The notes under the pieces: generated by a model
The model's database searches: none
Told to the model about the DNA's origin: nothing
Seen by the model: the letters and a program-made list of their open reading frames with translations, nothing else
Made by a program: the position numbers and the translations under genes
Shown: piece by piece, positions 1 to 64,000 of the stretch
Numbering within the stretch: the stretch's first letter is position 1
Layout of the letters: every line of letters starts with the position of its first letter
DNA from: Minisyncoccota bacterium
Lineage (GTDB): Bacteria; Patescibacteriota; Minisyncoccia; Phycocordibacterales; UBA9973
DNA length: 64,000 nucleotides
NCBI GenBank assembly: GCA_018061035.1
Contig: JAGOUX010000001.1
Coordinates: 6,817 to 70,816 of the forward strand
Direction of reading: 5' to 3'

Positions 1-79
1 AATACCATTCGTGCTTTTCGCATATAGTTAGTATATCAACAAGCGAGCAACGTATGCAAGCGTTAACTTCAGTGAGTAA

Positions 80-1810
80 TTATTCAAAATATTCTGGAGT
101 ATATATAGACATCCAGTCTAGAAGCTGACGCATTATTGAGGAAGCTCCGACCCCATTGGTCGAAGGGCCAGCCTCCATCATGATAGTGAAGGAGTATTTC
201 GGATTTTCGTATGGGAAGAAACCGATTGCCCAAGAGTTCACTTTATTTTTCAGTACTCCCAGCTGTGCAGTACCTGTTTTCGCTGCCACATCTACATACG
301 GGACATTGAGAGCCACAGCAGTTCCGTAGGTTACAGCTTGGCGCATACCTTCGTGGGCAATATCAAAGTATTCCTTTTTGAGATCTATTATTCGTATTTG
401 ATTTTCTTTTTCCTTGTCGCCAAGAATGAAATGTGGAGTGAGAAGTGTCCCATCATTGGCAATAGCTGATACAGCTCTGGCCATTTCTATTGGTGTGACT
501 TGGAATCCATATTGTCCGATGGCTGTATGATATGTATCTCCAATTCTCCACGGGTCACCGTTGAAATTTTTCAACTTCCACTCAGGACTAGGAATTACAC
601 CGGACTTTTCGTCTGGCACATCTACACCAGTTTTCTCATCCATACCGAAAAGTTTTGAATATTCTCCAATTTTCAAAATTCCTAAACCTTTTTGATCTTC
701 AAATCCACCGCCTATTTCATAAAAGAAAACGTCGGACGAAACCGCAATTGCTTCTTTGATGTCAGTCCAGCCATGAGCTTTCCAGTCTTTAAAAACAGTT
801 TTCTGATCTGGGAAATATGGATTCGGAATGGATATAGATCCGGTAGATATAATCTGTTTGTACTGATCTATAATACCTTCAGCCAAGGCTCCAATTGCAA
901 ATATTGGTTTTACGATTGATCCTGGTGTATACAAACCAGAAATAGCTCGATCAAGAAAAACCTTTCGTTTATCTGCCAAGTAGCCATTGATCACCTTGCT
1001 ATCCTTGCCGAGCGACAATACTTCCGAATTATATTCTGGATAACTAGTAGAAGTTAGAATTTCTCCATTTCGTACATCCATAATCACACCACTACCACCA
1101 GCAAAAGAATTGCTTTCAGACAAATTTTTGATCAATGCATATAATTCCTTCTGAATTCTAGAATCGATTGTCGTTATCAAATCTGCGCCACGGGTTGGAG
1201 GGTTTACGATGTTTTCTCCATGAGTAACACCCTTGGCATCTGTTTCGACAATTTTTGAACCATTTTCACCCTGAAGTTTGGTATTGTATTGTTTCTCGAG
1301 ACCATCCTTACCTATAAATTCACTTTGCCAGAGTTTATTCATTTTGTCTCGAGCAGGATAACTAACGTAACCCAAAATATGAGCAAAACCATTCGATAAA
1401 TATGAGCGTATTTCAAAATCACTTTTTACTTGTTCTTCGCCCGTTTGTGAAGGAAGGGTCGCACTTTCTTTTTTATTCCAGGCCAATTCGACTTTGTTTC
1501 GGTCGTAAATGATTCCTCGATCAGCAAAAATTACCACCTTTTCTAAGGTGTTATTTTCACTGCGTTTGAAATAAGCCTCTCCTTTTGATATTTGGAGATA
1601 ACCAAGTCGTGCACCAAAAGTACCTGCAATTAAAAAGAAAAATATTCCAAGAAATACAATGGTTCGTTTTGGAATTGGCTTTTCAATTCGCCCCTCAAAT
1701 TGTTGGCGGTCGAAATTCTGAATATTTTTTGAATCCAAAAAAATCTCATCGGGTTCAACCATGAAGTTATGTTTCTTGAGCTTATTCTTCTTGAATACTC
1801 GAGTAATCAT
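80..1810 (-). CDS. Penicillin-binding protein 2 / FtsI-type peptidoglycan transpeptidase
   Basis: N-terminal TM helix; transpeptidase motifs S-x-x-K (GSIVKP region) and KTGT (AAKTGTAQ); 576 aa. Confidence 0.8.
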   Translation of the reverse strand: MITRVFKKNKLKKHNFMVEPDEIFLDSKNIQNFDRQQFEGRIEKPIPKRTIVFLGIFFFLIAGTFGARLGYLQISKGEAYFKRSENNTLEKVVIFADRGIIYDRNKVELAWNKKESATLPSQTGEEQVKSDFEIRSYLSNGFAHILGYVSYPARDKMNKLWQSEFIGKDGLEKQYNTKLQGENGSKIVETDAKGVTHGENIVNPPTRGADLITTIDSRIQKELYALIKNLSESNSFAGGSGVIMDVRNGEILTSTSYPEYNSEVLSLGKDSKVINGYLADKRKVFLDRAISGLYTPGSIVKPIFAIGALAEGIIDQYKQIISTGSISIPNPYFPDQKTVFKDWKAHGWTDIKEAIAVSSDVFFYEIGGGFEDQKGLGILKIGEYSKLFGMDEKTGVDVPDEKSGVIPSPEWKLKNFNGDPWRIGDTYHTAIGQYGFQVTPIEMARAVSAIANDGTLLTPHFILGDKEKENQIRIIDLKKEYFDIAHEGMRQAVTYGTAVALNVPYVDVAAKTGTAQLGVLKNKVNSWAIGFFPYENPKYSFTIMMEAGPSTNGVGASSIMRQLLDWMSIYTPEYFE

Positions 1811-1816
1811 TGGTAA

Positions 1817-2083
1817 TTATTTATTGTAAAACTTCAGCCTCTTTTTCAATATTTCAGCTAATATTAATGCTACACCGCCTAGTATGGTTGTTAAGAAAAA
1901 TACCCCACCAAATTTTCCACTTCTTGCAGCATAAAGAATATCAGACAAAAGTAATAGTACTATGCTCTCAGCAAAGATATCAAAGTAAATAATCCCTGCG
2001 GCTACCATAAGAACAAATACCCAAAAAGGCATGAAAAATATTGAAAAAAGTATAACAAGTACAGACACGATACGAATAGCCAT
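1817..2083 (-). CDS. Small hydrophobic membrane protein (hypothetical)
   Basis: 88 aa ORF, almost entirely hydrophobic, co-directional and tightly spaced with neighbours. Confidence 0.3.
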   Translation of the reverse strand: MAIRIVSVLVILFSIFFMPFWVFVLMVAAGIIYFDIFAESIVLLLLSDILYAARSGKFGGVFFLTTILGGVALILAEILKKRLKFYNK

Positions 2084-2139
2084 ATCTACATATTACACGT
2101 AGATTGTCAGAATACAAAATCCTTTATCGTAGAAGATAA

Positions 2140-2985
2140 TTATGAATAAAATACCCTACGCCAGATTGCTCTTACGATAAAAAAAGTGACTATACATATT
2201 ATTCCATAAAAAATTACTCCGTACTTGAAAAGGTATGACAATAATGTAATTAGAAATAACTCAACGTATTTGAAGGGTTTGATAAACTTACTCGCCTTTT
2301 CAGCTTTCTCTGATTTAGGATTCGTAGAGCTCAGACTCTTTATAGCTGTACTGACTTCAACTTTTTTATTACTGGTTGCGACGCTGGCACTTGTACGAAC
2401 ACTCTCTAGCATATTTGCAGTAGCTATTATGGGTGTCGAGATTAACTTTGGAGTGTTGGACACAATTTTCTCCTCGAGTTCTTTGACAGGATCGATTGCT
2501 ACTTCGGTATTTTTATTTGTAGAAGTTTTTACCTCAGCTTTATTGGTCGAGATGTCATTCTCTATAATAATTTTGGAAGCGACGGTACGCTCATTCTCCT
2601 CTGTCTGATTGCCAGAGCGATACACTGGTTCATACTTCCCTCCCCCTAAAGCAAATTTTGCATTTTCAATCTTGGCATAGATTTTGTGCGAGCCAGCCAC
2701 AACTGTCCAATCGATAGATATTTCCGTAGCATCTTTGGGTTTCAGAACAAAATCCTTTTTCCCTAAGAAAAGTGATTTGTCAAAAAAAATAACTGTACCC
2801 GAAAATTCTCTTATGTCGGGATTAAACAACATAGTGTAAATTTTAATTTTATCGCCAGCATCAAATGGATCTTTCGAATACCAAATATTACCAGGAACAA
2901 AACCCGCTCCAGATTCCTGGGCCAATATAAAAAAATTCGGTAGAAAAGAAAAAATAATAGCTAGAAAAAATACCAGTTTTTTCAT
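2140..2985 (-). CDS. Secreted Ser/Thr-rich protein with C-terminal membrane anchor (hypothetical)
   Basis: N-terminal signal-peptide-like segment, S/T-rich middle, C-terminal hydrophobic segment. Confidence 0.4.
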   Translation of the reverse strand: MKKLVFFLAIIFSFLPNFFILAQESGAGFVPGNIWYSKDPFDAGDKIKIYTMLFNPDIREFSGTVIFFDKSLFLGKKDFVLKPKDATEISIDWTVVAGSHKIYAKIENAKFALGGGKYEPVYRSGNQTEENERTVASKIIIENDISTNKAEVKTSTNKNTEVAIDPVKELEEKIVSNTPKLISTPIIATANMLESVRTSASVATSNKKVEVSTAIKSLSSTNPKSEKAEKASKFIKPFKYVELFLITLLSYLFKYGVIFYGIICIVTFFIVRAIWRRVFYS

Positions 2986-3024
2986 TGGTAATATTATAGC
3001 AGGATTTAAAAGGTAATAAAGTAC

Positions 3025-4278
3025 TTATTCTTTATTTAGGGCTTCTATTGGGTTTAGCTTAGCAGCATTTCTAGCAGGAAAGACTCCGAACACCACTCCG
3101 ATTAGCATAGATATCGTTACAGAAAGTACGATTCCGTATATTGGAATAGCAAAATTCCAATCGAAGCCATATGCCTGAGCGGCCTTGGCTATAATGAAGG
3201 TAAACAATGTTCCTCCCAATATGCCGACGACTCCTCCAAGTAGAGTTAATATCACAGCTTCAATTAAAAATTCATATAATATATCTTGATTTCTAGCACC
3301 GAGAGCTTTTTTAAGACCAATTTCGCCGATACGTTCTGTGACTACCACATACATAATATTCATGACCCCGACACCACCTACAATGAGTGATATCAATGCA
3401 ATAGCTATAAGTAGAAATGTAACCGCACTCAGAATAGTGTTAAAAGTCTCCAAATTTTGTTCTTGTGTTTTGACGACGAAATCGTCTTTGGTCGGATCGG
3501 TGATCGAGTGATTACGGCGAAGCACATCTGTGGCATCGAGGGCTGTGGTCTCACCTTTCGCTGGATCGATAGGCTCGATTATTCCATAAAATAAATAATC
3601 AATACCTAGAAACTTTTTCTGTAGTGTGGTCGAGGGTATATAGATTTGCTCATCATCATTGTTGGGACCAAAGCTACCTCTGCTTTCATACACTCCAATT
3701 ACTTCAAAATTGTAAGCTCCGATTCGAATTAATTTTCCCAGTGGATCATTGTCGCCAAAGAAATTTTCAGAAATATCATGTCCGAGTACTGCTACTTGAG
3801 CCAATGACCTATTTTCTTCTAGAGTATAGGGTCGTCCTACTTCTATTACACCTTTGTCGATATCAAACCTGGCAGCATCAGCACCAAAAAGAAATGCATT
3901 TTTTGAAACATTGCCATAACTAGCTACTTCTTGACCGATTACGGCGCCGTAAGCATTTCTTACATTTGGTAGCATTTTAATGTCTTCAATATCTTTGTTT
4001 TTGAATGTAGTGATAGGTACTGCATTCGAGGCAGTATTGCCACCAGATGTAGCGCCATCATTTCTAGATTTGGTCGAAGCTGGGACAACAGTTTCAATAG
4101 TAAGAGTGTTTGATCCAAACATTTCAACCTGGGCATTTATGTAGCTTTTAAATCCTTCACCTGCGCCTAGCACCAATACAACCGTACCTATACCGATCAT
4201 AATACCCAAAGTAGTTAGGACTGTTCTACCCTTGTTGGTTGTTATTCCCCGAATTGCTTGTTTGAGATATGTTTGCAT
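3025..4278 (-). CDS. ABC transporter permease, FtsX/MacB family
   Basis: N-terminal TM, large extracytoplasmic domain, C-terminal 3-TM FtsX-like domain; sits next to the ABC ATPase. Confidence 0.8.
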   Translation of the reverse strand: MQTYLKQAIRGITTNKGRTVLTTLGIMIGIGTVVLVLGAGEGFKSYINAQVEMFGSNTLTIETVVPASTKSRNDGATSGGNTASNAVPITTFKNKDIEDIKMLPNVRNAYGAVIGQEVASYGNVSKNAFLFGADAARFDIDKGVIEVGRPYTLEENRSLAQVAVLGHDISENFFGDNDPLGKLIRIGAYNFEVIGVYESRGSFGPNNDDEQIYIPSTTLQKKFLGIDYLFYGIIEPIDPAKGETTALDATDVLRRNHSITDPTKDDFVVKTQEQNLETFNTILSAVTFLLIAIALISLIVGGVGVMNIMYVVVTERIGEIGLKKALGARNQDILYEFLIEAVILTLLGGVVGILGGTLFTFIIAKAAQAYGFDWNFAIPIYGIVLSVTISMLIGVVFGVFPARNAAKLNPIEALNKE

Positions 4279-4281
4279 AAT

Positions 4282-5559
4282 TTATTCGTATCTTAGTGCT
4301 GCTATAGGGTCGAGCTTGGCAGCCTTGATTGCTGGGTATAAGCCGAACACTATTCCTGTTAAGGTCGACACAAATACTGCCAAAATCACAGCCATTGGCG
4401 AAATAACAAAAGACCAATCATACCCAGCCACTCTAGCACCAATAGCAATCAAATAAGAAATAAGTATACCAATGATTATACCCAATATGCCTCCCATACC
4501 AGTTAGGACTACAGCTTCTATGAGAAATTGGTTGCGAATTTGCTTTGGTGTAGCGCCAATAGCTTTGCGAAGACCGATCTCTCTTGTTCTTTCAGAAACT
4601 GTAACCAGCATGATATTCATAATTCCTATTCCACCAACAATCAGAGAGATCCCCGCCATTAATCCCAAGAACATGCGAAGTGCATCTGTGATGCTGGTCA
4701 ATACTTTGATTGCGTCTGCCAAATCTCTCACAGAAAAATCGTCATTTTCAGAATTCGTAATTCGATGCTCTTCACGAAGAACCTGAGTTATATCTTCGAT
4801 AGTACTTTTTACATTTTCTGGCGCGTCTGCTTTTAGTCGTATAAATTGAATATAATCAATACCCAATATCTGCCTTTGACCAATTTGAAATGGAATAAAT
4901 ACCTGATCATCTTGATTTTGAAATGCGACTGTTCCCAGTTTCTCTTGAATTCCTACTACTCGAAATGGAATACCACCTCCCTTATCTCCACCTTGTTGAA
5001 TCTTTACTATTGATCCAATTGCGGATGAATTAGGAAATAATTGAGTCGCTACGTCATATCCAAGCACAATCACATTTGCTCCCGCTTTACCTTCTTCGTC
5101 AGAGAAAAATTGACCTTCACTCATTTTTACATTCTGAACTCTAGGATAAGAGCCATCAGTCGCAGTAAATGATGTGTCTACAGATTCTCGGCCAGATATT
5201 ATCGTGACATTACCACGTACAAATTGCGCCACTTCTGCCAAATGAGGCACACGAGATTTGTCCTCTATGGCTCTCATATCAATAGAGCTTAGTGTTTTGA
5301 CCTGTATTCCGAACACGGCTGCGGGTGGACCATTTTCATTGCTTTTGCCAGGTAAAATTCCAATTAGGTTTGTTCCCAATTTGGTAATTTGGCCAAGTAC
5401 GAGTGCTTGAGCACCAGCACCGAGAGATATGATCACAATAACTCCAGATACACCAATAACAATACCCAATATGGTCAGTAGGCTTCGGACTTTTCTTGCA
5501 AAAAGATTTTTAATTATTGCTCGTGTATTTTTGAAGTAATTTGCCATATTACTTGTCAT
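4282..5559 (-). CDS. ABC transporter permease, FtsX/MacB family (second copy)
   Basis: Same architecture as 3025..4278; overlaps the ATPase gene by a few nt. Confidence 0.8.
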   Translation of the reverse strand: MTSNMANYFKNTRAIIKNLFARKVRSLLTILGIVIGVSGVIVIISLGAGAQALVLGQITKLGTNLIGILPGKSNENGPPAAVFGIQVKTLSSIDMRAIEDKSRVPHLAEVAQFVRGNVTIISGRESVDTSFTATDGSYPRVQNVKMSEGQFFSDEEGKAGANVIVLGYDVATQLFPNSSAIGSIVKIQQGGDKGGGIPFRVVGIQEKLGTVAFQNQDDQVFIPFQIGQRQILGIDYIQFIRLKADAPENVKSTIEDITQVLREEHRITNSENDDFSVRDLADAIKVLTSITDALRMFLGLMAGISLIVGGIGIMNIMLVTVSERTREIGLRKAIGATPKQIRNQFLIEAVVLTGMGGILGIIIGILISYLIAIGARVAGYDWSFVISPMAVILAVFVSTLTGIVFGLYPAIKAAKLDPIAALRYE

Positions 5560-6265
5560 CTTCTTCGACTAATAGCTTGCTTCGTTTTTGATTAGAAATC
5601 TTTTCATCAGCAATAATGCTTCCATCCATAATAGTGATGACGCGCTTAGCGTGTTCGGCCACACCTCGATCATGTGTAACTAGAATAATTGTTCTTCCTT
5701 CATCATTTAGTCTTTGCAATATGCTCATGACGATTGCGCCACTTTTTGAATCTAGGTTTCCGGTTGGCTCATCAGCAAATATAACCTTCGGATCACATAC
5801 GAGTGCTCGTGCTATGGCTACGCGTTGTTTCTGTCCACCAGAAATTTGATTTGATAAGAAATTCAATCTATTACCCAGACCCACAGCCTCGAGAGCCTTT
5901 GTGGCCAATTCGGCATGATTTGTTTTTTTGCTATAAGTTAGAGGCAGTATGACATTGTCGAGTACTGTAGTACGAGCAAGCAGGTTGAACGATTGAAAAA
6001 CGAAACCAATTCTTTCGTTTCGAATATGTGCCAACTCGTCATCATTGAAAAGAGCTGTATTTTCGCCATCAAATAAATATTTTCCTCTTGTTGGACGATC
6101 TAGAAATCCAATTGTGTGCATTAGGGTCGATTTTCCCGATCCAGAAGGGCCCATCACAGCCAAAAATTCCCCTTCTTTTACGTCTAGAGATACTCCACGA
6201 AGCACTTTCGTAAGTCCTCCTCCATTGTCGTATTCTTTTTCTATATCTTTAAGCTGTATGAGCAT
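5549..6265 (-). CDS. ABC transporter ATP-binding protein (MacB/LolD-like)
   Basis: Walker A GPSGSGKST, ABC signature LSGGQKQRVAIARAL, Walker B IFADEPTGNLD. Confidence 0.9.
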   Translation of the reverse strand: MLIQLKDIEKEYDNGGGLTKVLRGVSLDVKEGEFLAVMGPSGSGKSTLMHTIGFLDRPTRGKYLFDGENTALFNDDELAHIRNERIGFVFQSFNLLARTTVLDNVILPLTYSKKTNHAELATKALEAVGLGNRLNFLSNQISGGQKQRVAIARALVCDPKVIFADEPTGNLDSKSGAIVMSILQRLNDEGRTIILVTHDRGVAEHAKRVITIMDGSIIADEKISNQKRSKLLVEEDDK

Positions 6266-6267
6266 AA

Positions 6268-7827
6268 TTATGCTTTGATTAAGACGACGAATTCATCACC
6301 AGTATTTAGTCCTGATGTGATTTCTACTTGTCCTCCATCACCTTCCATGCCGGTTGTGACTTCGACCTGCTCCCATTCTTTGGTCTTAGGATTAGTTACA
6401 AGACGAATAGTTTTCTTGCCAGATTTGTCCGTCAGTACTGCTCTACTAGGGACTGAAATAATATTTTCTTTTGCTGAGACTAGAATAGTCATGTTTGCAG
6501 TCATTCCAGGTCGAAGTTCTGGTGTAGAATCTATGCTTGCTGTGACTTTATAATTCACAACTCCAGATATAAGAGTTGAAGATGGATCTACTCTTAGTAC
6601 TTTACCAGTAAAAACCTTGTCGGAACCAAATGCATCAAAAGTTAGATCTACGTGAGCATCTGGAATTATGGATGTTATGTTTGCTTCATTAATATTTGCT
6701 TCCAAATATAAATCACTAACATTTTGTATGACCATAACGTTATTTTGCGCTTGGGCCAATTCACCTAACTTGATATCTACTTTTGTAACTGTGCCATTTG
6801 TCGGTGCTCTTAACAGTGTGTGTTCAAAATTCGCTGATGCTGATTGAACCTGTCCTTGGGCACTTAGAATATCAGCTTGCGCTAGGTTGAGATCAGCGGG
6901 ACGGGCCATAGATTTTTTGAGTGACAACTCGGCATTGCGTTGATTTACTAAAGCTTCAGATGTACCCAATGCAGATTCTTCAGTTTTTAGAGCAGACTGG
7001 TATGCATTGTAATTTGTTACATAGTCAGAAGCATTTTTGTTTGGAATATCAATAACCCAATCTGTAACTCCAGGATTAAGACTTGCAAATGCAATTGATA
7101 ATCCTGAATTTCCTACTGACTGAGGTGATGTACTAACTACACCAGAGGCGGTTACAATTCCGGAAGCATTAAATCTAGTACCATCACCTGCTGTATATAC
7201 TGAAATATGAATTTGGCCTTCACTCGTTTTATTGTATGAACCACTAATAGTTGGTGCAGTCGTAGAACTACTACCATTTGTAGCAACTGCCTCCAGGCTT
7301 GAGCTCAGAAGTTTTTTGTAAGCATTCTCAACTAAAATTTGTTGTTGGGATTTTACTCGTATTTGGTCACTTTTAGCATTATCTAGTGCTACTTGAGCCA
7401 AAGCTACTTCTTCACTCGAAGCTCCGTCGAGGATTTTCTGATATCTCGCTTGAGCTGCTGCTTCTGCTCCTCGCGCAGAAGTTAATGCAGCGAGTTCGGT
7501 ACCTTGATCAAGGGTGGCCAATATCGCACCAGCTCTTACTTGATCACCCACTTTTACTCTAAGTGACTTCACGGTGCCACTTTTTCCGAAAGACAAGCTG
7601 AGATCGGTCGTAGATGTGACCTGCCCAGTAGCCAAGACAGTACGCTTAAGATTAGATACATGAGCCATGTCTGTAGTAATGTTGGCACTATTGTCTTTTG
7701 GACCGAATATTTTATAGCCAAGAAAAAGTACTAAAATAAGTAATAATCCGTAGATTATTTTTTTTGTAAGCGACCATCCAACTATCCGTGCACCAAGATT
7801 GGTAAAAAAGTTTTTTATTTTATGCAT
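6268..7827 (-). CDS. HlyD/MacA-type periplasmic adaptor (membrane fusion protein)
   Basis: N-terminal TM, long coiled-coil/beta-barrel-like architecture, operon position upstream of the ABC ATPase. Confidence 0.65.
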   Translation of the reverse strand: MHKIKNFFTNLGARIVGWSLTKKIIYGLLLILVLFLGYKIFGPKDNSANITTDMAHVSNLKRTVLATGQVTSTTDLSLSFGKSGTVKSLRVKVGDQVRAGAILATLDQGTELAALTSARGAEAAAQARYQKILDGASSEEVALAQVALDNAKSDQIRVKSQQQILVENAYKKLLSSSLEAVATNGSSSTTAPTISGSYNKTSEGQIHISVYTAGDGTRFNASGIVTASGVVSTSPQSVGNSGLSIAFASLNPGVTDWVIDIPNKNASDYVTNYNAYQSALKTEESALGTSEALVNQRNAELSLKKSMARPADLNLAQADILSAQGQVQSASANFEHTLLRAPTNGTVTKVDIKLGELAQAQNNVMVIQNVSDLYLEANINEANITSIIPDAHVDLTFDAFGSDKVFTGKVLRVDPSSTLISGVVNYKVTASIDSTPELRPGMTANMTILVSAKENIISVPSRAVLTDKSGKKTIRLVTNPKTKEWEQVEVTTGMEGDGGQVEITSGLNTGDEFVVLIKA

Positions 7828-7866
7828 AATTGCTTCAATTATAGCATAAAAATATGAACCTGTAAT

Positions 7867-9087
7867 CTACTTAGTTTTTGATTCGATACGCATCAATGCT
7901 AAGACAAAGGCACCTCTTCTTAGGTCAGTATTAAGTTCCCGCGATTTAGCTAAAATCATTTTTGCGGAATCATCGAGCATGGGTTGTAATTTCTCAAATA
8001 CTTGCTGTTCCGTCCAGTGCTCCTTTTTGAGATTTTGATCCCACTCGAAATATGAGACTGTTACTCCACCTGAGTTGGCTAGAATGTCCGGAATTACTTG
8101 AATTCCCTTTTTAAATAAAATCTCATCTGCTTCTGGTGTCGTCGGCCCATTGGCTAATTCGAGCACCACTTTGGCCTTCACCATATTTGCATTAGTTTCG
8201 GTAATCTGATTTTCGAAAGCTGCTGGAATCAGTAGATCGCAAGGTAATTCCAATAATTCTGCGTTAGAAATATTTTTGCTACCAGGAAAACCAGACAAAC
8301 TACCGGTATTTTTCTTATGTTCAGAAAGTTTTTCAATATCCAAGCCTTCGGAATTATAGATACCTCCTTTTGAATCCGAAACTGCTACCACCTTATGTCC
8401 ATTTTTATTCCAAATTTTAGCCGCGAAGCTACCAGCATTGCCAAATCCTTGCACAGCCACTTGGCACACATCTGGAAGACCTAAATCTTTCCTTAATGAT
8501 TCGAATACATAAAATCCTCCTTGTGCTGTGGCAGTACCTCGGCCCTCTGAACCACCTTTATCTAGAGGCTTACCAGTAATCACAGCTCCAGTAGTGTCTC
8601 CTGTAATTTTTCCATATTCATCGGCAATCCAAGCCATCATTTGTGGTGTGGTGTTTACATCGGGGGCAGGGACATCCTTTTGTGGACCCAATACGTCACT
8701 TAATCTTCTGGCCCAGCCTCGTGATAATCTTTCGAGCTCTCCTGCTGAAAGCTTTTTCGGATCAACAGTGACTCCACCCTTACCACCTCCCATGGGGATA
8801 TTCACCACTGCGCACTTGAGAGCCATCCAGAAAGCGAGAGCCTTTACTTCATTTACTTCGGTATCCTGATGATATCTAATACCGCCTTTGTAAGGACCTA
8901 GTGCGTTGTTATACTCAACTCGATATCCATCAAAAATAGAGAGAGAACCATCGTCCATAGTTACGGGAATAGAAAATCTAATATCACGATCTGGCACTCT
9001 CATGCGCGCAAGAAATTCTGGACTAAAGTTTTTAATCTTAGCTACTTTTTCTAACTGCGACATCGCGTTCTCGTAAGGATTGTGCAT
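7867..9087 (-). CDS. gdhA: Glutamate dehydrogenase
   Basis: KGGIRYH and GGGKGG motifs of the Glu/Leu/Phe/Val dehydrogenase family; 406 aa. Confidence 0.85.
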   Translation of the reverse strand: MHNPYENAMSQLEKVAKIKNFSPEFLARMRVPDRDIRFSIPVTMDDGSLSIFDGYRVEYNNALGPYKGGIRYHQDTEVNEVKALAFWMALKCAVVNIPMGGGKGGVTVDPKKLSAGELERLSRGWARRLSDVLGPQKDVPAPDVNTTPQMMAWIADEYGKITGDTTGAVITGKPLDKGGSEGRGTATAQGGFYVFESLRKDLGLPDVCQVAVQGFGNAGSFAAKIWNKNGHKVVAVSDSKGGIYNSEGLDIEKLSEHKKNTGSLSGFPGSKNISNAELLELPCDLLIPAAFENQITETNANMVKAKVVLELANGPTTPEADEILFKKGIQVIPDILANSGGVTVSYFEWDQNLKKEHWTEQQVFEKLQPMLDDSAKMILAKSRELNTDLRRGAFVLALMRIESKTK

Positions 9088-9121
9088 TATATTATGTGGT
9101 TAGGTAATAATTATTTGCCAA

Positions 9122-9514
9122 CTATCTAAATAAAAAATAAATTATGATTGATGTCAGAGCTGTGACAAATATGCCCCAGGACATGTCGGTCAAAGTCACT
9201 ATCGATGGCCATTTCATAATGGTCGCATTGTTGGTTAGGTCGTATGCTCCATATGCTGCTAGTCCGAGTATTGCCCCTCTCCATATGGCCGTCCAAGCTG
9301 AATGACTGGCAATGGCTGGTGTAATAGCAAAGACAGACAAAGCAATAGCATAGACTAGGTAAAATAATATTACTGGCCACCAGATTACGGACTCACCCAT
9401 AAGATAACCCAAATGTTTGAGGTTAAAACTCTTCACTACATAACCAAGCCAAAATGCATCAAGGCCAGCCATGACGAGCACACTAGCAATGTATATTTTT
9501 ATTATTTCAATCAT
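9122..9514 (-). CDS. Integral membrane protein (hypothetical, DUF2177-like)
   Basis: 130 aa with four hydrophobic segments. Confidence 0.4.
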   Translation of the reverse strand: MIEIIKIYIASVLVMAGLDAFWLGYVVKSFNLKHLGYLMGESVIWWPVILFYLVYAIALSVFAITPAIASHSAWTAIWRGAILGLAAYGAYDLTNNATIMKWPSIVTLTDMSWGIFVTALTSIIIYFLFR

Positions 9515-9559
9515 TAGAATATTGTAGCACTTTGTTAAAATTTAACTACAAGTGTCGAA

Positions 9560-10114
9560 TTAATATTCTATTGTAATGGGGAAAGACACAGAAGCGTCTA
9601 ATTCGCGCATATCAGATGGATTATCCTTATGGAGAACTACAGTAGCTGGACCTATGTATGATTCTGGAACTTTGACCATTATCTCAAAAGGCACCAAATC
9701 ATCTACCATCCATTCGCCTAGGGCTTGCGCTGGGCCAATAAAAAGTCGTTTGCCATCTTTGTCTAAGATCTCTACAGGAAATGATCCTTCGAAATAAAAT
9801 GCTCGTGCTTGTCCTGAAACTTTGAATTCTTTACCAGTTACTGCGCCTGATGTCGGAGTGTCAATAATCATATATTCCTTAGTGGTATTTGTGTATGTAA
9901 TAGGTGGGGGTGGAAGTTCTTCACTATAAGTACGACCATCTGGGGTCTTGCATTGACGCGGATGGCTCTCCATTATCGGATATCCTGCATTGGCACAATC
10001 TTCAAAAGATTGAATATTGAGGACTATAGAATCTTTGGTGTTAAAAAATCCCAACCATATTGCACCACCCAATATCGCAAGCACAATTAAAATATTTAAA
10101 AATTTATTATTCAT
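9560..10114 (-). CDS. Secreted/membrane-anchored hypothetical protein
   Basis: N-terminal TM or signal segment; no recognised catalytic motif. Confidence 0.4.
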   Translation of the reverse strand: MNNKFLNILIVLAILGGAIWLGFFNTKDSIVLNIQSFEDCANAGYPIMESHPRQCKTPDGRTYSEELPPPPITYTNTTKEYMIIDTPTSGAVTGKEFKVSGQARAFYFEGSFPVEILDKDGKRLFIGPAQALGEWMVDDLVPFEIMVKVPESYIGPATVVLHKDNPSDMRELDASVSFPITIEY

Positions 10115-10134
10115 TTATTTATTATAGCATTAAG

Positions 10135-10755
10135 TTATTCGACTAGCTGTGCCGTGACCACAAGGCGTTCTGCATGAGTACGCAATTCCTTGATGAAGTT
10201 TCCTGTACAAGTTATCAATCGAATCAACTTGCCACTTTTATCATTAAAAACTTCTGCTGGTGCGCTGTCGTATGGGTAAATTTTGCTACCTGTGACTACA
10301 AAGTGCAATTTAGTATCTTTGTCAGTATTGATATATATATCATCTCCTACTTGCAATTTATTCAAATGAGCAAAAACAGCGGGCATAGCTACACCATTGT
10401 CGACATGCCCAGCGATAACCGCACTACCCAATTTGCCTGGAAATGTTCCATATTTATACCAACCCACATCTGCAAAAGTACGCGGAGCAGCCATATTTCC
10501 CTTAGCATTTATTCCAAGTTCACCCATTTTCGCATTTACCTTTATACTAGGTATTGTAAGTTTCATTGAAAATTTTTCATCAGCATTTTTTGCTAATGCC
10601 ACTTGGCTTTCAGGATTGATTATTTGAGCAACTTGTTCATCAGGCAATGAGATTTCGTCAGATGGAAAATAATAAAATGCACGCATATAACCCACTGAAA
10701 ATATCGTGAGCGCAATTAGAGTCGTTATTAAAATAATAGTATTTTTGATTTTCAT
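10135..10755 (-). CDS. Sortase-family transpeptidase
   Basis: N-terminal TM; AGHVD histidine region and LITCTG (TLxTC catalytic Cys motif); directly downstream of an LPXTG protein. Confidence 0.65.
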   Translation of the reverse strand: MKIKNTIILITTLIALTIFSVGYMRAFYYFPSDEISLPDEQVAQIINPESQVALAKNADEKFSMKLTIPSIKVNAKMGELGINAKGNMAAPRTFADVGWYKYGTFPGKLGSAVIAGHVDNGVAMPAVFAHLNKLQVGDDIYINTDKDTKLHFVVTGSKIYPYDSAPAEVFNDKSGKLIRLITCTGNFIKELRTHAERLVVTAQLVE

Positions 10756-10820
10756 TTAAAATTTAAAGGTATCGAAAAGCGGATACACATGTACCCGCAT
10801 TCGATCTCCTTTGTCCTAAG

Positions 10821-11315
10821 TTAGATTGAATTTGAACTCGCAAGGCGTTTTAGGCCAATGAAAGCAATTCCACCTGATAGAGCCAATAGAGCTAGAAGGC
10901 CGTAAGTGTTGGCACCAGCACCTGTTGTAGGTAAGCCTGGATTTGTAGTTGTGCCACCAGGAATTGGAGCATTCGTAGCTACAAATGTTCCGTTACATGG
11001 CGCAGCTGTGATTGTGCTGTAGCCATAAATAGACGTACATCCTGCCAAGTATGAGATTGCAACTGAACCTCCACTACATGGAGCGCCATTTGTGACACTG
11101 TATCCTAATACACTCGAACAACCGTATAAGTTTCCCATGGTTGCAGTGGAAGTGCCATTACATGGAAGACCAGTTGTAACACTGTATCCCATCGCACTTG
11201 AACATCCCGAAGGAAAAGTCGCTGTCTGAGCACTAGCTGTCTCGGTTCCGCTAATAAACGCAATACTAAGCATGAATCCTAATACCATTGCTGATCCAAA
11301 TATTTTTTTAATCAT
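10821..11315 (-). CDS. LPXTG-anchored surface protein with tandem Cys-containing repeats
   Basis: Signal peptide; at least three ~26-aa repeats C-x5-Y-S-x-T-x-x-P-C-x-G; C-terminal LPTTG plus hydrophobic stretch plus KR tail. Confidence 0.7.
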   Translation of the reverse strand: MIKKIFGSAMVLGFMLSIAFISGTETASAQTATFPSGCSSAMGYSVTTGLPCNGTSTATMGNLYGCSSVLGYSVTNGAPCSGGSVAISYLAGCTSIYGYSTITAAPCNGTFVATNAPIPGGTTTNPGLPTTGAGANTYGLLALLALSGGIAFIGLKRLASSNSI

Positions 11316-11465
11316 AAAATTTTATAGTTATAGTCATTAATAATACCGACCTATATAAAGAAGATTATTCTCTATATAGCTACATTATATAAAATATATG
11401 TTAAATTAGCTAAATTAGTTATCCCCTTAAAATAATCATACAAAATAGGGATAATACATCTATAT

Positions 11466-12020
11466 TTATTTCTTATTAAATGCCATGTTAAACATTCCCA
11501 AAGCTTCAACCAGTTCTTCTCTCTCTATGATGATCTTCAAAAAGGCAATAATCAGTCCTTTTGTGATAGGAATTTCTTCCTTATTTTCTACCAGTATTTC
11601 AGCCTCGACAAAATATCTAATATTTTCAGAATGATCAAATTTTACATTATCCATGTCTACATGCATGGTTGTATTTTGATATTTACCTGCCCAACTTTGT
11701 CGATCTTTTGAGAGTTTTAAAATTATTGGCCCAGACTCAATCACCTTCATGAATTCTGCCCGAGTCACTTCCCTTTCTGTTTCCTTGGTAATTTTATTTC
11801 CATCCACAATTTCTGTTTCTTTCTCTGTGTATAGAATATTTTTCCCTTCATCTCGATAACGTTTGATATTATAGCCACCTTCGGCTAATTTAGTTGCCTC
11901 AGTATAATAATTATCTTGATGCACAGTATCTCGTGAGATAAAACCATCTCTTGTGAGTGTTTGAACTAATTTTGCCCTTTCCTCTTTAGTTATTTCTACT
12001 TTATATTCTACTTCGTACAT
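11466..12020 (-). CDS. CYTH-domain (triphosphate tunnel metalloenzyme) protein
   Basis: N-terminal EVEYKVEI and C-terminal ExExE (FVEAEILVE) pattern typical of CYTH. Confidence 0.5.
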   Translation of the reverse strand: MYEVEYKVEITKEERAKLVQTLTRDGFISRDTVHQDNYYTEATKLAEGGYNIKRYRDEGKNILYTEKETEIVDGNKITKETEREVTRAEFMKVIESGPIILKLSKDRQSWAGKYQNTTMHVDMDNVKFDHSENIRYFVEAEILVENKEEIPITKGLIIAFLKIIIEREELVEALGMFNMAFNKK

Positions 12021-12022
12021 AA

Positions 12023-13123
12023 TTATTTATTATAAGATGACTCAAGTACTGCCATTTTTGCTAATAGCACAGGATGAGTGATGAACGGTTTAGTATATTC
12101 TAGGAATTCAATAAATAAAGGTATCTTTTGTGCTCGCTCATATTCAAATGCTTTCTCTACAGCTTGATATTTATCTATTTGTCTTGCGAGTGAAGCAATT
12201 TCATCATCAGATAATTCAAATTTAAGCCATAAGTCTAGTATCTCTTGTCCCTTGCCCCCAAGCTCGCTACAAATTTTAGTTAATGCTTCTCGCTCAGCAA
12301 TAAACTTGTCTTCCTTGAGTTGTTTTAGCTTGATTTTATCTTCTTCAACCACTATTTGATCACCATTAATAGCCTCAGGCCAATCGTGTATCTCTAGCAT
12401 ATCAAGCAATTCTCTCTTTTCCATTTCTGATAAATCAGGTATCTCTAGAGCCACTATTCGAGCTGAGATTGTGTGTTGCTGTACAGTTTCGGGATTCTTG
12501 ACTGAGCGCTTAACCCAACCTTTTCTTTTAAGTTTACCTAACTCTGCCCATGCATCGGGAGCTAAATGTGCGAATCTAAGTTTAGGACCTTGTTCCTGAA
12601 GTGGCTTGCCATACTTTTCATACATATCCTCAATTCCAGCCTTCAGAGCATCAAGACCCATTATTTTCCTCCGCTCATCAACATGTTCCGGGTCCTTTAT
12701 CGGCTTTGGCACGAATTCTCCATTTATTTCATCGAATTGTGTTCCATAGGTTTGTTCACCTGTTTCCTTTAAGAGAACTCGATCCTCTAATAAAGCTATG
12801 TTCTTTGAGTTGATCTCGCTGTGAGGCAACTTCTTCATTAATTCCAAACAATATCTTTGAAAAGTTACGTCATGATCAGCGTGCTGGACAAGTAGCCAGG
12901 CATCTTCAGAGCCATTTTTGCCGATATTAGATATGGTGGGCCAGCCAATCTCATTAACGATCTCTTTCATCCTGTCAGTATTTTTCCTGTCGACTTCATA
13001 ATCCCAAAAATCGTCATCTTTTAGACTTCTATCACGCATGTCCTGATCAATATTAACCATTTCTTTTAACTCTAGTGCGATCTTAGGATACATTATTGGT
13101 TGTGGAATTGATTCGTTTTTCAT
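12023..13123 (-). CDS. HD-domain phosphohydrolase (YfbR-like) with uncharacterised N-terminal domain
   Basis: H...HD motif (QQHTISA ... EIHDWPEAINGD) in the C-terminal half. Confidence 0.55.
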   Translation of the reverse strand: MKNESIPQPIMYPKIALELKEMVNIDQDMRDRSLKDDDFWDYEVDRKNTDRMKEIVNEIGWPTISNIGKNGSEDAWLLVQHADHDVTFQRYCLELMKKLPHSEINSKNIALLEDRVLLKETGEQTYGTQFDEINGEFVPKPIKDPEHVDERRKIMGLDALKAGIEDMYEKYGKPLQEQGPKLRFAHLAPDAWAELGKLKRKGWVKRSVKNPETVQQHTISARIVALEIPDLSEMEKRELLDMLEIHDWPEAINGDQIVVEEDKIKLKQLKEDKFIAEREALTKICSELGGKGQEILDLWLKFELSDDEIASLARQIDKYQAVEKAFEYERAQKIPLFIEFLEYTKPFITHPVLLAKMAVLESSYNK

Positions 13124-13143
13124 GGAAATTGATAAATATTTGT

Positions 13144-13767
13144 CTAGCTATTCAATAAAATCTCCTGTAATGCTTGAGGGTTATGGACTAAAAAATCAGG
13201 CTCTACAGAACTCAATCTTTTTTCATTGCAGAAACCCCATGTGACTGCGACGCTATGTATACCAAACTTTTTGGCAACTTCAACTTCATGATTGCTGTCT
13301 CCGATGAAATAAGTCTCTTCCGGTTCTAGCTGGTACTCTTTAATAATACCCTCAACAGAATCTGATTTGTCATGCACTTCTGATATAACCTTATCGAATA
13401 TATCTTTAAGTCCAAAAAGTTCAATTTCCTTTAATAACGTCTCCTTGTGATCTGAACTTACTACAACAAGAAGATTATTCATTCGTTTCAAATCTATTAT
13501 CAATTCGGCAATTTGCGGAAATACCCCAGATTTAGGACAGTCAGTGCTGGTCATGGCTTCCCTGTAGTCTCTGCCTTCTTCCTCAAGGGAAATATCAGGT
13601 ATGTATTTGTTATAAAAAAGCTGATACGGTTGTTCCCAGTCTTCTCTGAATTGTTCGAGCGACAAGGGTTCCACTCCGTGCTTTTGAAACACTTTATTAG
13701 TAGCCCAGAGTTGGGCTTTCACTGCATCTTTTATCACTCCTGACCAGTCAAAAATTATATTTTTCAT
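13144..13767 (-). CDS. HAD-superfamily hydrolase
   Basis: N-terminal IFDWSGVIKD (motif I variant) and IGDSNHEV (motif IV). Confidence 0.6.
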   Translation of the reverse strand: MKNIIFDWSGVIKDAVKAQLWATNKVFQKHGVEPLSLEQFREDWEQPYQLFYNKYIPDISLEEEGRDYREAMTSTDCPKSGVFPQIAELIIDLKRMNNLLVVVSSDHKETLLKEIELFGLKDIFDKVISEVHDKSDSVEGIIKEYQLEPEETYFIGDSNHEVEVAKKFGIHSVAVTWGFCNEKRLSSVEPDFLVHNPQALQEILLNS

Positions 13768-13785
13768 TATTTAACGTTCTCTGTA

Positions 13786-14262
13786 TTATCCCTGGCGTGC
13801 CTTGTCTATAGTTGCAACGTCAATCTTTTGCATGGTCATCATGGCATCGAAGGCACGCTTTGCCTCCTCACCGCTTGCTACCATAGCCTCGATAAGAGTT
13901 CGAGGGGTAATCTGCCAGGACAAGCCCCATTTGTCTTTGCACCATCCGCACTCACTCTCCTTGCCTCCATTTCCAACGATCGCGTTCCAATATTTATCTG
14001 TTTCTTCTTGATCTTCGGTCATTATCTGAAAAGAAAAAGCTTCGCTCTGCTTGAACACAGGGCCACCATTTAGACCTATGCAAGGGATACCGCACACGGT
14101 GAATTCTACGGTCAACACATCACCCTGCTTGCCACCTGGAAAATCACTCGGCGCATGGGAGACACTAGTTAACTTACTATCAGGGAAAGTAGCTGCATAA
14201 AATTTTGCCGCCTCTTCTGCTTCCTTATCAAACCAAAGACAAATTGTATTTTTAGGTATCAT
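13786..14262 (-). CDS. VOC/glyoxalase-fold protein (PhnB-like)
   Basis: N-terminus ICLWFDKEAEEAAKFYAATFPDS is characteristic of the PhnB/3-demethylubiquinone-MTase-like VOC family. Confidence 0.6.
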   Translation of the reverse strand: MIPKNTICLWFDKEAEEAAKFYAATFPDSKLTSVSHAPSDFPGGKQGDVLTVEFTVCGIPCIGLNGGPVFKQSEAFSFQIMTEDQEETDKYWNAIVGNGGKESECGWCKDKWGLSWQITPRTLIEAMVASGEEAKRAFDAMMTMQKIDVATIDKARQG

Positions 14263-14337
14263 GTTTTTATGATATCACAGCGAGTTGAATTCTCAATCAA
14301 TTACTATTTCTCCCATCAAACGACATTTGCTTGCTTG

Positions 14338-14408
14338 CTGGGAGACATGGATTCGAACCATGATTCACGGCTTCAAAGGCCGCTGTCCTACCATTAGACG
14401 ATCTCCCA
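14338..14408 (-). tRNA. tRNA-Gln (anticodon UUG)
   Basis: Folded by hand: acceptor UGGGAGA/UCUCCCA with U1-A72 and G73 (typical of tRNA-Gln), anticodon loop CUUUGAA, T-arm CAUGG-UUCGAAU-CCAUG; no encoded CCA. Confidence 0.8.
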
Positions 14409-14417
14409 ATATAAACA

Positions 14418-15458
14418 CTACTTATCTTGCCCGATTATCTTGATTAAGGCAAGCTCTAGTGGCAATTCAGGAATGAATGTATTATCCATATTTTGATAGC
14501 TTTTGAGAAGCACTGCGAGGGCTGGGGATCGAATCATTCCTTCTTTGTCACCTTTTACTATACCTTCTAGGAAACCGAGATCTGCCTCGCTCACCCCTCC
14601 CGCCATTTCAGCCTTAAGCTTGGGCGCATAGCGGATAATTATCGCTACTCTAAATTTCTCAATGATCAGTTTGAAGTACAGCTTCAAGTCCAGATTATTT
14701 TCGTTTGCAGTTTTGACCGTACTAATACCTTTCTCAATATTCTTTTCAGCAATTGCAGAAATAAAATCATTTACCAGAACGCTCTTTGGTGCTCCAGTGA
14801 TAGCTTCCACATCTTCACGTTTGATTTTCTTATTTTTTGAAAAATTAAGTACCTTTTGGAGCTGTCCTAAGGCATCGCGGTATGATCCATCTCCCAAAAT
14901 AGCCACTAGCTCGGCACTTCCGGCATCAAGCTCGAAGCCTTCCTTTTTCGCTACATCGGTGAGCATTTTCCTGAGTATTGTGTCGCTGGGTTTCTTGAAA
15001 GTGAATATCTGGCAACGAGAAATAATTGTTTCGGGAACTTTATGAAGCTCTGTGGTCGCTAATATAAAAATGACATGTTTTGGAGGCTCTTCCAAGGTCT
15101 TCAGCAATGCATTAAATGCCTCTTTGGTAAGCATATGCACCTCGTCGATGATATATACCTTATATTTTGAATCAAATGGCAATACTCGTACTCCGTCTCG
15201 AAGTGCTTTAATATCATCGATGCCTCTATTCGAAGCGGCATCAATTTCATAGAGATCATTCACTGATACTCCAATACTGGTAGCGAAAATTCTTGCAAGC
15301 GAAGTCTTGCCAGTGCCTCGTGTTCCTACAAAAAGATAAGCGTGGGATACCTTGTTGCTCTCTACTGAACTCTCGAGTACGCTAACAATATGATCCTGCC
15401 CGAGGACTTCCTTAAATTTACTTGGTCTATATTTACGGTACAGGGCTAAATCGTGCAT
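14418..15458 (-). CDS. dnaX: DNA polymerase III subunit gamma/tau, short form
   Basis: Walker A GTRGTGKTS, LLKTLEEPP clamp-loader motif; only 346 aa. Confidence 0.85.
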   Translation of the reverse strand: MHDLALYRKYRPSKFKEVLGQDHIVSVLESSVESNKVSHAYLFVGTRGTGKTSLARIFATSIGVSVNDLYEIDAASNRGIDDIKALRDGVRVLPFDSKYKVYIIDEVHMLTKEAFNALLKTLEEPPKHVIFILATTELHKVPETIISRCQIFTFKKPSDTILRKMLTDVAKKEGFELDAGSAELVAILGDGSYRDALGQLQKVLNFSKNKKIKREDVEAITGAPKSVLVNDFISAIAEKNIEKGISTVKTANENNLDLKLYFKLIIEKFRVAIIIRYAPKLKAEMAGGVSEADLGFLEGIVKGDKEGMIRSPALAVLLKSYQNMDNTFIPELPLELALIKIIGQDK

Positions 15459-15467
15459 TGCATTATT

Positions 15468-16448
15468 CTACCCTAAAGTAGCCAAAAAATCATTAGTTAT
15501 AGTTTCGATCTCAGATGCAGTATTTGCTTCCATCAGCTTAACTCGGAGTTCCTTTGCCCCATCAAAATTATTAACATAAGCTTTGTAGTGCTTCTTCATG
15601 ATTGCAAAGTTCTTGTATCCACCAAGTTTCTCTTCGAATAATTTTGTATGTTCGACCATGACTCGTAATTTCTCCTCTACCGACGGTACTTTTGTAAAGG
15701 ACTGTCCTTTACAAGAAAATAGCCAGGGGTTGCCAAAGATAGCTCTACCGAGCATAACACCATCACAACCAGTATCTGCAACTTTTTTCTCAGCATCAGA
15801 GATATCAAGAGCATCGCCATTGCCGAAAATGAGAGTATCTTTCTTCATTTCATCGCGAATAGCTAAGACATCCTTCATCAAGTCCCAGTGAGCTGGAACT
15901 AGAGACATTTCTTTTCGAGTACGAAGGTGAACTGTGAGCACTGCTATATCTTCTGACAATAGTTCGCGAATCCATGTATCTATCTCATTTTTATTATATC
16001 CAATGCGAGTCTTTACCGATATTGGCAATCCTTGACCTCCTTCGATGGCAGCACGAATAACCTCGCGGGCAAGCTTGGGATCTTTCATCATCGCTGCTCC
16101 TGCGCATTGCTTCTCAATGCTTTTATCGGGACAACCCATATTAATATCAATACCATCAAAACCAAGCTCCTTGCAGAGTTTTGCAGCTTCGCGGATATTC
16201 TCAGGCTTGCCTCCAAATATCTGCGCTACAATCGGGTGCTCATTAGGGCTAAATTTTAAATCAATCAGAAGTTTTTCGCGTGCCTGAAGGTGGGCTAATC
16301 CATCAGCAGAGACAAATTCAGTCCAGAATACATCAGGCTTCCCATATTTGTTTATAATCTCTCTAAACACACAATCCGTAACATCAGCCATAGGCGCTAG
16401 CACCATTATTGGTTTATTAAGTTTTGCCCAAAATCCTAAATTGCTCAT
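15468..16448 (-). CDS. tRNA-dihydrouridine synthase
   Basis: LAPMADVTDCVFRE and DINMGCP motifs of the Dus family; carries an in-frame palindromic insert (see findings). Confidence 0.85.
   Translation of the reverse strand: MSNLGFWAKLNKPIMVLAPMADVTDCVFREIINKYGKPDVFWTEFVSADGLAHLQAREKLLIDLKFSPNEHPIVAQIFGGKPENIREAAKLCKELGFDGIDINMGCPDKSIEKQCAGAAMMKDPKLAREVIRAAIEGGQGLPISVKTRIGYNKNEIDTWIRELLSEDIAVLTVHLRTRKEMSLVPAHWDLMKDVLAIRDEMKKDTLIFGNGDALDISDAEKKVADTGCDGVMLGRAIFGNPWLFSCKGQSFTKVPSVEEKLRVMVEHTKLFEEKLGGYKNFAIMKKHYKAYVNNFDGAKELRVKLMEANTASEIETITNDFLATLG
15691..15714. repeat. 24-bp perfect palindrome TTTGTAAAGGACTGTCCTTTACAA inside the dus CDS
   Basis: Identical to 38471-38494 inside rsmI; in frame, encoding CKGQSFT. 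Confidence 0.85.
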
Positions 16449-16453
16449 CAGAA

Positions 16454-17344
16454 TTATTTAAATTTATAGTAAACTTTATTACCAAAACGAAGATCGATAT
16501 ACAATAAATTATTAAAATTATTCCTAAAATCATTCGCCAAAGGCTCGGTCGACAATGCTGTTTCTAGATTTTCTGCAATCTTATTTAAGTCTGAATCACT
16601 TCTAAACAATATTTTTTGTGCATTTGGTGGTGTCAGATTCGAGGCTAAATACAATTCTATGTCACCATCATCCTTGGCATAAAGTATCGATGGCTTCAAT
16701 TCCATTTTCGAAATTGCATTTTTAAAATCAAGGATGTCTTTCCATTGTAATGGCATAAAAGACAGACCCTCTGGTGTCTCACCATCTCCGCCCAATCCGC
16801 CATAAAATTTGAAATAGACATTACCCGAAAAATACGGCGCTCGGTCAAAAATATACCCATTGTCATCCATAAAATAACATCCGTTCGCGTCAGCCTTGGC
16901 GATAAGTGTCTGATTTATTTCTTCACTGATTTCATTTCCACACCATAAATACTTTCCTTCTCGTTCGCTGAAATTTATGTTCAAAGTTTTATGTCCATCC
17001 ATCTCAAAGCTGACATCTTTGATTCTTCGAAATTCAGTTGTTAGATTTGCTAGGACTGTATTTTCGGGGTATAGCAAAAAATTATTCTTGGGAAATAACC
17101 AAAAATAATATCCCGAAATATCCTGAGCCACTCTAGACCGTACAGATTCTACTTCGATTACTTTGTTTCCAGAAATATTAATATTTTCAATTCTCAAACT
17201 TGGAATACGTGCTATCAAGGTCAGACAGATAAGTCCAATAGCAAAAAATACACTATACAAAATAATTTTGTTGCGCAAATTCTTCCGTCTTTGTTTTTTG
17301 AGCTCTCTCAAACGCGGAGAGCTTAATACATCTCTCTTTTGCAT
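16454..17344 (-). CDS. FtsQ/DivIB-like cell-division protein (POTRA-like)
   Basis: Single N-terminal TM followed by an FtsQ POTRA-like pattern (IENINISGNKVIEVESV...). Confidence 0.45.
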   Translation of the reverse strand: MQKRDVLSSPRLRELKKQRRKNLRNKIILYSVFFAIGLICLTLIARIPSLRIENINISGNKVIEVESVRSRVAQDISGYYFWLFPKNNFLLYPENTVLANLTTEFRRIKDVSFEMDGHKTLNINFSEREGKYLWCGNEISEEINQTLIAKADANGCYFMDDNGYIFDRAPYFSGNVYFKFYGGLGGDGETPEGLSFMPLQWKDILDFKNAISKMELKPSILYAKDDGDIELYLASNLTPPNAQKILFRSDSDLNKIAENLETALSTEPLANDFRNNFNNLLYIDLRFGNKVYYKFK

Positions 17345-17363
17345 AATATATTATTGCCGACAA

Positions 17364-18632
17364 TTATTTACCGATGAATTCCCTACCACCCATATACTTT
17401 CGCAAAACATCAGGAATTCTTATTGTTCCATCGGCTTGCTGGCAATTTTCGATCAATGATACTAGGGCTCTTGGTGTGGCGATGGCAGTATTATTAAGAG
17501 AGTGCGCATACTGCATTTTGCCTGCCTCATCTTTATAGCGTATTCCCAATCTTCGCGTTTGAAAATCATGAAAATATGAAGCAGAAGCAACTTCTCGATA
17601 TTTATTCTCTTTCGGAACCCAAGCCTCTAGGTCGTATTTCTTTACTTGTCCTAGACCTAGATCACCTCCACAATTTATAACCTTATGATAAGGCAAATTC
17701 ATAGATTCAAAAAATTCTTCGGTATTCTTGGTGAGTTCCTCATGAAATTTGACCGATACTTCGTGATTCGCTTCACAAAGTATCACTTGCTCAAATTTAT
17801 AAAATTCATGAACTCTAATTAGACCCTTCACATCTTTGCCATGGCTTCCTGCTTCGAGTCTATAACACGGAGAAAAGCCGAGATATTTTATTGGTAAACT
17901 TGCTTCGTCGAGAACCTCACCAGCATGCATACCCATTATTGGAACTTCTGCTGTGCCAGCAAGGTAGTCGCCAGTCTGAGTCTTGTACAGATCTTCTTCG
18001 CTCTGAGGAATCATAGCGGTACCAATAAAATTTTCTTTTCTGGCGATAGCAGGAGGAAGAACAAAAGTATAACCTCGAGAAGTAAAAAATTCCATCGCGT
18101 GATTCCAAATAGCCATCGACAACATAGCACCATCACCAATCAAAAAGTATCCGCGAAAACCATGCACCTTGGTACCTCTTTCAAAATCTACCATCTTGAG
18201 TGCATTCATGATTTCTAGATGATCCTTCGGTTCAAAATCAAAGACAGGTTTTTCACCCCAGACTTTTACTTCTTGATTCTCTTCATCAGTATTTCCCTCA
18301 GGAACTGTCATATCAGGAACATTCGGAACATGTAGCATCATTAACTGCCATTCATTCATGATTGTTTTCAATTTCTCTTCTTTGGCTTTTATCTCGTCCT
18401 TAACTACTCGCATCTCTTCTATCAGTTGAACCTTAAGAGCAGGATCTTGATCTCTACCAATATCATTTGAAACTCGATTGACTTCTGTGCGCAATACTTC
18501 GATTTCTTTTAGTAGTACCAACCTTGTATCATCGAGTGCGATAAGAGCATCAATATCAATTTCTACACGTTTTTTCTTCGCCCCCATCTGGACGATATCT
18601 TTATTCTCGCGAATGAATTTAATATCTAACAT
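17364..18632 (-). CDS. serS: Seryl-tRNA synthetase
   Basis: N-terminal coiled-coil arm plus class II catalytic core; 422 aa. Confidence 0.9.
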   Translation of the reverse strand: MLDIKFIRENKDIVQMGAKKKRVEIDIDALIALDDTRLVLLKEIEVLRTEVNRVSNDIGRDQDPALKVQLIEEMRVVKDEIKAKEEKLKTIMNEWQLMMLHVPNVPDMTVPEGNTDEENQEVKVWGEKPVFDFEPKDHLEIMNALKMVDFERGTKVHGFRGYFLIGDGAMLSMAIWNHAMEFFTSRGYTFVLPPAIARKENFIGTAMIPQSEEDLYKTQTGDYLAGTAEVPIMGMHAGEVLDEASLPIKYLGFSPCYRLEAGSHGKDVKGLIRVHEFYKFEQVILCEANHEVSVKFHEELTKNTEEFFESMNLPYHKVINCGGDLGLGQVKKYDLEAWVPKENKYREVASASYFHDFQTRRLGIRYKDEAGKMQYAHSLNNTAIATPRALVSLIENCQQADGTIRIPDVLRKYMGGREFIGK

Positions 18633-18654
18633 ATTTCATATTGTATATAAATAT

Positions 18655-18663
18655 TGATATAAT
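18655..18663 (+). promoter_or_regulatory. Extended -10 element TGaTATAAT upstream of dprA
   Basis: TG-n-TATAAT, 11 nt before the ATG at 18675, with no SD; suggests a very short or leaderless transcript. Confidence 0.4.
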
Positions 18664-18674
18664 TGCAAAATAAC

Positions 18675-19535
18675 ATGTATCAATTAGAAATTTTGGAAAA
18701 AGAAAATATTCCGAAAGATTTACTCGAAATTCCACAACCTCCCAAGAAACTCTACATCTCTGGATCGCTTCCACCGAGCGGAACTATATTTTTGGCTGTA
18801 GTTGGATCAAGAAAAGCAACCAACTATGGAAAAGATGTTGTGAGGAAATTGATATCAGGACTCAAGGGTTATCCTATCGCTATTGTTTCTGGTCTGGCTC
18901 AAGGGATAGATGCTCTGGCCCATGAAGCAGCCATGGAAGCTGGATTATATGTTTTGGGTTTCCCTGGAAGTGGAATTTCAGACGAAGCTCTTTCTTATAA
19001 TCCAAATACTGCACTAATTAAAAAAGTTAGCGAGAATGGATGTCTTGTTTCGGAATTCGCACCTGATTTCAAGGCCACTTCATATGCATTTCCAATGCGC
19101 AATAGATTAGTCGCCGGGATATCAAAGGCTGCACTTATAATTGAAGCCCAGGAAAAATCAGGAACATTGATCACTGCCAGAATGGCTCTAGATTATAATA
19201 AGGAAGTTTTAGTTGTTCCAGGTCCAATTAATTCCGAGTATTCCAAGGGTACAAACAGACTTCTTAAAAATGGTGCCACCCCCATAACTTCAAGTGAAGA
19301 TATTTTGGAAGCATTGGGATTTAAATTAGATGATTCGATAAAGCAAGAAAGTTTATTTAATGATGCTTCGAATGAAGAAAAAAAGATACTCAAATTACTC
19401 ATCGAACCACTTGAGCGTGATGAATTAATTAGAAAAATGAAAATTGAAATCGGTGAGGCAAATGCCATTCTGTCTATTATGGAAATCAAAGGATTGATCA
19501 AGGAAGAGCTCGGTGAAATTCGAAAAATTTTCTAG
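18675..19535 (+). CDS. dprA: DNA processing protein DprA (Smf)
   Basis: SGLAQGIDALAHEAA (GxARGID motif). The ORF track starts at a TTG at 18663; I prefer the ATG at 18675. Confidence 0.85.
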   Translation: MYQLEILEKENIPKDLLEIPQPPKKLYISGSLPPSGTIFLAVVGSRKATNYGKDVVRKLISGLKGYPIAIVSGLAQGIDALAHEAAMEAGLYVLGFPGSGISDEALSYNPNTALIKKVSENGCLVSEFAPDFKATSYAFPMRNRLVAGISKAALIIEAQEKSGTLITARMALDYNKEVLVVPGPINSEYSKGTNRLLKNGATPITSSEDILEALGFKLDDSIKQESLFNDASNEEKKILKLLIEPLERDELIRKMKIEIGEANAILSIMEIKGLIKEELGEIRKIF

Positions 19536-19593
19536 CAAAATATTTTTGTAAATTTGCAATAGAAAACTATTTCGTGTAATACTTGTGTTGGAA

Positions 19594-19713
19594 ATGAATC
19601 CCGTTAGAAGCCGCGGTCGCATTCATTTCAAAATAAATGCTTTTACTAATATCAAAAAAATTATTACTATAAAAAAGCTTAACCGCGGTGTTACAACCGC
19701 GACCTGCTTCTAA
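19594..19713 (+). other. Upstream ORF within MITE copy 1 (39 aa, MNPVRSRGR...TATCF)
   Basis: ATG supplied by the left TSD copy, open through the element, TAA inside the right TIR 5 nt before the topA ATG. Confidence 0.45.
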
Positions 19714-19718
19714 ACGGG
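19599..19718 (+). mobile_element. MITE-like element, copy 1 (between the topA promoter and the topA start)
   Basis: TIRs CCCGTTAGAAGCCGCGGTCGC / GCGACCTGCTTCTAAACGGG; 5-bp direct repeat ATGAA at 19594-19598 and 19719-19723. Confidence 0.7.
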
Positions 19719-21935
19719 ATGAAATTATTAATCGTAGAGTCACCATCAAAAGCTAAAACTATCGAGAAATATCTCGAGGGTTCTTATACTGTGCGCGCAT
19801 CAGTTGGACATGTGCGAGATCTTCCGAAATCCAACAAAAAGGCGATCGACATCGAAGCAGGATTTCTCCCCCATTACGAAATTTCTAAAGGAAAAGAAAA
19901 AGTAGTTCACGAACTACAAGGTTTAGCTGAAAAAGCAACGGAAATAATGCTTGCGACAGACCCCGACCGTGAAGGTGAAGCCATAGCTTGGCATATTGAG
20001 ACACTTCTCCATGCAGACAAGAAAGTTAAGGCTCCGATTCATAGAGTAGCCTTTCACGAAATCACCAAAGAGGCAGTTGAAGAAGCGCTCTCACATCCCC
20101 GCAAAATAGATACTGCACTTCGAAAGGCGCAAGAAGCGCGTCGGGTACTCGATCGACTCGTAGGCTACGATCTTTCAGGAATAATTTGGAAAAAAGTTCG
20201 CTATGGATTATCTGCAGGGCGAGTTCAATCCCCAGCTCTCCGTATTATTATGGAACGTGAACGTGAGATTCGAGCTTTTGTGCCAGAAAAGTACTGGAGG
20301 CTTTTTGGAATTTTTGAAACATCTAAAAAAGATAAGCTGACACTTGAGTGTAGCGAAGAGCCTCGTGATGAAAAATTAGTAAATAAAATATTAGAAGAAG
20401 GCAAAAAGGGTTCATGGATAGTAAAGGGAGTAAAAGAGTCTGAGCAAAAGAGATCTCCTCGTGCTCCATTTACCACATCGACACTTCAGCAAACCGCGAG
20501 CTCACGATTGGGCTACTCACCTTCTCGCACTATGCAGATCGCTCAGAAGCTCTACGAAGCAGGACATATCACATATATGCGTACAGATAGTACAAACCTT
20601 GGCGCTTCTGCTCAGAGCCAAATTCTGGCATTCGTAAAAAAGCAATACGGCCCGGAATATGCTGAAGCTCACATATATAAGACTAAATCTAAGAATGCTC
20701 AAGAAGCTCACGAAGCCATCCGTCCTACACATATAGAGAAGATGCATGCCGGCACTGAGGAGCAGAGCCGTCTGTATCAACTTATTTGGGAGCGAGCTAT
20801 CTCTTCTCAGATGACCGACGCAAAACTACTCAAGACAAAAATCACCGCTGTTATCGAAGGCCATGAAGACCTCCCAGAATTCGGAGCAGTTGGCTCAAGA
20901 TTACTTTTCCCAGGATGGCTTGCAGCTGATACAGGTGCTCGAGGTGAAGATGTGGAACTACCACTTGTAAAAGCCGGCGAAAAATTAAAACTACTTGATC
21001 TCACAAGTGAAGAGAAGTTTACCGAGCCACCAGGCAGATATTCAGAGGCAGGTCTTGTGAAGGAGCTTGAGAGTAGAGGCATTGGCCGACCGTCGACCTA
21101 CGCATCTATCATGCGCACAATCGAAGATCGTGGCTATGTACGCAAGGAAGGCAAAACATTGTTCCCCACCGACACTGGTGAAGTAGTTTCAGATTTTCTC
21201 GAAGCACATTTCGCAAATTATATCTCTGATACATTTACAGCAGAAATGGAAGATGAGCTCGATGAAATCTCTCGCGGTGAACGTGAGTACGAAAAAACTT
21301 TGAAGGATTTTTATGGTCCATTCCTAAAAGAAGTTAAAGCTAAAGATAAGTTGGAAAAAGCAACCAATTTGGGAGATGCCCCAGATGGCACAAAATGTCC
21401 CAAATGTGGAAGTACGATGATTATAAAATTATCCCGAGGCGGTAAATTTTATTCTTGCTCTAAGTATCCAGACTGTGATGGTGCTCTCATGCTCGATGGT
21501 ACTGAATTAAAAGGCCCAGAAGAAACCGGCGAAATGTGTCCTACATGTGGAGACAAGAAGGGCAAATCAGGTGGAGGCAAGCTTGTTGTTCGACAGCGAC
21601 GAGACGGAGGCGGAAGTTTTATATCTTGCTCACGATATCCAAAATGCAAATTTATCAAACAAGACGAAGCGGAACTCGCTCGCAAGCGCACTGGGGTATT
21701 GTGCCCTCTGTGCAAAACCGGTGATATATCCGAACGCCGAGGCAGATTCGGAATATTCTACTCATGCTCCAACTACCCAGACTGCAAATATGCAATCAAG
21801 GCCAAGCCAACTGGAAATATTTGTAAAGAATGCGGAGCACTCATGATGGAAGGTACTAAGACAATCCCCGAGAGATGTTCAAACAAAGCATGTAAAATGC
21901 ACAATCCTCACAAAATCCCAAAAATTGAATCATAG
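19719..21935 (+). CDS. topA: DNA topoisomerase I
   Basis: TOPRIM/Topo IA core plus four C-terminal C4 zinc-ribbon repeats (CPKCG...CSKYPDC etc.). Confidence 0.9.
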   Translation: MKLLIVESPSKAKTIEKYLEGSYTVRASVGHVRDLPKSNKKAIDIEAGFLPHYEISKGKEKVVHELQGLAEKATEIMLATDPDREGEAIAWHIETLLHADKKVKAPIHRVAFHEITKEAVEEALSHPRKIDTALRKAQEARRVLDRLVGYDLSGIIWKKVRYGLSAGRVQSPALRIIMEREREIRAFVPEKYWRLFGIFETSKKDKLTLECSEEPRDEKLVNKILEEGKKGSWIVKGVKESEQKRSPRAPFTTSTLQQTASSRLGYSPSRTMQIAQKLYEAGHITYMRTDSTNLGASAQSQILAFVKKQYGPEYAEAHIYKTKSKNAQEAHEAIRPTHIEKMHAGTEEQSRLYQLIWERAISSQMTDAKLLKTKITAVIEGHEDLPEFGAVGSRLLFPGWLAADTGARGEDVELPLVKAGEKLKLLDLTSEEKFTEPPGRYSEAGLVKELESRGIGRPSTYASIMRTIEDRGYVRKEGKTLFPTDTGEVVSDFLEAHFANYISDTFTAEMEDELDEISRGEREYEKTLKDFYGPFLKEVKAKDKLEKATNLGDAPDGTKCPKCGSTMIIKLSRGGKFYSCSKYPDCDGALMLDGTELKGPEETGEMCPTCGDKKGKSGGGKLVVRQRRDGGGSFISCSRYPKCKFIKQDEAELARKRTGVLCPLCKTGDISERRGRFGIFYSCSNYPDCKYAIKAKPTGNICKECGALMMEGTKTIPERCSNKACKMHNPHKIPKIES

Positions 21936-21959
21936 GAGTATAAGTGTTATCATTTCTAT

Positions 21960-23432
21960 ATGGAACAAACTATCAAGGAAATACTTGATCTCAACGGAAA
22001 CATGAATCCGAAGGAAATAGAGCTTATCAAAAAAGCCTACCAATTCGCGGAAAAGGCTCATTTTGGGCAGAAAAGAATGAACGGTGACCCATATTTTGTT
22101 CATGTACTTGAAACTGCCAAAATATTGGCGAAGCTGGGTATGGACTCTCAAACCATCGCAGCTGGTTTTTTACATGATGTACTTGAGGACACAGAAACAA
22201 CCGAGGAATCAATGCATAAGGAATTTGGAGGTGACATTGTATTTCTAGTGAATGGGGTCACGAAATTGGGAACACTCAAATACCGTGGACATGAAAGACA
22301 CGTTGAATCATTGCGTAAATTTTTTATCGCTATGGCTCTCGACCTGCGTGTAGTCATTATCAAATTTGCCGATAGATTGCACAATCTAAGAACCTTGCAA
22401 TACGTGCGTGAAGACAAAAGAGAACGAATTGCTCTTGAATCAATCGAAGTATACGCCCCACTAGCCAATAGGCTCGGTATGGGTAAATTGAAAGGCGACA
22501 TCGAGGATGCTGCCTTCCCTTTCGCTTTTCCAAAAGAGTACGCTGAAGTAGAGAACCTAATCAAAAACGAAAAAGAAAAATATGGTAAGTATCTCGAAGA
22601 AGTATCTCAAGAGCTGAACAAAGAACTTCAAAAAAATAAAATCAAAGTTGATGAAATCAGCTATCGCATAAAACATAAATATAGCTTATACAAAAAATTA
22701 CAACGGTATGATATGGATATCAGCAAAATATTCGACGTGGTAGCTCTCAGAGTCGTTGTCGACAACATAGAAGAATGCTACCGGGTACTTGGCTTGGTTC
22801 ACTCTATTTGGAATCCACTTCCTGGTAGGATAAAGGACTACATCGCTGTCCCAAAGCCAAATGGATACCGATCTATTCACACAACTATTTTTACTGGGTT
22901 GGGTGGTATAGCAGAAATTCAAATTCGAACCAAAGAAATGCATGCAGAAGCAGCTTATGGTATCGCTGCGCATTTTGCATACAAGGAAAATAGTAATAGC
23001 AAAAATAAACCAACTGACAATTCAAAATTTAAGTGGATTGAAGAGCTCAAGGAATTAAATTATTCCCCTGATGAACCAAAAAAATTTCTCGAGCACCTAC
23101 GTATGGATTTTTTTAATGATCGAATATTCGTCTTTACACCAAAAGGTGATGTTATAGATCTCCCAGACAATTCTACTCCCATTGATTTCGCATACAACAT
23201 TCACTCTGATGTTGGTGACCATGCACTAAGTGCAAAAATAAATGGCAAGATGTCCCAACTAACCACAGCGCTTAAAAATGGAGATATCGTTGATATTGCA
23301 GTCAACAAAAAAGCTCATCCGACAACCAAATGGTTAGAATCTGTAAAAACTAGTATAGCTAAAAAACACATCAAATCTTATCTCGAAAAGAATAGTCTTC
23401 TCGCTAGACTAAAATCTTTTGGGAGATCTTAA
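21960..23432 (+). CDS. (p)ppGpp synthetase/hydrolase (Rel/SpoT homolog)
   Basis: HD hydrolase domain (LHDVLEDT), RelA/SpoT synthetase domain and a TGS-like C-terminus; 490 aa, no ACT domain. Confidence 0.85.
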   Translation: MEQTIKEILDLNGNMNPKEIELIKKAYQFAEKAHFGQKRMNGDPYFVHVLETAKILAKLGMDSQTIAAGFLHDVLEDTETTEESMHKEFGGDIVFLVNGVTKLGTLKYRGHERHVESLRKFFIAMALDLRVVIIKFADRLHNLRTLQYVREDKRERIALESIEVYAPLANRLGMGKLKGDIEDAAFPFAFPKEYAEVENLIKNEKEKYGKYLEEVSQELNKELQKNKIKVDEISYRIKHKYSLYKKLQRYDMDISKIFDVVALRVVVDNIEECYRVLGLVHSIWNPLPGRIKDYIAVPKPNGYRSIHTTIFTGLGGIAEIQIRTKEMHAEAAYGIAAHFAYKENSNSKNKPTDNSKFKWIEELKELNYSPDEPKKFLEHLRMDFFNDRIFVFTPKGDVIDLPDNSTPIDFAYNIHSDVGDHALSAKINGKMSQLTTALKNGDIVDIAVNKKAHPTTKWLESVKTSIAKKHIKSYLEKNSLLARLKSFGRS

Positions 23433-24442
23433 ACGCTAAAATTAGAGATATTGTAGAGATTTGAATCGTCCTCCTTGATTTCATCTTTTGTTCGATCGTC
23501 CACTGGCGCTTCTTCTGTTGGTTGTGGAGAAGTGTCTCCTGTTGTGTCAGTGCCGACAACTTGTGTAGCAAGATTGGCAATGTGGTTTTCCATCATATCT
23601 TCTGGTTTCTTTTCTGCCGTAGACTTCTGTATTAAGTCCAAAATCTGACGAAGATCATCGGTGGAGAAATAATCAATCTTGATCTGTCCACCAAGTTCTT
23701 TGCGGTCAATGTGTACTCTAGTACCGAGCTTCTCTTGGAATTCTTCTTCGAGTTCTGTAATCTCTGGATCAGGCATGAATTCTTTTTTACGAACTCGATC
23801 ATATGCTATCTTGCGAGCCAAACGTTCAGCCTCTCTCACTGTAATCTTCTTGTAGACAATCTCTTTAAATAAAACTAACTGCTCTTCTGGGTGATCAGCG
23901 AGCATGAGTATCGGCCTGGTATGACCTTCGGTTATTTTTCCCTCAGACAATCCATTCAATATTTCTTCGGGTAATGCAAGGATACGAAGAGAATTAGAAA
24001 CATATTCTCGACTTCGTCCCATTTTCTTGGCAATTTCGGCATGAGTGAATTTGAACTCGGAGGCAAGTCGAAAAAATGCTCGAGCTCGGTCAACTGCATT
24101 GAGATCTTCGCGCTGAAGATTCTCAATAATGGCAAGCTCGAGCTTCATCATTGATGTATCACCTACTCGGATGATAGCCGGCACCTGAGTCACACCAGCG
24201 AGCTTGGCTGCGCGCAAACGGCGCTCTCCAGCGATAAGTTCATACTCAGTACTTAATCCGCCTTCTTCTTTTTCAACTTCTACTCTAGAAACAGTGAGAG
24301 GCTGAAGAACTCCATACTGTTTGATTGAGAGAGCTAGGTCTTCTAGACGTGCTTCGTCGAATTCACGTCTAGGTTGGTATGGATTCGGCTTGATCTTATC
24401 GGTGTCGATCCAGAAAATTGAATTGGAATATAGGTTGGACAT
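23429..24442 (-). CDS. parB: ParB/Spo0J-family partition protein
   Basis: ParB box GERRLRAAK, HTH region, acidic C-terminal tail. Confidence 0.8.
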   Translation of the reverse strand: MSNLYSNSIFWIDTDKIKPNPYQPRREFDEARLEDLALSIKQYGVLQPLTVSRVEVEKEEGGLSTEYELIAGERRLRAAKLAGVTQVPAIIRVGDTSMMKLELAIIENLQREDLNAVDRARAFFRLASEFKFTHAEIAKKMGRSREYVSNSLRILALPEEILNGLSEGKITEGHTRPILMLADHPEEQLVLFKEIVYKKITVREAERLARKIAYDRVRKKEFMPDPEITELEEEFQEKLGTRVHIDRKELGGQIKIDYFSTDDLRQILDLIQKSTAEKKPEDMMENHIANLATQVVGTDTTGDTSPQPTEEAPVDDRTKDEIKEDDSNLYNISNFSV

Positions 24443-24483
24443 GAAATGATTTTAACATATTAAAAAATATTTCGACAATTGAT

Positions 24484-24555
24484 CCCGTTAGAGATTATGT
24501 TAATTACTTGGGGAATAAAAGGTCAATTTTTATATATTTCTGGATCTCTAACGGG
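24484..24555. mobile_element. MITE-like element, copy 5 (short subfamily)
   Basis: Perfect 12-bp TIRs CCCGTTAGAGAT / ATCTCTAACGGG with a perfect 6-bp TSD ATTGAT at 24478-24483 and 24556-24561. Confidence 0.7.
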
Positions 24556-24604
24556 ATTGATTTTGAGTATAAATATGTGTATCATATGTGGATTAGCCCC
24601 TATT

Positions 24605-24688
24605 GCCCAGGTGGCGGAATTGGTAGACGCGATAGACTCAAAATCTATTGTTGGCAACAACATGAGAGTTCGATTCTCTCCCTGGGCA
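24605..24688 (+). tRNA. tRNA-Leu (anticodon CAA)
   Basis: Hand fold: acceptor GCCCAGG/CCUGGGC, anticodon loop CUCAAAA, long variable arm, T-arm GAGAG-UUCGAUU-CUCUC; 84 nt. Confidence 0.85.
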
Positions 24689-24783
24689 CAGAAACAGTAA
24701 ATTTATTTACTGTTGTGGAGAGATCGAAAGGATTTTCGTTGTTGAATGAAATGAAACCGAAAATCACCCGGCTAAGTAATAGC

Positions 24784-24806
24784 CGATTCTCTCCCTGGGC
24801 ACAGAG
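24784..24806 (+). repeat. Direct repeat of the tRNA-Leu 3' end (identical to 24671-24693)
   Basis: CGATTCTCTCCCTGGGCACAGA is repeated 113 bp downstream. Confidence 0.8.
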
Positions 24807-24819
24807 AAAATTAAACAAT

Positions 24820-26136
24820 ATGAAAAATAATACTGAGGATTTTGTAATAGAAGGCGGAAGGAAGCTTTCAGGTACGATCGAAACAAACACATCCAAAAAT
24901 GGCTCTGTGGGTCTTTTGTGCGCCGCATTGATAAATAAAGGCAAGACCACCCTTCATGGTATTTCTAAAATCGAAGAAGTCTACAGAGTCATCGAAATAC
25001 TAGAAAGTATCGGTGTCGATATTAAATGGGTTGGCGACCAAATCATCGAGATGCAACCACCAGCAAAGTTTAATCTCCGAGGTCTTGATCAGACAGCAGC
25101 ACTCAAAACTAGAAGCATCATCATGCTCGCTGGCCCGCTTATACACAATCTTAAATCCTTTTATCTTCCCCACGCTCAAGGTTGCAAACTCGGCAAACGC
25201 ACAGTTAGTGCTCATATCTACGGACTCGAAGAGCTAGGCGTAAAGATCAAGGTTACTAATCAAAACTATAATATTAGCTACAAAAAGCTTCACGCTCGAG
25301 AAATTATCATGTATGAATCTGGTGACACTGCATGCGAGAACCTCATCACCGCTGCTGCGCTAATACCCGGCAAAACTACTATAAAATTCGCCGCATCAAA
25401 TTATATGGTCCAGGAAGTATGTTTCTTTATGGAATCCTTGGGGGTTAAGATCGAGGGCATTGGTACTTCCACATTGGTAATCCATGGTGTCAAAGAGATC
25501 AACAAGGATCTCGAGTACTGCAATAGTGAAGATCCTATCGAATCTATGATGTGGATCACTGCTGCTATCGCTACAAATTCCGAACTTGAAATCAAACGCT
25601 GTCCTATAAATTTCCTAGAGCTAGAGCTTTATAAACTCAAAAAGATGGGTCTACGGTTTAAAGTTTCCCCTATTTACAAATCATACAATCACCGCACCAA
25701 CCTTGCCGATATAAAGGTTCTCCCTTCTAGGCTCAAAGCTCTCGAGGACAAGATCGAGGCACGTCCCTACCCAGGCATCAATATCGACAACCTTCCATTC
25801 TTTGGAATGATTGCCGCATGCGCCAAAGGTACAACTTTGATTCATGACTGGGTTTATGAAAATCGTGCAATTTACCTAACAGAATTAAATCGACTTGGTG
25901 GAACAGTACTTCTAGCAGATCCTCATAGAGTGTATGTGGAAGGTCCAACTAAGTGGAAACCAGGACAGCTAGTGTGCCCTCCTGCACTTCGTCCGTCTGT
26001 GGTTATCATGCTGGCTATGCTCGCAGCCAATGGTAATTCTACTCTTCACAATGTATATATGATCAAGCGCGGATATGAGGACATCGTAAACAGATTCAAC
26101 AGCATAGGTGCCAATATCAGATCAGTTCAGAACTAA
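24820..26136 (+). CDS. murA: UDP-N-acetylglucosamine 1-carboxyvinyltransferase
   Basis: EPT-fold MurA-like sequence. The ORF-track N-terminal extension runs through tRNA-Leu and is spurious; the start is the ATG at 24820. Confidence 0.85.
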   Translation: MKNNTEDFVIEGGRKLSGTIETNTSKNGSVGLLCAALINKGKTTLHGISKIEEVYRVIEILESIGVDIKWVGDQIIEMQPPAKFNLRGLDQTAALKTRSIIMLAGPLIHNLKSFYLPHAQGCKLGKRTVSAHIYGLEELGVKIKVTNQNYNISYKKLHAREIIMYESGDTACENLITAAALIPGKTTIKFAASNYMVQEVCFFMESLGVKIEGIGTSTLVIHGVKEINKDLEYCNSEDPIESMMWITAAIATNSELEIKRCPINFLELELYKLKKMGLRFKVSPIYKSYNHRTNLADIKVLPSRLKALEDKIEARPYPGINIDNLPFFGMIAACAKGTTLIHDWVYENRAIYLTELNRLGGTVLLADPHRVYVEGPTKWKPGQLVCPPALRPSVVIMLAMLAANGNSTLHNVYMIKRGYEDIVNRFNSIGANIRSVQN

Positions 26137-26143
26137 AACTACT

Positions 26144-26223
26144 CCCGTTAGAAATTCTATGATTGGAAACTTTACTAAAAGTGATATAACAATGGAAATG
26201 CGAAGCATTTCCTATTTCTAACG
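26144..26223 (+). mobile_element. MITE-like element, copy 6 (short TIR, between murA and miaA)
   Basis: TIRs CCCGTTAGAAAT / ATTTCTAACG, no clear TSD; the reading frame CCC GTT AGA ... TTC TAA is open throughout. Confidence 0.55.
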
Positions 26224-26225
26224 TG

Positions 26226-27101
26226 ATGCAAAAAGTTTTTGTTATACTCGGGCAAACAACTACCGGCAAGAGTGCTTTGGCGGTAAAATTGGCAAAGAAA
26301 ATTAACGGAGAAATTATCTCTGCTGATTCACGGCAAGTATACACAGGTCTGAATATAGGTAGCGGAAAAGTAACAAAAAAAGAAATGGCTGGTGTCCCCC
26401 ATCATTTGCTTGATGTTGTGAGCCTAAAGAAAAAATTCTCTGTTGCTGAATATCAAAAATTAGCAAATAGTGTAATCACTGAAATTATAAAGCGAGGTAA
26501 GGTACCAATTATAGTTGGCGGAACGGGGTTCTATATTGATGCTGTAACCAAAGGCATAGTCTTACCCGAAGTACCACCCAATCCTAAGCTACGCAAAGAG
26601 CTAGAGAAGAAGAGCCTGTCTCAATTGGTGACAATGCTCAAAAAGCTCGATCCCGCGCGAGTAAAAAATATTGATGTGAAAAATAAAGTACGCTTAATCC
26701 GAGCCATAGAAATATCCAAGACGCTTGGGAAGGTACCAAAAATTAAAATCATGAAACCCGCATATGAATTCGTGCAGTTAGGATTATTTCTCCCCGAGAA
26801 GAAATTGAGGTCAAAAATATCTACTCGTCTCAAATCTAGAATGACTCAAGGAATGCTTCGTGAAGCAAAGAGTTTAAATAAAAATGGTCTGTCGTGGAAG
26901 CGCATGCGAGAGCTAGGATTGGAATACAGATTTATGGCTCTTCATCTAGAAGGAAAAATTAACAAAAAAGAAATGATAGAGAAGCTAGAGAAAGAGATAT
27001 ATCAATACGCCAAACGCCAAATGACTTGGTTCAAGAGAGATCAGAGTATTATTTGGTTTGACGCTTCCAAGAAAATTAGCCTTCGTAAAATTGGTGTATA
27101 A
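26226..27101 (+). CDS. miaA: tRNA dimethylallyltransferase
   Basis: P-loop GQTTTGKSALAV and DSRQVY motif. Confidence 0.85.
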   Translation: MQKVFVILGQTTTGKSALAVKLAKKINGEIISADSRQVYTGLNIGSGKVTKKEMAGVPHHLLDVVSLKKKFSVAEYQKLANSVITEIIKRGKVPIIVGGTGFYIDAVTKGIVLPEVPPNPKLRKELEKKSLSQLVTMLKKLDPARVKNIDVKNKVRLIRAIEISKTLGKVPKIKIMKPAYEFVQLGLFLPEKKLRSKISTRLKSRMTQGMLREAKSLNKNGLSWKRMRELGLEYRFMALHLEGKINKKEMIEKLEKEIYQYAKRQMTWFKRDQSIIWFDASKKISLRKIGV

Positions 27102-27102
27102 T
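27097..27102 (+). promoter_or_regulatory. -10 hexamer TATAAT overlapping the miaA stop
   Basis: TATAAT lies 6 nt before the ATG at 27109 (the left TSD copy); consistent with a leaderless start before insertion. Confidence 0.4.
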
Positions 27103-27108
27103 GCCCAG

Positions 27109-27189
27109 ATGGATTCCGTTAGAAGCCGCGGTCGCAATTACAATCAAATAACCTTAAGTAGTCTCGGTCTGACCGCGACCTGCTTCTAA
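27109..27189 (+). other. Upstream ORF within MITE copy 2 (26 aa, MDSVRSRGR...TATCF)
   Basis: Starts at the ATG of the left TSD copy and ends at a TAA in the right TIR 4 nt before the murI ATG. Confidence 0.45.
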
Positions 27190-27192
27190 CGG
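27115..27192 (+). mobile_element. MITE-like element, copy 2 (inserted at the murI start codon)
   Basis: TIRs CCGTTAGAAGCCGCGGTCGC / GACCGCGACCTGCTTCTAACGG; 7-bp TSD GATGGAT at 27108-27114 and 27193-27199. Confidence 0.75.
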
Positions 27193-27193
27193 G

Positions 27194-27910
27194 ATGGATG
27201 CACGACCGATTGGAGTTTTTGATTCAGGTATAGGAGGACTGACAGTTCTCAAGGAACTACAAAAGGCTATGCCAAATGAGAATTTCATATACCTAGCAGA
27301 TCAGGCTCACTTACCGTATGGAAACAAAAGCAAAAAAGAACTGATAGGCATAACTAGCACTATCATGAATTACTTCCTCACAAAGGATGTGAAGCTTGTA
27401 GTTATAGCTTGCAACACTGCTACTGCAAATACCATCGATGCCCTTCGCAAGAAATATTCTCTACCCATTGTTGGTACAATTCCTGCAGTTAAGCCCGCAG
27501 CAGAAAATACAAAGACTGGAACTATCGCGGTATTATCTACACCCGCAACAGCAAAAAGTTCTGCTTTGAAGAAATTGATCAGACAGTATTGCCGAGGAAT
27601 AAAAGTGCTCAACATTCCCTGCCCCGATCTAGTTGCTCAAATAGAAAAAGGCGACCTAGATAGTACAAAAACAAAGAAACTTTTGGAAAAATACCTCAAG
27701 CCCGTAATAGATTCAAATGCTGACCATGTTGTCCTTGGATGTACCCATTACCCACTTCTCAAGAAACAGATGCAAAAAATATTAGGAAGAAAAGTAAAAA
27801 TTATAGACTCGGGAACAGCCATTGCAAAAAGAACAAAACATATTCTACAACGGGAAAATATAGAAAATAAAACTAGGGGTAAGACTATTTACCAAACTAC
27901 ACTTACTTAA
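27194..27910 (+). CDS. murI: Glutamate racemase
   Basis: VFDSGIGGLTV and GCTHYP motifs. Confidence 0.85.
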   Translation: MDARPIGVFDSGIGGLTVLKELQKAMPNENFIYLADQAHLPYGNKSKKELIGITSTIMNYFLTKDVKLVVIACNTATANTIDALRKKYSLPIVGTIPAVKPAAENTKTGTIAVLSTPATAKSSALKKLIRQYCRGIKVLNIPCPDLVAQIEKGDLDSTKTKKLLEKYLKPVIDSNADHVVLGCTHYPLLKKQMQKILGRKVKIIDSGTAIAKRTKHILQRENIENKTRGKTIYQTTLT

Positions 27911-27918
27911 TTCACAAT

Positions 27919-28419
27919 TTAAGAATTTAATATTTTATTAGCCAATTTTTCCAATTTCTTAAAATCAGCTTTTGGGCCATCGTGAGAAGCCAAATATCCT
28001 TCGTACTTTTTGTAGTAATCCATTTTATTACTGGAATACTGTTTCCATATGCCCTTTTTCATGTGAGCTGTGCCGTGCATAGGCACTAGCTTTATATGAG
28101 CATGATTTATGCCTGTACCTTCCATGATCAAACCCACTCTACCCACGTCTTTGAAATTCTTAAGTAATAAATTAGAAACTTTTTTTGATACCAATATAAA
28201 TGAAGCTAGCTCTTTATCGGGCATTGCCAAGACATCAGAATCATAATGTTTTTTAGGTATAACTACAGCGAAGCCTTCTGTATTTGGAAATGGAGAAAGC
28301 CAAGCCATATATTTTTTATCTTCATATATTTTCCCGTTTCCCAAGGGATTCATTGTATGTGATCCTATTTCACAAAAAATGCACTTATTTTCCACTGTGA
28401 CTGATTTGTATTTGGACAT
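27919..28419 (-). CDS. HIT-family (histidine triad) hydrolase
   Basis: CIFCEI zinc motif and HAHIKLVPMHG histidine triad. Confidence 0.75.
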   Translation of the reverse strand: MSKYKSVTVENKCIFCEIGSHTMNPLGNGKIYEDKKYMAWLSPFPNTEGFAVVIPKKHYDSDVLAMPDKELASFILVSKKVSNLLLKNFKDVGRVGLIMEGTGINHAHIKLVPMHGTAHMKKGIWKQYSSNKMDYYKKYEGYLASHDGPKADFKKLEKLANKILNS

Positions 28420-28484
28420 AGGTATATTGTAGCAGATTTGTAATAAAGCAAGAAAAAGGTACCTGACCCTATTATTCTATTATT

Positions 28485-28991
28485 TTATAAAGAATCTAGA
28501 AATTCGTTTATTTCCTTAAAAGAAGACAGCGTGATTACTTCGTGTTTACGTGGTTCAATAAGGATAGATGGCGTTCGCTTCCCCTTCCTATACCCGAGTC
28601 CATATTTTTTATAGAGTACATGTTTCATAAGCTTTAATGACCCCAATATGGTATCGTTTTCTCTTTGAAAATACCTCTTTAAAATAACTGCCCATTGGGT
28701 GGGTATATTTTTATATTTAAGATGAATGATTGTATCAGCTGAATGTAATCCTGGTTCAAGTAGATATTCAGTTGTGCCTTCTACTATCCATTTTTCTTTT
28801 TTAAAGACTTCTGATATTTGAAATATGGACTCTGGCCTATTTCGAATTTTTGTAAATTTTACTTCGTAATAAAAATCGTCAGTTGAATAATTTGGTATTC
28901 CTAACTTGGAAGAAAGTTTGGATGCGAGGGTAGATTTTCCTCTACCAGCATCTCCTACAATGAGTATTCTATTTAAAATTCTGTCTGCCAT
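28485..28991 (-). CDS. P-loop NTPase (adenylate-kinase / topology-modulation-protein-like)
   Basis: Walker A GDAGRGKST near the N-terminus; ~170 aa. Confidence 0.5.
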   Translation of the reverse strand: MADRILNRILIVGDAGRGKSTLASKLSSKLGIPNYSTDDFYYEVKFTKIRNRPESIFQISEVFKKEKWIVEGTTEYLLEPGLHSADTIIHLKYKNIPTQWAVILKRYFQRENDTILGSLKLMKHVLYKKYGLGYRKGKRTPSILIEPRKHEVITLSSFKEINEFLDSL

Positions 28992-29005
28992 ATTTTTAGC
29001 ATCTG

Positions 29006-29076
29006 CGGGCGATGAGAGAATCGAACTCCCGCCAGCGGTTTTGGAGACCGCTGTTCTGCCACTAAACTAATCGCCC
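29006..29076 (-). tRNA. tRNA-Trp (anticodon CCA)
   Basis: Hand fold: acceptor GGGCGAU/AUCGCCC, anticodon loop CUCCAAA, T-loop UUCGAUU; 71 nt; no encoded CCA. Confidence 0.8.
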
Positions 29077-29110
29077 GTGACTTATTTATACCTTAAAACA
29101 GCGAAATAGG

Positions 29111-29135
29111 CAAAAGAAAATCCCCTATTCGGGGA
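29111..29135 (-). terminator. Rho-independent terminator downstream of rpmG
   Basis: Minus-strand stem UCCCC-gaaua-GGGGA followed by UUUUCUUUU. Confidence 0.6.
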
Positions 29136-29152
29136 CTTTCTAGAAAATGAGA

Positions 29153-29311
29153 TTATTTCTTGATCTCTTTGTGCTTAGTTACTTTTTTGCACCATTTGCA
29201 ATATTTATTAAGCTCTATCTTTTTAGTGACGAGTTTCTTGTTCTTGCTGGACCAGTAATTTGTACGCTTGCAGGTTCCGCAGGCGAATTTAATAAGTCTA
29301 TCTTGTGACAT
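29153..29311 (-). CDS. rpmG: 50S ribosomal protein L33
   Basis: 52-aa ORF MSQDRLIKFACGTCKRTNYWSSKNKK...KYCKWCKK with two CxxC pairs; below the ORF-track size cutoff, found by hand. Confidence 0.8.
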   Translation of the reverse strand: MSQDRLIKFACGTCKRTNYWSSKNKKLVTKKIELNKYCKWCKKVTKHKEIKK

Positions 29312-29384
29312 GAATATAGATTAATACAAAATCCCTTAAAAGGCAAGCCTATTTTAGAAATATCCCAATATAGGTCTAATTGGG

Positions 29385-30524
29385 CTAAAATCTCTTGATT
29401 ATAGGGTTAATTCGGGTAGTTATCTCGTAGTTAATAGTATCTGAATCCTGAGCCATCATATCAGCCTCGGCATAGTAGCCCTTTTCCCCACCGATTATTG
29501 CCACCTCGTCCCCTACCTTAACCTTGTGCCCAGTCAGGTCGATAGTGATCATATCCATCGAAACTCTACCTATTAATTTCACCATTTTTCCACGCAGACT
29601 AAGCATTCCTTTGCTAGATAACAATCTCGAATATCCATGCCAATAGCCCACAGGCACAATTCCCAGTAATGTATCTCGTTTGAGTTCCTCAGTAAGGTCG
29701 TAGCCGATCTTTGCGCCCTTGGGGATTTTTTTAATTTCTGAAATTACAGCTTTCCATGAGAGTACTGGGTACAATTTATATTTATGTCCAAGTTCTTCTT
29801 TTGTCTCTCGGGATGGCCACAGACCATACATACCGATACCAACGCGCACCATATCAAAATGTAGCTCTGGGAAAAACATTGTCGAAGATGTAGCGCATAG
29901 ATGCTTGAGTGGCTTGAAACCAAGAGCCAAAAATGCAAGATACCAAACATCAAGTCTACTTGCCTGAAGCATAGTGTATTCTCGCCCCGCAAGATCCTCG
30001 CCCACTGCGAGGTGACTATAAATACCCTCGAGATGAATACATTTTTTTGTTTCATCTTTGCTTAATTGTCCAAGGACTTTCTTCATATCTTCTGGCATAA
30101 AGCCTTGGCGACCGAGACCAGTGTCAGCCTTAATATGGATTTTCAATTTACCAGTAAGCTTTTGCTTCAATATTGCCTCAAGCGCTGGGAAATTGGATAT
30201 TGTAAGAGAAATATTTTTTCTAACTGCTTCCTGATAATACGAGGGCGATACATACCCGAAAACCATAATAGGAGTTTTGATTCCGGCTGTTCGGAGCTCG
30301 AGTGCCTCATCGAAGGAATCAACACCAAGGAAATTAACCCCAGCCTTCACCACCTCTTTTGCGAATGGCACAAGACCGTGGCCGTAAGCATTTGATTTAA
30401 CTACAGACATTAGCAAGCATTCCTTGGGAATCATTTTGCGAAAAGTCTGGGAGTTTTTCTTTATTGCTACTCTATCTAGCTCTACCCAAGTGCGCAGTTT
30501 AGTTTTTTCTATCTGTGTAAGCAT
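29385..30524 (-). CDS. alr: Alanine racemase
   Basis: PLP-lysine motif SVVKSNAYGHG. Confidence 0.85.
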   Translation of the reverse strand: MLTQIEKTKLRTWVELDRVAIKKNSQTFRKMIPKECLLMSVVKSNAYGHGLVPFAKEVVKAGVNFLGVDSFDEALELRTAGIKTPIMVFGYVSPSYYQEAVRKNISLTISNFPALEAILKQKLTGKLKIHIKADTGLGRQGFMPEDMKKVLGQLSKDETKKCIHLEGIYSHLAVGEDLAGREYTMLQASRLDVWYLAFLALGFKPLKHLCATSSTMFFPELHFDMVRVGIGMYGLWPSRETKEELGHKYKLYPVLSWKAVISEIKKIPKGAKIGYDLTEELKRDTLLGIVPVGYWHGYSRLLSSKGMLSLRGKMVKLIGRVSMDMITIDLTGHKVKVGDEVAIIGGEKGYYAEADMMAQDSDTINYEITTRINPIIKRF

Positions 30525-31489
30525 TAGACTGAGGACTTAAGGTTAGCGTCACGGTCAAAACGCTCGAATGCAAGTTCTACTAATCGGTCGAGGAGCTTCG
30601 AGACAGGCAGTCCGCTCGCCTCCCACATCTTTGGATACATACTAATATCTGTAAATCCCGGAAGAGTATTAATCTCGTTCACTAAGATCTCTCCATTCTT
30701 CTTTAGAAATACATCAACACGGCTTAAGCCCTCGCAACCGAGAACTTGAAAGGTTTTAATTGCTATCTCCTGTACTTTCTTGGCAGTTTTTTTATCAATC
30801 TGAGCAGGAATAACTGAAACAGAATTGCTATCGTTATATTTTGCGTCATAAGAATAAAAATCTTGTCCGGCAATTATTTCTCCAGGAACAGAGGCCATAG
30901 GCAAATCATTCCCGAGCAATGCGCACTCTATCTCTCTGCCATCTATGAATTCTTCAATCACAACTTTTGTATCAAAGAGGAATGCTGTTGCAAGAGCTTT
31001 CTTAAATTCCTTTTCATTCCTAACTTTGCTGATACCTACAGATGAGCCCATATTGGCTGGCTTGATGAACATAGGCAAAATGAGTTCTTTTTTTATAGTA
31101 TTGAAATTTATTTTTTCACCCTTCCTAATAGCAACAAATTTGCCGATAGGTATACCTGCATCTCGAAGCAAGCGCTTCATGAAATCTTTGTCCATACCCA
31201 CCGCCGAACCAAGCACTCCTGGACCAACGAATGGCACACCTGCCAGCTTGAGCAAACCTTGCATACTGCCATCCTCTCCGAAGGGCCCATGAAGGACAGG
31301 AAAAATAACATCGAAGCTCTTCACCAGCTCAAGGTCGAAATTACCGTCTCTGCCTATCTCAATGGCAGTTATATCGTATTTTTTCTGATCGAGAGCCTGC
31401 AAAACATTGCGAGCAGATACCAAAGACACATCATGCTCTGCTGACTTTCCCCCCGAGAGTATTCCAACCTTTATCTTTCGTTTAGCCAT
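30524..31489 (-). CDS. ddl: D-alanine--D-alanine ligase
   Basis: ATP-grasp fold, Ddl-like N-terminus KIKVGILSGGKSAEHDVS. Confidence 0.85.
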   Translation of the reverse strand: MAKRKIKVGILSGGKSAEHDVSLVSARNVLQALDQKKYDITAIEIGRDGNFDLELVKSFDVIFPVLHGPFGEDGSMQGLLKLAGVPFVGPGVLGSAVGMDKDFMKRLLRDAGIPIGKFVAIRKGEKINFNTIKKELILPMFIKPANMGSSVGISKVRNEKEFKKALATAFLFDTKVVIEEFIDGREIECALLGNDLPMASVPGEIIAGQDFYSYDAKYNDSNSVSVIPAQIDKKTAKKVQEIAIKTFQVLGCEGLSRVDVFLKKNGEILVNEINTLPGFTDISMYPKMWEASGLPVSKLLDRLVELAFERFDRDANLKSSV

Positions 31490-31507
31490 TCTTCGAGTAT
31501 ATCTTAA

Positions 31508-32236
31508 TTATTTCAAAATCGCACTCTCGAGATCCTTGGGCACCTTGGTGAGATTTTCGTATCCATTTGCAGTGATGAGGACCATGTCTTCTATGCGCAC
31601 CCCTCCGAAACCTTTCAAATATATACCGGGCTCTATGGTCATAACGCATCCCACAGGCAATACATCTTCGCTCTTTGGTTTGAAGTTCGGCCACTCATGG
31701 ATCACAGTGCCGACACCATGACCAAGACCATGTTGAAAGTTATCTTTATATTTTTTAGCGAGAAATTTTCTTGCAGATGCATCGATTATTTTTGCTCGCT
31801 TCTCACCAACTGCCAATTTTTTCATTGCTTGCTCCATCGCGCCAAGGACATCTAGATATACCTTTTTCTGTTTGGCTGTCGGCTCACCGAAGAAATATGT
31901 TCGGGTCATATCCGAACAGTAATGATTCACAGTACAACCGAAATCAAACATGACCATGTCTCCTTTTTTAAGCTTTGATTTACCCGGCTCATGATGGATG
32001 TTCGCAGAATTTTTACCAAAGGCTACGATCGGAGAAAATGAAAGTATCGGCGCGCCATACTTTTTAAATTGAGAAGCAATATAATTCGCAAGCTCTATCT
32101 CAGTAACTCCTATTTTCACCCTAAGGACAACATCAGCCAGAACTTTTTCTGAGATTCGCTGTGCCTTAATTATATTCGCGAGTTCCTTTTTGTTTTTTGC
32201 AGCACGAATTTGATGAATGAGGGTAACAGATTCCAT
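31508..32236 (-). CDS. M24-family metallopeptidase (Xaa-Pro peptidase-like catalytic domain)
   Basis: HGLGHGVG motif and pita-bread-fold metal ligands; short form without the N-terminal domain. Confidence 0.7.
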   Translation of the reverse strand: MESVTLIHQIRAAKNKKELANIIKAQRISEKVLADVVLRVKIGVTEIELANYIASQFKKYGAPILSFSPIVAFGKNSANIHHEPGKSKLKKGDMVMFDFGCTVNHYCSDMTRTYFFGEPTAKQKKVYLDVLGAMEQAMKKLAVGEKRAKIIDASARKFLAKKYKDNFQHGLGHGVGTVIHEWPNFKPKSEDVLPVGCVMTIEPGIYLKGFGGVRIEDMVLITANGYENLTKVPKDLESAILK

Positions 32237-32239
32237 AAA

Positions 32240-33334
32240 CTAAAATAGATTTGCTACATCATGATAGGTGATGAAGATCATAAACAAGATAAGTATTCCG
32301 AATCCGATAGTGTTGAGAGTATTTGCAACTTTTGGATTTATAGGAGAACCCTTGATCTTCTCAATAAGCAAGAAGAAAAGTCTACCACCATCTAGGGCAG
32401 GAAAAGGTACCAGATTGATAATACCTAGGTTTATAGAAATAAGAGCTGCAAAGGATAGCAGGTAAGCAAAACCGAGAGTATAGGCATCCCCCACGATACC
32501 CACCATTCCCACCGGTCCAGTCACCCCAGACAGGCTTCCTTGGCCCATAATAGCGTCTTTTATGAGCGTATAAAGGCCTACGGCGGTACTTTTGGTGACA
32601 TTAGCTGTTAGACTCATTCCCTCCTTTAAAGCCATGAAAAAGGGCAATTTTGCTATACCGATTTCATCCATGGATATGCCAATAGCGGGCACTCCAGACT
32701 CATTAACCTTTGGCTGTATATTATATTCACCAGTTTCTCCTCCTCGCATGTAGGCGATAGTGAGCTCACCTTCGCCAGTTGAAATTACAAAGTCTCGAAA
32801 AGTGTCTGGGGTGATATCATTTGTAATTGCAGTTTTTTCATTTCGAACTCCGAGAATTTTATCACCAGACTGGAGACCAGCGTGATCTGCAGGAGAATCA
32901 CCAAGAACTGAAACCACTACGAGATGTACATCTTTGAGATTAGAGCCTTTAGATTCACTTCCTACTGATGTAGGCATGCCTGACATAAATCCAAAAGAGA
33001 ACAATAGCCATGCAAGTAAAAAGTTGGCAAAAACACCTGCCCCTAGCACTATGGCTTGTTTCCACTTGGCCTTGTGTACAAAACTTCTCTCTCGATCTGG
33101 ACCATTAGTATTTTCGTCGTCTGGATTCTCTCCGAATATCTTCACAAAGCCTCCGATCGGTAGCAGATTGAATGTATACTCAGTCTCACCTTTTTTAATA
33201 CCAAAAAGCTTAGGTGGAAACCCGAAACCGAATTCATCTACCCGAATACCAAACTTTTTCGCAGAATAAAAATGTCCGAATTCATGGACGATTACTAGTA
33301 CCAATAAAATTATGATGAAAATTACTATATTCAT
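32240..33334 (-). CDS. rseP: RseP-type site-2 protease (M50 zinc metalloprotease with PDZ)
   Basis: HEFGHF zinc motif in TM1, central PDZ-like region, C-terminal TM with LDGG motif. Confidence 0.8.
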   Translation of the reverse strand: MNIVIFIIILLVLVIVHEFGHFYSAKKFGIRVDEFGFGFPPKLFGIKKGETEYTFNLLPIGGFVKIFGENPDDENTNGPDRERSFVHKAKWKQAIVLGAGVFANFLLAWLLFSFGFMSGMPTSVGSESKGSNLKDVHLVVVSVLGDSPADHAGLQSGDKILGVRNEKTAITNDITPDTFRDFVISTGEGELTIAYMRGGETGEYNIQPKVNESGVPAIGISMDEIGIAKLPFFMALKEGMSLTANVTKSTAVGLYTLIKDAIMGQGSLSGVTGPVGMVGIVGDAYTLGFAYLLSFAALISINLGIINLVPFPALDGGRLFFLLIEKIKGSPINPKVANTLNTIGFGILILFMIFITYHDVANLF

Positions 33335-33340
33335 TCGGTC

Positions 33341-33892
33341 TTACCCCATTACTTCGGTCTGCTTCTTCTCAAATATTGCCTCAAGAGAATTGTTGGCTTC
33401 GTTGATTATCTTCTGAAGCTCTTCCTTTGCTCGGAATAGCTCGTCCTCGGTCATCTTGCCTTCCTTTTCTTGTGCAGTAATTGTTGAAAGTACATTCTCA
33501 CGTTCCTTGCGGACAGTGATTCTGGAATCTTCCAACTTCTCTTTCAGGACTTTTACTAGTCGCTCTCTGGTTTCGGTTGTGAGCTGAGGGAAGATAACTC
33601 TCATTCCGGCATCGTCAGTAGCCACAGACAATCCCAAATTTGCCGCTACGATAGCGCGCTCGATATCCTTAAGCTGATTTTTATCCCACGGCGCAATGCG
33701 GAGTGTTTTTGGATCCTCGATAGATACAGATGCTAGGTTCTTGATCGGCATATATTGCCCATAGCTCTCTACAGAAACACCATCCAATATCATTGGTGAG
33801 GCTCGGCCGACATTGAGCTGGCTGTACTCTTTGCTGAGGAATTCCTCTACTTTCTTAAGATCATTTTTGAAAACGGAAAAATTGTATAACAT
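33341..33892 (-). CDS. frr: Ribosome recycling factor
   Basis: 183-aa RRF-like sequence in the usual position. Confidence 0.9.
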   Translation of the reverse strand: MLYNFSVFKNDLKKVEEFLSKEYSQLNVGRASPMILDGVSVESYGQYMPIKNLASVSIEDPKTLRIAPWDKNQLKDIERAIVAANLGLSVATDDAGMRVIFPQLTTETRERLVKVLKEKLEDSRITVRKERENVLSTITAQEKEGKMTEDELFRAKEELQKIINEANNSLEAIFEKKQTEVMG

Positions 33893-33915
33893 ATGCTTAT
33901 TGTAACATACTAAAT

Positions 33916-34647
33916 TTATTTTAATAAATGAGGAGTCACAAGGGCCACTGACTCCATCAAACTCTTCGTACTTGAGCCTGGCATACGGAGAAATTTACGA
34001 ACTTTAAAAACATGCTCCAAAGAAAACAAAAGCTCTTTATTGTCAGGATTATTCTTTAGGCTCGCACCCATAATTGATTCGATTCCATTCAAAAACACCA
34101 TTGCTCTTGCTCGTGCAGAATTTTCACTTTCTATTTCTTTACCCTCTTCGTCTACTTGCTCTTCTTCCACTAGCATATCTTTAATATAATCGATTCGTTT
34201 AAAAAGAGGCATTCTTAGAAAATTTTCAATTTCATTATCTTCATTCTTTCTATTCTTGGCAGTAATAAAATAAAACCGAGAAATAAGAGTTGGTAAAAGA
34301 GCATTCCGGTCTGGAATGATTATAAAAAAATGAGTATTCTCTATAGGTTCCTCAAACATTTTTAGCAATGTATTTTGCGCTTCAAATAGAAAACTATTTA
34401 CCGAAACCACAAATATTTTTTTATTTTCTGAATATCCTTTCTCTGTTGCTAAGGCTTTCAAATTTCTAGCATCATCAATTTTGAATGAATCTATATGAAT
34501 ATGAGTAAAATCTGCATTTCCCACAGTAGCAACTCCCAAACTTTCAGCAAAACTAAAAATTTGAGGAAGCAATTCTTCCTTATCTCCTTCAATTAGAAAT
34601 GCATGATGTAGATTATCCTTGTCCAGATTTTGAAAGATTAGGTTCAT
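33916..34647 (-). CDS. DNA polymerase III delta-prime-like clamp-loader subunit
   Basis: N-terminal HHAFLIEGDKE resembles the holB hHAyLf.G pattern; no intact P-loop. Confidence 0.45.
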   Translation of the reverse strand: MNLIFQNLDKDNLHHAFLIEGDKEELLPQIFSFAESLGVATVGNADFTHIHIDSFKIDDARNLKALATEKGYSENKKIFVVSVNSFLFEAQNTLLKMFEEPIENTHFFIIIPDRNALLPTLISRFYFITAKNRKNEDNEIENFLRMPLFKRIDYIKDMLVEEEQVDEEGKEIESENSARARAMVFLNGIESIMGASLKNNPDNKELLFSLEHVFKVRKFLRMPGSSTKSLMESVALVTPHLLK

Positions 34648-34693
34648 AGGTTCTAGGTTCTAGAAGCTAATCACTAGCCACTAGCACCTGATT
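34648..34693. repeat. CTAG-rich intergenic repeat (copy A)
   Basis: AGGTTCTAGGTTCTAGAAGCTAATCACTAGCCACTAGCACCTG fills the whole holB-like/mreB intergenic space; its reverse complement matches 45681-45756. Confidence 0.7.
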
Positions 34694-35707
34694 TTACTTC
34701 TTACTTAATACTGTTTTCTTATATACGTCCAAGTGATCGAGTGCTATGCCTGTACCTTTGACAACACAAAATAATGCATCCTCTGCTAGATTTGCCTTTA
34801 CTCCAGTCTTGCGATATACGAGATCAGTAAGATTGCGGAGCTGAGATGAGCCACCAGTCATGATTATTCCGTGATCCATGATATCAGAAGCCAATTCGGG
34901 TGGAGTCTCCTGAAGTACGTCCTTAATAGCTTTAATAATTTGTTTCAATTCTCCATCAATAGCTCTAACTATTTCATTTGTACCTACCTGAGCGCTTCGA
35001 GGCAAGCCTTGTATAAAATCTCTACCTTTGATTGTTACTCTTAGTTCTTCATCGAGAAGTATTGCTGCTCCAATTTTAATTTTAACTTCTTCGGCTGTTC
35101 TATCACCAATGGCTAGGTTGAAAGTTTTTTTAATATAGTCTGCGATAGCTTGATCAATTTTATTGCCAGCACACTTTACAGAAGTAGAAGCAACGATTCC
35201 GCCAAGCGAAATCACAGCTACGTCTGTGGTGCCTCCGCCTATGTCTACTACCATATACCCTTTTGATTCATATATGGGAATTCCCGCACCGATAGCTGCC
35301 AAAATCGGCTCTTTGACGACATAAGCATTTCTAGCGCCTGCGCGAATTGCAGCTTCTACCACTGCTCGACGTTCGGTCGAAGTCACTCCAGCTGGCACAG
35401 AGACCATCACATCTGGTTTGAAAAAATTCCATTTACCCATAGCCTTGCTGATAAAATATCTGAGCATTGCTTCAGTCACTCGATAATCCGCAATGACTCC
35501 ATCCTTCATCGGACAATATGTAATAATAGATTCGGGTGTCTTGCCGATCATATCTTTCGCTTCGAAACCAATAGCTAAAATTTTATTATCTTGCTCTGAA
35601 ACTGCTACCACTGATGGTTCATTTAATACTATTCCTTTGCCGGGCATAAATACGAGCGTATTTGCAGTACCCAAATCTATTCCTAATTTCTTTGAAAAAA
35701 TACCCAT
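34694..35707 (-). CDS. mreB: Rod-shape-determining protein MreB
   Basis: Actin-fold MreB sequence (GIDLGTANT, DIGGGTTD). Confidence 0.9.
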   Translation of the reverse strand: MGIFSKKLGIDLGTANTLVFMPGKGIVLNEPSVVAVSEQDNKILAIGFEAKDMIGKTPESIITYCPMKDGVIADYRVTEAMLRYFISKAMGKWNFFKPDVMVSVPAGVTSTERRAVVEAAIRAGARNAYVVKEPILAAIGAGIPIYESKGYMVVDIGGGTTDVAVISLGGIVASTSVKCAGNKIDQAIADYIKKTFNLAIGDRTAEEVKIKIGAAILLDEELRVTIKGRDFIQGLPRSAQVGTNEIVRAIDGELKQIIKAIKDVLQETPPELASDIMDHGIIMTGGSSQLRNLTDLVYRKTGVKANLAEDALFCVVKGTGIALDHLDVYKKTVLSKK

Positions 35708-35821
35708 CCCGTTAGAAGCAGGTCACGGTTGAATAACCGTGATTTAGCTTGATTATCTTATTAAATTTTTGAAGTTTGATTATCATTTTTTCTTAATATT
35801 GTGACCACTATTTCTAACGGG
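35708..35821. mobile_element. MITE-like element, copy 3 (abutting the mreB start codon)
   Basis: TIRs CCCGTTAGAAGCAGGTCACGG / TGTGACCACTATTTCTAACGGG; perfect 6-bp TSD ACCCAT at 35702-35707 and 35822-35827. Confidence 0.7.
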
Positions 35822-35863
35822 ACCCATGAAAGTAATATAACACATATATGCTAGAATAAAAGC

Positions 35864-37780
35864 ATGAAAATCGTTACCGTTATTCCGCTCGAAAAAACTG
35901 CATTTTCTGGAATTCTGACATATTTTACCTCTAAAGAATTGTCACCTGGAAGCATCGTTTCTATCGCTATTCGCAACAAAAAGATACTCGGCTTAGCTGT
36001 ATCTGTAGAAGAAGCTGAAGATATGAAAAGCGATATAAAGGGTATGGATTTCAATCTTCGAAAGATACTCGACGTCAAGGAGCATTCCCTATTTCGAGGT
36101 GAATTTCTTGATGCTGCTTTTATGACTAGCGAATACTTTGGAAGTACAAAAAATAGCGGACTTTCTCTCCTAATCCCCACTATACTAAAAACAGAGTACG
36201 ACAAAATTTCAAAATTTGTACCTGCCACAACTATTTCAAGTCAGCACTCTGAAATACGTCCAGAGAAATTGCTATTACAGATGCCGTTTGAAGAAAGAAT
36301 TTCAGTTTATAAAACTTTAATTCGTGAAAATTTTGCAGTCAAAAAATCTATCTTCATAGTCCTGCCGACCGAGCAAGATATAAAAGAAATTTCTGGGATA
36401 TTATCTAAGGGTATTGAACAATTCACTTATGCCTTGTACAGCAACCTAAGTGAAAAAAAGACACTACATGCAATACAAGGCATTATTACCAACGCTCATC
36501 CGATATTGATTTTGGGCACTGCACCATTTTTGTCTGTGCCACGTTATGATATCGGTACAATAATCCTCGAACACGAGAGCTCAAATGCGTACCGAAACAT
36601 TGGTCGCCCACACATGGATCAAAGAGTCTTCGCCGAAATATTTGCCTCAAAAATAAATGCTAAAATTATTTTTAGTGATACTATGCTTCGATTTGAAACT
36701 ATTGGCCGAGAAGAAATCGACAACTTTGCGCCGATGCATCCGATGTCTTACCGAATAGACCTGGCAAAAGAAATTCAAATTTTGGACAAAGGAGACAAAT
36801 TTAAGGTGCTCTCAGACGAGGTGATAAGAGAAATCACGGCTACATTAGAAAAAGGCGAGAATGCTTTTGTATTCGCCCTTCGAAAGGGCCTAGCGACTAT
36901 GACTGCATGTCGAGATTGTAGCCATGTAGTAGATTGCGAAAATTGTGGCGGGCCAGTGGTATTGTATTTATCTCGTGATGGCAAAAAACGAATGTTCATC
37001 TGTAATAGATGTAAAAATCAAATGAAAGATGATACCTATTGCAAAAGTTGTGGCTCATGGAATCTCATGCCACTAGGTATAGGCACCGACACAGTAGAAC
37101 TCGCTTTAAGAGAAATATTTCCTAAGATTAAATTATTTAAAATAGACAAAGAGGCAGTAAAAAGTTCCAAGGGTGCCGAAAAAATCGTTGAAGAATTTGA
37201 ATCAGAAAAAGGAGCTATTTTGATAGGAACAGAGATGGCCCTATATTATATTCACAAACAAATTCCCCTTTCGATAATATCTTCCTTCGAAACTCTATGG
37301 GGCATTCCGAATTTCAAAATGAGTGAAAAGGTGATCCAGCTTATATTGGCCCTCCATTCAAAATCTTCAAAAAAGTTGATTGTGCAAACCAAAAACCCAA
37401 CCGACCCGGTGATACAGGCAGTGCAATCTGGAAATCTAGTTTCTTTTGTGCGTAGTGAACTAGAAGACAGAAAAAACTTGGACTATCCTCCCTATAAGCG
37501 TTTCGTTAAAATTACCCACACTGGAGAAAAATCTGATTCTGTAAATGCCAAAGAAGCATTGTTAGAAGTATTCTCGCCATACCAGCCGGAAATTTTTGGA
37601 GGATTTATTGGTTCAAGTAAAAATAAATATGTCACCAATATGTTGATCAAAATCGAACCATCAAAATGGTCCCTACCCGAATTATCTACTGGTGGAACAT
37701 TGGACAAAAATCTCCTTTTGAAATTATTATCACTGCCTTCTGTTTTTGATATATATATCGACCCTGAAGATCTGCTGTAA
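35864..37780 (+). CDS. PriA-like primosomal protein with degenerate helicase motifs
   Basis: PriA-like N-terminal 3' DNA-binding domain and Cys-rich zinc region (CRDCSHVVDCENCGG...CNRCKNQ). Walker A position reads MPFEERIS, the DEEH box reads LEHE, and motif VI is absent. Confidence 0.6.
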   Translation: MKIVTVIPLEKTAFSGILTYFTSKELSPGSIVSIAIRNKKILGLAVSVEEAEDMKSDIKGMDFNLRKILDVKEHSLFRGEFLDAAFMTSEYFGSTKNSGLSLLIPTILKTEYDKISKFVPATTISSQHSEIRPEKLLLQMPFEERISVYKTLIRENFAVKKSIFIVLPTEQDIKEISGILSKGIEQFTYALYSNLSEKKTLHAIQGIITNAHPILILGTAPFLSVPRYDIGTIILEHESSNAYRNIGRPHMDQRVFAEIFASKINAKIIFSDTMLRFETIGREEIDNFAPMHPMSYRIDLAKEIQILDKGDKFKVLSDEVIREITATLEKGENAFVFALRKGLATMTACRDCSHVVDCENCGGPVVLYLSRDGKKRMFICNRCKNQMKDDTYCKSCGSWNLMPLGIGTDTVELALREIFPKIKLFKIDKEAVKSSKGAEKIVEEFESEKGAILIGTEMALYYIHKQIPLSIISSFETLWGIPNFKMSEKVIQLILALHSKSSKKLIVQTKNPTDPVIQAVQSGNLVSFVRSELEDRKNLDYPPYKRFVKITHTGEKSDSVNAKEALLEVFSPYQPEIFGGFIGSSKNKYVTNMLIKIEPSKWSLPELSTGGTLDKNLLLKLLSLPSVFDIYIDPEDLL

Positions 37781-37827
37781 TTGACTTAGCTCATATTTGA
37801 TGTAAAGTTCAGTCAGACATTATCCAT

Positions 37828-38088
37828 ATGGGGCACAGCGTCCCAAAAGGAGTACACGTGTGGCATGGACGGAATTACGTTCCCAGTTACCGCTTCATCA
37901 TGCGGTCACCTCGTCCAGGCGAAATGATCCTTGATGAAGTGACCACCTGCGCATCTCTCTTGGAGGCATGTAGATGGGCAGAAATGAATTTCCCGCAAGG
38001 GGGTACGCTGTGGCATGGGGATACAGCAGTTCTTTGTGTTCCTCAGATGAAGTTCGAAGCAGTAAATACGCAAGGGGCGGCGTCGTGA
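37828..38088 (+). CDS. Hypothetical protein in GC-rich island A
   Basis: 86-aa ORF with GC-rich codons in an otherwise AT-rich genome, followed by the GC hairpin GGGGCGGCGTCGTGAGAACGACCCGCCCC. Confidence 0.35.
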   Translation: MGHSVPKGVHVWHGRNYVPSYRFIMRSPRPGEMILDEVTTCASLLEACRWAEMNFPQGGTLWHGDTAVLCVPQMKFEAVNTQGAAS

Positions 38089-38112
38089 GAACGACCCGCC
38101 CCTAAAATATGC

Positions 38113-38802
38113 CTAAGACACAATTACAGTAAATTCCCCTCTTTGCTTTTCAGTATTTTTTACAAAATATTCGAGAACTTCGGCAGGAGTGCCAGTTTTA
38201 AATTCCTCATATATTTTTGTAAGTTCACGGGCAACACACACCTTCTTCTCTGGGCAAAATTTTATTAACGATTCCAAAGTTTTTAAAATTCTGTGGGGAG
38301 ATTCATAAAACACCATTGTCCGCTCTGATGATGCTATTTCTTTAAATAATGTTTCTCTACCCTTTTTGTGCGGTAAAAATCCAAGAAAAGTAAATTCATG
38401 AGTCGGAAGTCCTGAAGCCGAAAGCGCGGTGATCACAGCAGAAGCTCCAGGTATAGGCACCACCTCCACATTTGTAAAGGACTGTCCTTTACAAAATTTT
38501 TCTTTTATTTGTGAGACAAGCATGGCCCCTGGGTCAGATATGCCTGGCGTGCCTGCGTCTGAAACCAATGCCAAATCTTTACCTTCCTCAAGCATTTCAA
38601 AAATTTTATCTGTCTTGGACAACTTACTCTGCGCGTGGTAGCTCATAGTAGGCTTGCTGATAGCGTATTTATTTAAAAGATTTTTAGTTGTACGGGTGTC
38701 TTCGCAGAGTATTAGATCCACACTTTTAAGCGTTTCAATTGCCCGAAGAGTGATATCTCCCATATTGCCTATTGGTGTCGCTATTACATAAAATTTAGAC
38801 AT
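38113..38802 (-). CDS. rsmI: 16S rRNA 2'-O-methyltransferase RsmI-like (tetrapyrrole-methylase fold)
   Basis: N-terminus LYVIATPIGNMGDITLRAIETL; carries the same in-frame palindromic insert as dus. Confidence 0.8.
   Translation of the reverse strand: MSKFYVIATPIGNMGDITLRAIETLKSVDLILCEDTRTTKNLLNKYAISKPTMSYHAQSKLSKTDKIFEMLEEGKDLALVSDAGTPGISDPGAMLVSQIKEKFCKGQSFTNVEVVPIPGASAVITALSASGLPTHEFTFLGFLPHKKGRETLFKEIASSERTMVFYESPHRILKTLESLIKFCPEKKVCVARELTKIYEEFKTGTPAEVLEYFVKNTEKQRGEFTVIVS
38471..38494. repeat. Same 24-bp palindrome inside the rsmI CDS
   Basis: Identical sequence; encodes CKGQSFTN on the minus strand. Confidence 0.85.
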
Positions 38803-38907
38803 AGAAATAATATAGCATATAAATTATTAAAGGGGCCGCAACATACAGTCGCGACCCCTTCGAGATGATCCTCGAGTTTATTTTGTTTGCCCTCGTGGCA
38901 ATAGTGT

Positions 38908-39420
38908 TCAGCGCGGCCTGGAGAGCCAGAGATGAGGCACCAGCTCTTGGAGAGCCTCAGCTTGGGCCTCAGTGAGACCTACAGCCAGCACGGTGCCGAG
39001 CGCCGTCGTCATCAGTTTGGTCTCAGCGAAGGGGTCGCCATCCTGCATCAACCGCCTCCGGTTGAAGGCCGCCACGATGCGTGACGACTCCTCGTTATTC
39101 AGGCAAGGCGTCGTAGAGCTCATGGTGCAGGCCCCGACCAACAACGTCTCCTTTTTATCCGCAAACATCGCGTGGATGAACCAGGCATCCCCACCAGCAT
39201 TTATCTTTGTGACGTCTGTGCCGTACCTGGCCTTCGTCGGCTCGGGCAACAGCAATAGCGCAACGCAAAATGCTGCGCCAACACCACCGACAATCAATGT
39301 AGTGACCGCCAGCCACCACGCGAGGATCTGAGACTGTCCACCCGCCAGCCACTTGATTGAATCCGCCACACAAAAAGTGCAAACAAGCACCACCAACACT
39401 AACACGATCTTTCTGAACAT
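38908..39420 (-). CDS. Hypothetical two-TM membrane protein (GC-rich island B)
   Basis: GC-rich codon usage; likely start at MFRKIVLVLVV; GC hairpin terminator downstream at ~38831-38858. Confidence 0.4.
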   Translation of the reverse strand: MFRKIVLVLVVLVCTFCVADSIKWLAGGQSQILAWWLAVTTLIVGGVGAAFCVALLLLPEPTKARYGTDVTKINAGGDAWFIHAMFADKKETLLVGACTMSSTTPCLNNEESSRIVAAFNRRRLMQDGDPFAETKLMTTALGTVLAVGLTEAQAEALQELVPHLWLSRPR

Positions 39421-39598
39421 TTTTCCCCCTTGAGTTAATATACGATCCAAGATAAAGCACTAAAAATTCAAATATATTAAATTCTTAATGCTTTATCCAA
39501 GATTTTTTATTTTAAATGAGCAAAACATTATACTCTTGTAGTATAGCATAAATTATAGCAAAAGTCAATATTATTGTATTTAAAATAAAACTAATACA

Positions 39599-39629
39599 GG
39601 TCGGAGGAGAATGGTTTTCTCCGCCGACC
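39599..39629 (-). terminator. Rho-independent terminator for the island-B gene 39640..40272
   Basis: 13-bp stem GGTCGGAGGAGAA/TTCTCCGCCGACC, then a U-rich tract on the minus strand. Confidence 0.6.
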
Positions 39630-39639
39630 TGCTGTGTGA

Positions 39640-40272
39640 TTACAAGTGATTTTCAATCCGCAGGGCGGATTTGAAGAACCGGATCTTGTCATGCCGGTTC
39701 TTGGAATTGCAGCCCGCCTGGTACGCCAGGATGGCGTCCTTCTTGCGGACTACTCGCGCATCGGCCTCCAAGTTGGCCACCCGTCGATCTCCCTGCACCG
39801 GCATCGACGAAGCAGGTTCCGGATCAACACCCTTCCGCTGGAGTGACTCGAGAAGGCCGCGGTGCGACTTCTTGTGCTTCTCGGCCGAGCCGTTGTCCTC
39901 GAAGGCGACGAACCACTTCTTGAGTTCGTACAGGTTCCGGCACGCATCGAACCCAAGACGGAGTGCTCGACGTTCGTCCTCCGGCAGGTCGCGCTTGGCC
40001 AAGATCCGCTCGAACCTTGTACGAAACTTTTCCCGTCGTTCGAACGCCACGCGATTCTTCTTAAGGCCCGCGAGACAGGTGTTCACGAAATCGATGGCCT
40101 CCGTGATCACTTCGGGTTTTTTGTCCCCGAGAACCTCGGCGTACTCTGAATAATCCAGAGCCTGCCTAGCCGCTGAAGCCAACGCCGTTTTCAGGATGTT
40201 CATCCTGAGATTGGCGTCGACTTCCCCCCGCAGCCTGTCTGCCTGTGTCAAAAGCTCACTACGTTTCGACAT
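39640..40272 (-). CDS. Hypothetical charged/helical protein (GC-rich island B)
   Basis: 210-aa ORF with strongly GC-biased third codon positions; the antisense ORFs are Arg/Ser-rich artefacts. Confidence 0.5.
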   Translation of the reverse strand: MSKRSELLTQADRLRGEVDANLRMNILKTALASAARQALDYSEYAEVLGDKKPEVITEAIDFVNTCLAGLKKNRVAFERREKFRTRFERILAKRDLPEDERRALRLGFDACRNLYELKKWFVAFEDNGSAEKHKKSHRGLLESLQRKGVDPEPASSMPVQGDRRVANLEADARVVRKKDAILAYQAGCNSKNRHDKIRFFKSALRIENHL

Positions 40273-40315
40273 CTACCCCCCACTGAAAACTGTCAAACAA
40301 CAAACAACAAACAAC

Positions 40316-40346
40316 AAAAAACTAGTATTATTTATACTAGTTTTTT
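40316..40346 (-). terminator. Palindromic terminator after atpC (end of the atp operon)
   Basis: AAAAAACTAGTAT-TATTT-ATACTAGTTTTTT, perfect 13-bp arms flanked by A/T runs (bidirectional), next to an (AACAA)n simple repeat. Confidence 0.65.
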
Positions 40347-40361
40347 GGAAAAAGTCAATCT

Positions 40362-40808
40362 CTATTTTCTATATTTTCGCACCTTCCACTTGTCGGCAAT
40401 TTTTACACGTGTAAGTGATCGTTCGAGCTCAGACACGAAGTGCTCGTAGTCTACATGCTCTTTGTTTTCCATTAGCTTGTGAAGCTCTTCACTTCTCGCT
40501 ATGGCCTGAGCAATCTTTTCATCTCCAAGCTCGGATACATGTTCCGCGAAATCAGCAAGCACAGCAACCTCTGTCTCCCCGTGTGATCCGTGTTTGACTT
40601 CGAGAAATCCGCCAACAATAGCCATAGGTACATGCTCGCCATTTACTACAGCCACAACATCTCCAGATCCAAGAGCGGAAATAAGACCGATATGCTCAGG
40701 CAAGATAGTTATCTCCCCTTCTGTGGTAGGCAAAGAAACCTGATCCACATTTTCTTCGAGAATCAGTTTCTCTGGTGTCACTATCTTTAATTTTATTTGT
40801 TTTGACAT
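40362..40808 (-). CDS. atpC: ATP synthase F1 epsilon subunit
   Basis: Position and sequence in the atp operon. Confidence 0.8.
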   Translation of the reverse strand: MSKQIKLKIVTPEKLILEENVDQVSLPTTEGEITILPEHIGLISALGSGDVVAVVNGEHVPMAIVGGFLEVKHGSHGETEVAVLADFAEHVSELGDEKIAQAIARSEELHKLMENKEHVDYEHFVSELERSLTRVKIADKWKVRKYRK

Positions 40809-40851
40809 AATTTTGAAAAAATTTCAGATTCGAAATTTTTAAAGACCTGAA

Positions 40852-42249
<1,398 letters not shown>

Positions 42250-42276
42250 TTAAACTTAATACTTTCGACTTTATAA

Positions 42277-43182
42277 CTATCCTATGCTTGCCATGCCGGC
42301 GCTGATCTCTGATATTTCTCTGGTAATGTTCGACTGTCTGGCTTTGTTAAATACTAATGTAAGATCATCTATCATTTCTCCCGAAGCTTCTGATGCGTTC
42401 TTCATGGCCATCATTCTACTCGATTGCTCTGAAGCGTTTGATTCAAGGAGCATCTGGTAGATCTGCATTCGAGTGAGCTTCTCTGCAAGTGACTCAATAA
42501 GCTCATCCATATTTCCTTCAAACAAATATGGCGATTCTCCTGTCGGTGTTAAGTCAATTTTCTGATTTTCATTTTTTGCCGTATGGACTATTTCTGTCAT
42601 GTCATCCTTTGATATAGGCAAGAGTTTTCTAATTTTCGGCTTCTGAGTTAATGCTGATATAAAATCTGTATATGCCACATACACTTCCTTATATTTTTCA
42701 CTTTTAAATTCATTTATTAAAAGAGTTGATAGTGGTGCAACATCTGATAGTCGAAGCACCGCTGGTAGATCTGTGAAGGCAGCGAGTACATTTTGTTTTA
42801 CTCGGCGCATTGCCTCATCCCCCTTTTTGCCAACTGAAACAATATCTACCATCGCTGGATCTGCTTGGATCTTTAGCATACTAAGCACCTTTTTAATTAT
42901 CTGAGAATTGTATCCGCCACACAGTGAACCATTCGAAGTGATAAGCACTATAAGAGTGCGTCCTTCTGTTCGATCTACGAAGAATGGGTGGGTTATCTCT
43001 TCGAGTTTATTTGAAAGTGAAGTAAGCAATTCCCATGAATAGCCGGAATAAAGGCGAGAAGAAGTAGCCTGAGCGACAGCTCGGCGCATCTTAGAAGCAG
43101 CCACCAATTCCATTGCTTTGGTGATCTTCTTGGTGTTCTTCACACTTTTTATTCTTCTTTTTATTTCCTTTGTTCCAGCCAT
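42277..43182 (-). CDS. atpG: ATP synthase F1 gamma subunit
   Basis: Position between alpha and beta; gamma-like termini. Confidence 0.85.
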   Translation of the reverse strand: MAGTKEIKRRIKSVKNTKKITKAMELVAASKMRRAVAQATSSRLYSGYSWELLTSLSNKLEEITHPFFVDRTEGRTLIVLITSNGSLCGGYNSQIIKKVLSMLKIQADPAMVDIVSVGKKGDEAMRRVKQNVLAAFTDLPAVLRLSDVAPLSTLLINEFKSEKYKEVYVAYTDFISALTQKPKIRKLLPISKDDMTEIVHTAKNENQKIDLTPTGESPYLFEGNMDELIESLAEKLTRMQIYQMLLESNASEQSSRMMAMKNASEASGEMIDDLTLVFNKARQSNITREISEISAGMASIG

Positions 43183-43258
43183 CCCATTATAAATTTTAAT
43201 TAATAATCTTTCATTATTTTATCCTGCCCGTTCAATTTATAACGGGTCAAGTATAATT

Positions 43259-44761
43259 TTATTTACTGAATGATACTTTGAAATCTGCAATCACTTTCTT
43301 GAGCTCTTCTTCGCCTTTGTCAGTCCACATTTTGCTCTCCTTAACTTCCTTGTAGAAAGTCTTAGCATTACGCTCACTGTATTCGATCAATCCTTTCTCG
43401 AATTCCTTGATTCTATCTACAGCGACATCATCCATGTAGCCTTTTACAAGTGCGTAGAAAGTTACCACTTGGTGCTCGGTCTTTACTGGAGAATATTGAG
43501 CCTGCTTTAGGATCTCAACTGATCTCTTTCCTCTTTCAAGAGATTTCTTTGTAGATTCATCAAGATCAGAACCGAACTGAGAGAAAGCTTCGAGCTCTCG
43601 GAACTGCGCAAGGTCGAGCTTCAAAGTACCTGCAACCTTTTTCATAGCCTTAATCTGAGCAGAAGATCCCACACGAGACACAGATGATCCCACGTTCACC
43701 GCAGGGCGAATACCCTTGTAGAAAAGATCTGTTTCAAGGAAAATCTGTCCATCAGTGATAGAAATAACGTTTGTAGGAATGTATGCAGAGATATCACCAG
43801 CCTGAGTTTCAATGATTGGGAAAGCTGTGATAGATCCGCCTCCATACTTCTCATTTCTTCGGCAGGCTCGTTCAAGAAGTCTTGAGTGCAAATAGAAAAC
43901 GTCTCCAGGGTACGCTTCACGGCCTGGTGGTCGGCGAAGAAGAAGAGAAATTTCTCGGTATGCAACCGCGTGCTTGGAAAGATCATCGTATATGATGAGC
44001 ACATCCTTGCCTTGGTCCATAAAATATTCCGCAATAGAAACTCCGGTATACGGTGCGATATAAGAAAGTGGTGCAGCTTCTGATGCTCCAGCTGAAACGA
44101 TAACTGTATAATCCATAGCTCCACCTTCTTCGAGGCGAACTTGAATCTTTCGAAGCTTTGAATCCTTTTGTCCGATAGATACATAGACACAAATCATATT
44201 CTGACCCTTCTGGTTTAGGATGGCATCGATAGCAAGCGCAGTCTTTCCTGTCTGGCGGTCACCGATGATAAGCTCACGCTGCCCGCGACCCACAGGGATA
44301 ATCGCATCGATAGCCTTGATACCAGTAGCAACTGGCTGATCAACTGACTGTCGTGTTACAACACCAGGAGCAACCTTTTCAATAGGATAAGTTTTGTCAG
44401 CTTTTAGAGCACCCTTACCATCGATTGGGGCTCCGAGTGCATTTACCACACGTCCTAAAATAGCATCCGAAACAGGGACTTCGAGAATTCTACCTGTTGC
44501 CTTAACTTCATCTCCTTCGCGGATCTTAGAGAAATCACCGAGAATAATGACACCCACAGTGTCTTCTTCGAGGTTGAGCGCAACACCAGTCTCACCATTT
44601 GGGAACGAGATCATTTCAGATGAACGGATGTCTGTAAGGCCAGAAACCTTTGCGATACCGTCGAATACCTCGATAACCTTGCCTACCTTCTCAACCTTTG
44701 CATCCATTGCAAAGCCTGCGATCTCTTTTTTTAAATTTTCTACAATGTTGTTGCTACTCAT
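43259..44761 (-). CDS. atpA: ATP synthase F1 alpha subunit
   Basis: Walker A GDRQTGKT. Confidence 0.95.
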
Positions 44762-45168
44762 ATGTTTCTTGTTAAATATTCTTGTAATTTCGTAATCTTA
44801 TTCTTCATGGTCAGATCTATCACTTCATCATTTACCTCTATCTTCATTCCTCCAACCAAACTCTCATCTACTTTTTCTTTTAAAATTATATCTTTCGCTC
44901 CGTATCTCTCTTGTATAAAATGTTTGAGGTCATGTATGGTGGTCGGTTCTAATTTCTGTGCGCTCCATACTTGTACCTCCAGCCTACCTTCTTCTTTGTT
45001 GATTATTTTCTCAAGACTCTCTAATATCGCACTAGCCTTGGACATAAGTCGTTTTCGGTCGAGGAACTTCACCACATCCTTAATCCGTGAATCCAAAGAC
45101 GCTCCAGTCTCGCCTTTTGTTGCGAGATATATTGCGTGAGCTATGTCTTTGTTGGTTGTAACTGCCAT
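44758..45168 (-). CDS. atpH: ATP synthase delta (OSCP) subunit
   Basis: Position and size; short form (136 aa). Confidence 0.65.
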
Positions 45169-45172
45169 TGTG

Positions 45173-45664
45173 TTATATATTTCCTAATTCTTTGATTATC
45201 TTTGTCTCTACCTCCTTATTTACGCTCTGTCCGAGTAATTTCTCGGCAACAGTCATCGCAAGAGCTACTACTTCCTTCTTCGCCTCTGCTACCATCTTTA
45301 CTTTCTCGGCTTCGAGGGTCTTCTTGCCATTTGAGATGATCGTTGCAACTTCATTCTTTGCTTCCTCTATCATTTCCATTTTCTTTGCTTCAGCTTCTTT
45401 CTTGCCACTCTGGAATATGGTATTGGCTTCATTTTTTGCTTTGCGAAGCACCTCATCGTACTCTGCCTGTGTTTTTGTAAGAATAGCGGAATTTGTCTTC
45501 GCATCATCAATACCTTTTGAGATCTTCTCAGCGCGCTCATTCATGAGCTTCGATAGAGGCTTGAGAGCAAAGATATAGAGCACTACGAAGACCACGCCAA
45601 AGTTGAAAGCTTGAGCAATGATGATCTTCCAGTCTATGTGAAATGTGGAAATGATTGAGTCCAT
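45173..45664 (-). CDS. atpF: ATP synthase Fo b subunit
   Basis: N-terminal TM then long charged helix. Confidence 0.7.
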   Translation of the reverse strand: MDSIISTFHIDWKIIIAQAFNFGVVFVVLYIFALKPLSKLMNERAEKISKGIDDAKTNSAILTKTQAEYDEVLRKAKNEANTIFQSGKKEAEAKKMEMIEEAKNEVATIISNGKKTLEAEKVKMVAEAKKEVVALAMTVAEKLLGQSVNKEVETKIIKELGNI

Positions 45665-45680
45665 GTTTTTTTGATTAAGT

Positions 45681-45756
45681 GTTAGGTGCTAGGAGCTAGT
45701 GGCTAGTAATTCTAGATTTAACTAAAACCTAGTCACTAGAAACCTAGAACCTAGTT
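45681..45756. repeat. CTAG-rich intergenic repeat (copy B)
   Basis: GTGCTAGGAGCTAGTGGCTAGTAATTCTAGA...AACCTAGAACCTAG between atpF and atpE; related to copy A in inverted orientation. Confidence 0.7.
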
Positions 45757-45758
45757 AA

Positions 45759-45983
<225 letters not shown>

Positions 45984-46070
45984 TTATTATTAATATCTTC
46001 TCTTTTCGATTAAGAGCAGATTTCTTTTATACATGAGTTGTATCGCTCGATGTACAAAAGAAATACGCGC

Positions 46071-47009
46071 TTACGCATGCACTACTTTGTGTTCTTCTTC
46101 TTTGTGACCTTCGTGTCCCCCTTCCTCGTGTTCATCATGATCACTTGCTGATATCGTGAAGTAAACCACAAGCAAAATTGAAAAGATCAACGCCTGAATT
46201 ACACCCACCAATATCTCAAGGAACAAGAATGGGATCGGAACCACATAAGCGAAAATCGCTGCCATTGAGGCCAAAAGAACTTCACCTGCAAATACGTTTC
46301 CAAAGAGACGAAATGCCAATGATGCCATCTTTGCGAATTCTCCAATGATTTCGATAATACCAACAAAGAACGTAATTGGAGCAACAATTACAACAGTAGG
46401 ATCCTTGCGGACCTTGGTAAATATGCCTCCAAGTGCCTTCAGATTAACATATTTGTTGAAAGTTTTCCATATGCCGATTGAGATGATACCGAAGACATTT
46501 GCGCCGACAACTGCAGTGACTGCAAGGGCGATAGTAGTATTGATATCAGCTGTTCCTCCACGAAGATACGGAATAAATGCCAAACCATGTTCTCCTTGCT
46601 CAATTAAACCAAAACCACCAAGAGGAACAATTCCCAGCCAATTGTTGATCAATATGAAAAAGAATGCGGAAATAGCTATAGGAAAGATCTGCATTGAAAG
46701 CTTGCGACTATTGGTAACCTGATCACACAATCCCAAAGCGCCTTCCAAGATAATCTCAAATAGGTTCTGAAACTTTCCTGGGACTTCTTTGATTTTGGAT
46801 CGCAAGATAGCAGAAATTATTATTATAATAAGAACCACTACCCATGAGGTGAGAAGAGCGTTGGTGATAGCAAAATGTCCATAATGAGCAACAGGCTCAG
46901 CAAAAAGAGTAACCTCATGTGCTACCTCAGTACTCGCTTCACCATGCTCACCTATAGCTATAGGCAATTCATGTGTTTCTTCTATTGTTGTTACTTCGTG
47001 TCCTTCCAT
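46071..47009 (-). CDS. atpB: ATP synthase Fo a subunit
   Basis: Multi-TM; conserved Arg-containing helix (RLFGNVFAGE). Confidence 0.85.
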   Translation of the reverse strand: MEGHEVTTIEETHELPIAIGEHGEASTEVAHEVTLFAEPVAHYGHFAITNALLTSWVVVLIIIIISAILRSKIKEVPGKFQNLFEIILEGALGLCDQVTNSRKLSMQIFPIAISAFFFILINNWLGIVPLGGFGLIEQGEHGLAFIPYLRGGTADINTTIALAVTAVVGANVFGIISIGIWKTFNKYVNLKALGGIFTKVRKDPTVVIVAPITFFVGIIEIIGEFAKMASLAFRLFGNVFAGEVLLASMAAIFAYVVPIPFLFLEILVGVIQALIFSILLVVYFTISASDHDEHEEGGHEGHKEEEHKVVHA

Positions 47010-47015
47010 AAAAAA

Positions 47016-47327
47016 TTAATTTGTTTCTTTTTTGTTCTTGTCTTCACTAGCAATCTTCTTCATATATCTGGTCACCACTCGCACAATTCCAAATGAAGAA
47101 ATGATGAATGCAAATATTGTAAGTCCTAGGAATATCCATGGTCGCGTATTGAAACGTGAGTCTAGATACTTGCCAGCAATGAGGGCAAAAATTATAGGCC
47201 CCGCTATCCAGCTTGAAACCTCAGTAAATATCTCTACCGCAGGCTCCCACCAAGCAACCTTATTCTCTTGTTTTGGGTTATCTGACACAAAAAACAAAGC
47301 CGAAGTGGCTTTAGTGGAGTATATCAA
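47016..47327 (-). CDS. Small membrane protein upstream of atpB (AtpI/AtpZ-like)
   Basis: 103 aa, two TM segments, position typical of atpI/atpZ. Confidence 0.45.
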   Translation of the reverse strand: MIYSTKATSALFFVSDNPKQENKVAWWEPAVEIFTEVSSWIAGPIIFALIAGKYLDSRFNTRPWIFLGLTIFAFIISSFGIVRVVTRYMKKIASEDKNKKETN

Positions 47328-47368
47328 AAAGAAATTAGTAACGCAAAATATTGATTATATTTAATAAT

Positions 47369-48289
47369 TTATTCAATAATCTCACTAACCTTTTCAGCAA
47401 ACTCGTTAATTAAATCCATTGAATATATTATGCCCAAACTTTCATTTTCATCTGAACTCACCATGGAAGGCACACCAATCATACATCCGTCTTTGTCGGT
47501 AGCCAATCCACCAGAGTTTCCATGACTAATCTTCGCTGAAGTATAAATTAAGCCATCACTAGTGAGACTACTTACTACTCCATCAGTAACTGTCAAAGAA
47601 TATCCTCCGCTTATTGAAGGATAACCAAATACACGGATTGGATCTCCTAGCTTAACATTTGTATTCTCGCATATATATTTCGGGAAAGTTCTTGGATACA
47701 CCCCCATGTAGATTTTCTCCTCATCATCATAGTATGCAGAGTAAATTTGCATAAAAGCAAGATCATACTTATCGCTAATCCCTGAAAGCACAATTGGATG
47801 TGCTAGATAATAGTCTTCCGCTTGTCCAGTAATAGCGTCAGACATAACAACCAAACAACCCTCAGTTCCTACATGCAAATCAGTCTCGTCTTGCGGAATA
47901 ATGTGTGAATTAGTAAGAATAATGCCATCATCTGAAATGATTGTACCTGAACCCCCGCTTGTCTCCTCTTCTGGCATTACGCTTGGACAAAAGATATTTA
48001 CTACAGCAGCAGAATTTTTATTCTGACCATACATATCAACAGTATTTATTTTTTCATTTGAGAGTTGCGCCTCAGAGTTATTATTTGATTCAAAAAAATC
48101 ACCTCCATTAATAATAACTATAAGTATGGTAATACCTAAAATAACTGGCACTATAAATTTAGGATTTTTAAAATATTCGCTCAGTTTAATGCTAAACAAG
48201 CTAGCAAAATTTTGTTTCTTTAAATTACCACAGTGTGTGCAAAATTTGTTTCCTAAAGTTATGCCTTTTCCGCAATTTGTACAGAACAT
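47369..48289 (-). CDS. Zinc-ribbon membrane protein with C-terminal trypsin-like serine-protease domain
   Basis: N-terminal CxxC...CxxC (MFCTNCG...KFCTHCGN), TM helix, then TNSHI and GNSGG motifs of the S1 family. Confidence 0.6.
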   Translation of the reverse strand: MFCTNCGKGITLGNKFCTHCGNLKKQNFASLFSIKLSEYFKNPKFIVPVILGITILIVIINGGDFFESNNNSEAQLSNEKINTVDMYGQNKNSAAVVNIFCPSVMPEEETSGGSGTIISDDGIILTNSHIIPQDETDLHVGTEGCLVVMSDAITGQAEDYYLAHPIVLSGISDKYDLAFMQIYSAYYDDEEKIYMGVYPRTFPKYICENTNVKLGDPIRVFGYPSISGGYSLTVTDGVVSSLTSDGLIYTSAKISHGNSGGLATDKDGCMIGVPSMVSSDENESLGIIYSMDLINEFAEKVSEIIE

Positions 48290-48295
48290 AATAAA

Positions 48296-48679
48296 TTAAT
48301 TTAATTTAACCCAAACATACCTTGCTACATTATTAATTATATAAACAGGAGCAATAAATAGCGAAATCACACCCAACCACCCGATGCACAATGTTGTAAG
48401 TGTATATTTCCAAAAATACTTATCTATACAACTTTTGCAGAAATTACCGCGTATTTCTCTATGATACCGCATAACAATAGCACCTCTATTTTCATAAAAA
48501 ACTACATGCGCTAAAGCCTCATTTTGCCCACAAGCCTCACATAGATTGAAATTGTTTTCGTGGAAAAAACTAGATTCATTTTCTACTTCTGCGTCAACTA
48601 AACCTGCAACATTATTTCCACATTTGCCACAAAACTTAGTATTTTTTTCCAGCATACTTCCACATTTATTACAGTACAT
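48296..48679 (-). CDS. Zinc-ribbon domain membrane protein
   Basis: MYCNKCG...KFCGKCGN plus a second CEACG pair, C-terminal TM; paralogous N-terminus to the 47369..48289 gene. Confidence 0.5.
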   Translation of the reverse strand: MYCNKCGSMLEKNTKFCGKCGNNVAGLVDAEVENESSFFHENNFNLCEACGQNEALAHVVFYENRGAIVMRYHREIRGNFCKSCIDKYFWKYTLTTLCIGWLGVISLFIAPVYIINNVARYVWVKLN

Positions 48680-48776
48680 ATTTGTAGCTTATTAGGTTAG
48701 AATAATAATTACAATTATACAACTCTTTTAACAAAAAACCCACTATTTCAATATATCTTACTGGACAAATTTAATC

Positions 48777-48851
48777 TGGTGAGTGTGGATGGAATCGGAC
48801 CATCGACCTCTGTCTTATCAGGACAGCGTTCTACCACTGAACTACACACTC
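48777..48851 (-). tRNA. tRNA-Ile (anticodon GAU), CCA encoded
   Basis: Hand fold: acceptor GAGUGUG/CACACUC, anticodon loop CUGAUAA, 3' ACCA; T-loop reads UCCGAUU (C at position 55). Confidence 0.7.
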
Positions 48852-48908
48852 AAACTAAACAAACAATAGAGAAAATATAACAGAAAAATTAGATTTAGGC
48901 AAACAAAA

Positions 48909-48935
48909 AATCGCCCCGTAGGGCGACTCCTTGTT
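48909..48935 (-). terminator. Rho-independent terminator after the RRM gene
   Basis: Minus-strand stem UCGCCC-uacg-GGGCGA followed by UUUUUUUGUUUG. Confidence 0.65.
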
Positions 48936-48952
48936 TGAAAGTTTAAATTGAA

Positions 48953-49300
48953 TTAGTACTCTCGGCGTCCACCGCGGCTTGCACCACCGTAACCACCATT
49001 TGAGCCTCCTCCGTATCCACCGCCATTTCCACCTGTTCGTGGAGGACGAGCTTCCATAGGGCGAGCCTCATTTACAGTCAATTTGCGTCCTTCGAATTCC
49101 TGATCGTTGAACATTGAGATCGCCTTTGCAGCCTCATCAGCTGAAGACATTTCAACGAATCCAAATCCCTTAGAACGACCAGACATTTTGTCCATGATAA
49201 TCACAGCTGAGGTAACATTACCTGCCTGTGCAAAAAGATCTCGTAGAGCATCTTCTTGTGTACTGTAAGGTAGTCCCCCTACATATAGCTTTGTAGCCAT
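48953..49300 (-). CDS. RRM-domain RNA-binding protein with Gly-rich tail
   Basis: RNP2 KLYVGGL and RNP1 KGFGFVEM, C-terminal GGNGGGYGGG; start taken at MATKLYV. Confidence 0.75.
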   Translation of the reverse strand: MATKLYVGGLPYSTQEDALRDLFAQAGNVTSAVIIMDKMSGRSKGFGFVEMSSADEAAKAISMFNDQEFEGRKLTVNEARPMEARPPRTGGNGGGYGGGSNGGYGGASRGGRREY

Positions 49301-49475
49301 CTTCTTTACTTCTTCCCTTTTTCCTAAAAAGGACAAAAAACTATTTTATAAACGTAGAAACTCTTTTTTCGCTAAATGAGAAACTACCCCAAAAGTGTAA
49401 CACAGATTGCTAAAATAGCAATCAAGCAAATTAAATGGCGCCGCATGACCAAGTCAGGCGGCGCCAAATTTTTTG

Positions 49476-49709
49476 CTAATTCTCTAGATCAGAGCTGTCC
49501 CCGTAGTCGATGAGCGGAGGCGGCTCCTCGATATCTGGAACGGCGTCCATTGGGGACGTCTGACGAATGATCGGTACGCGCTCGATCTGTTCGAGCTGCC
49601 GCCTGATCGGGACATTTCCTCGTATAGCCTCTCGATCGAAGAAATCATCCACATCATGTGGCTCTCGACGCGCTCGCGTCACTTTTGCATCATTCCGAAT
49701 GCTACGCAT
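49476..49709 (-). CDS. Hypothetical acidic protein (GC-rich island C)
   Basis: 77-aa GC-rich ORF with the GC hairpin GGCGCCGC...GCGGCGCC plus a T-run downstream. Confidence 0.3.
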   Translation of the reverse strand: MRSIRNDAKVTRARREPHDVDDFFDREAIRGNVPIRRQLEQIERVPIIRQTSPMDAVPDIEEPPPLIDYGDSSDLEN

Positions 49710-49807
49710 TTACCACCACCCCCGAAAAAAACGAAAGAAAAACTGAACCAGATATATGTTACCTTAGAATTTATTAAACGACAACGTAAAACCCATTTTA
49801 CATATTA

Positions 49808-49836
49808 TTGACAATTTTCAAATATAGTGTAAGAAT
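49808..49836 (+). promoter_or_regulatory. Sigma70-like promoter for the island-C lipoprotein
   Basis: Perfect -35 TTGACA, 17-nt spacer, TGt-AAGAAT extended -10, then the RBS GGAGG 7 nt before the ATG at 49880. Confidence 0.55.
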
Positions 49837-49879
49837 AATCTCGATTAGGTTCGCATCCCGCGAGCTCGGAGGCACACCC

Positions 49880-50299
49880 ATGAAAGCCAAGACTGCTCTT
49901 TCCATTCTCGTCTTCCTGGCGTTGGGACTCAGCGTCGCCTGCTCGAAGTCTTCACCGACAGCACCGACACCAACCCCGGTCACCTACACGGTGGCTATCA
50001 CCCCGACTGCTTCCACGTTGACCTTCAAGGCCGGCGCGGGCGCTCCGCTGACCTTCACTGCCAGAATCACAGGGAGTGACGGTACCACAGTGGCACCATC
50101 CGCATCTGATGCGGTGGTGATCACCTTCGGCACGTCTGGGGTCGCGACAGCGACGATGCAGACGCCCGTGGCGACCAGCACCAGTCTGATCCAGACCGTC
50201 AGCTTTGGTGGCACGAAGGTCGGCACAACCACGGCAACGGCGACCATGTCCAACCCCAAGTACGTGGGGAACGTCACCGTGACCATCGTCGTGCAATAG
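49880..50299 (+). CDS. Lipoprotein with Ig-like (Big_2-like) Thr/Ala/Val-rich domain, GC-rich codon usage
   Basis: Signal peptide with lipobox LSVA-C; beta-rich T/A/V composition; strong third-position GC bias. Confidence 0.6.
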   Translation: MKAKTALSILVFLALGLSVACSKSSPTAPTPTPVTYTVAITPTASTLTFKAGAGAPLTFTARITGSDGTTVAPSASDAVVITFGTSGVATATMQTPVATSTSLIQTVSFGGTKVGTTTATATMSNPKYVGNVTVTIVVQ

Positions 50300-50319
50300 A
50301 CGGTGAGACAGAACAAAAA

Positions 50320-50348
50320 GCGAGAGTCTGCTCACGGCAGACTCTCGC
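50320..50348 (+). terminator. GC hairpin after the lipoprotein gene
   Basis: GCGAGAGTCTGC-tcacg-GCAGACTCTCGC, perfect 12-bp stem, no U-tract. Confidence 0.5.
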
Positions 50349-50600
50349 AATAACACAACGAACATAAGTTCGCATTATCTAAAGTCGTTAGCACCCCAAA
50401 AAAGCGGTACTAACGGCTTTTTTGATTTCTGTTATTTATTTCACAAACTGCAAACTCCTCACTCAAAAAACTTCCAACAACAAACTAACTATTAAAATAT
50501 ATTAAATCCAGATGGCATGCAAAAGGCCCCGTCGACATCTGTCGACGGGGCCGATTTTCTTCGTGCTCAAGCCTACCATTGGTTCTGAATGTGACCAATA

Positions 50601-50930
50601 TCACACCGGCGACATTTCTGCCTCGGAAGAACCATTACTGCTGTTTTTGTGGTGTCGGTGACGCCCTTGATACCTCGCAGGGTACTGGCTTTCGTTTTCG
50701 ACCAAACGTTCGAGAAGAAGGATAAACTTGTCGAGAATGCCGTGCTTATTCATCCGGCGTAATTCGACCATTGCCCAGTACTGGTCCTTATGCGAGAAGA
50801 ACAAATAGACCAGTCGCACACGCAACTTCTTGATTCTTTCTGCTTGTCGCTTTAGGCCTCCCTTTTTACGATGTGGGTATACATGCAGGTCAACACGATC
50901 CCTTTCGCACCGCCTCTGGTTCACATGCAT
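50601..50930 (-). CDS. Hypothetical protein, possible degenerate HNH-like remnant
   Basis: RRCERDRVDLHVYPHRKKGG loosely resembles the C-x2-C...DHxxP..GG segment of HNH nucleases but lacks the second Cys pair; GC hairpin terminator at 50525-50552. Confidence 0.25.
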   Translation of the reverse strand: MHVNQRRCERDRVDLHVYPHRKKGGLKRQAERIKKLRVRLVYLFFSHKDQYWAMVELRRMNKHGILDKFILLLERLVENESQYPARYQGRHRHHKNSSNGSSEAEMSPV

Positions 50931-51021
50931 CAGGTCTTCGCCTTTCGCTTAAACCAAAGTACACCAAGAACTAATTACAAAAATATTCTACATCAGTAAA
51001 AATTTTGTGCAATATAAGATT

Positions 51022-51993
51022 TTATTCCTCGTCTTCTGTTCCCTCTTCTCCAGACTCTAGTGCAGAAAAAATATCTTCCATATAACCTTCGAGTATCTTT
51101 GGCAGATTGTGCCAGGATTTCTTGAGTCTGTGGTCTGTGATTCTGTCTTGTGCGAAATTATAAGTGCGGATTTTTTCTGAACGATCACCAGAACCAATCT
51201 GATTCTTGCGAACACCGGCATACTTGGCAGCTTCCTTTTCTTCTTCGAGCTGTTGAAGCTTGGCCATCAATATACCCATAGCTTTCTCACGGTTTGCTAG
51301 CTGGCTTCGTTCATTAGTAGAACGCACATCTATGCCAGTAGGTTTGTGAATCAATCGCACCGCGGTCTCCACCTTATTCACGTTCTGTCCGCCCTTTCCA
51401 CCAGAGCGAGAATACTCCATTTCAATATCAGAAGGATTAACTTCAAAATTTACTTTTTTGCGGATAGGCAACACTGCGACAGATGCAGTAGAGGTATGCA
51501 CACGGCCGTTTTTCTCGGTAGCGGGCACTCTCTGTACTCGGTGCACGCCTGTCTCATATCGCATCATCTTATATACATCTTTCCCACGTATTTCAAAGCT
51601 GGCTTCTTTATATCCACCTTGGTCACTCTTGGATTCATAATTGGTCTTCCAATTCCATCCTCGCATTTCAGAGAATTTTTCATACATGTGTGCCAGCTCC
51701 CATGCGAACAAAGATGCCTCGTCTCCTCCGGCACCTGCTCGCACTTCTAGGACGATCTCATTTGGAGATTCTTCCTCTTCTTTATCTTTCGCAAGGATAT
51801 CTTCAATCTGACCTTCTACTGCTTCTCGCTCGAGCTGTATGCCCTTCAATTCCTCAGCTGCAAGATCATGCAGTGTCGCATCACCTGCAAGCATTTCTCG
51901 CACTTCTGCCTCCTGACGCATAAGGCGCTCCAAATTTCCTGCGAGATAATTCGTACGGTGGTCTTTCTTTAATTCATCTATATTTAATTCCAT
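51022..51993 (-). CDS. prfA: Peptide chain release factor 1
   Basis: GGQ motif ([13 protein letters not shown]) and the PAT tripeptide (RVPATE) diagnostic of RF1; start taken at MELNIDEL. Confidence 0.85.
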
Positions 51994-52059
51994 AAATTGA
52001 TATATTAATTCTATCACACAAAGCAAAAACACCCTGCAAATACAGGGTGTCCATGGTGT

Positions 52060-52281
52060 TTATTTCTTTGCTTTGGTAGCGACAAGAGCTCGGCGCTTGT
52101 TGAATCGATCTACGCGTCCTGCTGTGTCCATGATCTTTTCGTTACCTGTATAGAATGGATGGCAAGAACTGCAGATTTCCATACGGATTTCTGGCATAGT
52201 TGAGCCAACCTCAAAGACTGCTCCGCATGCGCAGATTGCCTTTGTTTTGATATCATATTTTGGGTGAATGTCTTTTTTCAT
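52060..52281 (-). CDS. rpmE: 50S ribosomal protein L31
   Basis: MKKDIHPKY...CxxC...C pattern. Confidence 0.9.
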   Translation of the reverse strand: MKKDIHPKYDIKTKAICACGAVFEVGSTMPEIRMEICSSCHPFYTGNEKIMDTAGRVDRFNKRRALVATKAKK

Positions 52282-52400
52282 TCCGTTAGAGATAGAAAAT
52301 CTTTAGATTTTCGTAATTAAATTACTCCTAATAAACAAAATAACCAATTCGATTAGTTATTATTCATGAATTCCATTAAACCAATAGATCTCTAACAGAA
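52282..52400. mobile_element. MITE-like element, copy 7 (abutting the rpmE start codon)
   Basis: TIRs TCCGTTAGAGAT / ATCTCTAACAGA (one mismatch); 5-bp TSD TTCAT at 52277-52281 and 52401-52405. Confidence 0.65.
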
Positions 52401-52427
52401 TTCATGTCCTTAGACTTTATCACACAA

Positions 52428-53801
52428 TTACGACGAAAGCAAATCTATATTGGCCTGAATGGTCGCCCGAAGTTTGGCGACACTATTACCATACGAACAG
52501 CTAGAACCCCCTGAACCATAGTATCTGCAAGCTGCTTTCTTTTGAGCGCTTTCACTTGTGCCTACAGCACCTAAATCTGTCAGATACATACCAGAGGCCA
52601 TGAAAGCATCTTTTGGTGCCCAAGGATTTGCTTCATAGCCCAATATTGCTTTTAATCTCGAAGCAAATAACTGCCAAGTCGAAGGTATAAATTGTGCAGG
52701 ACCCATAGCTCCACCATAACCAGCCACTCCGGCTATAGGGCAAGATACTGCAGTATTATATGGATTTAAATTCAATCTACTAGTAATAGCTAAAAATGGT
52801 TCGACGTCTCGTGTAGGTTTCATGAGATTTGTCCAAACTTTACCAGTCTTAATATTTTTTCCATAGCCTATATTAGGACCAGTACTATCAGTGAGATAGC
52901 ATTGTCCCACATTTGAACCGAGATTACTTTCTTGGGTCAATATTGCCAATAGGAAAGCTGGGTCAACACCTGTCTTTTTACTTACATCATTTGCATAAAG
53001 CAAGGCTGTACCGAATTCAATCTTTTGAGAAATACCTGCGAGCGAGAAAAGAGCACTTCGAATTTTGTCAGCTTGGGCTTTTTTCTCTGCGGCTAATTTC
53101 TGATAAGCTGCTTCTTGATTCTTTGAAATTTGAAGCAACTTTTTTTTGTCCGCTTCTGATTGTGCTACTTTCTTTTGAGCACTTTCCAATTCAGCCTTGG
53201 CGTCTGTCTCGGCATCTTGTTTGGCTTCCAAATCTTTCTTGGCGACCTCGGTATCAGATTTAATTCCCTTGATATTGTCTACTGATACTTTGACCGCCTC
53301 TTTGATAGTGGAATATGACTCTAGGTCACTATAAAAATCAGAAATGCTTTCATCACCGAGGACCACATGTAAAATATTGGCATTATCAAATTCATTAGTA
53401 TTTCGAATTAATTGAGCGATAGACTCGTGCTCTCGTTCGATTTTAGCATTCAAACTTCCAATTTGTTTAGACTTTTCAGTTATAGAAACTTTCAACTGAG
53501 CTATTACCAAAGCTCGGGCTTTGATCTTTGTTTTAAGAGCATTGATTTGACTGGTGAGATAATCCACATCACCTTTTAGTGTACCAGTTTGCTTTTGCTG
53601 TTCTTTTTGCTTGGCTATGAGTTCTGCTAATTGATTTTCTATTTGAGTAAGCTCATTTCGACAATAATCCTTATCAGAATTACTCGAAGAAGGAGTAATA
53701 TTGAGACAATCCACAGCAAAAGCCTTGGGAATAGCCAAATATCCAGCCGTAATAAGCATTATTGAAAATATAAAAATAAAAACTATGGTCTTCTTTGCCA
53801 T
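52428..53801 (-). CDS. Secreted coiled-coil protein with C-terminal lytic-transglycosylase-like (SLT/GEWL-like) domain
   Basis: Signal/TM segment, long coiled-coil, then AILTQESNLG (ES catalytic-Glu motif); a PcsB-like architecture. Confidence 0.45.
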   Translation of the reverse strand: MAKKTIVFIFIFSIMLITAGYLAIPKAFAVDCLNITPSSSNSDKDYCRNELTQIENQLAELIAKQKEQQKQTGTLKGDVDYLTSQINALKTKIKARALVIAQLKVSITEKSKQIGSLNAKIEREHESIAQLIRNTNEFDNANILHVVLGDESISDFYSDLESYSTIKEAVKVSVDNIKGIKSDTEVAKKDLEAKQDAETDAKAELESAQKKVAQSEADKKKLLQISKNQEAAYQKLAAEKKAQADKIRSALFSLAGISQKIEFGTALLYANDVSKKTGVDPAFLLAILTQESNLGSNVGQCYLTDSTGPNIGYGKNIKTGKVWTNLMKPTRDVEPFLAITSRLNLNPYNTAVSCPIAGVAGYGGAMGPAQFIPSTWQLFASRLKAILGYEANPWAPKDAFMASGMYLTDLGAVGTSESAQKKAACRYYGSGGSSCSYGNSVAKLRATIQANIDLLSS

Positions 53802-53838
53802 AGTTCTTATTGTACCATATTTGAGATAAAAATTTGAA

Positions 53839-54492
53839 TTATTTTGCGTCTGGAGTAGCTTCTCCTGCACCTTCTTCTTCTTTCTTACCTTTCTTTTCTA
53901 CTTCGATAGCAGATAGATCAACTGGAGCTGCTTCTTCTTCTTTTTCTTCAACCTGAGCAACGATAGAAGCGACAACTTCTGTAGCCGGAGTTATAGCTTC
54001 AACACCTGATGGAAGCTTGATGTCAGCAACAGTTACTACATCTTCGAGAGTATTCAATCCTGTGACATCTGCAACAAGATTATGAGGAAGATCCTTAGGA
54101 AGAGCTTCGATTTCGATTTCGTGTAGAACCTTAACAAGGTTACCAATTCCACTCTTCACAGCTCCGGCTACACCTTCGAATTCGAGAGGAACATTGACCT
54201 TGATCTTCTTCTTCATGTCGATAGCAAGGAAGTCAGCATGTATAGGCTCGCTAGTAACAGGGTCTACCTGCACATCGTGGATAAGTACATCTACATCTCC
54301 TTCTGGAGTTGAGACAACAATAGCAGAAGACTCTCCGGCATCTCTCCAAACCTTCTTAAAATCAACAATAGATACAGAGATAGAAGTAGTTTCCTTGCCT
54401 GCTCCGTAAAAAACAGCAGGGATTTCTCCCCCTTTTCTTAGAACATCTAGTTTTACTCCCTCATCTCGCTTTTTAGCTTTGATTACAAACAT
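53839..54492 (-). CDS. rplY: 50S ribosomal protein L25 / general stress protein Ctc
   Basis: N-terminal KAKKRDEGVKLDVLRKGGEIPAVFYG; long form with acidic C-tail. Confidence 0.8.
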   Translation of the reverse strand: MFVIKAKKRDEGVKLDVLRKGGEIPAVFYGAGKETTSISVSIVDFKKVWRDAGESSAIVVSTPEGDVDVLIHDVQVDPVTSEPIHADFLAIDMKKKIKVNVPLEFEGVAGAVKSGIGNLVKVLHEIEIEALPKDLPHNLVADVTGLNTLEDVVTVADIKLPSGVEAITPATEVVASIVAQVEEKEEEAAPVDLSAIEVEKKGKKEEEGAGEATPDAK

Positions 54493-54623
54493 ACAGACAA
54501 GTATATACAAAAAATTTAAAAAAGCAAATAAAAAAGCCGTCAGTGCTCTTCCGTGGAAGTCTTAACGACTTTGACTATATGGACGCGGTAGGCAAGCCTT
54601 GTTCTGCCTGCCTACCGATATCT

Positions 54624-55070
54624 CTATCCGAACATGACCTCGAAGCCAGCTTCCTTGGCCTCGCGGACGAGGAATGCCTCCGTCATGGAATCATCCCCAA
54701 AACTCGGAAGAAAGAGCTTTGGCGCTGGCTTCTCGTCCGTATTCTTCCGACGGGCACGAGGCCGAGCTGAGACGAGTCCGTGCTCCTTCCACTCGTGCTC
54801 ACCCGTGTACTGAACCAGCCAGAGATACGACGCACCGATGCCAGCCACTTGATGACTCTCTGGGATGTACGGAACGCACGCCCAAGTGCAGCCGTGCAAG
54901 GCCGTACGAAGCTCCGGCAACGGATTGATCCGAAACCGGTAGCCGACATCGAGGTGCGACTGGATCAGTCGAAGCGCGTCCGACAAAACCAAGCGACCCC
55001 CGGGGTCAGGCTGTCCATCCAGCATCGCCATGAGACGATGATGAAAACTACGATTACTCTCTTTGTGCAT
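54624..55070 (-). CDS. Hypothetical protein (GC-rich island D)
   Basis: 148-aa GC-rich ORF; GC hairpin GGTAGGCA...TGCCTACC downstream. Confidence 0.35.
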   Translation of the reverse strand: MHKESNRSFHHRLMAMLDGQPDPGGRLVLSDALRLIQSHLDVGYRFRINPLPELRTALHGCTWACVPYIPESHQVAGIGASYLWLVQYTGEHEWKEHGLVSARPRARRKNTDEKPAPKLFLPSFGDDSMTEAFLVREAKEAGFEVMFG

Positions 55071-55188
55071 GGGGCTCTCCCACAGTCTCGCGGACTAGCT
55101 CACCCTTGGAACGATTCCCTCGAAGCTCTGGTGACGAGCTTGTGCATTACGAAAATTACCATACCACATTTATAGGAAAAAGACAACC

Positions 55189-56901
55189 CTAGACCTTGTG
55201 CTCGACTTTATGTTCTATAGCTAAATGAGAAGAAATATATTCCCTTGTTCCCCCTTCCTTTTCCGTTGGAACTTTCTTGCCGGGGTTTAAAATATTCTTT
55301 GGATCGAAAGCAAACTTGATATCCTTGAATATAGCGGTGACTCTCGCGCCAAACATCTTTTCTAGATATGGTGTGCGGATAATACCGTCATTGTGCTCCG
55401 CAGTAATCGAGCCATGATAATGCATCACGAGATCATAGACCTTGTCAGAAAGCTCGGTGATAATTTGGGCAGTATCAGGCCGTGAGAAATCCATGAGCGG
55501 AATGATGTGAAAATTGCCATCACCAGCATGACCAGCGATAGTATAGGTCAGATCGTATTTGCTCAATATTTTATTAAGCTCTGGTATGAATTTAGGTAGG
55601 AATTCTGGGCGCACGATGATGTCGTCGATGAATGGAGCAGTTCTTTTGCCTTTCACATGCTTGCGAAGAAGCGCAAAGCTGTCTCTGCGAATATCCCAAT
55701 ATTTATTTGCTTCAGATTCGTTCTTGGTTATGTGGGTCTTAAGGCCGAAAGGCTTGATTTTTGCGACCAATGCCTCGCATTTCTTTTGTACTTCTTCTTC
55801 GCTATTGCCGGCAAATTGCGCGAGGATCACCATCTTTGGGAATCCGCCACGAACCATCATGAAAAATTCCGGCAAGAATGACCACATCATTTTAAACATA
55901 CCCACGAGTCCTTTGTTCTTTAAAAAATCTGGGAAGAACTTCACTGCAAGTGCCAAAGTCTTGTCGTCATAAGTCTCCAAGGTTTCGGGATCCAGGGTCA
56001 GCATCTCATCTACGAGTCTGCCGAGAGGCATAAGGTCCTGCATGAATACTGCCACGAGCTTGGTGTGCTTGATGTCCGGCAATACTTTGAAAGTTATTTC
56101 GGTAACTATGCCGAGAGTACCCTGAGAGCCGACGAGTAATTTGTTCAAATCAAACATGCCATTCGCTGTCATCACATTCCAGATATAATATCCGGCGGAA
56201 TTTTTGCTCACCTTTGGCTTCGCTTCCTTTATTTCCTCTTTGTTCTTCTCGATCAGATTATAAATCTGCTTATACACTTCTCCTTCGAAGGATTTCTCTG
56301 CCATTTTTTGCGCGAGCTCCTTGAGATTTAATGGCTTAACCACATATTCATTACCATCAGAGAAAATAACTTTTGCCGAAAGTACATAATCTTCTGTTTT
56401 ACCGTATTTGAGTGTTCGCTCACCTGCAGAATTGTTGCCATACATACCACCCATAGCATTGAGACTCTTTGATGCGGTATAGCAAGGCAATATCAAACTC
56501 TTCTCGAGGGTTATCTTTTCAAAATCACGGTAATACATACCAGGCTGGACCGTTATAGAATATTCCTTTTGAGTTAGGCTTCCAGGATATTTCTGAGGAA
56601 TGTGATCAATGAATTTCACCAAGTGATTCATATATCTGGTGAAGTCGAGAATGATCGACGGCCCTATCGCCCCTCCAGACATATCTGTGCCGGCACATCT
56701 TGCAGTGATCGAAAGAGTTGGGCGAACCTTTTTGGTGTAGTTGACCCATTTTACGATGTTCTGAACATCCAATGAATCCTTGGGATATAGCACGAGCTTC
56801 GGCTTCACCTCTAGTAGGCTCGCGTCGTGAGAATATTTATTGAGAGTCTCTCGGCTATCATCGACATCTCCCTTGAAAAATTTTTTAATTTCGTCTTTCA
56901 C
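55189..56901 (-). CDS. FAD-linked oxidase (GlcD / D-lactate dehydrogenase / alkyl-DHAP-synthase-like)
   Basis: FAD_binding_4-type N-terminal domain and a large C-terminal cap; 570 aa. Confidence 0.7.
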   Translation of the reverse strand: MKDEIKKFFKGDVDDSRETLNKYSHDASLLEVKPKLVLYPKDSLDVQNIVKWVNYTKKVRPTLSITARCAGTDMSGGAIGPSIILDFTRYMNHLVKFIDHIPQKYPGSLTQKEYSITVQPGMYYRDFEKITLEKSLILPCYTASKSLNAMGGMYGNNSAGERTLKYGKTEDYVLSAKVIFSDGNEYVVKPLNLKELAQKMAEKSFEGEVYKQIYNLIEKNKEEIKEAKPKVSKNSAGYYIWNVMTANGMFDLNKLLVGSQGTLGIVTEITFKVLPDIKHTKLVAVFMQDLMPLGRLVDEMLTLDPETLETYDDKTLALAVKFFPDFLKNKGLVGMFKMMWSFLPEFFMMVRGGFPKMVILAQFAGNSEEEVQKKCEALVAKIKPFGLKTHITKNESEANKYWDIRRDSFALLRKHVKGKRTAPFIDDIIVRPEFLPKFIPELNKILSKYDLTYTIAGHAGDGNFHIIPLMDFSRPDTAQIITELSDKVYDLVMHYHGSITAEHNDGIIRTPYLEKMFGARVTAIFKDIKFAFDPKNILNPGKKVPTEKEGGTREYISSHLAIEHKVEHKV

Positions 56902-56934
56902 GAAGATAATTATAGCACCTTTATACTTTAGATT

Positions 56935-57789
56935 TTATTTTATACCGTTGAAAAGTTTCAGTCTGGCTTCCACAACAGCTTCAACTGCATCCTCAGCAGG
57001 TTGCAAAATCTTTGCAGGAGTAATTTCTTCTGTATGTTCTGATAACGACTCTTTTACAGCATCACGGAAAGCCAAGCGAAGCTCAGAGTTAATGTGCACT
57101 ACTGAAATTCCTGCCTTGATAGCATTGGTAAAGTCTTCATCCCTAAGTCCTGATCCACCATGAAGTACCAGCGGAATTTTTACCGCATCTTTTATTTTTT
57201 TTACCAGTTCCGCATCTATGTGCGGTTTGCCACTCTTGATAAGGCCATGAATACTACCGACAGACGGCGCGAACATATCTATACCAGTTTCTTCCACAAA
57301 TCTTTTTGCATCCTCGGGTGTAGTCAGTACTCCTGCGCCTTCAGGTATAGTTTCTTTGATATCTGAGCCTGACCCGATATATCCGAGTTCTGCTTCTACT
57401 AGAACCTCGCGTCCAATCATTCGCGCATATATTACGCACTCCTTAGTGACTTTTACATTCTCTTCAAAGCTAAGCTTGGCTCCATCAATAATAACCATAT
57501 CAAAGCCAGCATCAATCGAGGCCTTCACAGACTCAAAGCTTGAATGATGATCGGCATTTAGAAATATCGGATAATCATCTCTGGTGCGGATAGCCTGCAC
57601 GAGAGCAACTGCCTCCTCTCTGCCCACAAATTTCTCTTCACCCTCAGAAACTCCGATTATCACCGGCACATTTAGCTTCTTTGCCGCATTGTAGATGGCA
57701 TGAAGGGCCTCTAAATTTGAAATATTAAAATGTCCAATAGCTACACCCTTATCTTCTGCTTCTTTTATATATTCTCTGAGTGATTTCAT
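56935..57789 (-). CDS. fba: Fructose-bisphosphate aldolase class II
   Basis: KGVAIGHFNISNLE, GVSEG and HGGSG motifs. Confidence 0.9.
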   Translation of the reverse strand: MKSLREYIKEAEDKGVAIGHFNISNLEALHAIYNAAKKLNVPVIIGVSEGEEKFVGREEAVALVQAIRTRDDYPIFLNADHHSSFESVKASIDAGFDMVIIDGAKLSFEENVKVTKECVIYARMIGREVLVEAELGYIGSGSDIKETIPEGAGVLTTPEDAKRFVEETGIDMFAPSVGSIHGLIKSGKPHIDAELVKKIKDAVKIPLVLHGGSGLRDEDFTNAIKAGISVVHINSELRLAFRDAVKESLSEHTEEITPAKILQPAEDAVEAVVEARLKLFNGIK

Positions 57790-57905
57790 TCCGTTAGAGG
57801 CAGGTCGCGATCTTCGCTTCCTGTAAATTATTTATAATGTAGTTAGTAGTAATAATGTTATTAATTAATCTTAATGGTATTTTGTGACCGCGGCCTCTAA
57901 CGGAA
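57790..57905 (-). mobile_element. MITE-like element, copy 4 (abutting the fba start codon)
   Basis: TIRs CCGTTAGAGGCAGGTCGCGA / TGTGACCGCGGCCTCTAACGG; 5-bp TSD TTCAT at 57785-57789 and 57906-57910. Confidence 0.7.
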
Positions 57906-57910
57906 TTCAT
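57794..57910 (-). other. Upstream ORF within MITE copy 4 (38 aa, MNSVRGRGH...IATCL)
   Basis: ATG from the TSD copy, open through the element, TAA in the TIR, then 4 nt (CGGA), then the fba ATG. Confidence 0.45.
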
Positions 57911-57914
57911 GATT

Positions 57915-59345
57915 TTATTTTAGCATTTCCTTAAGCAACTTTATAACGATCTGTGGGTTGGCTGATCCATTTGATTCTTTGATGACCTTGCCCACGAGTG
58001 ACATTATCGCATTCTCCTTGCCGGCTTTATATGTGGCCACGACTTCGGGATTTGCATCTATCATTTTCTGTACTATCTCTTTGAGCGCTCCTTCATCATT
58101 ACTCTGCAGCATATTCTTTTCGGTCGCTATTTTAAGTGGAGACTCATCAGAAACTACAATCATCGCAAGAATATCCTTGGCTCCACGAGAAGAAATTTTA
58201 CTTTCGGCAATCAAGCCGACAAGCTCCCCAAAATTTAGAGGTGAAGGAAGCTTGGCATTAGAATTTGCCTTCTTGAGTCCCGTAAAGTCAGAGGTAATAT
58301 AGTTTGATGCAATTTTAATTTTTTCCTTGTCGACGAGGATCTTAGAAACTTCTTCGAACCATACTCCGAGCTCAGGATCATTCACATACACTTCGATATC
58401 TTCTGCTTTAATGCCGAAATTATTCATATATCTTTCTCTCTTCTCGGCTGGCAGCTCAGGCAAATTTTTCTTCATAGCCTCGAGATCGAAAGCTTCGTGA
58501 AGTTTCATTTTTGGCAGATCAGGATCGGGGAAATATCGGTAGTCTTCACTGGACTCCTTTTTGCGCTGAGAGAATGTTTTCTGCTTGGCTTCATCCCAGC
58601 CTCGTGTCTCCTTTACTATTTCTTCTTCTTTGCCGGCTTCTATGAGCTCAATCATTCTCTCTATCTCGTATTTGATCGCTTTCTCGACAGTCTTGAATGA
58701 GTTAAGGTTCTTCACCTCGACATAACTCTTGGACATTTTGTTCGGATCAGCAGACACAGAAACGTTCGCCTCTACACGCATCTCACCTTTCTCCATATTC
58801 GCTTCTGAAGCTCCGAGATACCAGAGCAAAAGCTGATACTCTTTCGCGAATACGCTCGCTGCTTTGGCAGCCTCGTCTCCAGTATCAAATGTATGCGCAC
58901 CGGTTACCAGCTCCATCAGTGGCACTCCTGCTCGGTTGAAATCTATCAAAGAGAAATCTCCACGATCATGTTTGTTGTTCGCTGTGTCTTCCTCGAGGTG
59001 TATACGAGTAACTTTCATCCCCGCCAAGGCACCGCCTGAGACTATTGGATATTTGTATTGCGAGATCTGGTAGCCCTTTGGTATGTCGGGATAGAAATAG
59101 TTTTTGCGATCAAATTCAGAAAAGTCCGCGATATTGGCGCCAATTGCTAGACCCACCTTGATCACATTCTCTATTGCCTGCTTATTAGGTACAGGCAGAG
59201 CTCCCGGATGTGCCATGCACACAGGACATATATTAGTATTCGGATTCTCTTCATCAGGATCGTTTTTGCAGGAGCAAAACATCTTGGTTTTGGTCTTAAG
59301 TTCCGCGTGAATCTCAAGTCCAATTGTCGGATAATATTTGGTCAT
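57915..59345 (-). CDS. gatB: Asp-tRNA(Asn)/Glu-tRNA(Gln) amidotransferase subunit B
   Basis: N-terminal IGLEIHAELKT, C-terminal YqeY-like helical domain. Confidence 0.9.
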   Translation of the reverse strand: MTKYYPTIGLEIHAELKTKTKMFCSCKNDPDEENPNTNICPVCMAHPGALPVPNKQAIENVIKVGLAIGANIADFSEFDRKNYFYPDIPKGYQISQYKYPIVSGGALAGMKVTRIHLEEDTANNKHDRGDFSLIDFNRAGVPLMELVTGAHTFDTGDEAAKAASVFAKEYQLLLWYLGASEANMEKGEMRVEANVSVSADPNKMSKSYVEVKNLNSFKTVEKAIKYEIERMIELIEAGKEEEIVKETRGWDEAKQKTFSQRKKESSEDYRYFPDPDLPKMKLHEAFDLEAMKKNLPELPAEKRERYMNNFGIKAEDIEVYVNDPELGVWFEEVSKILVDKEKIKIASNYITSDFTGLKKANSNAKLPSPLNFGELVGLIAESKISSRGAKDILAMIVVSDESPLKIATEKNMLQSNDEGALKEIVQKMIDANPEVVATYKAGKENAIMSLVGKVIKESNGSANPQIVIKLLKEMLK

Positions 59346-59346
59346 T

Positions 59347-60360
59347 TTATTTTTTCTTTAAAATTTTTGCTAATTCATCACCAAACTCCTTCACTGATTC
59401 GTCGTCGAATAGTGACAGTACGAAAACTTTCTTTGCAATCTTTTTAAATTCTTTTTGAACTTTGCTGATTAACTTTGGATCTTCAATCACATCGGTCTTG
59501 GTAAGCACAATGATCTCTTCTTTTTCAGAGAGCCCGTCATCTGAGAGACCGAGATTTTTGTCATACTTTGCAAGCTCTTTTCTGATTTCCTTATACACCT
59601 TTAACATTCCAGCCGGACTGGATGATTTCAGATTCTCGAATGATACGAGGTGCGCTAGCATCTTGGTGCGCTTGATGTGTCGTAGGAATTTTGCTCCCAG
59701 ACCCTTGCCCTCGGATGCACCTTCAATGATACCTGGAATATCTGCGATAATGTACCCATAAAAATCTCCGAGGTTTGGATCGAGTGTAGTGAATGCATAA
59801 TCGCCCACTTTCGCATCGGCATTGGTGATCGAGTTGAGAAGTGAAGACTTGCCGGCATTCGGTAAGCCGATAAGTCCTATATCCGCAAAAAGCTCGAGCT
59901 CGATCTTGAATGTTCCTCTCTCTCCTTCCTGTCCTGGCTTCCATTCCTGTGGAGTAGTATTAACTGAACTTTTGAAATGTTCATTACCGAATCCTCCGTA
60001 GCCACCCTTCAATACCATTATCTTCTCTCCTTCTTCTGTGAGTGTCCATGTTTCATCGGTATCGAGGTTGGTAATGATAGAGCCGATCGGAAGATCAAGT
60101 ACGAAATCCTCGCCATTGGCGCCATGGAGAGATTTGTTTCCGCCATCCTCACCCTTGCCTGCAGCGAAACTCTTCTTGGCTTTATATTTAGAAAGTACAT
60201 GCACATCTCGTACAGCATGCACGTAAAAATTGCCTCCACGTCCGCCGTCTCCTCCGGAAGGTCCGCCTTTGGGTACGAATTTTTCCTGGCGCCATCTAAC
60301 GACGCCATTTCCTCCCTGCCCAGCCTGGGCTTCTATTTTCATTTCATCAATAAATGCCAT
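59347..60360 (-). CDS. obg: GTPase Obg
   Basis: Obg fold Gly-rich N-domain (GQGGNG, GGRGGN) and G-domain motifs GLPNAGKSS and DIPG. Confidence 0.85.
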   Translation of the reverse strand: MAFIDEMKIEAQAGQGGNGVVRWRQEKFVPKGGPSGGDGGRGGNFYVHAVRDVHVLSKYKAKKSFAAGKGEDGGNKSLHGANGEDFVLDLPIGSIITNLDTDETWTLTEEGEKIMVLKGGYGGFGNEHFKSSVNTTPQEWKPGQEGERGTFKIELELFADIGLIGLPNAGKSSLLNSITNADAKVGDYAFTTLDPNLGDFYGYIIADIPGIIEGASEGKGLGAKFLRHIKRTKMLAHLVSFENLKSSSPAGMLKVYKEIRKELAKYDKNLGLSDDGLSEKEEIIVLTKTDVIEDPKLISKVQKEFKKIAKKVFVLSLFDDESVKEFGDELAKILKKK

Positions 60361-60437
60361 CCCGATAGTAAAATTTAAATAATAAGCTCTATACCTACGA
60401 CTCCCGTGCAATCAAAATTTACTACGGGACAGGTATA

Positions 60438-61337
60438 TTATGATTCTAGCGCAATTTGAGCTAATTTGATAGCTCCCTCTTTGGATTGAGCTCCACAAAG
60501 GTAAAGTGCGTTGTGACAAAAAATTGCATCAGACACTCCAGTAACTTTCTGAAATTCTTCTCCCTTTAGTCCACCCCAAGACTTTGGCAGGTCCTTTCTG
60601 TTTTGGAAAGTCTTAATATCAGATCGAATTGCCTTCACTCCCCAGGTGCCATCTGTTTTTCTAGGATAGATAGCATAGAGGGGCTCGGAAAAATTATGAA
60701 GGAAAAATTCAAATGGGTAATTATCATCAAGTACAATTATTCTTTTGTCTTTTGTCTTCTGGTAAATGGCTGTGAGTTTATCCAAGGCAAGCATCATGTC
60801 GCTAGCTTGGATTATTTCTCTGCTTAAAATCATTTTCGCTATATCCACGCATTTTGGAAATATCGCATCTCTATCCTGATCTTCTTCTCGCCAGGTTGGA
60901 TAGAATGCAAAAAATACATGCTGCATTAAATATGGCGCAACTGAAGATGTATTCTTCACAATATCAATACCATTGTCCCAGGAATCTATCGGGCATGCCA
61001 CTTTAAAATCAATCATATCTGCAACCTTATTAGATCCACACAATTCAACTCCGAATTTCTTCCAGACCAATCCAAAGGAAGAATATTTAATGCTGTTCTC
61101 TCTCTGCCCTGCACCCCCTAACTGATGATGGTCAAATCTATTCTTCTCTTGATCATATATACCACCCACATCAAATACATAATCACCTGACGCAATAATA
61201 GATTCATCCCGAGATCGAATTATCTCAAATGTTTCTCCTCTCTTTTCAAGTAGTAATGACAAAGCAGCAGCCGCGAATATATCGTCAGTGTGAAAGGATC
61301 CATTATGTGTTACTAGTTTTTTAATTGGTGTTTGCAT
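60438..61337 (-). CDS. MYG1/UPF0160-family metal-dependent hydrolase
   Basis: THNGSFHTDD and DHHQ motifs. Confidence 0.65.
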   Translation of the reverse strand: MQTPIKKLVTHNGSFHTDDIFAAAALSLLLEKRGETFEIIRSRDESIIASGDYVFDVGGIYDQEKNRFDHHQLGGAGQRENSIKYSSFGLVWKKFGVELCGSNKVADMIDFKVACPIDSWDNGIDIVKNTSSVAPYLMQHVFFAFYPTWREEDQDRDAIFPKCVDIAKMILSREIIQASDMMLALDKLTAIYQKTKDKRIIVLDDNYPFEFFLHNFSEPLYAIYPRKTDGTWGVKAIRSDIKTFQNRKDLPKSWGGLKGEEFQKVTGVSDAIFCHNALYLCGAQSKEGAIKLAQIALES

Positions 61338-61929
61338 CTTCAAATTCTTCAAATAATTCATAAAGCCAGCCGACCATCTTGTCGAATATCATAAAGACAA
61401 TTATGAGTACGAGGATGATCATCGAGAACCTCCATATCTCTCGACTGACATGTAGCGCAGTATAGCTGAAAAAATATCCTAGTGCCATCATAAATGGTGC
61501 CCATATAATAGTAGCCCAAAATTCTGCACGGAGATATTTGCGATAACTTACCCGCTCAAAACCAGAATACAGTATCACGAGATGGTTCGCTCCGAGAATA
61601 AATTTGGAAATAAATATAGACCAAAATGGTTTCCTTTTAAATTTCGGCAATATTCTAGAAACTCTTTTCTGCATATATCTGAAAAATTTACTTTTGTTAT
61701 ATCGCTCATAGCAAAATTTGCCTATGGCATATCCCGCCAAAGTTTTTGTAAATGCTCCTGCTAAAATTATAAAAAATGACGCAGTGGGATTCAGAGCCCC
61801 CAAGTGAGCCAGAATGCCCACAGATATGACAGTCACTTCTCCTTCCAACAATACCCCTACATATATAAGAGCATGTGCTAGTATCGCATGATGCTCTACC
61901 AAACTAATTAGAAGATTTACAGTATGCAT
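61321..61929 (-). CDS. Multi-TM membrane protein (DedA/SNARE-associated-like)
   Basis: 202 aa, 4-5 hydrophobic segments. Confidence 0.35.
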   Translation of the reverse strand: MHTVNLLISLVEHHAILAHALIYVGVLLEGEVTVISVGILAHLGALNPTASFFIILAGAFTKTLAGYAIGKFCYERYNKSKFFRYMQKRVSRILPKFKRKPFWSIFISKFILGANHLVILYSGFERVSYRKYLRAEFWATIIWAPFMMALGYFFSYTALHVSREIWRFSMIILVLIIVFMIFDKMVGWLYELFEEFEDANTN

Positions 61930-62007
61930 CGCAGTACTAAATTTTAAAGTTGTTAATTTGTGTGGTCATATAATGTTCCGTGAATTTAGTACGGGACAAG
62001 TAATATA

Positions 62008-62457
62008 TTAGAAGAGCGAGTCGACGGCTTCTTTTACTGTACTGCCATCCGCTTTGCCTTTGAGATCTTTCATAAGAGCCGACATAAGCATACCCTTTTT
62101 TGTCGGATCTGTGATACCTAGTTCTATTTTTTTTGCTTGTGCTATTGATTTGACTTCATCAAGCTCCATCATTTTTGGCAAGTAAGTCTCTAAGATTGAA
62201 AGTTCTGCCTGCTCTTCGGCCACTAGATCTTCTCGGCCACCCTTTTGGAATTGTTCAATGGAATCTTTGCGCTGTTTTGCGAGCTTGGTGATTACCACCA
62301 TTGCTTCTTCATCAGTGAGCATTTCTTGAGGAGTCTTGCCTTTCACTCCGAGTTCATATGTAAATGCTGCAGACATTGCGCGGAATGCTTTTAATTTTAT
62401 TGCATCTTTGGCCATCATTGCTTCTTTGATGCCTGATTTGATTTGTTCGTGTAACAT
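62008..62457 (-). CDS. GatB/YqeY-domain protein
   Basis: 149-aa YqeY-like helical protein. Confidence 0.7.
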   Translation of the reverse strand: MLHEQIKSGIKEAMMAKDAIKLKAFRAMSAAFTYELGVKGKTPQEMLTDEEAMVVITKLAKQRKDSIEQFQKGGREDLVAEEQAELSILETYLPKMMELDEVKSIAQAKKIELGITDPTKKGMLMSALMKDLKGKADGSTVKEAVDSLF

Positions 62458-62494
62458 GGTTCTATTATATCAAAGTGTGTTAAAATAACCCAAT

Positions 62495-63220
62495 ATGAGC
62501 AAGACTAAAAAACTAATATTTTTTGATACAGAGACCACAGGCATAGGCGACGAGGACCGTTTGTGTCAAATTGCATACAAAATAAATGAGGAAAGCTTTA
62601 TGGGTATGTATAAACCACCTCTTCCTATACCACCTGGTGCATCTGCCGTACATCACATCACCAACGAAATGGTAGAAAGTAAATCATCTTTTATCGAGTC
62701 ATCTGATTTTCAATTAATGAAAGAATTGTTTGAACACCCAGAATCGATATTGATAGCGCACAATATGCCCTTCGATTATGCAATGATAAAAAAAGAAGGT
62801 ATAGAACCCAAGAATACTATCTGTACTCTCCGTGTCGCGAGGCATTTGGATAAAAATGGCAAACTCGCCAAACATAATCTCCAATTCCTGCGCTATGCAC
62901 TCGGAATAGAAATAGAAGCGACAGCACATGATGCTCTCGGTGATGTCCTAGTAATGGAACAATTATTCCAGAGACTTCTAAAAAAGATTGTTGAAGAAGA
63001 GAAAGTCACAGAAAGTGAAGCTATCGAAAAAATGATAGAAATATCTTCCAAGCCTTCCCTGCTTCGAAATATCAGCTTCGGCAAGCATGCTGGTAAAAAA
63101 ATTGAGGAAGTACTACAGACTGACAAAGGATATCTGGAATGGCTATTGTCACAAAAAGAACAAAAACCAAAAGGCGAAGATGACTGGATATACACACTCC
63201 GGCACTATCTCGGCAAATAG
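62495..63220 (+). CDS. DEDDh 3'-5' exonuclease (DnaQ-like) with C-terminal extension
   Basis: Exo I LIFFDTETTG, Exo II, and Exo III with H-x4-D (AHDALGD). Confidence 0.7.
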   Translation: MSKTKKLIFFDTETTGIGDEDRLCQIAYKINEESFMGMYKPPLPIPPGASAVHHITNEMVESKSSFIESSDFQLMKELFEHPESILIAHNMPFDYAMIKKEGIEPKNTICTLRVARHLDKNGKLAKHNLQFLRYALGIEIEATAHDALGDVLVMEQLFQRLLKKIVEEEKVTESEAIEKMIEISSKPSLLRNISFGKHAGKKIEEVLQTDKGYLEWLLSQKEQKPKGEDDWIYTLRHYLGK

Positions 63221-63369
63221 ACTATTAACATAATATAAAATTAGTATCCAATCCTTCACCGAAGAGCCCAATCTCCATCGGTACTTTTTCGTATTTGACA
63301 TTCATACGACTAGAATGCAGAATTGAAACGAGTGTACATCTAAATGGCCATTTTGGCCGGAAAGGTAAT

Positions 63370-63654
63370 ATGGCAGCGATTCCAAAGATTAAGGACGAGG
63401 TGTTCTTCAACGTCAACGAGGAAGGGATCCGCGCAGTTGGGGTCACGAATGAGGCCGGCGTCTTCATCGACGTCATGCCCGAAGAACCTCCTCAGGGCGC
63501 CGACGTGAGCGAAGCCGATCTAGCCAAGTGGCTGGCGGATGAGATCGATCCGACTGGCTTCAGCCAGATTGAGGTCGTGAAGGTCAAAAACGATCCGTTG
63601 ACCTTCAGAATTGATGACGCCAAAACTGGCGAGCTCCTTGACGCCAGCGAGTAG
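63370..63654 (+). CDS. Hypothetical acidic protein (GC-rich island E)
   Basis: 94-aa GC-rich ORF with SD GGAAAGG 5 nt upstream, a TTGACA -35-like hexamer at 63295, and a GC hairpin at 63665-63690 downstream. Confidence 0.4.
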   Translation: MAAIPKIKDEVFFNVNEEGIRAVGVTNEAGVFIDVMPEEPPQGADVSEADLAKWLADEIDPTGFSQIEVVKVKNDPLTFRIDDAKTGELLDASE

Positions 63655-64000
63655 ACAAGAAGATAGGGTGGCGACCACACGGTCGCCACCCTCGCGAGAA
63701 AATATATCAAGCACCGAAGAGCATATGCCCGATCGGTGCTTTCTTCGTTTTACCCTTAATGTGCTAAAATATATGGACTTGTCCCGTTATAAATTTAGCT
63801 CGCGGGATTTTGTAAATAAAGATTATTAATTAAAATTTATAATGGGATGCAAATTATTTGGATATTATTGGGAGTTATCGCAGGAGGCCTAGTAGCATAT
63901 GCTATCCTAGGAAAAAAGAGAGATGATTCAAATGGAGCCAAGGATCAATCCTTACTTCTTCTTCAGCAACAAATGGCCGAGCTCGCGAGAGCCCTTGATT

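Follow-up and report, generated by a model that had tools for sequence, protein, structure and literature searches.

An in-frame palindrome shared by rsmI and dus of a Candidate Phyla Radiation bacterium is probably a REP-like element of a RAYT-associated hairpin family

The DNA stretch of 64,000 nucleotides analysed here as a whole (the window) carries the same palindrome inside two unrelated protein-coding genes, rsmI and dus, in frame in both. This raises the question of whether the palindrome is a regulatory site, a conserved protein motif or a piece of mobile DNA. The features concerned are the following.

Positions 38113..38802, minus strand: rsmI, 16S rRNA C1402 2'-O-methyltransferase (PF00590)
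Positions 38471..38495, minus strand: candidate REP-like palindrome copy in rsmI; the plus strand reads TTTGTAAAGGAC-T-GTCCTTTACAAA, and minus-strand codons 104-110 of 229 encode C-K-G-Q-S-F-T
Positions 15468..16448, minus strand: dus, tRNA-dihydrouridine synthase (PF01207)
Positions 15691..15714, minus strand: second copy of the palindrome, the same 24 nt, in dus; C-K-G-Q-S-F-T at about codons 247-253 of 326

The initial annotation reported the same 24 nt in both genes, and a readout of the positions confirmed this: 38471-38494 reads TTTGTAAAGGACTGTCCTTTACAA and is identical to 15691-15714. It also described the copy in rsmI as a second one with different flanks. The copy exists and the flanks do differ, but the left flank in rsmI is ...caca followed by TTTG and not acat, the earlier reading being off by one. 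In a repeat search of the window the pair extends to 27 nt with 26/27 identity (family D11). The arms of the palindrome are 11 nt long (12 nt in rsmI, 38471-38495) and enclose a single central base. The two copies agree in orientation and reading frame and encode the same seven residues. As single-stranded DNA, either strand is predicted to form a hairpin of 10-11 bp (−7.8 to −9.2 kcal/mol, z −3.4 to −5.3). Four of the six frames through the palindrome, read straight off the sequence, are free of stop codons.

The 23-mer TTGTAAAGGACTGTCCTTTACAA occurs twice in the 64-kb window and in none of 100 dinucleotide-preserving shuffles. A search of the window for weaker copies, using AAGGACNGTCCTT with two mismatches and a generic RAAGG-N3-7-CCTTY scan, returned only the two known copies and two non-palindromic chance matches. 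None of the Rfam 15 families overlaps the rsmI palindrome, and the whole window yields four tRNAs only. An intrinsic terminator was considered and rejected, as the pattern fits the rsmI copy only, on the antisense strand only, and the dus copy fails. Other perfect palindromes of the window (at 24693, 40315, 50320, 50525 and 63665) are unrelated to this one; they follow ORF ends or a tRNA and are terminator-like.

Homologues of both proteins were aligned, 120 for RsmI (82-92% identity) and 120 for Dus. Those with a named source belong to Candidatus Nomurabacteria or Paceibacterota of the CPR (Patescibacteria). CKGQSFT is present in one of the 120 RsmI homologues, P0001 (92% identity; the same sequence as locus L022), and across this set the stretch between ...SQIKEKF and VEVVPIPG varies in length, with about 0 to 25 extra residues. 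The Dus insert is likewise confined to one of the 120 homologues, P0121 (98% identity); nearly all others read NPWLF(S/A)-G-K-VP(S/T) and have a shorter loop, Dus of the window being about 6 residues longer. In an AlphaFold2 model of RsmI (mean pLDDT 79.7), residues 104-110 form the loop between helix 91-104 and strand 112-117. The position of this modelled loop agrees with the length variability and with the tolerance of an insert in RsmI.

The order of events can be read from Ga0502775_0000424, a 65.6-kb contig of a relative, in synteny with the window and about 70-80% identical to it in DNA. In its rsmI gene (L022) the palindrome is present as TGTAAAGGACAGTCCTTTACA, whereas the site in dus (L030) is empty and reads ...TTC GCG AAG GAG CAT AAT ATT CCT.... 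Since the rsmI site is filled and the dus site is empty in the same contig, two separate insertions took place, the one in rsmI earlier and the one in dus later. Presence and absence at the two sites, together with this order, is the behaviour of mobile DNA. Divergence between filled and empty sites (L030, L031) is too great for insertion boundaries or a target motif to be placed. As judged from the alignments, CKGQSFT is an insertion and not a conserved protein motif. The earlier view that the signal lies at the DNA level was right.

A coincidental origin, with CKGQSFT selected in both proteins and the DNA identity following from codon usage, has a negligible chance of being correct. The shuffled windows gave no match, the peptide is restricted to the closest homologues of RsmI and Dus, and the insert region is a loop of variable length. 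What speaks for coincidence is the outcome of a 21-mer scan of species-representative genomes, which hit three orthologous xer-like recombinase genes of Oscillospiraceae only. The same 26 nt encode LVKDSPLQ in these genes, within an ordinary-looking stretch of the usual length for such proteins. This match is probably a coincidence or unrelated, though an identity over 26 nt is a little surprising.

Further copies were found in metagenome contigs, where the 19-mer core GTAAAGGACNGTCCTTTAC is present at 17 loci, mostly on low-GC contigs from groundwater or sediment. A single metagenome, Ga0172379, contributed seven copies on five contigs. Some metagenome copies are intergenic and extend into longer hairpins, e.g., CTAAAATATAGTAAAGGACAGTCCTTTACTATATTTTAG. 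An in-frame copy in tgt encodes YSKGLSFT directly before the ALF.IVQGG motif, and candidate in-frame copies lie in a Fumble-family kinase gene, a SAM methyltransferase gene and one unnamed ORF. A scan of viral contigs for the palindrome gave no match, and a phage origin is unsupported. The initial annotation held that its reading would fall if the palindrome occurred nowhere else and the peptide were conserved in relatives; on both counts the opposite was found, as there are more copies and the peptide is not conserved.

On four metagenome contigs (L007, L010, L014 and L018) the palindrome adjoins a gene that encodes 194-236 residues. In L014 and L010 the encoded protein matches Pfam PF01797 Y1_Tnp ('Transposase IS200 like'), and the L007 and L018 genes are homologues of the Y1_Tnp gene by tblastn. 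In L014 and L007, one copy of the palindrome lies 17-20 nt upstream of the start codon, another lies inside the ORF and a third forms its last codons; L010 is arranged likewise. The RAYT-like gene of L018 has a doublet GAAGGACAGTCCTTC-spacer-GGTAAAGGACTGTCCTTTACC on each side. Three more members of the family, L026 and L027 from Nomurabacteria assemblies and L032, are each flanked by their own version of the hairpin: GTGAAGG-ACCTT-CCTTCAC in L026 (also given as TTGTGAAGG-ACCTT-CCTTCACAA), GTGAAGGT-TCG-ACCTTCAC in L027 (also given as TGTGAAGGT-TCG-ACCTTCACA) and GCAAAGGAC-C-GTCCTTTGC in L032 (also given as TTGCAAAGGAC-C-GTCCTTTGC). In these three the version differs between loci and matches within a locus, and it is found also inside the ORF and at its 3' end. 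Altogether, seven related loci possess a Y1 HUH-type gene with HUH and Tyr motifs flanked by hairpins. The heads of the hairpins are GTAA (window, L014), GTGA (L026, L027) and GCAA (L032), and they are paired with the 3' end; GTAG was not seen among them.

The best NCBIfam family for these proteins is REP_Tyr_transpos (NF047646), with E values of 1e-11 to 4e-17 and scores of 43-62 bits, which lie below the curated cutoff of 80 bits. A best match below the cutoff suggests a divergent RAYT lineage. Among PDB structures, the L014 protein is matched best by E. coli TnpA-REP (4ER8); the two align such that HFH falls on the HUH motif and YIHLNP on the catalytic tyrosine. The transposase family comprises 7042 homologues at E<=1e-10; those with a named source are from Paceibacterota, Nomurabacteria, Moranbacteria or Minisyncoccia, and one is named RayT. 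An internal motif [KEQ]-G-[RPQL]-[ST]-F, present in 75 of 120 transposase homologues, corresponds to the frame-3 translation of the hairpin, and a C-terminal tail resembling K-D-G-P-[SL]-Q, present in 24-44 of 120, to its frame-1 translation. In the RsmI and Dus sets neither the internal nor the tail motif was found, save for the CKGQSFT insert of P0001 and P0121.

A Y1 gene between two hairpins might also be an active insertion sequence of the IS200/IS605 type. The dispersed palindromes would then be solo ends or PATE-like derivatives and not REPs served by a RAYT; the single-strand hairpin chemistry would be of the same kind, and the class of element and its evolutionary dynamics would be different. 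The flanking hairpins are direct, as judged by the loop base, in L014, L010, L007, L027 and L032, resembling in this the left and right IS200/IS605 ends, and are inverted in L026 (loop ACCTT versus AAGGT). Three Y1_Tnp genes lie within 16 kb in L027, and the Pfam class of the proteins is that of IS200. The Y1 genes of L027 are, however, divergent (58%, 39% and 22% identity to the L014 protein), and at least two have their own hairpins. The NCBIfam IS200 model scores far below the RAYT model, with 21.6 bits for L018 (cutoff 55) against 62.5 bits, and does not match L014. The closest structure is TnpA-REP and not the TnpA of IS608 or ISDra2. In addition, the gene order RAYT-PaaX_M-GrpE-S9-L13-L17-RpoA is common to L026 and L032, which come from two different genomes, and a PaaX-like gene lies directly downstream of the RAYT-like gene in L014 and L010. 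This conserved synteny looks like that of a vertically inherited, locus-bound transposase, typical of RAYTs, and not of a hopping IS. In view of these data, an IS200/IS605-type element is an unlikely source of the palindromes, although the least unlikely of the alternatives considered.

The transposase loci bear also on the proposal of the initial annotation that the palindrome is a dyad for a dimeric DNA-binding protein, with a possible operator-like role. The dyad is perfect, with half-sites of 11 nt, and in RAYT loci one copy precedes the RAYT start codon by 15-35 nt, a position from which it might also control the RAYT gene. Both copies of the window, however, lie deep in coding sequence, no promoter-like site was seen beside either of them, and beyond these two copies the half-site TGTAAAGGAC is absent from the 64-kb window, promoters included, even with one mismatch allowed. 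The inserts are also missing from most relatives. A duplex site for a dimeric transcription regulator is therefore very improbable, and the operator-like role is not upheld. The part of the proposal that survives is the binding protein, since the palindrome probably does matter to one. Because Y1 (HUH) transposase genes of related organisms have this palindrome at their flanks, the likeliest recogniser is a RAYT acting on the single-stranded hairpin and not a dimeric repressor that binds the duplex.

Pairing within the hairpin is maintained as its sequence changes. When 19 copies were aligned, 92.6% of the stem cells proved to be paired and six of the 11 pairs had changed on both sides; none of 500 shuffles reached this, and in slid controls of the same alignment 32-49% of cells pair. 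At the same site of rsmI, two loci of other Nomurabacteria carry in-frame doublets with a 14-nt spacer: AAGGACAGTCCTT-AAGAGAGTTTCCCC-AAGGACTGTCCTT in L024, encoding the peptide LQGQSLREFPQGLSL, and AAGGTCGGACCTT-AAGCGAATTTCCCC-AAGGTCCGACCTT in L025, encoding KGRTLSEFPQGPTL. Both doublets consist of two inverted hairpins with a conserved spacer and show compensatory stem changes, and this layout is the REPIN architecture.

Unrelated palindromes were observed at the rsmI and dus hot spots in other Nomurabacteria: ACGTCAACA..TCTGC-TATC-GCAGA..TGTTGACGT in rsmI (L028) and GAAAATTTTATGCTGAAAATTTTC in dus (L029). More in-frame hairpins were seen in miaA, with compensatory changes across three genomes, in secA, in a Mur ligase gene and in a holB-like gene. 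Inserts of this kind, in frame and hairpin-forming, may be general in these genomes.

The rsmI copy itself is more strongly conserved than its surroundings. The rsmI genes of the window and of L022 differ at 131 of 690 positions (81% DNA identity), and the 21-nt palindrome is unchanged while adjoining bases differ (P ~0.006 given codon-position-specific divergence). The hairpin is thus preserved beyond coding constraint, and the cause could be structural selection, or homogenisation or recognition by a cognate enzyme. Such conservation, the compensatory stem changes and the position of the rsmI copy on the plus (antisense) strand before a T-rich run, which fits a terminator pattern, would suit a hairpin kept for a host function, such as mRNA stability or processing, a block to antisense transcription, or a replication or recombination signal. 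A mobile origin, with which this explanation is compatible, would then be secondary. On the other hand, the dus copy lacks a T-run and fails the terminator pattern, most close relatives lack the insert at the rsmI and dus sites, and the genes hit are unrelated (rsmI, dus and tgt, with candidate copies in the kinase and methyltransferase genes). A cognate transposase that keeps recognising or homogenising the copies would lead to conservation and co-variation just as well. Retention for a host function is accordingly judged improbable, somewhat more so than an IS200/IS605-type element.

The rsmI palindrome is most probably a REP-like copy belonging to a RAYT-associated hairpin family of the CPR, which a RAYT would have mobilised in trans and which, as an in-frame insert, is tolerated in a surface loop. 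The data demonstrate the repeat, the insertion polymorphism and its order, the hairpin potential, the physical association with RAYT-like genes at seven loci and the co-variation of hairpin and gene. A search of the 64-kb window with 120 queries found no RAYT gene, and the neighbourhood of the RAYT gene in relatives (PaaX, GrpE, S9, L13) is absent from the window. Presumably, the genome from which the window comes encodes a RAYT, and this enzyme mobilised the rsmI and dus copies.

The following course of events can be proposed. A RAYT (a Y1 HUH enzyme from the IS200 superfamily), whose gene lies in another part of the genome, would recognise the element as a single-stranded DNA hairpin and would cut and rejoin it, thereby spreading copies in trans. 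Many of the landing sites in gene-dense genomes would be coding, and the copies surviving there would be those that keep the frame, bring no stop codon and fall in a tolerant surface loop. Given that four of the six frames of the palindrome are open and that there is very little intergenic DNA, survival inside genes is plausible. The rsmI copy adds about six residues net to the loop between helix and strand, and the same element entered dus later and independently. Several observations speak against the REP-RAYT interpretation: the window has no RAYT gene and only two copies in 64 kb, far below classical REP families; the RAYT-like proteins stay under the curated cutoff; the heads differ from the classical GTAG; the flanking hairpins are mostly direct, more like those of an IS200 element; and the centre base is G or C in the closest RAYT-flanking copies versus T/A in the window.

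A broader model can be put forward tentatively, and we consider it possible rather than probable. According to this model, a CPR-wide RAYT lineage carries cognate hairpins just upstream of the gene, within the ORF (as a conserved R-K-G-R-S-F-T loop) and at the last codons (..F-V-K-D-G-P-L-Q-stop), and the three hairpins co-evolve, while REP/REPIN offspring repeatedly colonise identical surface-loop hot spots of housekeeping genes in frame. If the three-hairpin reading were true, transposase-driven hairpins would be a substantial source of lineage-specific insertions in CPR proteomes. Independently of this model, the hairpins that co-vary within the transposase coding sequence offer a way to study RAYT-REP co-evolution.

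The preferred reading, that of a RAYT-mobilised REP-like copy, explains an odd in-frame palindrome as mobile DNA and keeps it from being taken for an operator or a conserved protein motif. With this reading the range of REP/RAYT systems grows to include the Candidate Phyla Radiation, in whose very compact genomes the hairpins persist in essential RNA-modification genes and alter the lengths of protein loops. If general, the process would provide a simple mechanistic source for part of the unexplained insertion and deletion variation of CPR proteins, and the hairpins would be useful as markers of recent strain divergence.

A full-text literature search found no paper linking RAYT or REPIN with CPR, Patescibacteria or Parcubacteria, and PMC6006769 makes no mention of these three groups. 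The kind of system is already known, as both REP/RAYT systems and intragenic REPs were described before. What seems to be new is the CPR as a host group, a head other than GTAG, the large proportion of in-frame copies in RNA-modification genes and a transposase gene that includes its own hairpin, both within the ORF and in the form of the C-terminal codons.

REP elements and RAYT transposases are reportedly the subject of the work of Nunvar in 2010. The REP/REPIN-RAYT systems (REPtrons) of Enterobacteria, Pseudomonas and Stenotrophomonas are well described (Bertels & Rainey 2011, PMC3116915; PMC3337134; Messing 2012, PMC3479197). They share with the CPR family a hairpin-forming palindromic repeat of 20-25 nt that occurs as singlets and inverted doublets, a Y1 HUH transposase gene that is flanked by cognate hairpins and keeps its place in the chromosome, and co-variation of the hairpin with the transposase lineage. 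The CPR family differs in its host, in the low copy number seen and in the many in-frame intragenic copies; the classical location of REPs is extragenic, whereas both copies of the window are intragenic and in frame. Its head is GTAA, GTGA or GCAA within the stem, in contrast to a free GTAG; degenerate heads described for REPs (GYAG, GYRG, GTRG and GTMG) all end in G (PMC3733652). The flanking copies are mostly direct in the CPR family, and the RAYT ORF holds one copy and ends within another.

Elements of the IS200/IS605 group (IS608, ISDra2) and their palindrome-associated derivatives are similar in having a Y1 HUH transposase, subterminal direct hairpins on either side and single-strand chemistry. 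The CPR loci differ from them in that profile and structure favour a RAYT, the synteny is conserved and there is no sign of multiple identical copies; no tnpB partner was seen.

The Rickettsia palindromic element RPE-1, attributed to Ogata et al. 2000, is said to measure 100-150 bp (30-50 residues) and to have no known transposase. It resembles the present element as selfish palindromic DNA inserted in frame in housekeeping genes of a small reduced genome, at surface-exposed positions. The CPR element is, in contrast, 24 nt long (7 residues) and is linked to a RAYT-like/Y1 gene, features that set it apart from RPE-1.

A parallel to the in-frame copies is provided by the intragenic GTAG/CGTC REPs, known for instance from Opitutus terrae and from uvrA of Thioalkalivibrio, and by the short elements RPE-4 and RPE-6 of Rickettsia conorii (Di Nocera et al. 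2013, PMC3733652). As in the CPR family, the GTAG/CGTC REPs occur as monomers and dimers inside protein-coding genes without destroying them, related genes are struck at about the same site across species, and the proteins gain extra residues in comparison with their homologues. The tag, the stem sequence and the phylum are different. The intragenic REPs of that study lie mainly in DNA repair and replication genes, whereas those described here are found in the RNA-modification genes rsmI, dus and tgt. Finally, the CGTC elements are without a dedicated transposase, whereas the CPR hairpin family has one.

In each of five loci from other genomes or metagenomes (L014, L010, L026, L027 and L032), a REP-associated tyrosine transposase (RAYT)-like gene of the Y1_Tnp type is accompanied by three co-varying hairpin copies. 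The first lies just upstream of the gene, the second within the ORF, where it codes for the family-wide R-K-G-R-S-F-T-E-L-F loop, and the third forms the last codons (..F-V-K-D-G-P-L-Q). Because of the internal and C-terminal copies, the transposase protein sequence is partly set by its own DNA substrate.

Hairpins of RAYT-like genes (copies 1, 2 and 3)
L014: 1186-1208, 1386-1408, 1886-1908
L010: 2130, 2329, 2826
L026: 9958, about 10160, 10678
L027: 5245, about 5440, 5956
L032: 265, 461, 961

Two different genomes (L026 10001-13516 and L032 296-3005) share the conserved arrangement RAYT - PaaX_M - (small ORFs) - GrpE - S9 - L13 - L17 - RpoA, implying that this RAYT lineage has a fixed place on the chromosome. 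The Nomurabacteria contig L027 carries three mutually divergent Y1_Tnp genes inside 16 kb (1-536, 5279-5983 and 11454-12122), the first with its own hairpin, ACTTGGCGGTT-A-AACCGCCAAGT, present both upstream of the gene (561-585) and within it (83-105).

At the rsmI and dus loop sites occupied by the palindrome in the window, other Nomurabacteria have unrelated hairpin-forming inserts, e.g., ACGTCAACAAACTCTGCTATCGCAGAAAATGTTGACGT and GAAAATTTTATGCTGAAAATTTTC (rsmI, L028 6001-6708; dus, L029 6001-7050). Each of the two sites is a hot spot where palindromes from several families lie in frame. The miaA/IPPT genes of three genomes hold an in-frame hairpin with a 9 bp stem at the same site; its versions are TACACAGGC-GTT-GCCTGTGTA and TACGGAGGC-GTT-GCCTCCGTA, the pairing being kept by a double compensatory change. 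Additional perfect palindromes lie in frame in housekeeping genes of L027, L024 and L026; among them are further copies of the local RAYT hairpin beside the RAYT gene and, in secA, a GGAC-A-GTCC-type copy (protein ..SQGLSLRG..).

In-frame palindromes in further genes
L024 16781-16801, miaA/IPPT
L031 19067-19087, miaA/IPPT
L025 17733-17753, miaA/IPPT
L027 8260-8280, secA
L027 6945-6971, Mur ligase
L027 6551-6573
L024 11808-11828, holB-like
L026 10798-10820, PaaX-like

The dus copy is also matched exactly over 26 nt, TTTTGTAAAGGACTGTCCTTTACAAG, in Oscillospiraceae xer-like genes (L001 3846-3871, L002 and L003; also L013 and L016). There, it encodes LVKDSPLQ, a tyrosine recombinase segment of ordinary appearance, and the identity, though a little surprising in its length, is probably a coincidence.

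Elsewhere in the window, the 3′ end of a tRNA gene, CGATTCTCTCCCTGGGCACAGA, recurs 113 nt downstream and could be an att-like duplication from an integrated or excised element. The palindrome AACAGTAAATTTATTTACTGTT follows this tRNA. Four segments (38800-42000, 50000-52000, 54000-56000 and 63600-63700) have a G+C content of 0.46-0.47 versus about 0.39; they hold ORFs and GC-rich terminator-like palindromes and may be acquired DNA.

Other features of the window
24605-24688, tRNA
24671-24701 and 24784-24814, repeat copies
50320-50348, 50525-50552 and 63665-63692, GC-rich terminator-like palindromes

Follow-up and report, generated by a model that had tools for sequence, protein, structure and literature searches.

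Two GC-rich orphan genes at the variable atpC–rsmI junction of a Candidatus Nomurabacteria genome: probable independent, self-contained accessory transcription units

CPR/Patescibacteria genomes are tiny, a large share of their genes is without known function, and how strain-specific genes enter and leave them is poorly understood. The stretch of 64,000 nucleotides analyzed here (hereafter, the window), which stems from the AT-rich genome of a Candidatus Nomurabacteria (Paceibacterota, CPR) MAG, raises this question at a single intergenic site, where two GC-rich orphan genes separate atpC from rsmI: did both arrive together, as the one foreign island that an initial annotation had proposed, or are these separate genes, each coming and going by itself?

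The atpC–rsmI junction and its contents

RsmI is 76–87% identical across 80 Nomurabacteria/Paceibacterota genomes, and comparison of the 80 loci showed that atpC directly adjoining rsmI is both the ancestral and the commonest state: the gap is 2–40 bp (often 2–7 nt) in about half of the relatives, the other half having gaps of 400–1600 bp with unrelated ORFs. As atpC adjoins rsmI within 2–7 nt in many relatives, all of the 1,559 bp at 38803-40361 is extra DNA, somewhat more than the 38828-40290 delimited initially, and, as unrelated genes are found there in other relatives, the junction is a hotspot. The two genes, both on the minus strand as had been annotated (39640-40272 for the 210-aa and 38908-39420 for the 170-aa product, hereafter A210 and B170), are indeed additions when compared with most relatives, whereas the AT-rich spacer between them, which had been taken for host-type DNA, is lacking altogether in relatives and corresponds to the promoter and leader of B170. 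The features of the locus, all on the minus strand, are as follows:

40362..40808, minus strand: atpC (ATP synthase epsilon), the upstream core flank (Pfam ATP-synt_DE_N on the identical product)
40350..40359, minus strand: direct repeat copy 1, ATTGACTTTT, left border of the A210 cassette, holding a −35-like TTGACT
40315..40347, minus strand: AT-rich hairpin (perfect, 14 bp) resembling an atp-operon terminator, with (UUGU)n as its U-rich tail
40273..40314, minus strand: A210 leader with a (TTGT)n microsatellite and a Shine-Dalgarno-like G-run (GGGGGG, 40276-40281), read from the sequence
39640-40272, minus strand: A210, 210-aa ORF from the ORF list; basic, all-helical, cytoplasmic product (predicted)
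39597..39639, minus strand: A210 3'UTR, TCACACAGC followed by a GC-rich terminator hairpin (arms 39597-39611 and 39617-39631)
39560..39569, minus strand: direct repeat copy 2, ATTGACTTTT, right border of the A210 cassette and −35 of the B170 promoter
39421..39559, minus strand: B170 promoter −10 region TGCTATACT (hexamer 39540-39545) and 5' leader of ~120 nt
38908-39420, minus strand: B170, 170 aa from ATG (the ORF list extends it to a TTG at 39450)
38829..38861, minus strand: GC-rich B170 terminator hairpin (14 pairs, 8 of them GC)
38803..38828, minus strand: extended −10-like promoter TATGCTATATT (38809-38819) immediately preceding rsmI and repeating 39540-39556 imperfectly in direct orientation
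38113..38802, minus strand: rsmI (16S rRNA 2'-O-methyltransferase, TP_methylase), the downstream core flank (Pfam PF00590 on the identical product)

The junction of the window is also present in independent assemblies (NCBI GCA_020047435.1 and Logan SRR11088468) and is, therefore, no assembly artefact; exact look-ups with AtpC and RsmI yielded no further junction variants. The spot itself holds the two ORFans only, with no integrase, transposase or conjugation genes, and mobility genes were likewise absent from the part of the window's ORFs that was scanned, these being housekeeping genes or ORFs without a family. The flanking atp operon and rsmI/priA show no phage genes alongside the units.

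Two units with separate signals and different histories

Each gene seems to be provided with signals of its own. The A210 unit comprises 780 bp plus one 10-bp repeat, its borders being the two copies of ATTGACTTTT, a 10-mer that is found exactly twice in the window and also follows the atpC stop codon in two sister genomes (L084 and L086). The hairpin at its left end (−14.7 kcal/mol, z −5.7) overlaps, with its 5' arm and loop, the −10-like TATAAAT (about 40336-40330) of a putative A210 promoter, which a simple scan did not report because it is without the canonical −7 T. This atp-operon terminator had been regarded as a boundary that predated the insertion, whereas it lies inside the A210 unit and is missing in strains without A210, such as L089; L084 and L086 have a hairpin of other sequence, then a T-run, at the equivalent position, and the window has no other copy of the palindrome. 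The terminator hairpin at the opposite end folds at −26.5 kcal/mol (39597-39631; z −7.8) and is followed by a U-rich tail. TCACAC(N3) plus a hairpin also stands downstream of the L084 and L086 homologues of A210, as TCACAACC plus a hairpin does downstream of the L083 homologue; terminators of the window do not, in general, carry TCACACNNC. In sister genomes, the A210-family members located at this site have promoter, terminator and 3'UTR motifs homologous to those of A210.

For B170, the AT-rich spacer (39421-39596, GC 0.22), in which a promoter had been suspected, does contain the best promoter-like site of the region, TTGACT-17-TATACT with an upstream TG (39568-39540; scan score 10/12 plus TG). 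The leader downstream of it folds at −33.6 kcal/mol (z −6.0) and contains an inverted repeat and a long hairpin (~39437-39511), and 39427-39569 is identical in the window and the related strain L088, L089 differing only at 39421. The B170 terminator (38829-38861, −29.2 kcal/mol, z −5.4) also has a U-rich tail, so that the claim of one terminator per gene stands. An imperfect repeat of 17–19 bp flanks the B170 unit: TATGCTATAYT has exact matches within the window only at the B170 −10 region and at the rsmI-upstream site, the latter sharing CCCCTTTAATAATTTATAT with L086. Rfam gave nothing at gathering score across the window except four tRNAs, and nothing at E ≤ 1 within 37700-40500, i.e., no structured RNA in the GC-rich DNA.

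Strain comparisons separate the two genes. A210 is absent in L089 and L090, two independent samples, in which the B170 CDS is identical to that of the window and atpC is joined to the second ATTGACTTTT copy, placing the breakpoint at the repeat, i.e., at a −35 box; the repeat-bounded A210 unit is, hence, a presence/absence difference (insertion or deletion) between near-identical strains. When the window is compared with L088, A210 differs at 3/633 nt (99.5% identical), atpC at 38/447 nt (91%) and B170 at ~97/513 nt (81%), the contrast of A210 with atpC and with B170 having Fisher p values of 3e-12 and 2e-32, respectively, and the near-identical tract running from ~40368 to 39427. When it is compared with L089, B170 (0/513) and rsmI (0/393) show no difference at all, and the atpC side differs at 33/634 nt. 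Recombination breakpoints thus lie at the unit borders, and the mosaic identity of the window, L088 and L089 shows homologous recombination at the core flanks; RsmI and AtpC also disagree on how the window, L084 and L086 are related (RsmI 92%, AtpC 71% identical between the window and L084). An assembly chimera was considered and rejected, as the L088 allele of A210 has 3 CDS differences of its own together with different repeat lengths (both the leader repeat number and the G-run length are unequal), and the A210-less junction occurs in two independent samples. B170, whose L088 homologue P0006 is 77% identical (dS 0.51, dN/dS 0.28), is fast-evolving and has co-diverged with its flanks under purifying selection.

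As A210 varies next to an identical B170, and is 99.5% identical despite flanks that have diverged by 9–19%, the two genes have different histories, and the single island proposed initially gives way to two units. One recent transfer of both genes from one GC-rich donor, still unameliorated, would account for their equal GC (0.58), similar GC3 (0.70–0.72) and GC-type amino acid usage, and also for the whole 1,559 bp being missing in most relatives, yet it appears quite improbable: two independent samples have B170 but lack A210, L084 and L086 have an A210-family gene but no B170, the identities to L088 (99.5% and only 81%) do not go together, and the genomes in which the A210 family resides at this junction show a saturated core dS. 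Much the same evidence bears on whether A210 and B170 might form a two-gene module of the toxin-antitoxin or toxin-immunity type, as suggested by two small adjacent genes on one strand, one cytoplasmic and one membrane product. Their promoters and terminators appear to be separate as judged from sequence, with a terminator and a promoter standing between the genes, which is at odds with the co-transcription and co-occurrence of a type II toxin-antitoxin pair; moreover, either gene can be present where the other is lacking, they differ in evolutionary history, and there are no PADLOC or toxin-antitoxin family matches, so that such a module is hardly credible.

The reading that we favor, and consider probable though well short of certain, is that of two accessory transcription units, each self-contained and independent of the other, which are stacked within a hotspot of gene turnover, the locus being, within the same account, a strain-variable accessory hotspot and not a single foreign island. 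Each unit would have its GC-rich ORF between a promoter and a GC-rich hairpin terminator, an arrangement that might be called “moron-like”. Units would be swapped between strains by homologous recombination via the flanking core genes and the short promoter repeats, and lost through repeat-mediated deletion, with no dedicated recombinase taking part in either. The upstream hairpin would halt read-through from the atp operon, with the overlapping promoter driving A210, and rsmI would receive an extended −10 promoter from the last unit. A GC-rich gene pool circulating among Nomurabacteria may have supplied the coding parts, its source being, perhaps, a GC-rich replicon that has escaped sampling or Patescibacteria relatives of higher GC.

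GC-richness and its possible sources

The foreign composition noted for both genes holds upon computation: GC3 is 0.72 in A210 (GC 0.58; GC1 and GC2 0.61 and 0.39) and 0.70 in B170 (GC 0.58), as opposed to medians of 0.35 for GC3 (range 0.25–0.49) and 0.41 for GC in 30 host genes. The proteins follow suit, with a GARP of 0.28–0.30 (host median 0.23) and an R/(R+K) of 0.53–0.57 (0.30 in the host). Accessory and ORFan genes are usually AT-rich, and the units here show the reverse. The GC-richness is limited to the CDS plus terminator (0.58), the 5' regions being at 0.22–0.30, and the flanking core genes show no GC gradient; regional GC-biased conversion was rejected in view of those AT-rich 5' regions within the units.

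A search of 1.8 billion sequences returned three distant homologues of A210 (P0002, P0003 and P0004), which, together with the window protein and the L088 allele, make up the five known members of a tiny family that is founded by A210 and confined to one Nomurabacteria subclade. Two of the three occupy the atpC–rsmI site in the sister genomes L084 and L086, in the core genes of which synonymous change has reached saturation. The homologues are likewise GC-rich (GC3 0.62–0.64, as against 0.3–0.4 or so for the genes of their genomes), and between L084 and L086, 59% of the synonymous sites differ while GC3 stays near 0.63 in both. The dN/dS of 0.18 between these two members, and that of 0.28 for B170, indicate that both reading frames are real. 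That A210 would simply be a recent arrival in the lineage is thus contradicted by distant, equally GC-rich homologues at the site, by homologous non-coding flanks and by saturated core dS; if same-site members and saturated dS do mean long residence, simple acquisition leaves the retained GC3 of 0.62–0.72 unexplained.

The same observations lend themselves to a different explanation, in which the A210 family, along with further GC-rich ORFs of the subclade, consists of ancient, vertically inherited residents of fixed sites, their GC being actively kept up through codon or mRNA selection or else through biased gene conversion where recombination is frequent. In its favor are the shared location in the window, L084 and L086 together with the homology of their promoter, hairpin and 3'UTR motifs, an A210-family tree congruent with the atp side, the near-constant GC3 of L084 and L086 over that synonymous divergence, and a second GC-rich family (a 109-aa ORF) syntenic between the window and L086. 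The AT-rich 5' regions and the missing GC gradient of the core flanks, however, argue against a regional conversion bias; unrelated GC-rich ORFans replace one another at shared hotspots (L084 has a different, 215-aa one at prfA-RRM); A210 bears the signature of recent inter-strain transfer; and the amino acid composition is of the GC type too, beyond what codon-level selection alone would bring about. On balance, long vertical residence seems unlikely, albeit less so than the other alternatives to the stacked, exchangeable units preferred here.

More speculative, and rather improbable in our estimation, is a GC-rich, fast-evolving orphan “compartment” at fixed intergenic sites of this Nomurabacteria subclade, fed by an unrecognized GC-rich replicon or virus through promoter-aimed insertion. 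One unit would duplicate a −35 box and the next an extended −10, so that inserted and displaced downstream genes would all keep a promoter; if true, the A210 family with its conserved TCACAC+hairpin 3' element would constitute a new type of mobile cassette of one gene in CPR. Scans of phage, viral-contig and metagenome data brought up no GC-rich donor replicon: none of 50,697 phage records was matched in tblastn, IMG/VR scans were empty, and a metagenome-contig scan with the family alignment, together with an exact 24-mer search, was empty as well, offering neither a donor nor an alternative genomic context.

Resemblance to known systems, the two proteins and significance

Morons are defined by their own promoter and terminator and a deviant GC content (PMC3594210). 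The units resemble phage morons such as HK97 gene 15 (PMC3594210) in having, at the level of sequence, their own promoter and intrinsic terminator, in a composition that differs from that of their neighbors (GC3 0.70–0.72 vs 0.35), in being absent between the same two neighbors in relatives (A210 in L089 and L090) and in encoding accessory proteins, which in morons are often small or membrane-bound. Unlike morons, they have housekeeping genes of a cellular chromosome as neighbors and are not part of a (pro)phage, no phage homology was found for them, and the A210 family is kept at the same site across sister species. A prophage remnant, or true morons of a CPR phage, would explain this architecture and GC (PMC3594210), and B170 might be likened, in kind only, to small membrane superinfection-exclusion proteins; the absence of flanking phage genes and of any reproducible PHROG match, plus the empty phage-record and IMG/VR scans, nevertheless make a phage origin very unlikely.

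An enzyme-moved cassette of the transposon, MITE or integron type, in which the 10-bp repeat would represent a target-site duplication, is just as doubtful. The repeat does flank the A210 unit exactly, the imperfect 17–19 bp repeat surrounds the B170 unit, and each GC-rich part ends in a hairpin that is loosely attC-like; single-ORF units ending in hairpins and stacked head to tail are, indeed, reminiscent of integron gene cassettes. Yet there is no attC core, the border is ATTGACTTTT, i.e., a promoter −35 box, the hairpins are terminators of 33–35 nt without a GTTRRRY flank, the cassettes have promoter-like sites of their own, and neither intI nor any other integrase or transposase gene is present among the scanned part of the window's ORFs. 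An IS, MITE or transposon is further contradicted by the lack of inverted repeats pairing the two ends (the repeats are direct only), by each unit being single-copy in the window, and by repeat lengths that are unequal between the units.

A parallel is also offered by the hotspots of horizontal gene transfer free of mobile genetic elements (Oliveira et al. 2017, PMC5635113), with which the junction has in common a core-flanked interval of variable gene content (80 loci) and rapid gene turnover, no mobility genes, and breakpoints plus phylogenetic incongruence in the core flanks (the RsmI–AtpC disparity between the window and L084). It is unlike those hotspots in its single-gene scale, its streamlined CPR genome, its borders made of duplicated promoter elements, and units with a higher GC content than the host. 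For CPR genomes, horizontally acquired DNA has been described, most of it passed on between members of the Patescibacteria (PMC12455944), but those islands and genes were found by standard detectors, and single-ORFan, promoter-bounded, persistently GC-rich syntenic units are not mentioned in the parts of that source consulted.

As to the proteins, the initial description of the 210-aa product as helical, charged and without a known family fits the present results. A210 (pI 9.75, 36% charged residues, predicted to be all-helical and cytoplasmic), B170 and their homologues gave nothing significant against Pfam, NCBIfam, PHROGs and PADLOC, and a PDB sequence search gave no match. Structure libraries returned no match for A210, whose AF2 model, predicted from A210 alone, is unfit for a fold search because of its pLDDT of 57. 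A phrog_36584 match of B170 (E 6e-4, hydrophobic segment only) was dropped, as the 77% identical P0006 gives no such match. A210 is probably a basic helical-bundle protein of the cytoplasm, and B170, in which hydropathy shows two hydrophobic helices at the N-terminus and a soluble domain of ~110 aa at the C-terminus, is inferred to be membrane-anchored. Given the hotspot location, strain variability, fast evolution and mutual independence, both could tentatively be imagined as strain-specific accessory factors in conflict or interaction, e.g., phage exclusion or host-cell interaction, with A210 probably binding nucleic acid or another protein and not being an enzyme, an assignment that we regard as unlikely to be right in this form.

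What the locus provides is a base-pair-resolved case in which duplicated promoter elements, located between two tightly linked core genes, are the places where single-gene units enter, leave and are exchanged. The wider pattern, i.e., a GC3 some 0.35 higher than in the host for several orphan genes that occupy identical intergenic positions in sister genomes, the core dS of which is saturated, would, if it reflects an unseen GC-rich donor replicon or active maintenance, give new insight into gene flow in episymbiotic bacteria. The practical yield is modest, amounting to two new orphan protein families, that of A210 being a candidate domain of unknown function. As a minor point, the N-terminal 23 residues of A210 align with its homologues, which favors the 210-aa start used here over the NCBI call of 187 aa.

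The atpC–rsmI junction and its two GC-rich genes

The two genes analyzed here are independent moron-like accessory units; they occupy a recombination hotspot that is free of mobile elements, in a CPR genome assigned, from RsmI relatives at 76–87% identity, to Candidatus Nomurabacteria/Paceibacterota:

39640-40272, minus strand, 210-aa ORF (A210)
38908-39420, minus strand, 170-aa ORF, counted from ATG (B170)

NCBI annotates both products as hypothetical (locus tags KBD55_00275 and KBD55_00280) and assigns them to a “Candidatus Pacebacteria” MAG; one assembly at NCBI and one Logan assembly from another run show the same arrangement. The foreign look ascribed to the pair in the initial annotation is borne out by computation, as GC3 reaches 0.72 in A210 (GC1/2/3 of 0.61/0.39/0.72) and 0.70 in B170 versus a host median of 0.35 (range 0.25–0.49, n = 30 host genes; mean GC of the window 40.7%), and homology to a housekeeping family was not found. 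The amino-acid composition of the products is likewise of the GC-rich type (GARP 0.28–0.30 vs. a host median of 0.23; R/(R+K) 0.53–0.57 vs. 0.30). GC-richness is limited to each coding sequence with its own terminator (0.58), the 5′ regions having a GC of 0.22–0.30. Both of the GC hairpin terminators described earlier are stable folds with U-rich tails 3′ of their ORFs (−26.5 kcal/mol, z −7.8 for A210; −29.2 kcal/mol, z −5.4 for B170), and the spacer between the genes (GC 0.22), proposed as a possible promoter carrier, has a TTGACT-17-TATACT sequence preceded by TG, which is the most sigma-70-like site of the region.

The order atpD-atpC-rsmI is kept in nearly all of 80 related loci, and roughly half of these have only 2–40 nt between the stop codon of atpC and the start of rsmI (typically ...AAATAAATGTCT...), while the rest have 400–1600 bp filled with very different ORFs, several other GC-rich ORFans (orphan genes without a family) among them; a gap that is empty in about half of the loci and differently filled in the others marks the junction as a gene-turnover hotspot. 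Judged by eye, some gap ORFs resemble PEBP-type proteins, one membrane protein seems to recur, and two small genes seem to form a pair. A small pair at the junction of locus L011 (7519-7995; 69 aa + 85 aa) is toxin-antitoxin-like in appearance, and the 73-bp gap of L051 is nearly all one long perfect palindrome (CCTCCAGACGTTGGACGTCTG...CAGACGTCCAACGTCTGGAGG). Compared with the common state, all of 38803-40361 (1,559 bp) is extra, AT-rich stretches included, so the spacer can no longer be regarded as residual host DNA. The window RsmI (38113-38802) is 92% identical to that of the related contig L084 and 78% to that of L086, whereas AtpC/AtpG pair L084 with L086 (76%) and leave the window at 66–71%; this phylogenetic incongruence indicates that recombination has crossed the hotspot at deeper levels too.

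Strain variants with and without A210

Three natural variants were found by exact-protein look-up: L088 (Logan SRR12762291), L089 (JGI 3300043411) and L090 (Logan SRR35185575). The latter two have the order atpC-B170-rsmI without A210, with ...AAATAGAG joined straight to ATTGACTTTTGCTATAAT in the alignment. The 10-mer ATTGACTTTT occurs twice in the window (40359-40350 and 39569-39560, 780 bp separating the copies), and no third copy exists within its 64 kb. A comparison of the window with L089 gives 0/513 differences in B170 and 0/393 in rsmI, both downstream of the site, and 33/634 upstream of it, on the atpC side. In the same comparison, a cluster of 15 differences at 38839-38880 is confined to the B170 3′UTR and terminator, about 900 bp around it being otherwise identical.

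The order in L088 is atpC-A210-B171, B171 being the counterpart of B170. Relative to the window, its atpC is 91.4% identical (dS 0.43, dN/dS 0.04) and its B170 counterpart 81% (dS 0.51, dN/dS 0.28), whereas A210 differs at 3/633 nt (dS 0.007), a significantly lower divergence (Fisher p 3e-12 vs. atpC and 2e-32 vs. B170), and the near-identity begins at the stop codon of atpC and ends at the start codon of B170. A trivial chimera was ruled out for L088, as its A210 allele is distinct, the (TTGT)n and the G-run both differing in length; these tracts (40282-40312) lie directly upstream of the A210 start codon, where slippage could modulate expression. This near-identity, along with the absence from L089 and L090, shows that A210 was recently exchanged between diverged strains and is polymorphic in its presence. 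B170, judging from its divergence, has been resident since the window and L088 strains diverged; it evolves quickly and is under purifying selection, its allele differences being concentrated at about residues 88–110 (a variable patch). What had been described as one island thus does consist of two GC-rich extra genes, but these are independent units, one exchanged or absent while the other stays.

The B170 unit lies between two imperfect copies of the −10 region (ATAATTTATGCTATACT and ATAATTTATATGCTATATT), and the TATGCTATAYT core of this repeat has exact matches at those two places only. That genes are gained and lost here by recombination at duplicated promoter elements, whether homologous or repeat-mediated, is well supported.

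Unit architecture and the A210 family

The A210 unit begins with ATTGACTTTT (−35-like), followed 13 nt on by TATAAAT (−10-like), which falls within the loop and 5′ arm of an AT-rich hairpin (14 bp, perfect; −14.7 kcal/mol) with a U-rich run directly after it. Read-through from the atp operon would stop at this hairpin, and transcripts from the overlapping A210 promoter, lacking its 5′ arm, would escape termination. As the hairpin is missing in L089, the “atp terminator” is part of the A210 cassette; the earlier claim of an insertion before rsmI stands, but not that of a pre-existing atp terminator preceding it. In the B170 unit, a strong promoter-like site is followed by an AT-rich leader, some 120 nt long, that folds into a 26-bp hairpin (39437-39511, minus strand; −33.6 kcal/mol, z −6.0), and an extended −10 (TGCTATATT) lies upstream of rsmI. 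The window, L088 and L089 share one B170 leader sequence despite the 19% B170 divergence in L088, and it could be a leader/stability element or merely part of a recently exchanged tract. On sequence grounds, both units would fit the definition of a phage moron (PMC3594210) in all respects but the phage itself, and the locus fits the hotspots without mobile elements, flanked by recombining core genes, of Oliveira et al. (PMC5635113).

Among 5.8 billion proteins, word-indexed searching returned nothing but A210 itself; running HMMER in full on 1.84 billion cluster representatives yielded two distant homologues, P0002 and P0003 (about E 4e-6 each, 27–28% identity), to which a profile search added P0004. 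P0003 and P0004 (366/368 aa, with an extra C-terminal domain) are encoded exactly between atpC and rsmI in the Nomurabacteria-like contigs L084 and L086, so that the context is conserved in these two relatives; their genes have a GC of 0.54–0.55 and a GC3 of 0.62–0.64, with neighbours near 0.3–0.4, and a dN/dS of 0.18 (L084 vs. L086). Even the non-coding flanks are homologous in the window, L084 and L086: upstream, the atpC stop, ATTGACTTTT, 13 nt, TATAAYT, a hairpin of differing sequence and TTTTTTG; downstream, TCACAC(N3) directly before the GC hairpin. TCACACNNC does not occur as a general feature of the window. AtpD is 89–91% identical among these three, which places them closer together than to any of the 80 species representatives (at most 88%), from which the family is absent. 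A210 thus belongs to a new five-member orphan family, staying at the atpC–rsmI junction in a small subclade. P0002 is carried by L083 (GCA_021733325.1), a 1.2 kb contig ordered as P0002, TCACAACC with a hairpin, a spacer (GC 0.41) with a TTGACA-type promoter and a second GC-rich orphan ORF; short as it is, this contig may offer a glimpse of a donor-type context.

Further GC-rich segments, persistent GC-richness and possible functions

Four further GC-rich segments were found in the window, and Pfam gave no domain in any ORF tested from them:

37801-38120, 320 bp, GC 0.51, between convergent priA and rsmI; contains an 86-aa ORF (37828-38088, plus strand) with TTGACT-16-TAAAGT upstream and a GC hairpin (GGGGCGGCGTCGTGAGAACGACCCGCCCC) downstream
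49421-50960, island between an RRM RNA-binding protein gene and prfA; three ORFs (77, 163, 109 aa)
54541-55160, single ORF of 148 aa, GC3 0.66, between housekeeping genes
63341-63760, single ORF of ~95–119 aa, GC3 0.63–0.71, between housekeeping genes

No gene is on record for the 86-aa product; in L084 the analogous priA–rsmI site is occupied by a GC-rich ORF of 69 aa. The 163-aa ORF is T/A/P-rich with a signal- or lipoprotein-like N-terminus, and the 109-aa ORF (50601-50930) has a 40% identical, tandem-duplicated 172-aa homologue at the prfA–RRM site of L086, where L084 carries an unrelated GC-rich 215-aa gene. The 148-aa gene has the same context in NCBI and Logan assemblies. GC-rich ORFs occur at matching intergenic sites in L084 and L086, and at least one such ORF was seen in 13/76 loci scanned.

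Persistent GC-richness is the single really odd feature of the A210/B170 locus. In the window, L084 and L086, the synonymous sites of core genes are saturated or nearly so (pS 0.63–0.84), and by a rough two-state estimate a gene gained once in their common ancestor would be near host GC3 by now, so values of 0.62–0.72 require that genes be imported repeatedly from a GC-rich pool or that their GC content be actively maintained. Repeated import is favoured by the recent-transfer signature of A210, unrelated GC-rich ORFans replacing each other at the same sites, an amino-acid composition of the GC type, the AT-rich 5′ regions and flanks without a GC gradient, and L083 (GC 0.53), with its promoter-bearing spacer between two GC-rich genes. 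However, phage, viral-contig and metagenome searches turned up no donor, and maintenance in place may apply instead.

No match to A210 or B170 in Pfam, NCBIfam, PHROG, PADLOC or PDB survives scrutiny, and no Rfam family matches the region. A210, called helical, charged and without a recognised motif before, is indeed 36% charged and predicted to be all-helical (residues 127–168 with low confidence), and it is basic (pI 9.75). B170 has two hydrophobic helices at its N-terminus, followed by a ~110-aa C-terminal domain, which we infer from the positive-inside rule to be cytoplasmic. Our best guess from context is that both are strain-specific conflict or interaction factors, A210 a helical nucleic-acid- or protein-binding protein and B170 a membrane-anchored one. 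NCBI calls A210 as 187 aa starting at Met24 (MBP9711460.1); the 210-aa start, preceded by a G-rich ribosome-binding site, is favoured since the homologues can be aligned over its first 23 residues.

Follow-up and report, generated by a model that had tools for sequence, protein, structure and literature searches.

Among described repeats, the Correia elements of Neisseria (CREE/NEMIS) come closest to the insertion reported here: they are non-coding, ~100-155 bp long, bounded by terminal inverted repeats and flanked by a target duplication (PMC2649163). They carry no transposase of their own, reach >100 copies per genome, insert at TA (or CA) and lie mostly 5′ of genes, with which they are co-transcribed, forming an mRNA hairpin that affects expression (PMC2649163). 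CREE are, however, restricted to one genus, sit at variable distances from genes and can bring their own promoters and an IHF site, whereas the element at the gatB-fba junction ends directly against the ATG, leaves the start codon duplicated, occurs in nearly a single orientation, keeps its arms superphylum-wide and gives no internal promoter signal. The target, (A)TGRR at gene starts instead of TA/CA, and the arms, CCCGTTAGARGC instead of the Correia repeat, ruled out identity with a Correia element. Other small palindromic non-autonomous repeats, such as ERIC/IRU, RUP, BOX and the Rickettsia palindromic elements (RPEs), are tolerated in or near genes, RPEs even inside ORFs; to our knowledge, none of them is directed at start codons or sites of transcription initiation. 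Whereas RPEs are read in frame as a segment of the host protein, the present element is parted from its gene by its own stop codon. Literature searches by taxon, by feature and with the sequence itself returned no description of it, and Rfam 15 at gathering thresholds reports only four tRNAs in the window (the whole 64-kb stretch of DNA analysed), E-values up to 10 adding noise on copies 1 and 4 only.

Nine hairpin elements were found in the window, eight of them directly abutted by a gene ATG (copy 5 excepted), and up to ~1 in 7 of its genes are touched. The arm motif occurs six times against 0.6 expected. Copy 4 (57790-57905, minus strand; T...A, 116 nt) separates gatB from fba, the latter encoding a class II fructose-bisphosphate aldolase (56935-57789, minus strand; Pfam PF01116, E = 2.4e-78). 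Read along the minus strand, gatB (ORF 57915-59345, whose product matches Pfam GatB_N and GatB_Yqey) ends in a TAA at 57915-57917, and 4 nt further on lies the ATG (57910-57908) of a uORF of 38 codons plus TAA (57796-57794; 57794-57910 in all) that is open across the whole of copy 4. The spacer CGGA (57793-57790) parts this TAA from the fba ATG (57789-57787). The two ATGs belong to the duplicated target ATGAA: its left copy (57906-57910) holds the start codon that fba had originally, at the predicted transcription start and now opening the uORF, and its right copy (57785-57789) is the working fba start codon, 4 nt past the uORF stop. Upstream, TAAAAT (57922-57917) shares its last T with the first base of the gatB stop and is preceded by TGc (57925-57923), which together make the extended −10 of fba, TGcTAAAAT (TGCTAAAAT, 57917-57925, minus strand), a match to the genome consensus TGCTAnAAT-N6-ATG; the 6-nt spacer aaaatc (57916-57911) follows.

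In copy 4 itself (all parts on the minus strand), the outer arms are joined by a second, GC-rich pairing; the interior is AT-rich, and a local hairpin lies on the gene-proximal side. In the MFE fold, the left outer arm TTCCGTTAGAGGC (57893-57905) pairs with 57801-57789, the second position being U-A as against C-G in the family consensus. The left inner arm CGCGGTCAC (57884-57892), delimited by family conservation, pairs with GATCGCG (57812-57806), with covariation across the family. Also present in the MFE fold is the local hairpin CAGG-AAGCGA-aga-TCGCGA-CCTG (57801-57823), to which the inner right arm and the ACCT ‘bulge’ contribute. The uORF stop lies within the right outer arm GCCTCTAACGGA (57790-57801), which directly adjoins the fba ATG. 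The folding energy of the region is −33.5 kcal/mol (z = −5.8 vs shuffles), and the uORF peptide has no Pfam family match. The original prediction had placed a uORF before fba on the minus strand with TAAAAT 6 nt ahead of its ATG; every one of these features is present, the hexamer proving to be part of the extended −10 that matches the genome promoter consensus. A chance ORF or hexamer is ruled out by motif enrichment, the fold z-score, uORF statistics and promoter conservation.

The other window copies share this design with variations. Copy 1 (19599-19718, plus strand) precedes topA (ATG 19719), with the left duplicate ATGAA at 19594-19598, and copy 2 (27114-27193, plus strand) precedes murI (ATG 27194), with ATGGA at 27109-27113, 6 nt after TGTATAAT; their uORFs are open. 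The claim of the same promoter geometry at murI thus holds, the sequence there reading TGTATAAT-gcccag-ATG with 6-nt spacing. Copy 3 (35708-35822, minus strand) lies before mreB (ATG 35707), has ATGGG at 35827-35823 and a uORF that stops after 14 codons, and has an orthologous counterpart at the family locus L080. Copy 5 (24483-24556, plus strand), of a short subfamily, sits 49 nt upstream of tRNA-Leu with ATTGA at both flanks and no protein start there. Copy 6 (52282-52400, minus strand), of a second subfamily, precedes rpmE (L31, ATG 52281), with ATGAA at 52405-52401, a uORF stop after 9 codons and a perfect 8-bp gene-proximal hairpin. The degenerate copy 7 (26143-26225, plus strand) precedes miaA (ATG 26226) and has no left ATG, an upstream ORF stopping 6 nt before it. 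A third subfamily (CCCGTTATAAATT...AATTTATAATGGG) is represented by copy 8 (43183-43246, minus strand), inside an operon before an atpG-like gene (ATG 43182), and by copy 9 (63783-63846, plus strand), before a gene with its ATG at 63847; upstream of copy 9, TGCTAAAAT (63762-63770) plus 6 nt predicts transcription from A63777, with the hairpin 6 nt further on.

Judged from its sequence, the genome is mostly leaderless: a −10 stands 5-9 nt before the ATG, mostly at 6, in 22 of the 62 window genes, and only 3 of the 62 have a Shine-Dalgarno sequence (SD). With SD sequences essentially absent, a leaderless start at the uORF ATG is therefore the expected geometry, and both pre-insertion fba and the present uORF display it (TGCTAAAAT-N6-ATG, no SD). 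Comparison with related genomes points the same way for the promoter. TANNNT lies 4-10 nt before the fba ATG in 41 of 47 relatives, 33 of which have the TG extension too, and this −10 at the gatB-fba junction is retained even in relatives with different GatB C-terminal residues. In relatives with gatB upstream and no element, the junction reads ...TGCTAAAATAA-aaagat-ATGAAAACA. Left flanks of the family as a whole carry TANNNT 6-9 nt ahead of the left ATG in 51 of 90 cases and an SD at functional spacing in none of the 90. Taken together, transcription from the TAAAAT-containing −10 at the uORF ATG is strongly indicated. A generic sigma-70 scan did not detect the fba promoter because such a scanner requires a −35 match and this genome uses extended −10 promoters. 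The original prediction had also allowed for read-through from gatB, rightly so since no terminator lies between gatB and fba; it might bring ribosomes as well, the gatB stop being only 4 nt before the uORF ATG.

Copy 4 is very probably a mobile insertion at a leaderless start. The site is empty in ~65 fba relatives (50-87% amino acid identity), and independently sampled DNA of relatives, 201 kb in total, has one element site, as against nine in the 64-kb window. Near-identical copies occur inside one MAG (L043, L052; JAGVCW01). The element has the marks of a MITE: it is small and non-coding, has terminal inverted repeats and a target-site duplication, and is dispersed in copies with presence/absence differences. 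Before the insertion, fba would have been leaderless: its extended −10, within the 3′ end of gatB, lay 6 nt before the ATG, and its mRNA would therefore have begun at the A of that ATG. The insertion would then have duplicated ATGAA, keeping the old start codon at the transcription start, where it opens the 38-codon uORF, and placing a new intact ATG for fba right after the right arm.

Such elements occur throughout the Patescibacteria superphylum, in many classes and at at least 119 loci. They are 45-229 nt long (median 116), with ends CCCGTTAGA...TCTAACGGG; the 13-nt outer arms are 97.5% complementary and are followed by a second, 7-nt pairing. An ATG or GTG stands directly after the element in 116 of 122 copies, and the arm motif searched for did not include ATG. 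The start codon plus 1-3 nt is duplicated in 88 of 91 copies (~33 expected by permutation), the bases behind the left ATG repeating the gene from its nt 4 on. The host genes are housekeeping ones (topA, murI, mreB, fba, rpmE, miaA, ssb, murG), so expression must survive insertion. Copies not abutting an ATG comprise one inverted, one intragenic, one with an exapted start and several tandem or intergenic; a search for a tRNA or ncRNA downstream of them found no tRNAs. Flanking codons of this kind recall bypassing elements (T4 gene 60, Magnusiomyces mitochondrial ‘byp’), hairpin inserts between identical take-off and landing codons that arise from duplication. The matched codons here are AUG/AUG and, at one locus (L042), ACA/ACA inside a lepB-like ORF. 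Bypass elements, however, lie inside ORFs and need a nascent-peptide signal, whereas the present element is at the very start, with no sign of hopping and with uORFs that read into it. A translational bypass element was rejected on the start-codon position of those 116 copies; only L042 fits the geometry.

How fba is translated is a separate matter. We infer transcription from the −10, translation of the uORF and re-initiation at fba. Ribosomes would load in leaderless mode on the 5′-terminal AUG, translate through the hairpin and so melt it, terminate at the right-arm TAA and start anew at the fba AUG 4 nt further along. Since the organism almost never uses an SD, re-initiation should already be the usual route for non-first cistrons. 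The arrangement resembles termination-reinitiation coupling (ATGA, TAATG overlaps) in having the uORF stop 4 nt before the gene AUG and no SD, and differs from ordinary coupled cistrons in that a mobile element supplies the coupling partner, bringing the stop and re-creating the start codon. Across the family, 19 of 94 copies (~3 expected, P = 5e-10) have a uORF that stays open until a TAA separated from the gene ATG by 4 nt. An ORF open up to the arm TAA is expected in ~3% of copies and is seen in three of the four main-subfamily window copies (copies 1, 2 and 4). A full-length relay uORF is nevertheless not a general requirement, because the uORF stops early within the element in ~75% of family copies and the left ATG, retained in ~77%, is absent in 22 and was lost in some orthologues (L055, L069). 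Frame and length of the uORF vary among copies. A functional micro-protein was rejected, there being no family match and only the arm-encoded ends being conserved. Expression of fba through the uORF relay is thus a plausible but tentative proposal; the overall picture, a small non-coding MITE-like hairpin insertion in the first bases of leaderless fba with expression through that relay, we hold to be reasonably probable. What had escaped the original prediction is that the uORF ATG is the duplicated original fba start, that the element is mobile and that full-length uORFs are enriched and not universal.

The copies that have no left ATG bring in another scheme. In 16 of these 22, an upstream ORF of at least 60 codons ends near the left junction, in many cases right where the hairpin begins (TAG|TCCCG); upstream stops lie 0-17 nt from the left base. 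This is reminiscent of the cauliflower mosaic virus 35S leader, in which translation of a short ORF terminates at the foot of a stable stem and initiation is taken up again immediately beyond that stem. By analogy, the stem might loop out the insertion and set the gene AUG beside the mRNA 5′ end or an upstream stop, as in a pseudo-leaderless start or a shunt; a ribosome at the left base would melt the outer stem and start at the adjacent AUG, or pass to it, with no need for uORF elongation. Such a hand-over would unify all copy classes, namely those with a leaderless left AUG, an ATGA stop/start overlap or an upstream stop close to the left base, and also those lacking the left ATG whose transcription start is 6 nt before the hairpin (copy 9 and L036). 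It would further account for arms that are conserved while the uORF is not, for the pairing of the A of the gene AUG in 107 of 112 MFE folds and for a hairpin that always begins 5-7 nt past the predicted transcription start. It leaves unexplained, however, why uORFs that run the full length and stop 4 nt short of the AUG are enriched, and we regard the hand-over as unlikely. Ribosome shunting is eukaryotic and tied to cap-dependent scanning; we know of no case in bacteria and of no bacterial precedent for shunting at initiation.

The stem itself suggests RNA processing instead of the relay. A ~20-bp hairpin (the 13-bp outer stem plus the second helix) could be cut by a double-strand-specific endonuclease, e.g. 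RNase III, removing the leader and yielding a leaderless or short-leader fba mRNA, as in Neisseria Correia elements or rRNA intervening sequences. Stem length and conservation suit an RNase III-type substrate, and a rod of ~21-23 bp can form if the local hairpin stacks onto that outer stem. CREE mRNA hairpins are RNase III substrates (PMC2649163), the likeness here being limited to a compatible stem geometry. Cleavage would also make sense of the tolerance of the insertion by essential genes and of a uORF start that is dispensable in some copies. Alone, it predicts neither the retention of the left ATG nor the enrichment of open uORFs, and G.U pairs are not favoured among the stem mismatches (11 G.U against 21 A.C), so that we give this route little credence. 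An RNA-specific signature, G.U exceeding A.C, was not seen, and selection on RNA pairing is inseparable from DNA-level constraint.

The same mismatches resemble neutral decay, which would suit a purely selfish MITE without any role in expression. The uORF and hairpin would then be incidental, translation of fba would rely on internal initiation without an SD or on coupling to gatB, and arm conservation would reflect the youth of copies or recognition by a transposase. Terminal inverted repeats, flanking duplications, tandem copies, a patchy distribution and an interior unconstrained across loci all fit. Several features do not: the element is oriented 117:1 relative to the gene although its outer arms are symmetric; the right junction is always exactly CGGG|ATG, never displaced upstream by a few nt; and open uORFs exceed expectation. 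At orthologous sites, arm identity is 93%, compared with 51% at synonymous sites, and in close species pairs with orthologous insertions the element as a whole evolves at a lower rate than the synonymous positions next to it, as do the arms. Conservation across loci is confined to the ~22-nt arms and the gene-proximal local hairpin; compensatory changes occur in the stems, that hairpin included, which also goes against mere selfishness. Family-wide, local complementarity at the gene-proximal end is −9.7 vs −5.2 kcal/mol (P = 6e-17), and no counterpart was found at the left end. A purely selfish element is accordingly improbable in our view. Two further explanations were tried and dropped: an antisense intrinsic terminator behind the orientation bias (terminator-like sites in 6/126 antisense vs 3/126 sense) and an outward promoter inside the element (−10-like hexamers at 48% on the sense strand vs 63%, with no positional peak).

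A regulatory leader of attenuator or riboswitch type is highly improbable. In such a leader, the left inner arm and the local upstream segment would compete for pairing with the inner right arm, and the choice between the two folds, set by a signal or by uORF translation, would switch the downstream gene on or off. GACCGCGACCUGC does have two mutually exclusive partners, both conserved, and a uORF is present. Yet the same element precedes unrelated housekeeping genes and a tRNA, its uORF peptide and interior are unconserved, it matches nothing in Rfam, and it is a clear insertion missing in relatives. A leader-peptide attenuator or regulatory uORF was likewise rejected, given the unconserved peptide, the early stops in 75% of copies and the functionally unrelated downstream genes.

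Seen more widely, it is conceivable, if somewhat doubtful, that the family is a superphylum-wide mobile ‘leader cassette’ that homes to leaderless gene starts in sense orientation, re-creates the start at its 3′ end and has a hairpin that becomes indispensable in cis for translation, whether via relay, hand-over or cleavage. If so, this bacterial element would resemble an intron placed in the translation-initiation region, one that stays harmless only as long as its structure is intact and that the host therefore preserves. It would also open a way to study how Patescibacteria, which lack SDs and leaders, initiate at internal AUGs. The family points to largely leaderless, SD-less organisms and provides dozens of natural ‘experiments’ in which a leaderless gene became a leadered one, making internal start finding testable. 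Should the picture hold, this would be the first small mobile element known to select gene starts to the exact nucleotide without disabling essential genes (topA, mreB, murG, ssb, fba and those for ribosomal proteins). For annotation, gene callers will often call the uORFs hypothetical proteins or misplace the starts of host genes.

In the 919 kb surrounding ~150 copies, only noise-level orphan arms turned up and no autonomous, transposase-bearing copy; a phage vector was rejected, with no matches in viral contigs. The conservation of the arms across the superphylum points to a conserved partner, e.g. a transposase, a nuclease or the ribosome. The duplication varies in length (ATG plus 1, 2 or 3 nt) around a constant right junction, a combination unusual for a simple staggered-cut transposase.

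On the minus strand, the region upstream of fba reads gaaaTGcTAAAATaaaatc-ATG-AAT-TCC-GTT-AGA-GGC-CGC-GGT-CAC ... ACC-TGC-CTC-TAA-cgga-ATG-AAA-TCA. The sequence and the ORF listing bear out the original prediction that a short upstream ORF (uORF), starting at the left ATG of copy 4 of the hairpin element (57790-57905), precedes fba on this strand, and that a -10-like TAAAAT (57922-57917) lies 6 nt before its ATG (57910-57908; intervening bases aaaatc). The uORF has 38 codons (57794-57910) and stands between a 476-aa ORF (57915-59345, gatB, Pfam GatB) and a 284-aa ORF (56935-57789, fba, Pfam class II fructose-bisphosphate aldolase), all three on the minus strand. The gatB stop codon (57917-57915) begins with the last T of TAAAAT, and the uORF stop TAA (57796-57794) is placed 4 nt ahead of the fba ATG (57789-57787). 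The ends of the copy 4 region are inverted repeats, TTCCGTTAGAGGC ... GCCTCTAACGGAA, and the target ATGAA is duplicated, at 57910-57906 and again at 57789-57785.

A -10 is found 5-9 nt ahead of the ATG, usually at 6 nt, in 22 of 62 window genes, with the extended -10 consensus TGCTAnAAT (examples at 2986-3010, 9515-9540, 27911-27935 and 62458-62480), and only three of the 62 have an SD-like motif; judged from these sequence features, the genome appears to be dominated by leaderless genes and nearly SD-free. Among the matches listed for the element family, TANNNT lies 6-9 nt before the left ATG (the start codon duplicate at the element's left end) in 51 of 90 left flanks, with a peak at 6 nt (n = 22), and an SD at functional spacing is found in none of the 90. 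Since this -10 spacing holds both genome-wide and family-wide, the geometry shared by fba and murI, pointed out earlier, is how genes in these genomes normally start. On the predicted transcript, the element sits at +5 to +7. Copy 9 and the related locus L036 have no left ATG but do have a -10, then 6 nt, then ACTTGT/CCCG, so that their transcription start is likewise predicted six bases before the hairpin.

Comparison with related genomes was made by a metagenome scan with Fba, which gave 70 relatives (49-87% identity), none with a main-subfamily element at fba. Examples of gatB-fba junctions where gatB remains upstream are gaaaTGCTAAAATAAaaagatATGAAAACA (L120), TGTTAAAATAA, TGATATAAT and TGCTACAAT. 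TANNNT is located 4-10 nt ahead of the ATG in 41 of 47 analysable fba loci (exactly 6 nt in 19), a TG extension is present in 33 of the 47, and of the 22 loci preceded by a gatB-like gene, 18 keep the -10, also when GatB ends in different residues. This conservation argues that TGCTAAAAT is fba's own promoter, the TAAAAT being a host -10 as had been proposed, and that in this lineage the insertion took place 3′ of it. In one distant pair of loci (L163 and L164, 62% identity) this gatB-fba junction was hit independently: a short copy from another subfamily stands there, 64 nt ahead of fba, and within it a new TGTTATAAT is seen 37 nt before the ATG. The relatives' 201 kb is otherwise without the element versus nine copies in the 64-kb window, which indicates a patchy, genome-specific distribution.

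Among the matches listed, the left flank consists of ATG, then one, two or three bases (n = 19, 66 and 6, respectively), then T-CCCG, and in 88 of 91 copies the bases after this ATG match the downstream gene from its fourth base on (about 33 by permutation). The uORF start is the downstream gene's own start codon, duplicated, with a duplication of variable length and a fixed right junction. Purine-purine occurs at positions 4-5 in 82% of element-bearing genes versus 34% of ordinary window genes, an excess that points to a sequence preference for (A)TGRR. We consider copy 4 very probably an insertion at a leaderless start.

Reading each site gave nine element copies in 64 kb (an 11-mer of the arm occurs six times in the window with one mismatch allowed, against 0.6 expected), eight of which end directly on the downstream gene's ATG, in gene orientation. 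With host genes identified by Pfam, copies 1 to 4 precede topA, murI, mreB and fba and belong to the main subfamily, copies 6 and 7 precede rpmE and miaA, and copies 8 (43183-43252, minus strand) and 9 (63777-63846, plus strand), of a third subfamily, precede an atpG-like gene and a gene running off the window end. The latter two are 84% identical, have arms CCCGTTATAAATT / AATTTATAATGGG and show ACTTG(A/T) at their left ends in place of the duplicated ATG; the pair also surfaced as the window's longest inverted repeat. The short copy 5 (24483-24556, plus strand, flanks ATTGA/ATTGA) lies 49 nt upstream of tRNA-Leu (24605-24689), beside a tRNA gene and not a protein start, which suggests that the target may be a transcription start rather than the start codon as such. 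The longest ORF there (24508-26136) begins inside copy 5 and crosses the tRNA-Leu gene; its true start must therefore be downstream of the tRNA, and mechanical ORF calls near elements are unreliable.

A family scan over one genome per species with a 20-nt right-arm motif (CGYGACCTGCYTCTAACGGR), from which the ATG was deliberately excluded, returned at least 119 loci. All but one of the matches listed are Patescibacteria/CPR MAGs, and they include Saccharibacteria, Paceibacteria, Nomura-, Kaiser-, Moran-, Buchanan-, Komeili- and Zambryskibacteria. Among these listed matches, the motif is immediately followed by ATG in 112 of 122 occurrences and by GTG in four, a left arm lies within 400 nt in 118 of the 122 (median length 116 nt), and conservation is confined to the two ends, about 22 nt on the left (TCCCGTTAGARGCCGCGGTCRC) and about 24 nt on the right (GAC-CGCGACCTGCYTCTAACGGGA), around a merely AT-rich interior. 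Other subfamilies have only the outer ~12 nt in common. Tandem copies, in which one copy's right end adjoins the next copy's duplicated hexamer, are found at L030, L086, L103, L082 and L117, and the element ends at unrelated loci repeatedly show the hexamers ACTTGT and TAGT or mirror images of them. Rfam has no family corresponding to the hairpin element, and a literature search by description and by sequence found no account of it.

Among the matches listed, 94 copies have both the left ATG and a TAA in the right arm (the gene-proximal repeat adjoining the gene ATG); 19 of them, copies 1, 2 and 4 included, stay open as far as this TAA, which precedes the gene ATG by 4 nt, against about three expected with free interiors and lengths (P = 5e-10, robust to removing related copies). 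In the same matches an early stop occurs in ~75% of copies and the left ATG is absent from 22, and it can be lost in orthologous copies (ATATAT in L055, GTAGAT in L069). A stop 4 nt before the gene AUG thus seems favoured, not required. Within the listed matches, 16 of the 22 copies without a left ATG have a sense ORF of 60 codons or more upstream that terminates close to the left junction, often at the hairpin's left base (five copies read TAG/TCCCG). Where a left ATG is present and a -10 absent, several copies show the classic ATGA overlap, the duplication preserving both stop and start. Taken together, leaderless left ATGs, upstream ORF ends and ATGA overlaps suggest that the hairpin's left base would in every case receive a ribosome. 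The uORF peptides have no family match, and their conservation is limited to the arm-encoded ends.

For fba, the native promoter would direct transcription from A57910, a 70S ribosome would load on the 5′-terminal AUG and translate the 38-codon uORF, opening the hairpin, and after terminating at the right-arm TAA it would re-initiate at the fba AUG 4 nt downstream; in an SD-free genome, re-initiation would be the default for non-first cistrons. We only tentatively favour this relay through the uORF as the way fba is expressed. One rival is hand-over at the hairpin without uORF elongation, and a regulatory switch is a further one. Copy 4 is predicted to fold at -33.5 kcal/mol (z = -5.8), with its stem base pairing the fba AUG and a gene-proximal hairpin CAGG-AAGCGA-aga-TCGCGA-CCTG (57823-57801).

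Main-subfamily orientation is 117:1 among the matches listed. In the lone reverse copy (L115, motif end 5232), it is the plain, unbulged arm that adjoins the ATG of a glyS-like (glycyl-tRNA-synthetase-like) gene on the other strand. Antisense terminators and an internal promoter were tested as causes, and neither accounts for the bias. The sole asymmetry found lies towards the gene, where a local hairpin can form between the inner right arm GACCGCGACCUGC and the complementary 29 nt upstream of the right arm (mean -9.7 versus -5.2 kcal/mol shuffled, P = 6e-17), with no equivalent local partner at the left end (P = 0.65), and a hairpin next to the gene is also present in 11 of 13 copies of other subfamilies (P = 0.02). 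One recurrent hairpin with a constant UAAA loop shows three compensatory double changes (GAAAAUC/GAUUUUC, GGAAAUC/GAUUUCC, GAAAGUC/GACUUUC, GAUAAUC/GAUUAUC). Stem covariation is seen at outer pair 11 (A-T 46, G-C 23 among 73 distinct arm pairs) and at an inner pair outside the search pattern (G-C 40, A-T 8, G-T 8). Stem mismatches show no G.U preference (G.U 11 versus A.C 21), which leaves RNA-level and DNA-level constraint inseparable.

A purely selfish, tolerated insertion is another rival to the relay, on which constraint across orthologous insertions (five at ssb, four at murG, mreB, nusB and others) bears. Their arms are 93% identical, a value somewhat inflated since the search pattern ascertained 20 nt of the right arm, their interiors 48% and synonymous third positions 51%. 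In four close species pairs (L055/L110, L017/L069, L038/L088, L071/L090) the entire element is 89-96% identical and adjacent synonymous sites 53-72%, reflecting either selection or recent recombination; an island of identity coincides with the element in each pair.

The element is a non-coding, hairpin-forming, non-autonomous mobile element whose insertions fall within the opening bases of mostly leaderless genes and duplicate the start codon, with one orientation and conserved arms maintained. Its anatomy is that of a MITE (inverted repeats, target duplication, many copies, empty sites), and no autonomous partner was found in the DNA searched around the copies or in viral contigs. Among described systems the Neisseria Correia element comes closest; its defining TA target and Correia repeat are absent here. 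Unlike it, the present element selects gene starts at single-base precision, re-creates the start codon, has a near-absolute orientation and keeps its arms conserved across a superphylum. By analogy with RNase III and the Correia element, the leader might instead be removed by an endonuclease, a rival to the relay. Bypass and shunt systems resemble the element in geometry only. There is a real but lesser chance that it represents a novel functional class, namely a start-site 'leader cassette' whose integrity the host has to maintain.

A few loci depart from the usual arrangement. In L042 (motif end 7649, reverse strand) the insertion falls within a lepB-like (signal-peptidase-like) ORF, 14 nt in, with an ACAGA duplication (GTG AAA ATA AAC ACAGA / element / ACAGAG...), and the frame is restored only by skipping or removing the element plus one repeat; this could be a pseudogene, bypass or RNA removal. 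A carB-like gene follows the element without an ATG in L065 (motif end 3121), where an in-frame ATG inside the element may provide a 22-residue N-terminal extension, the element perhaps being co-opted as a new carB start. An arms-only 45-nt version (L063, 2212-2256), not beside a gene start, comes from a GC-rich contig in a MAG labelled as Nitrospirota, which could mean contamination during binning or an occurrence beyond the superphylum. Besides the element, the window contains a near-perfect palindrome of 27 nt (ACtTTTGTAAAGGACTGTCCTTTACAA) that has no relation to it and is present twice (15688-15714 and 38468-38496, 96% identity), perhaps as a shared terminator or a site bound by a protein, and two short direct repeats within or near ORFs, 24671-24701 / 24784-24814 (31 nt, 87% identity) and 11057-11123 / 11141-11207 (67 nt, 73% identity).
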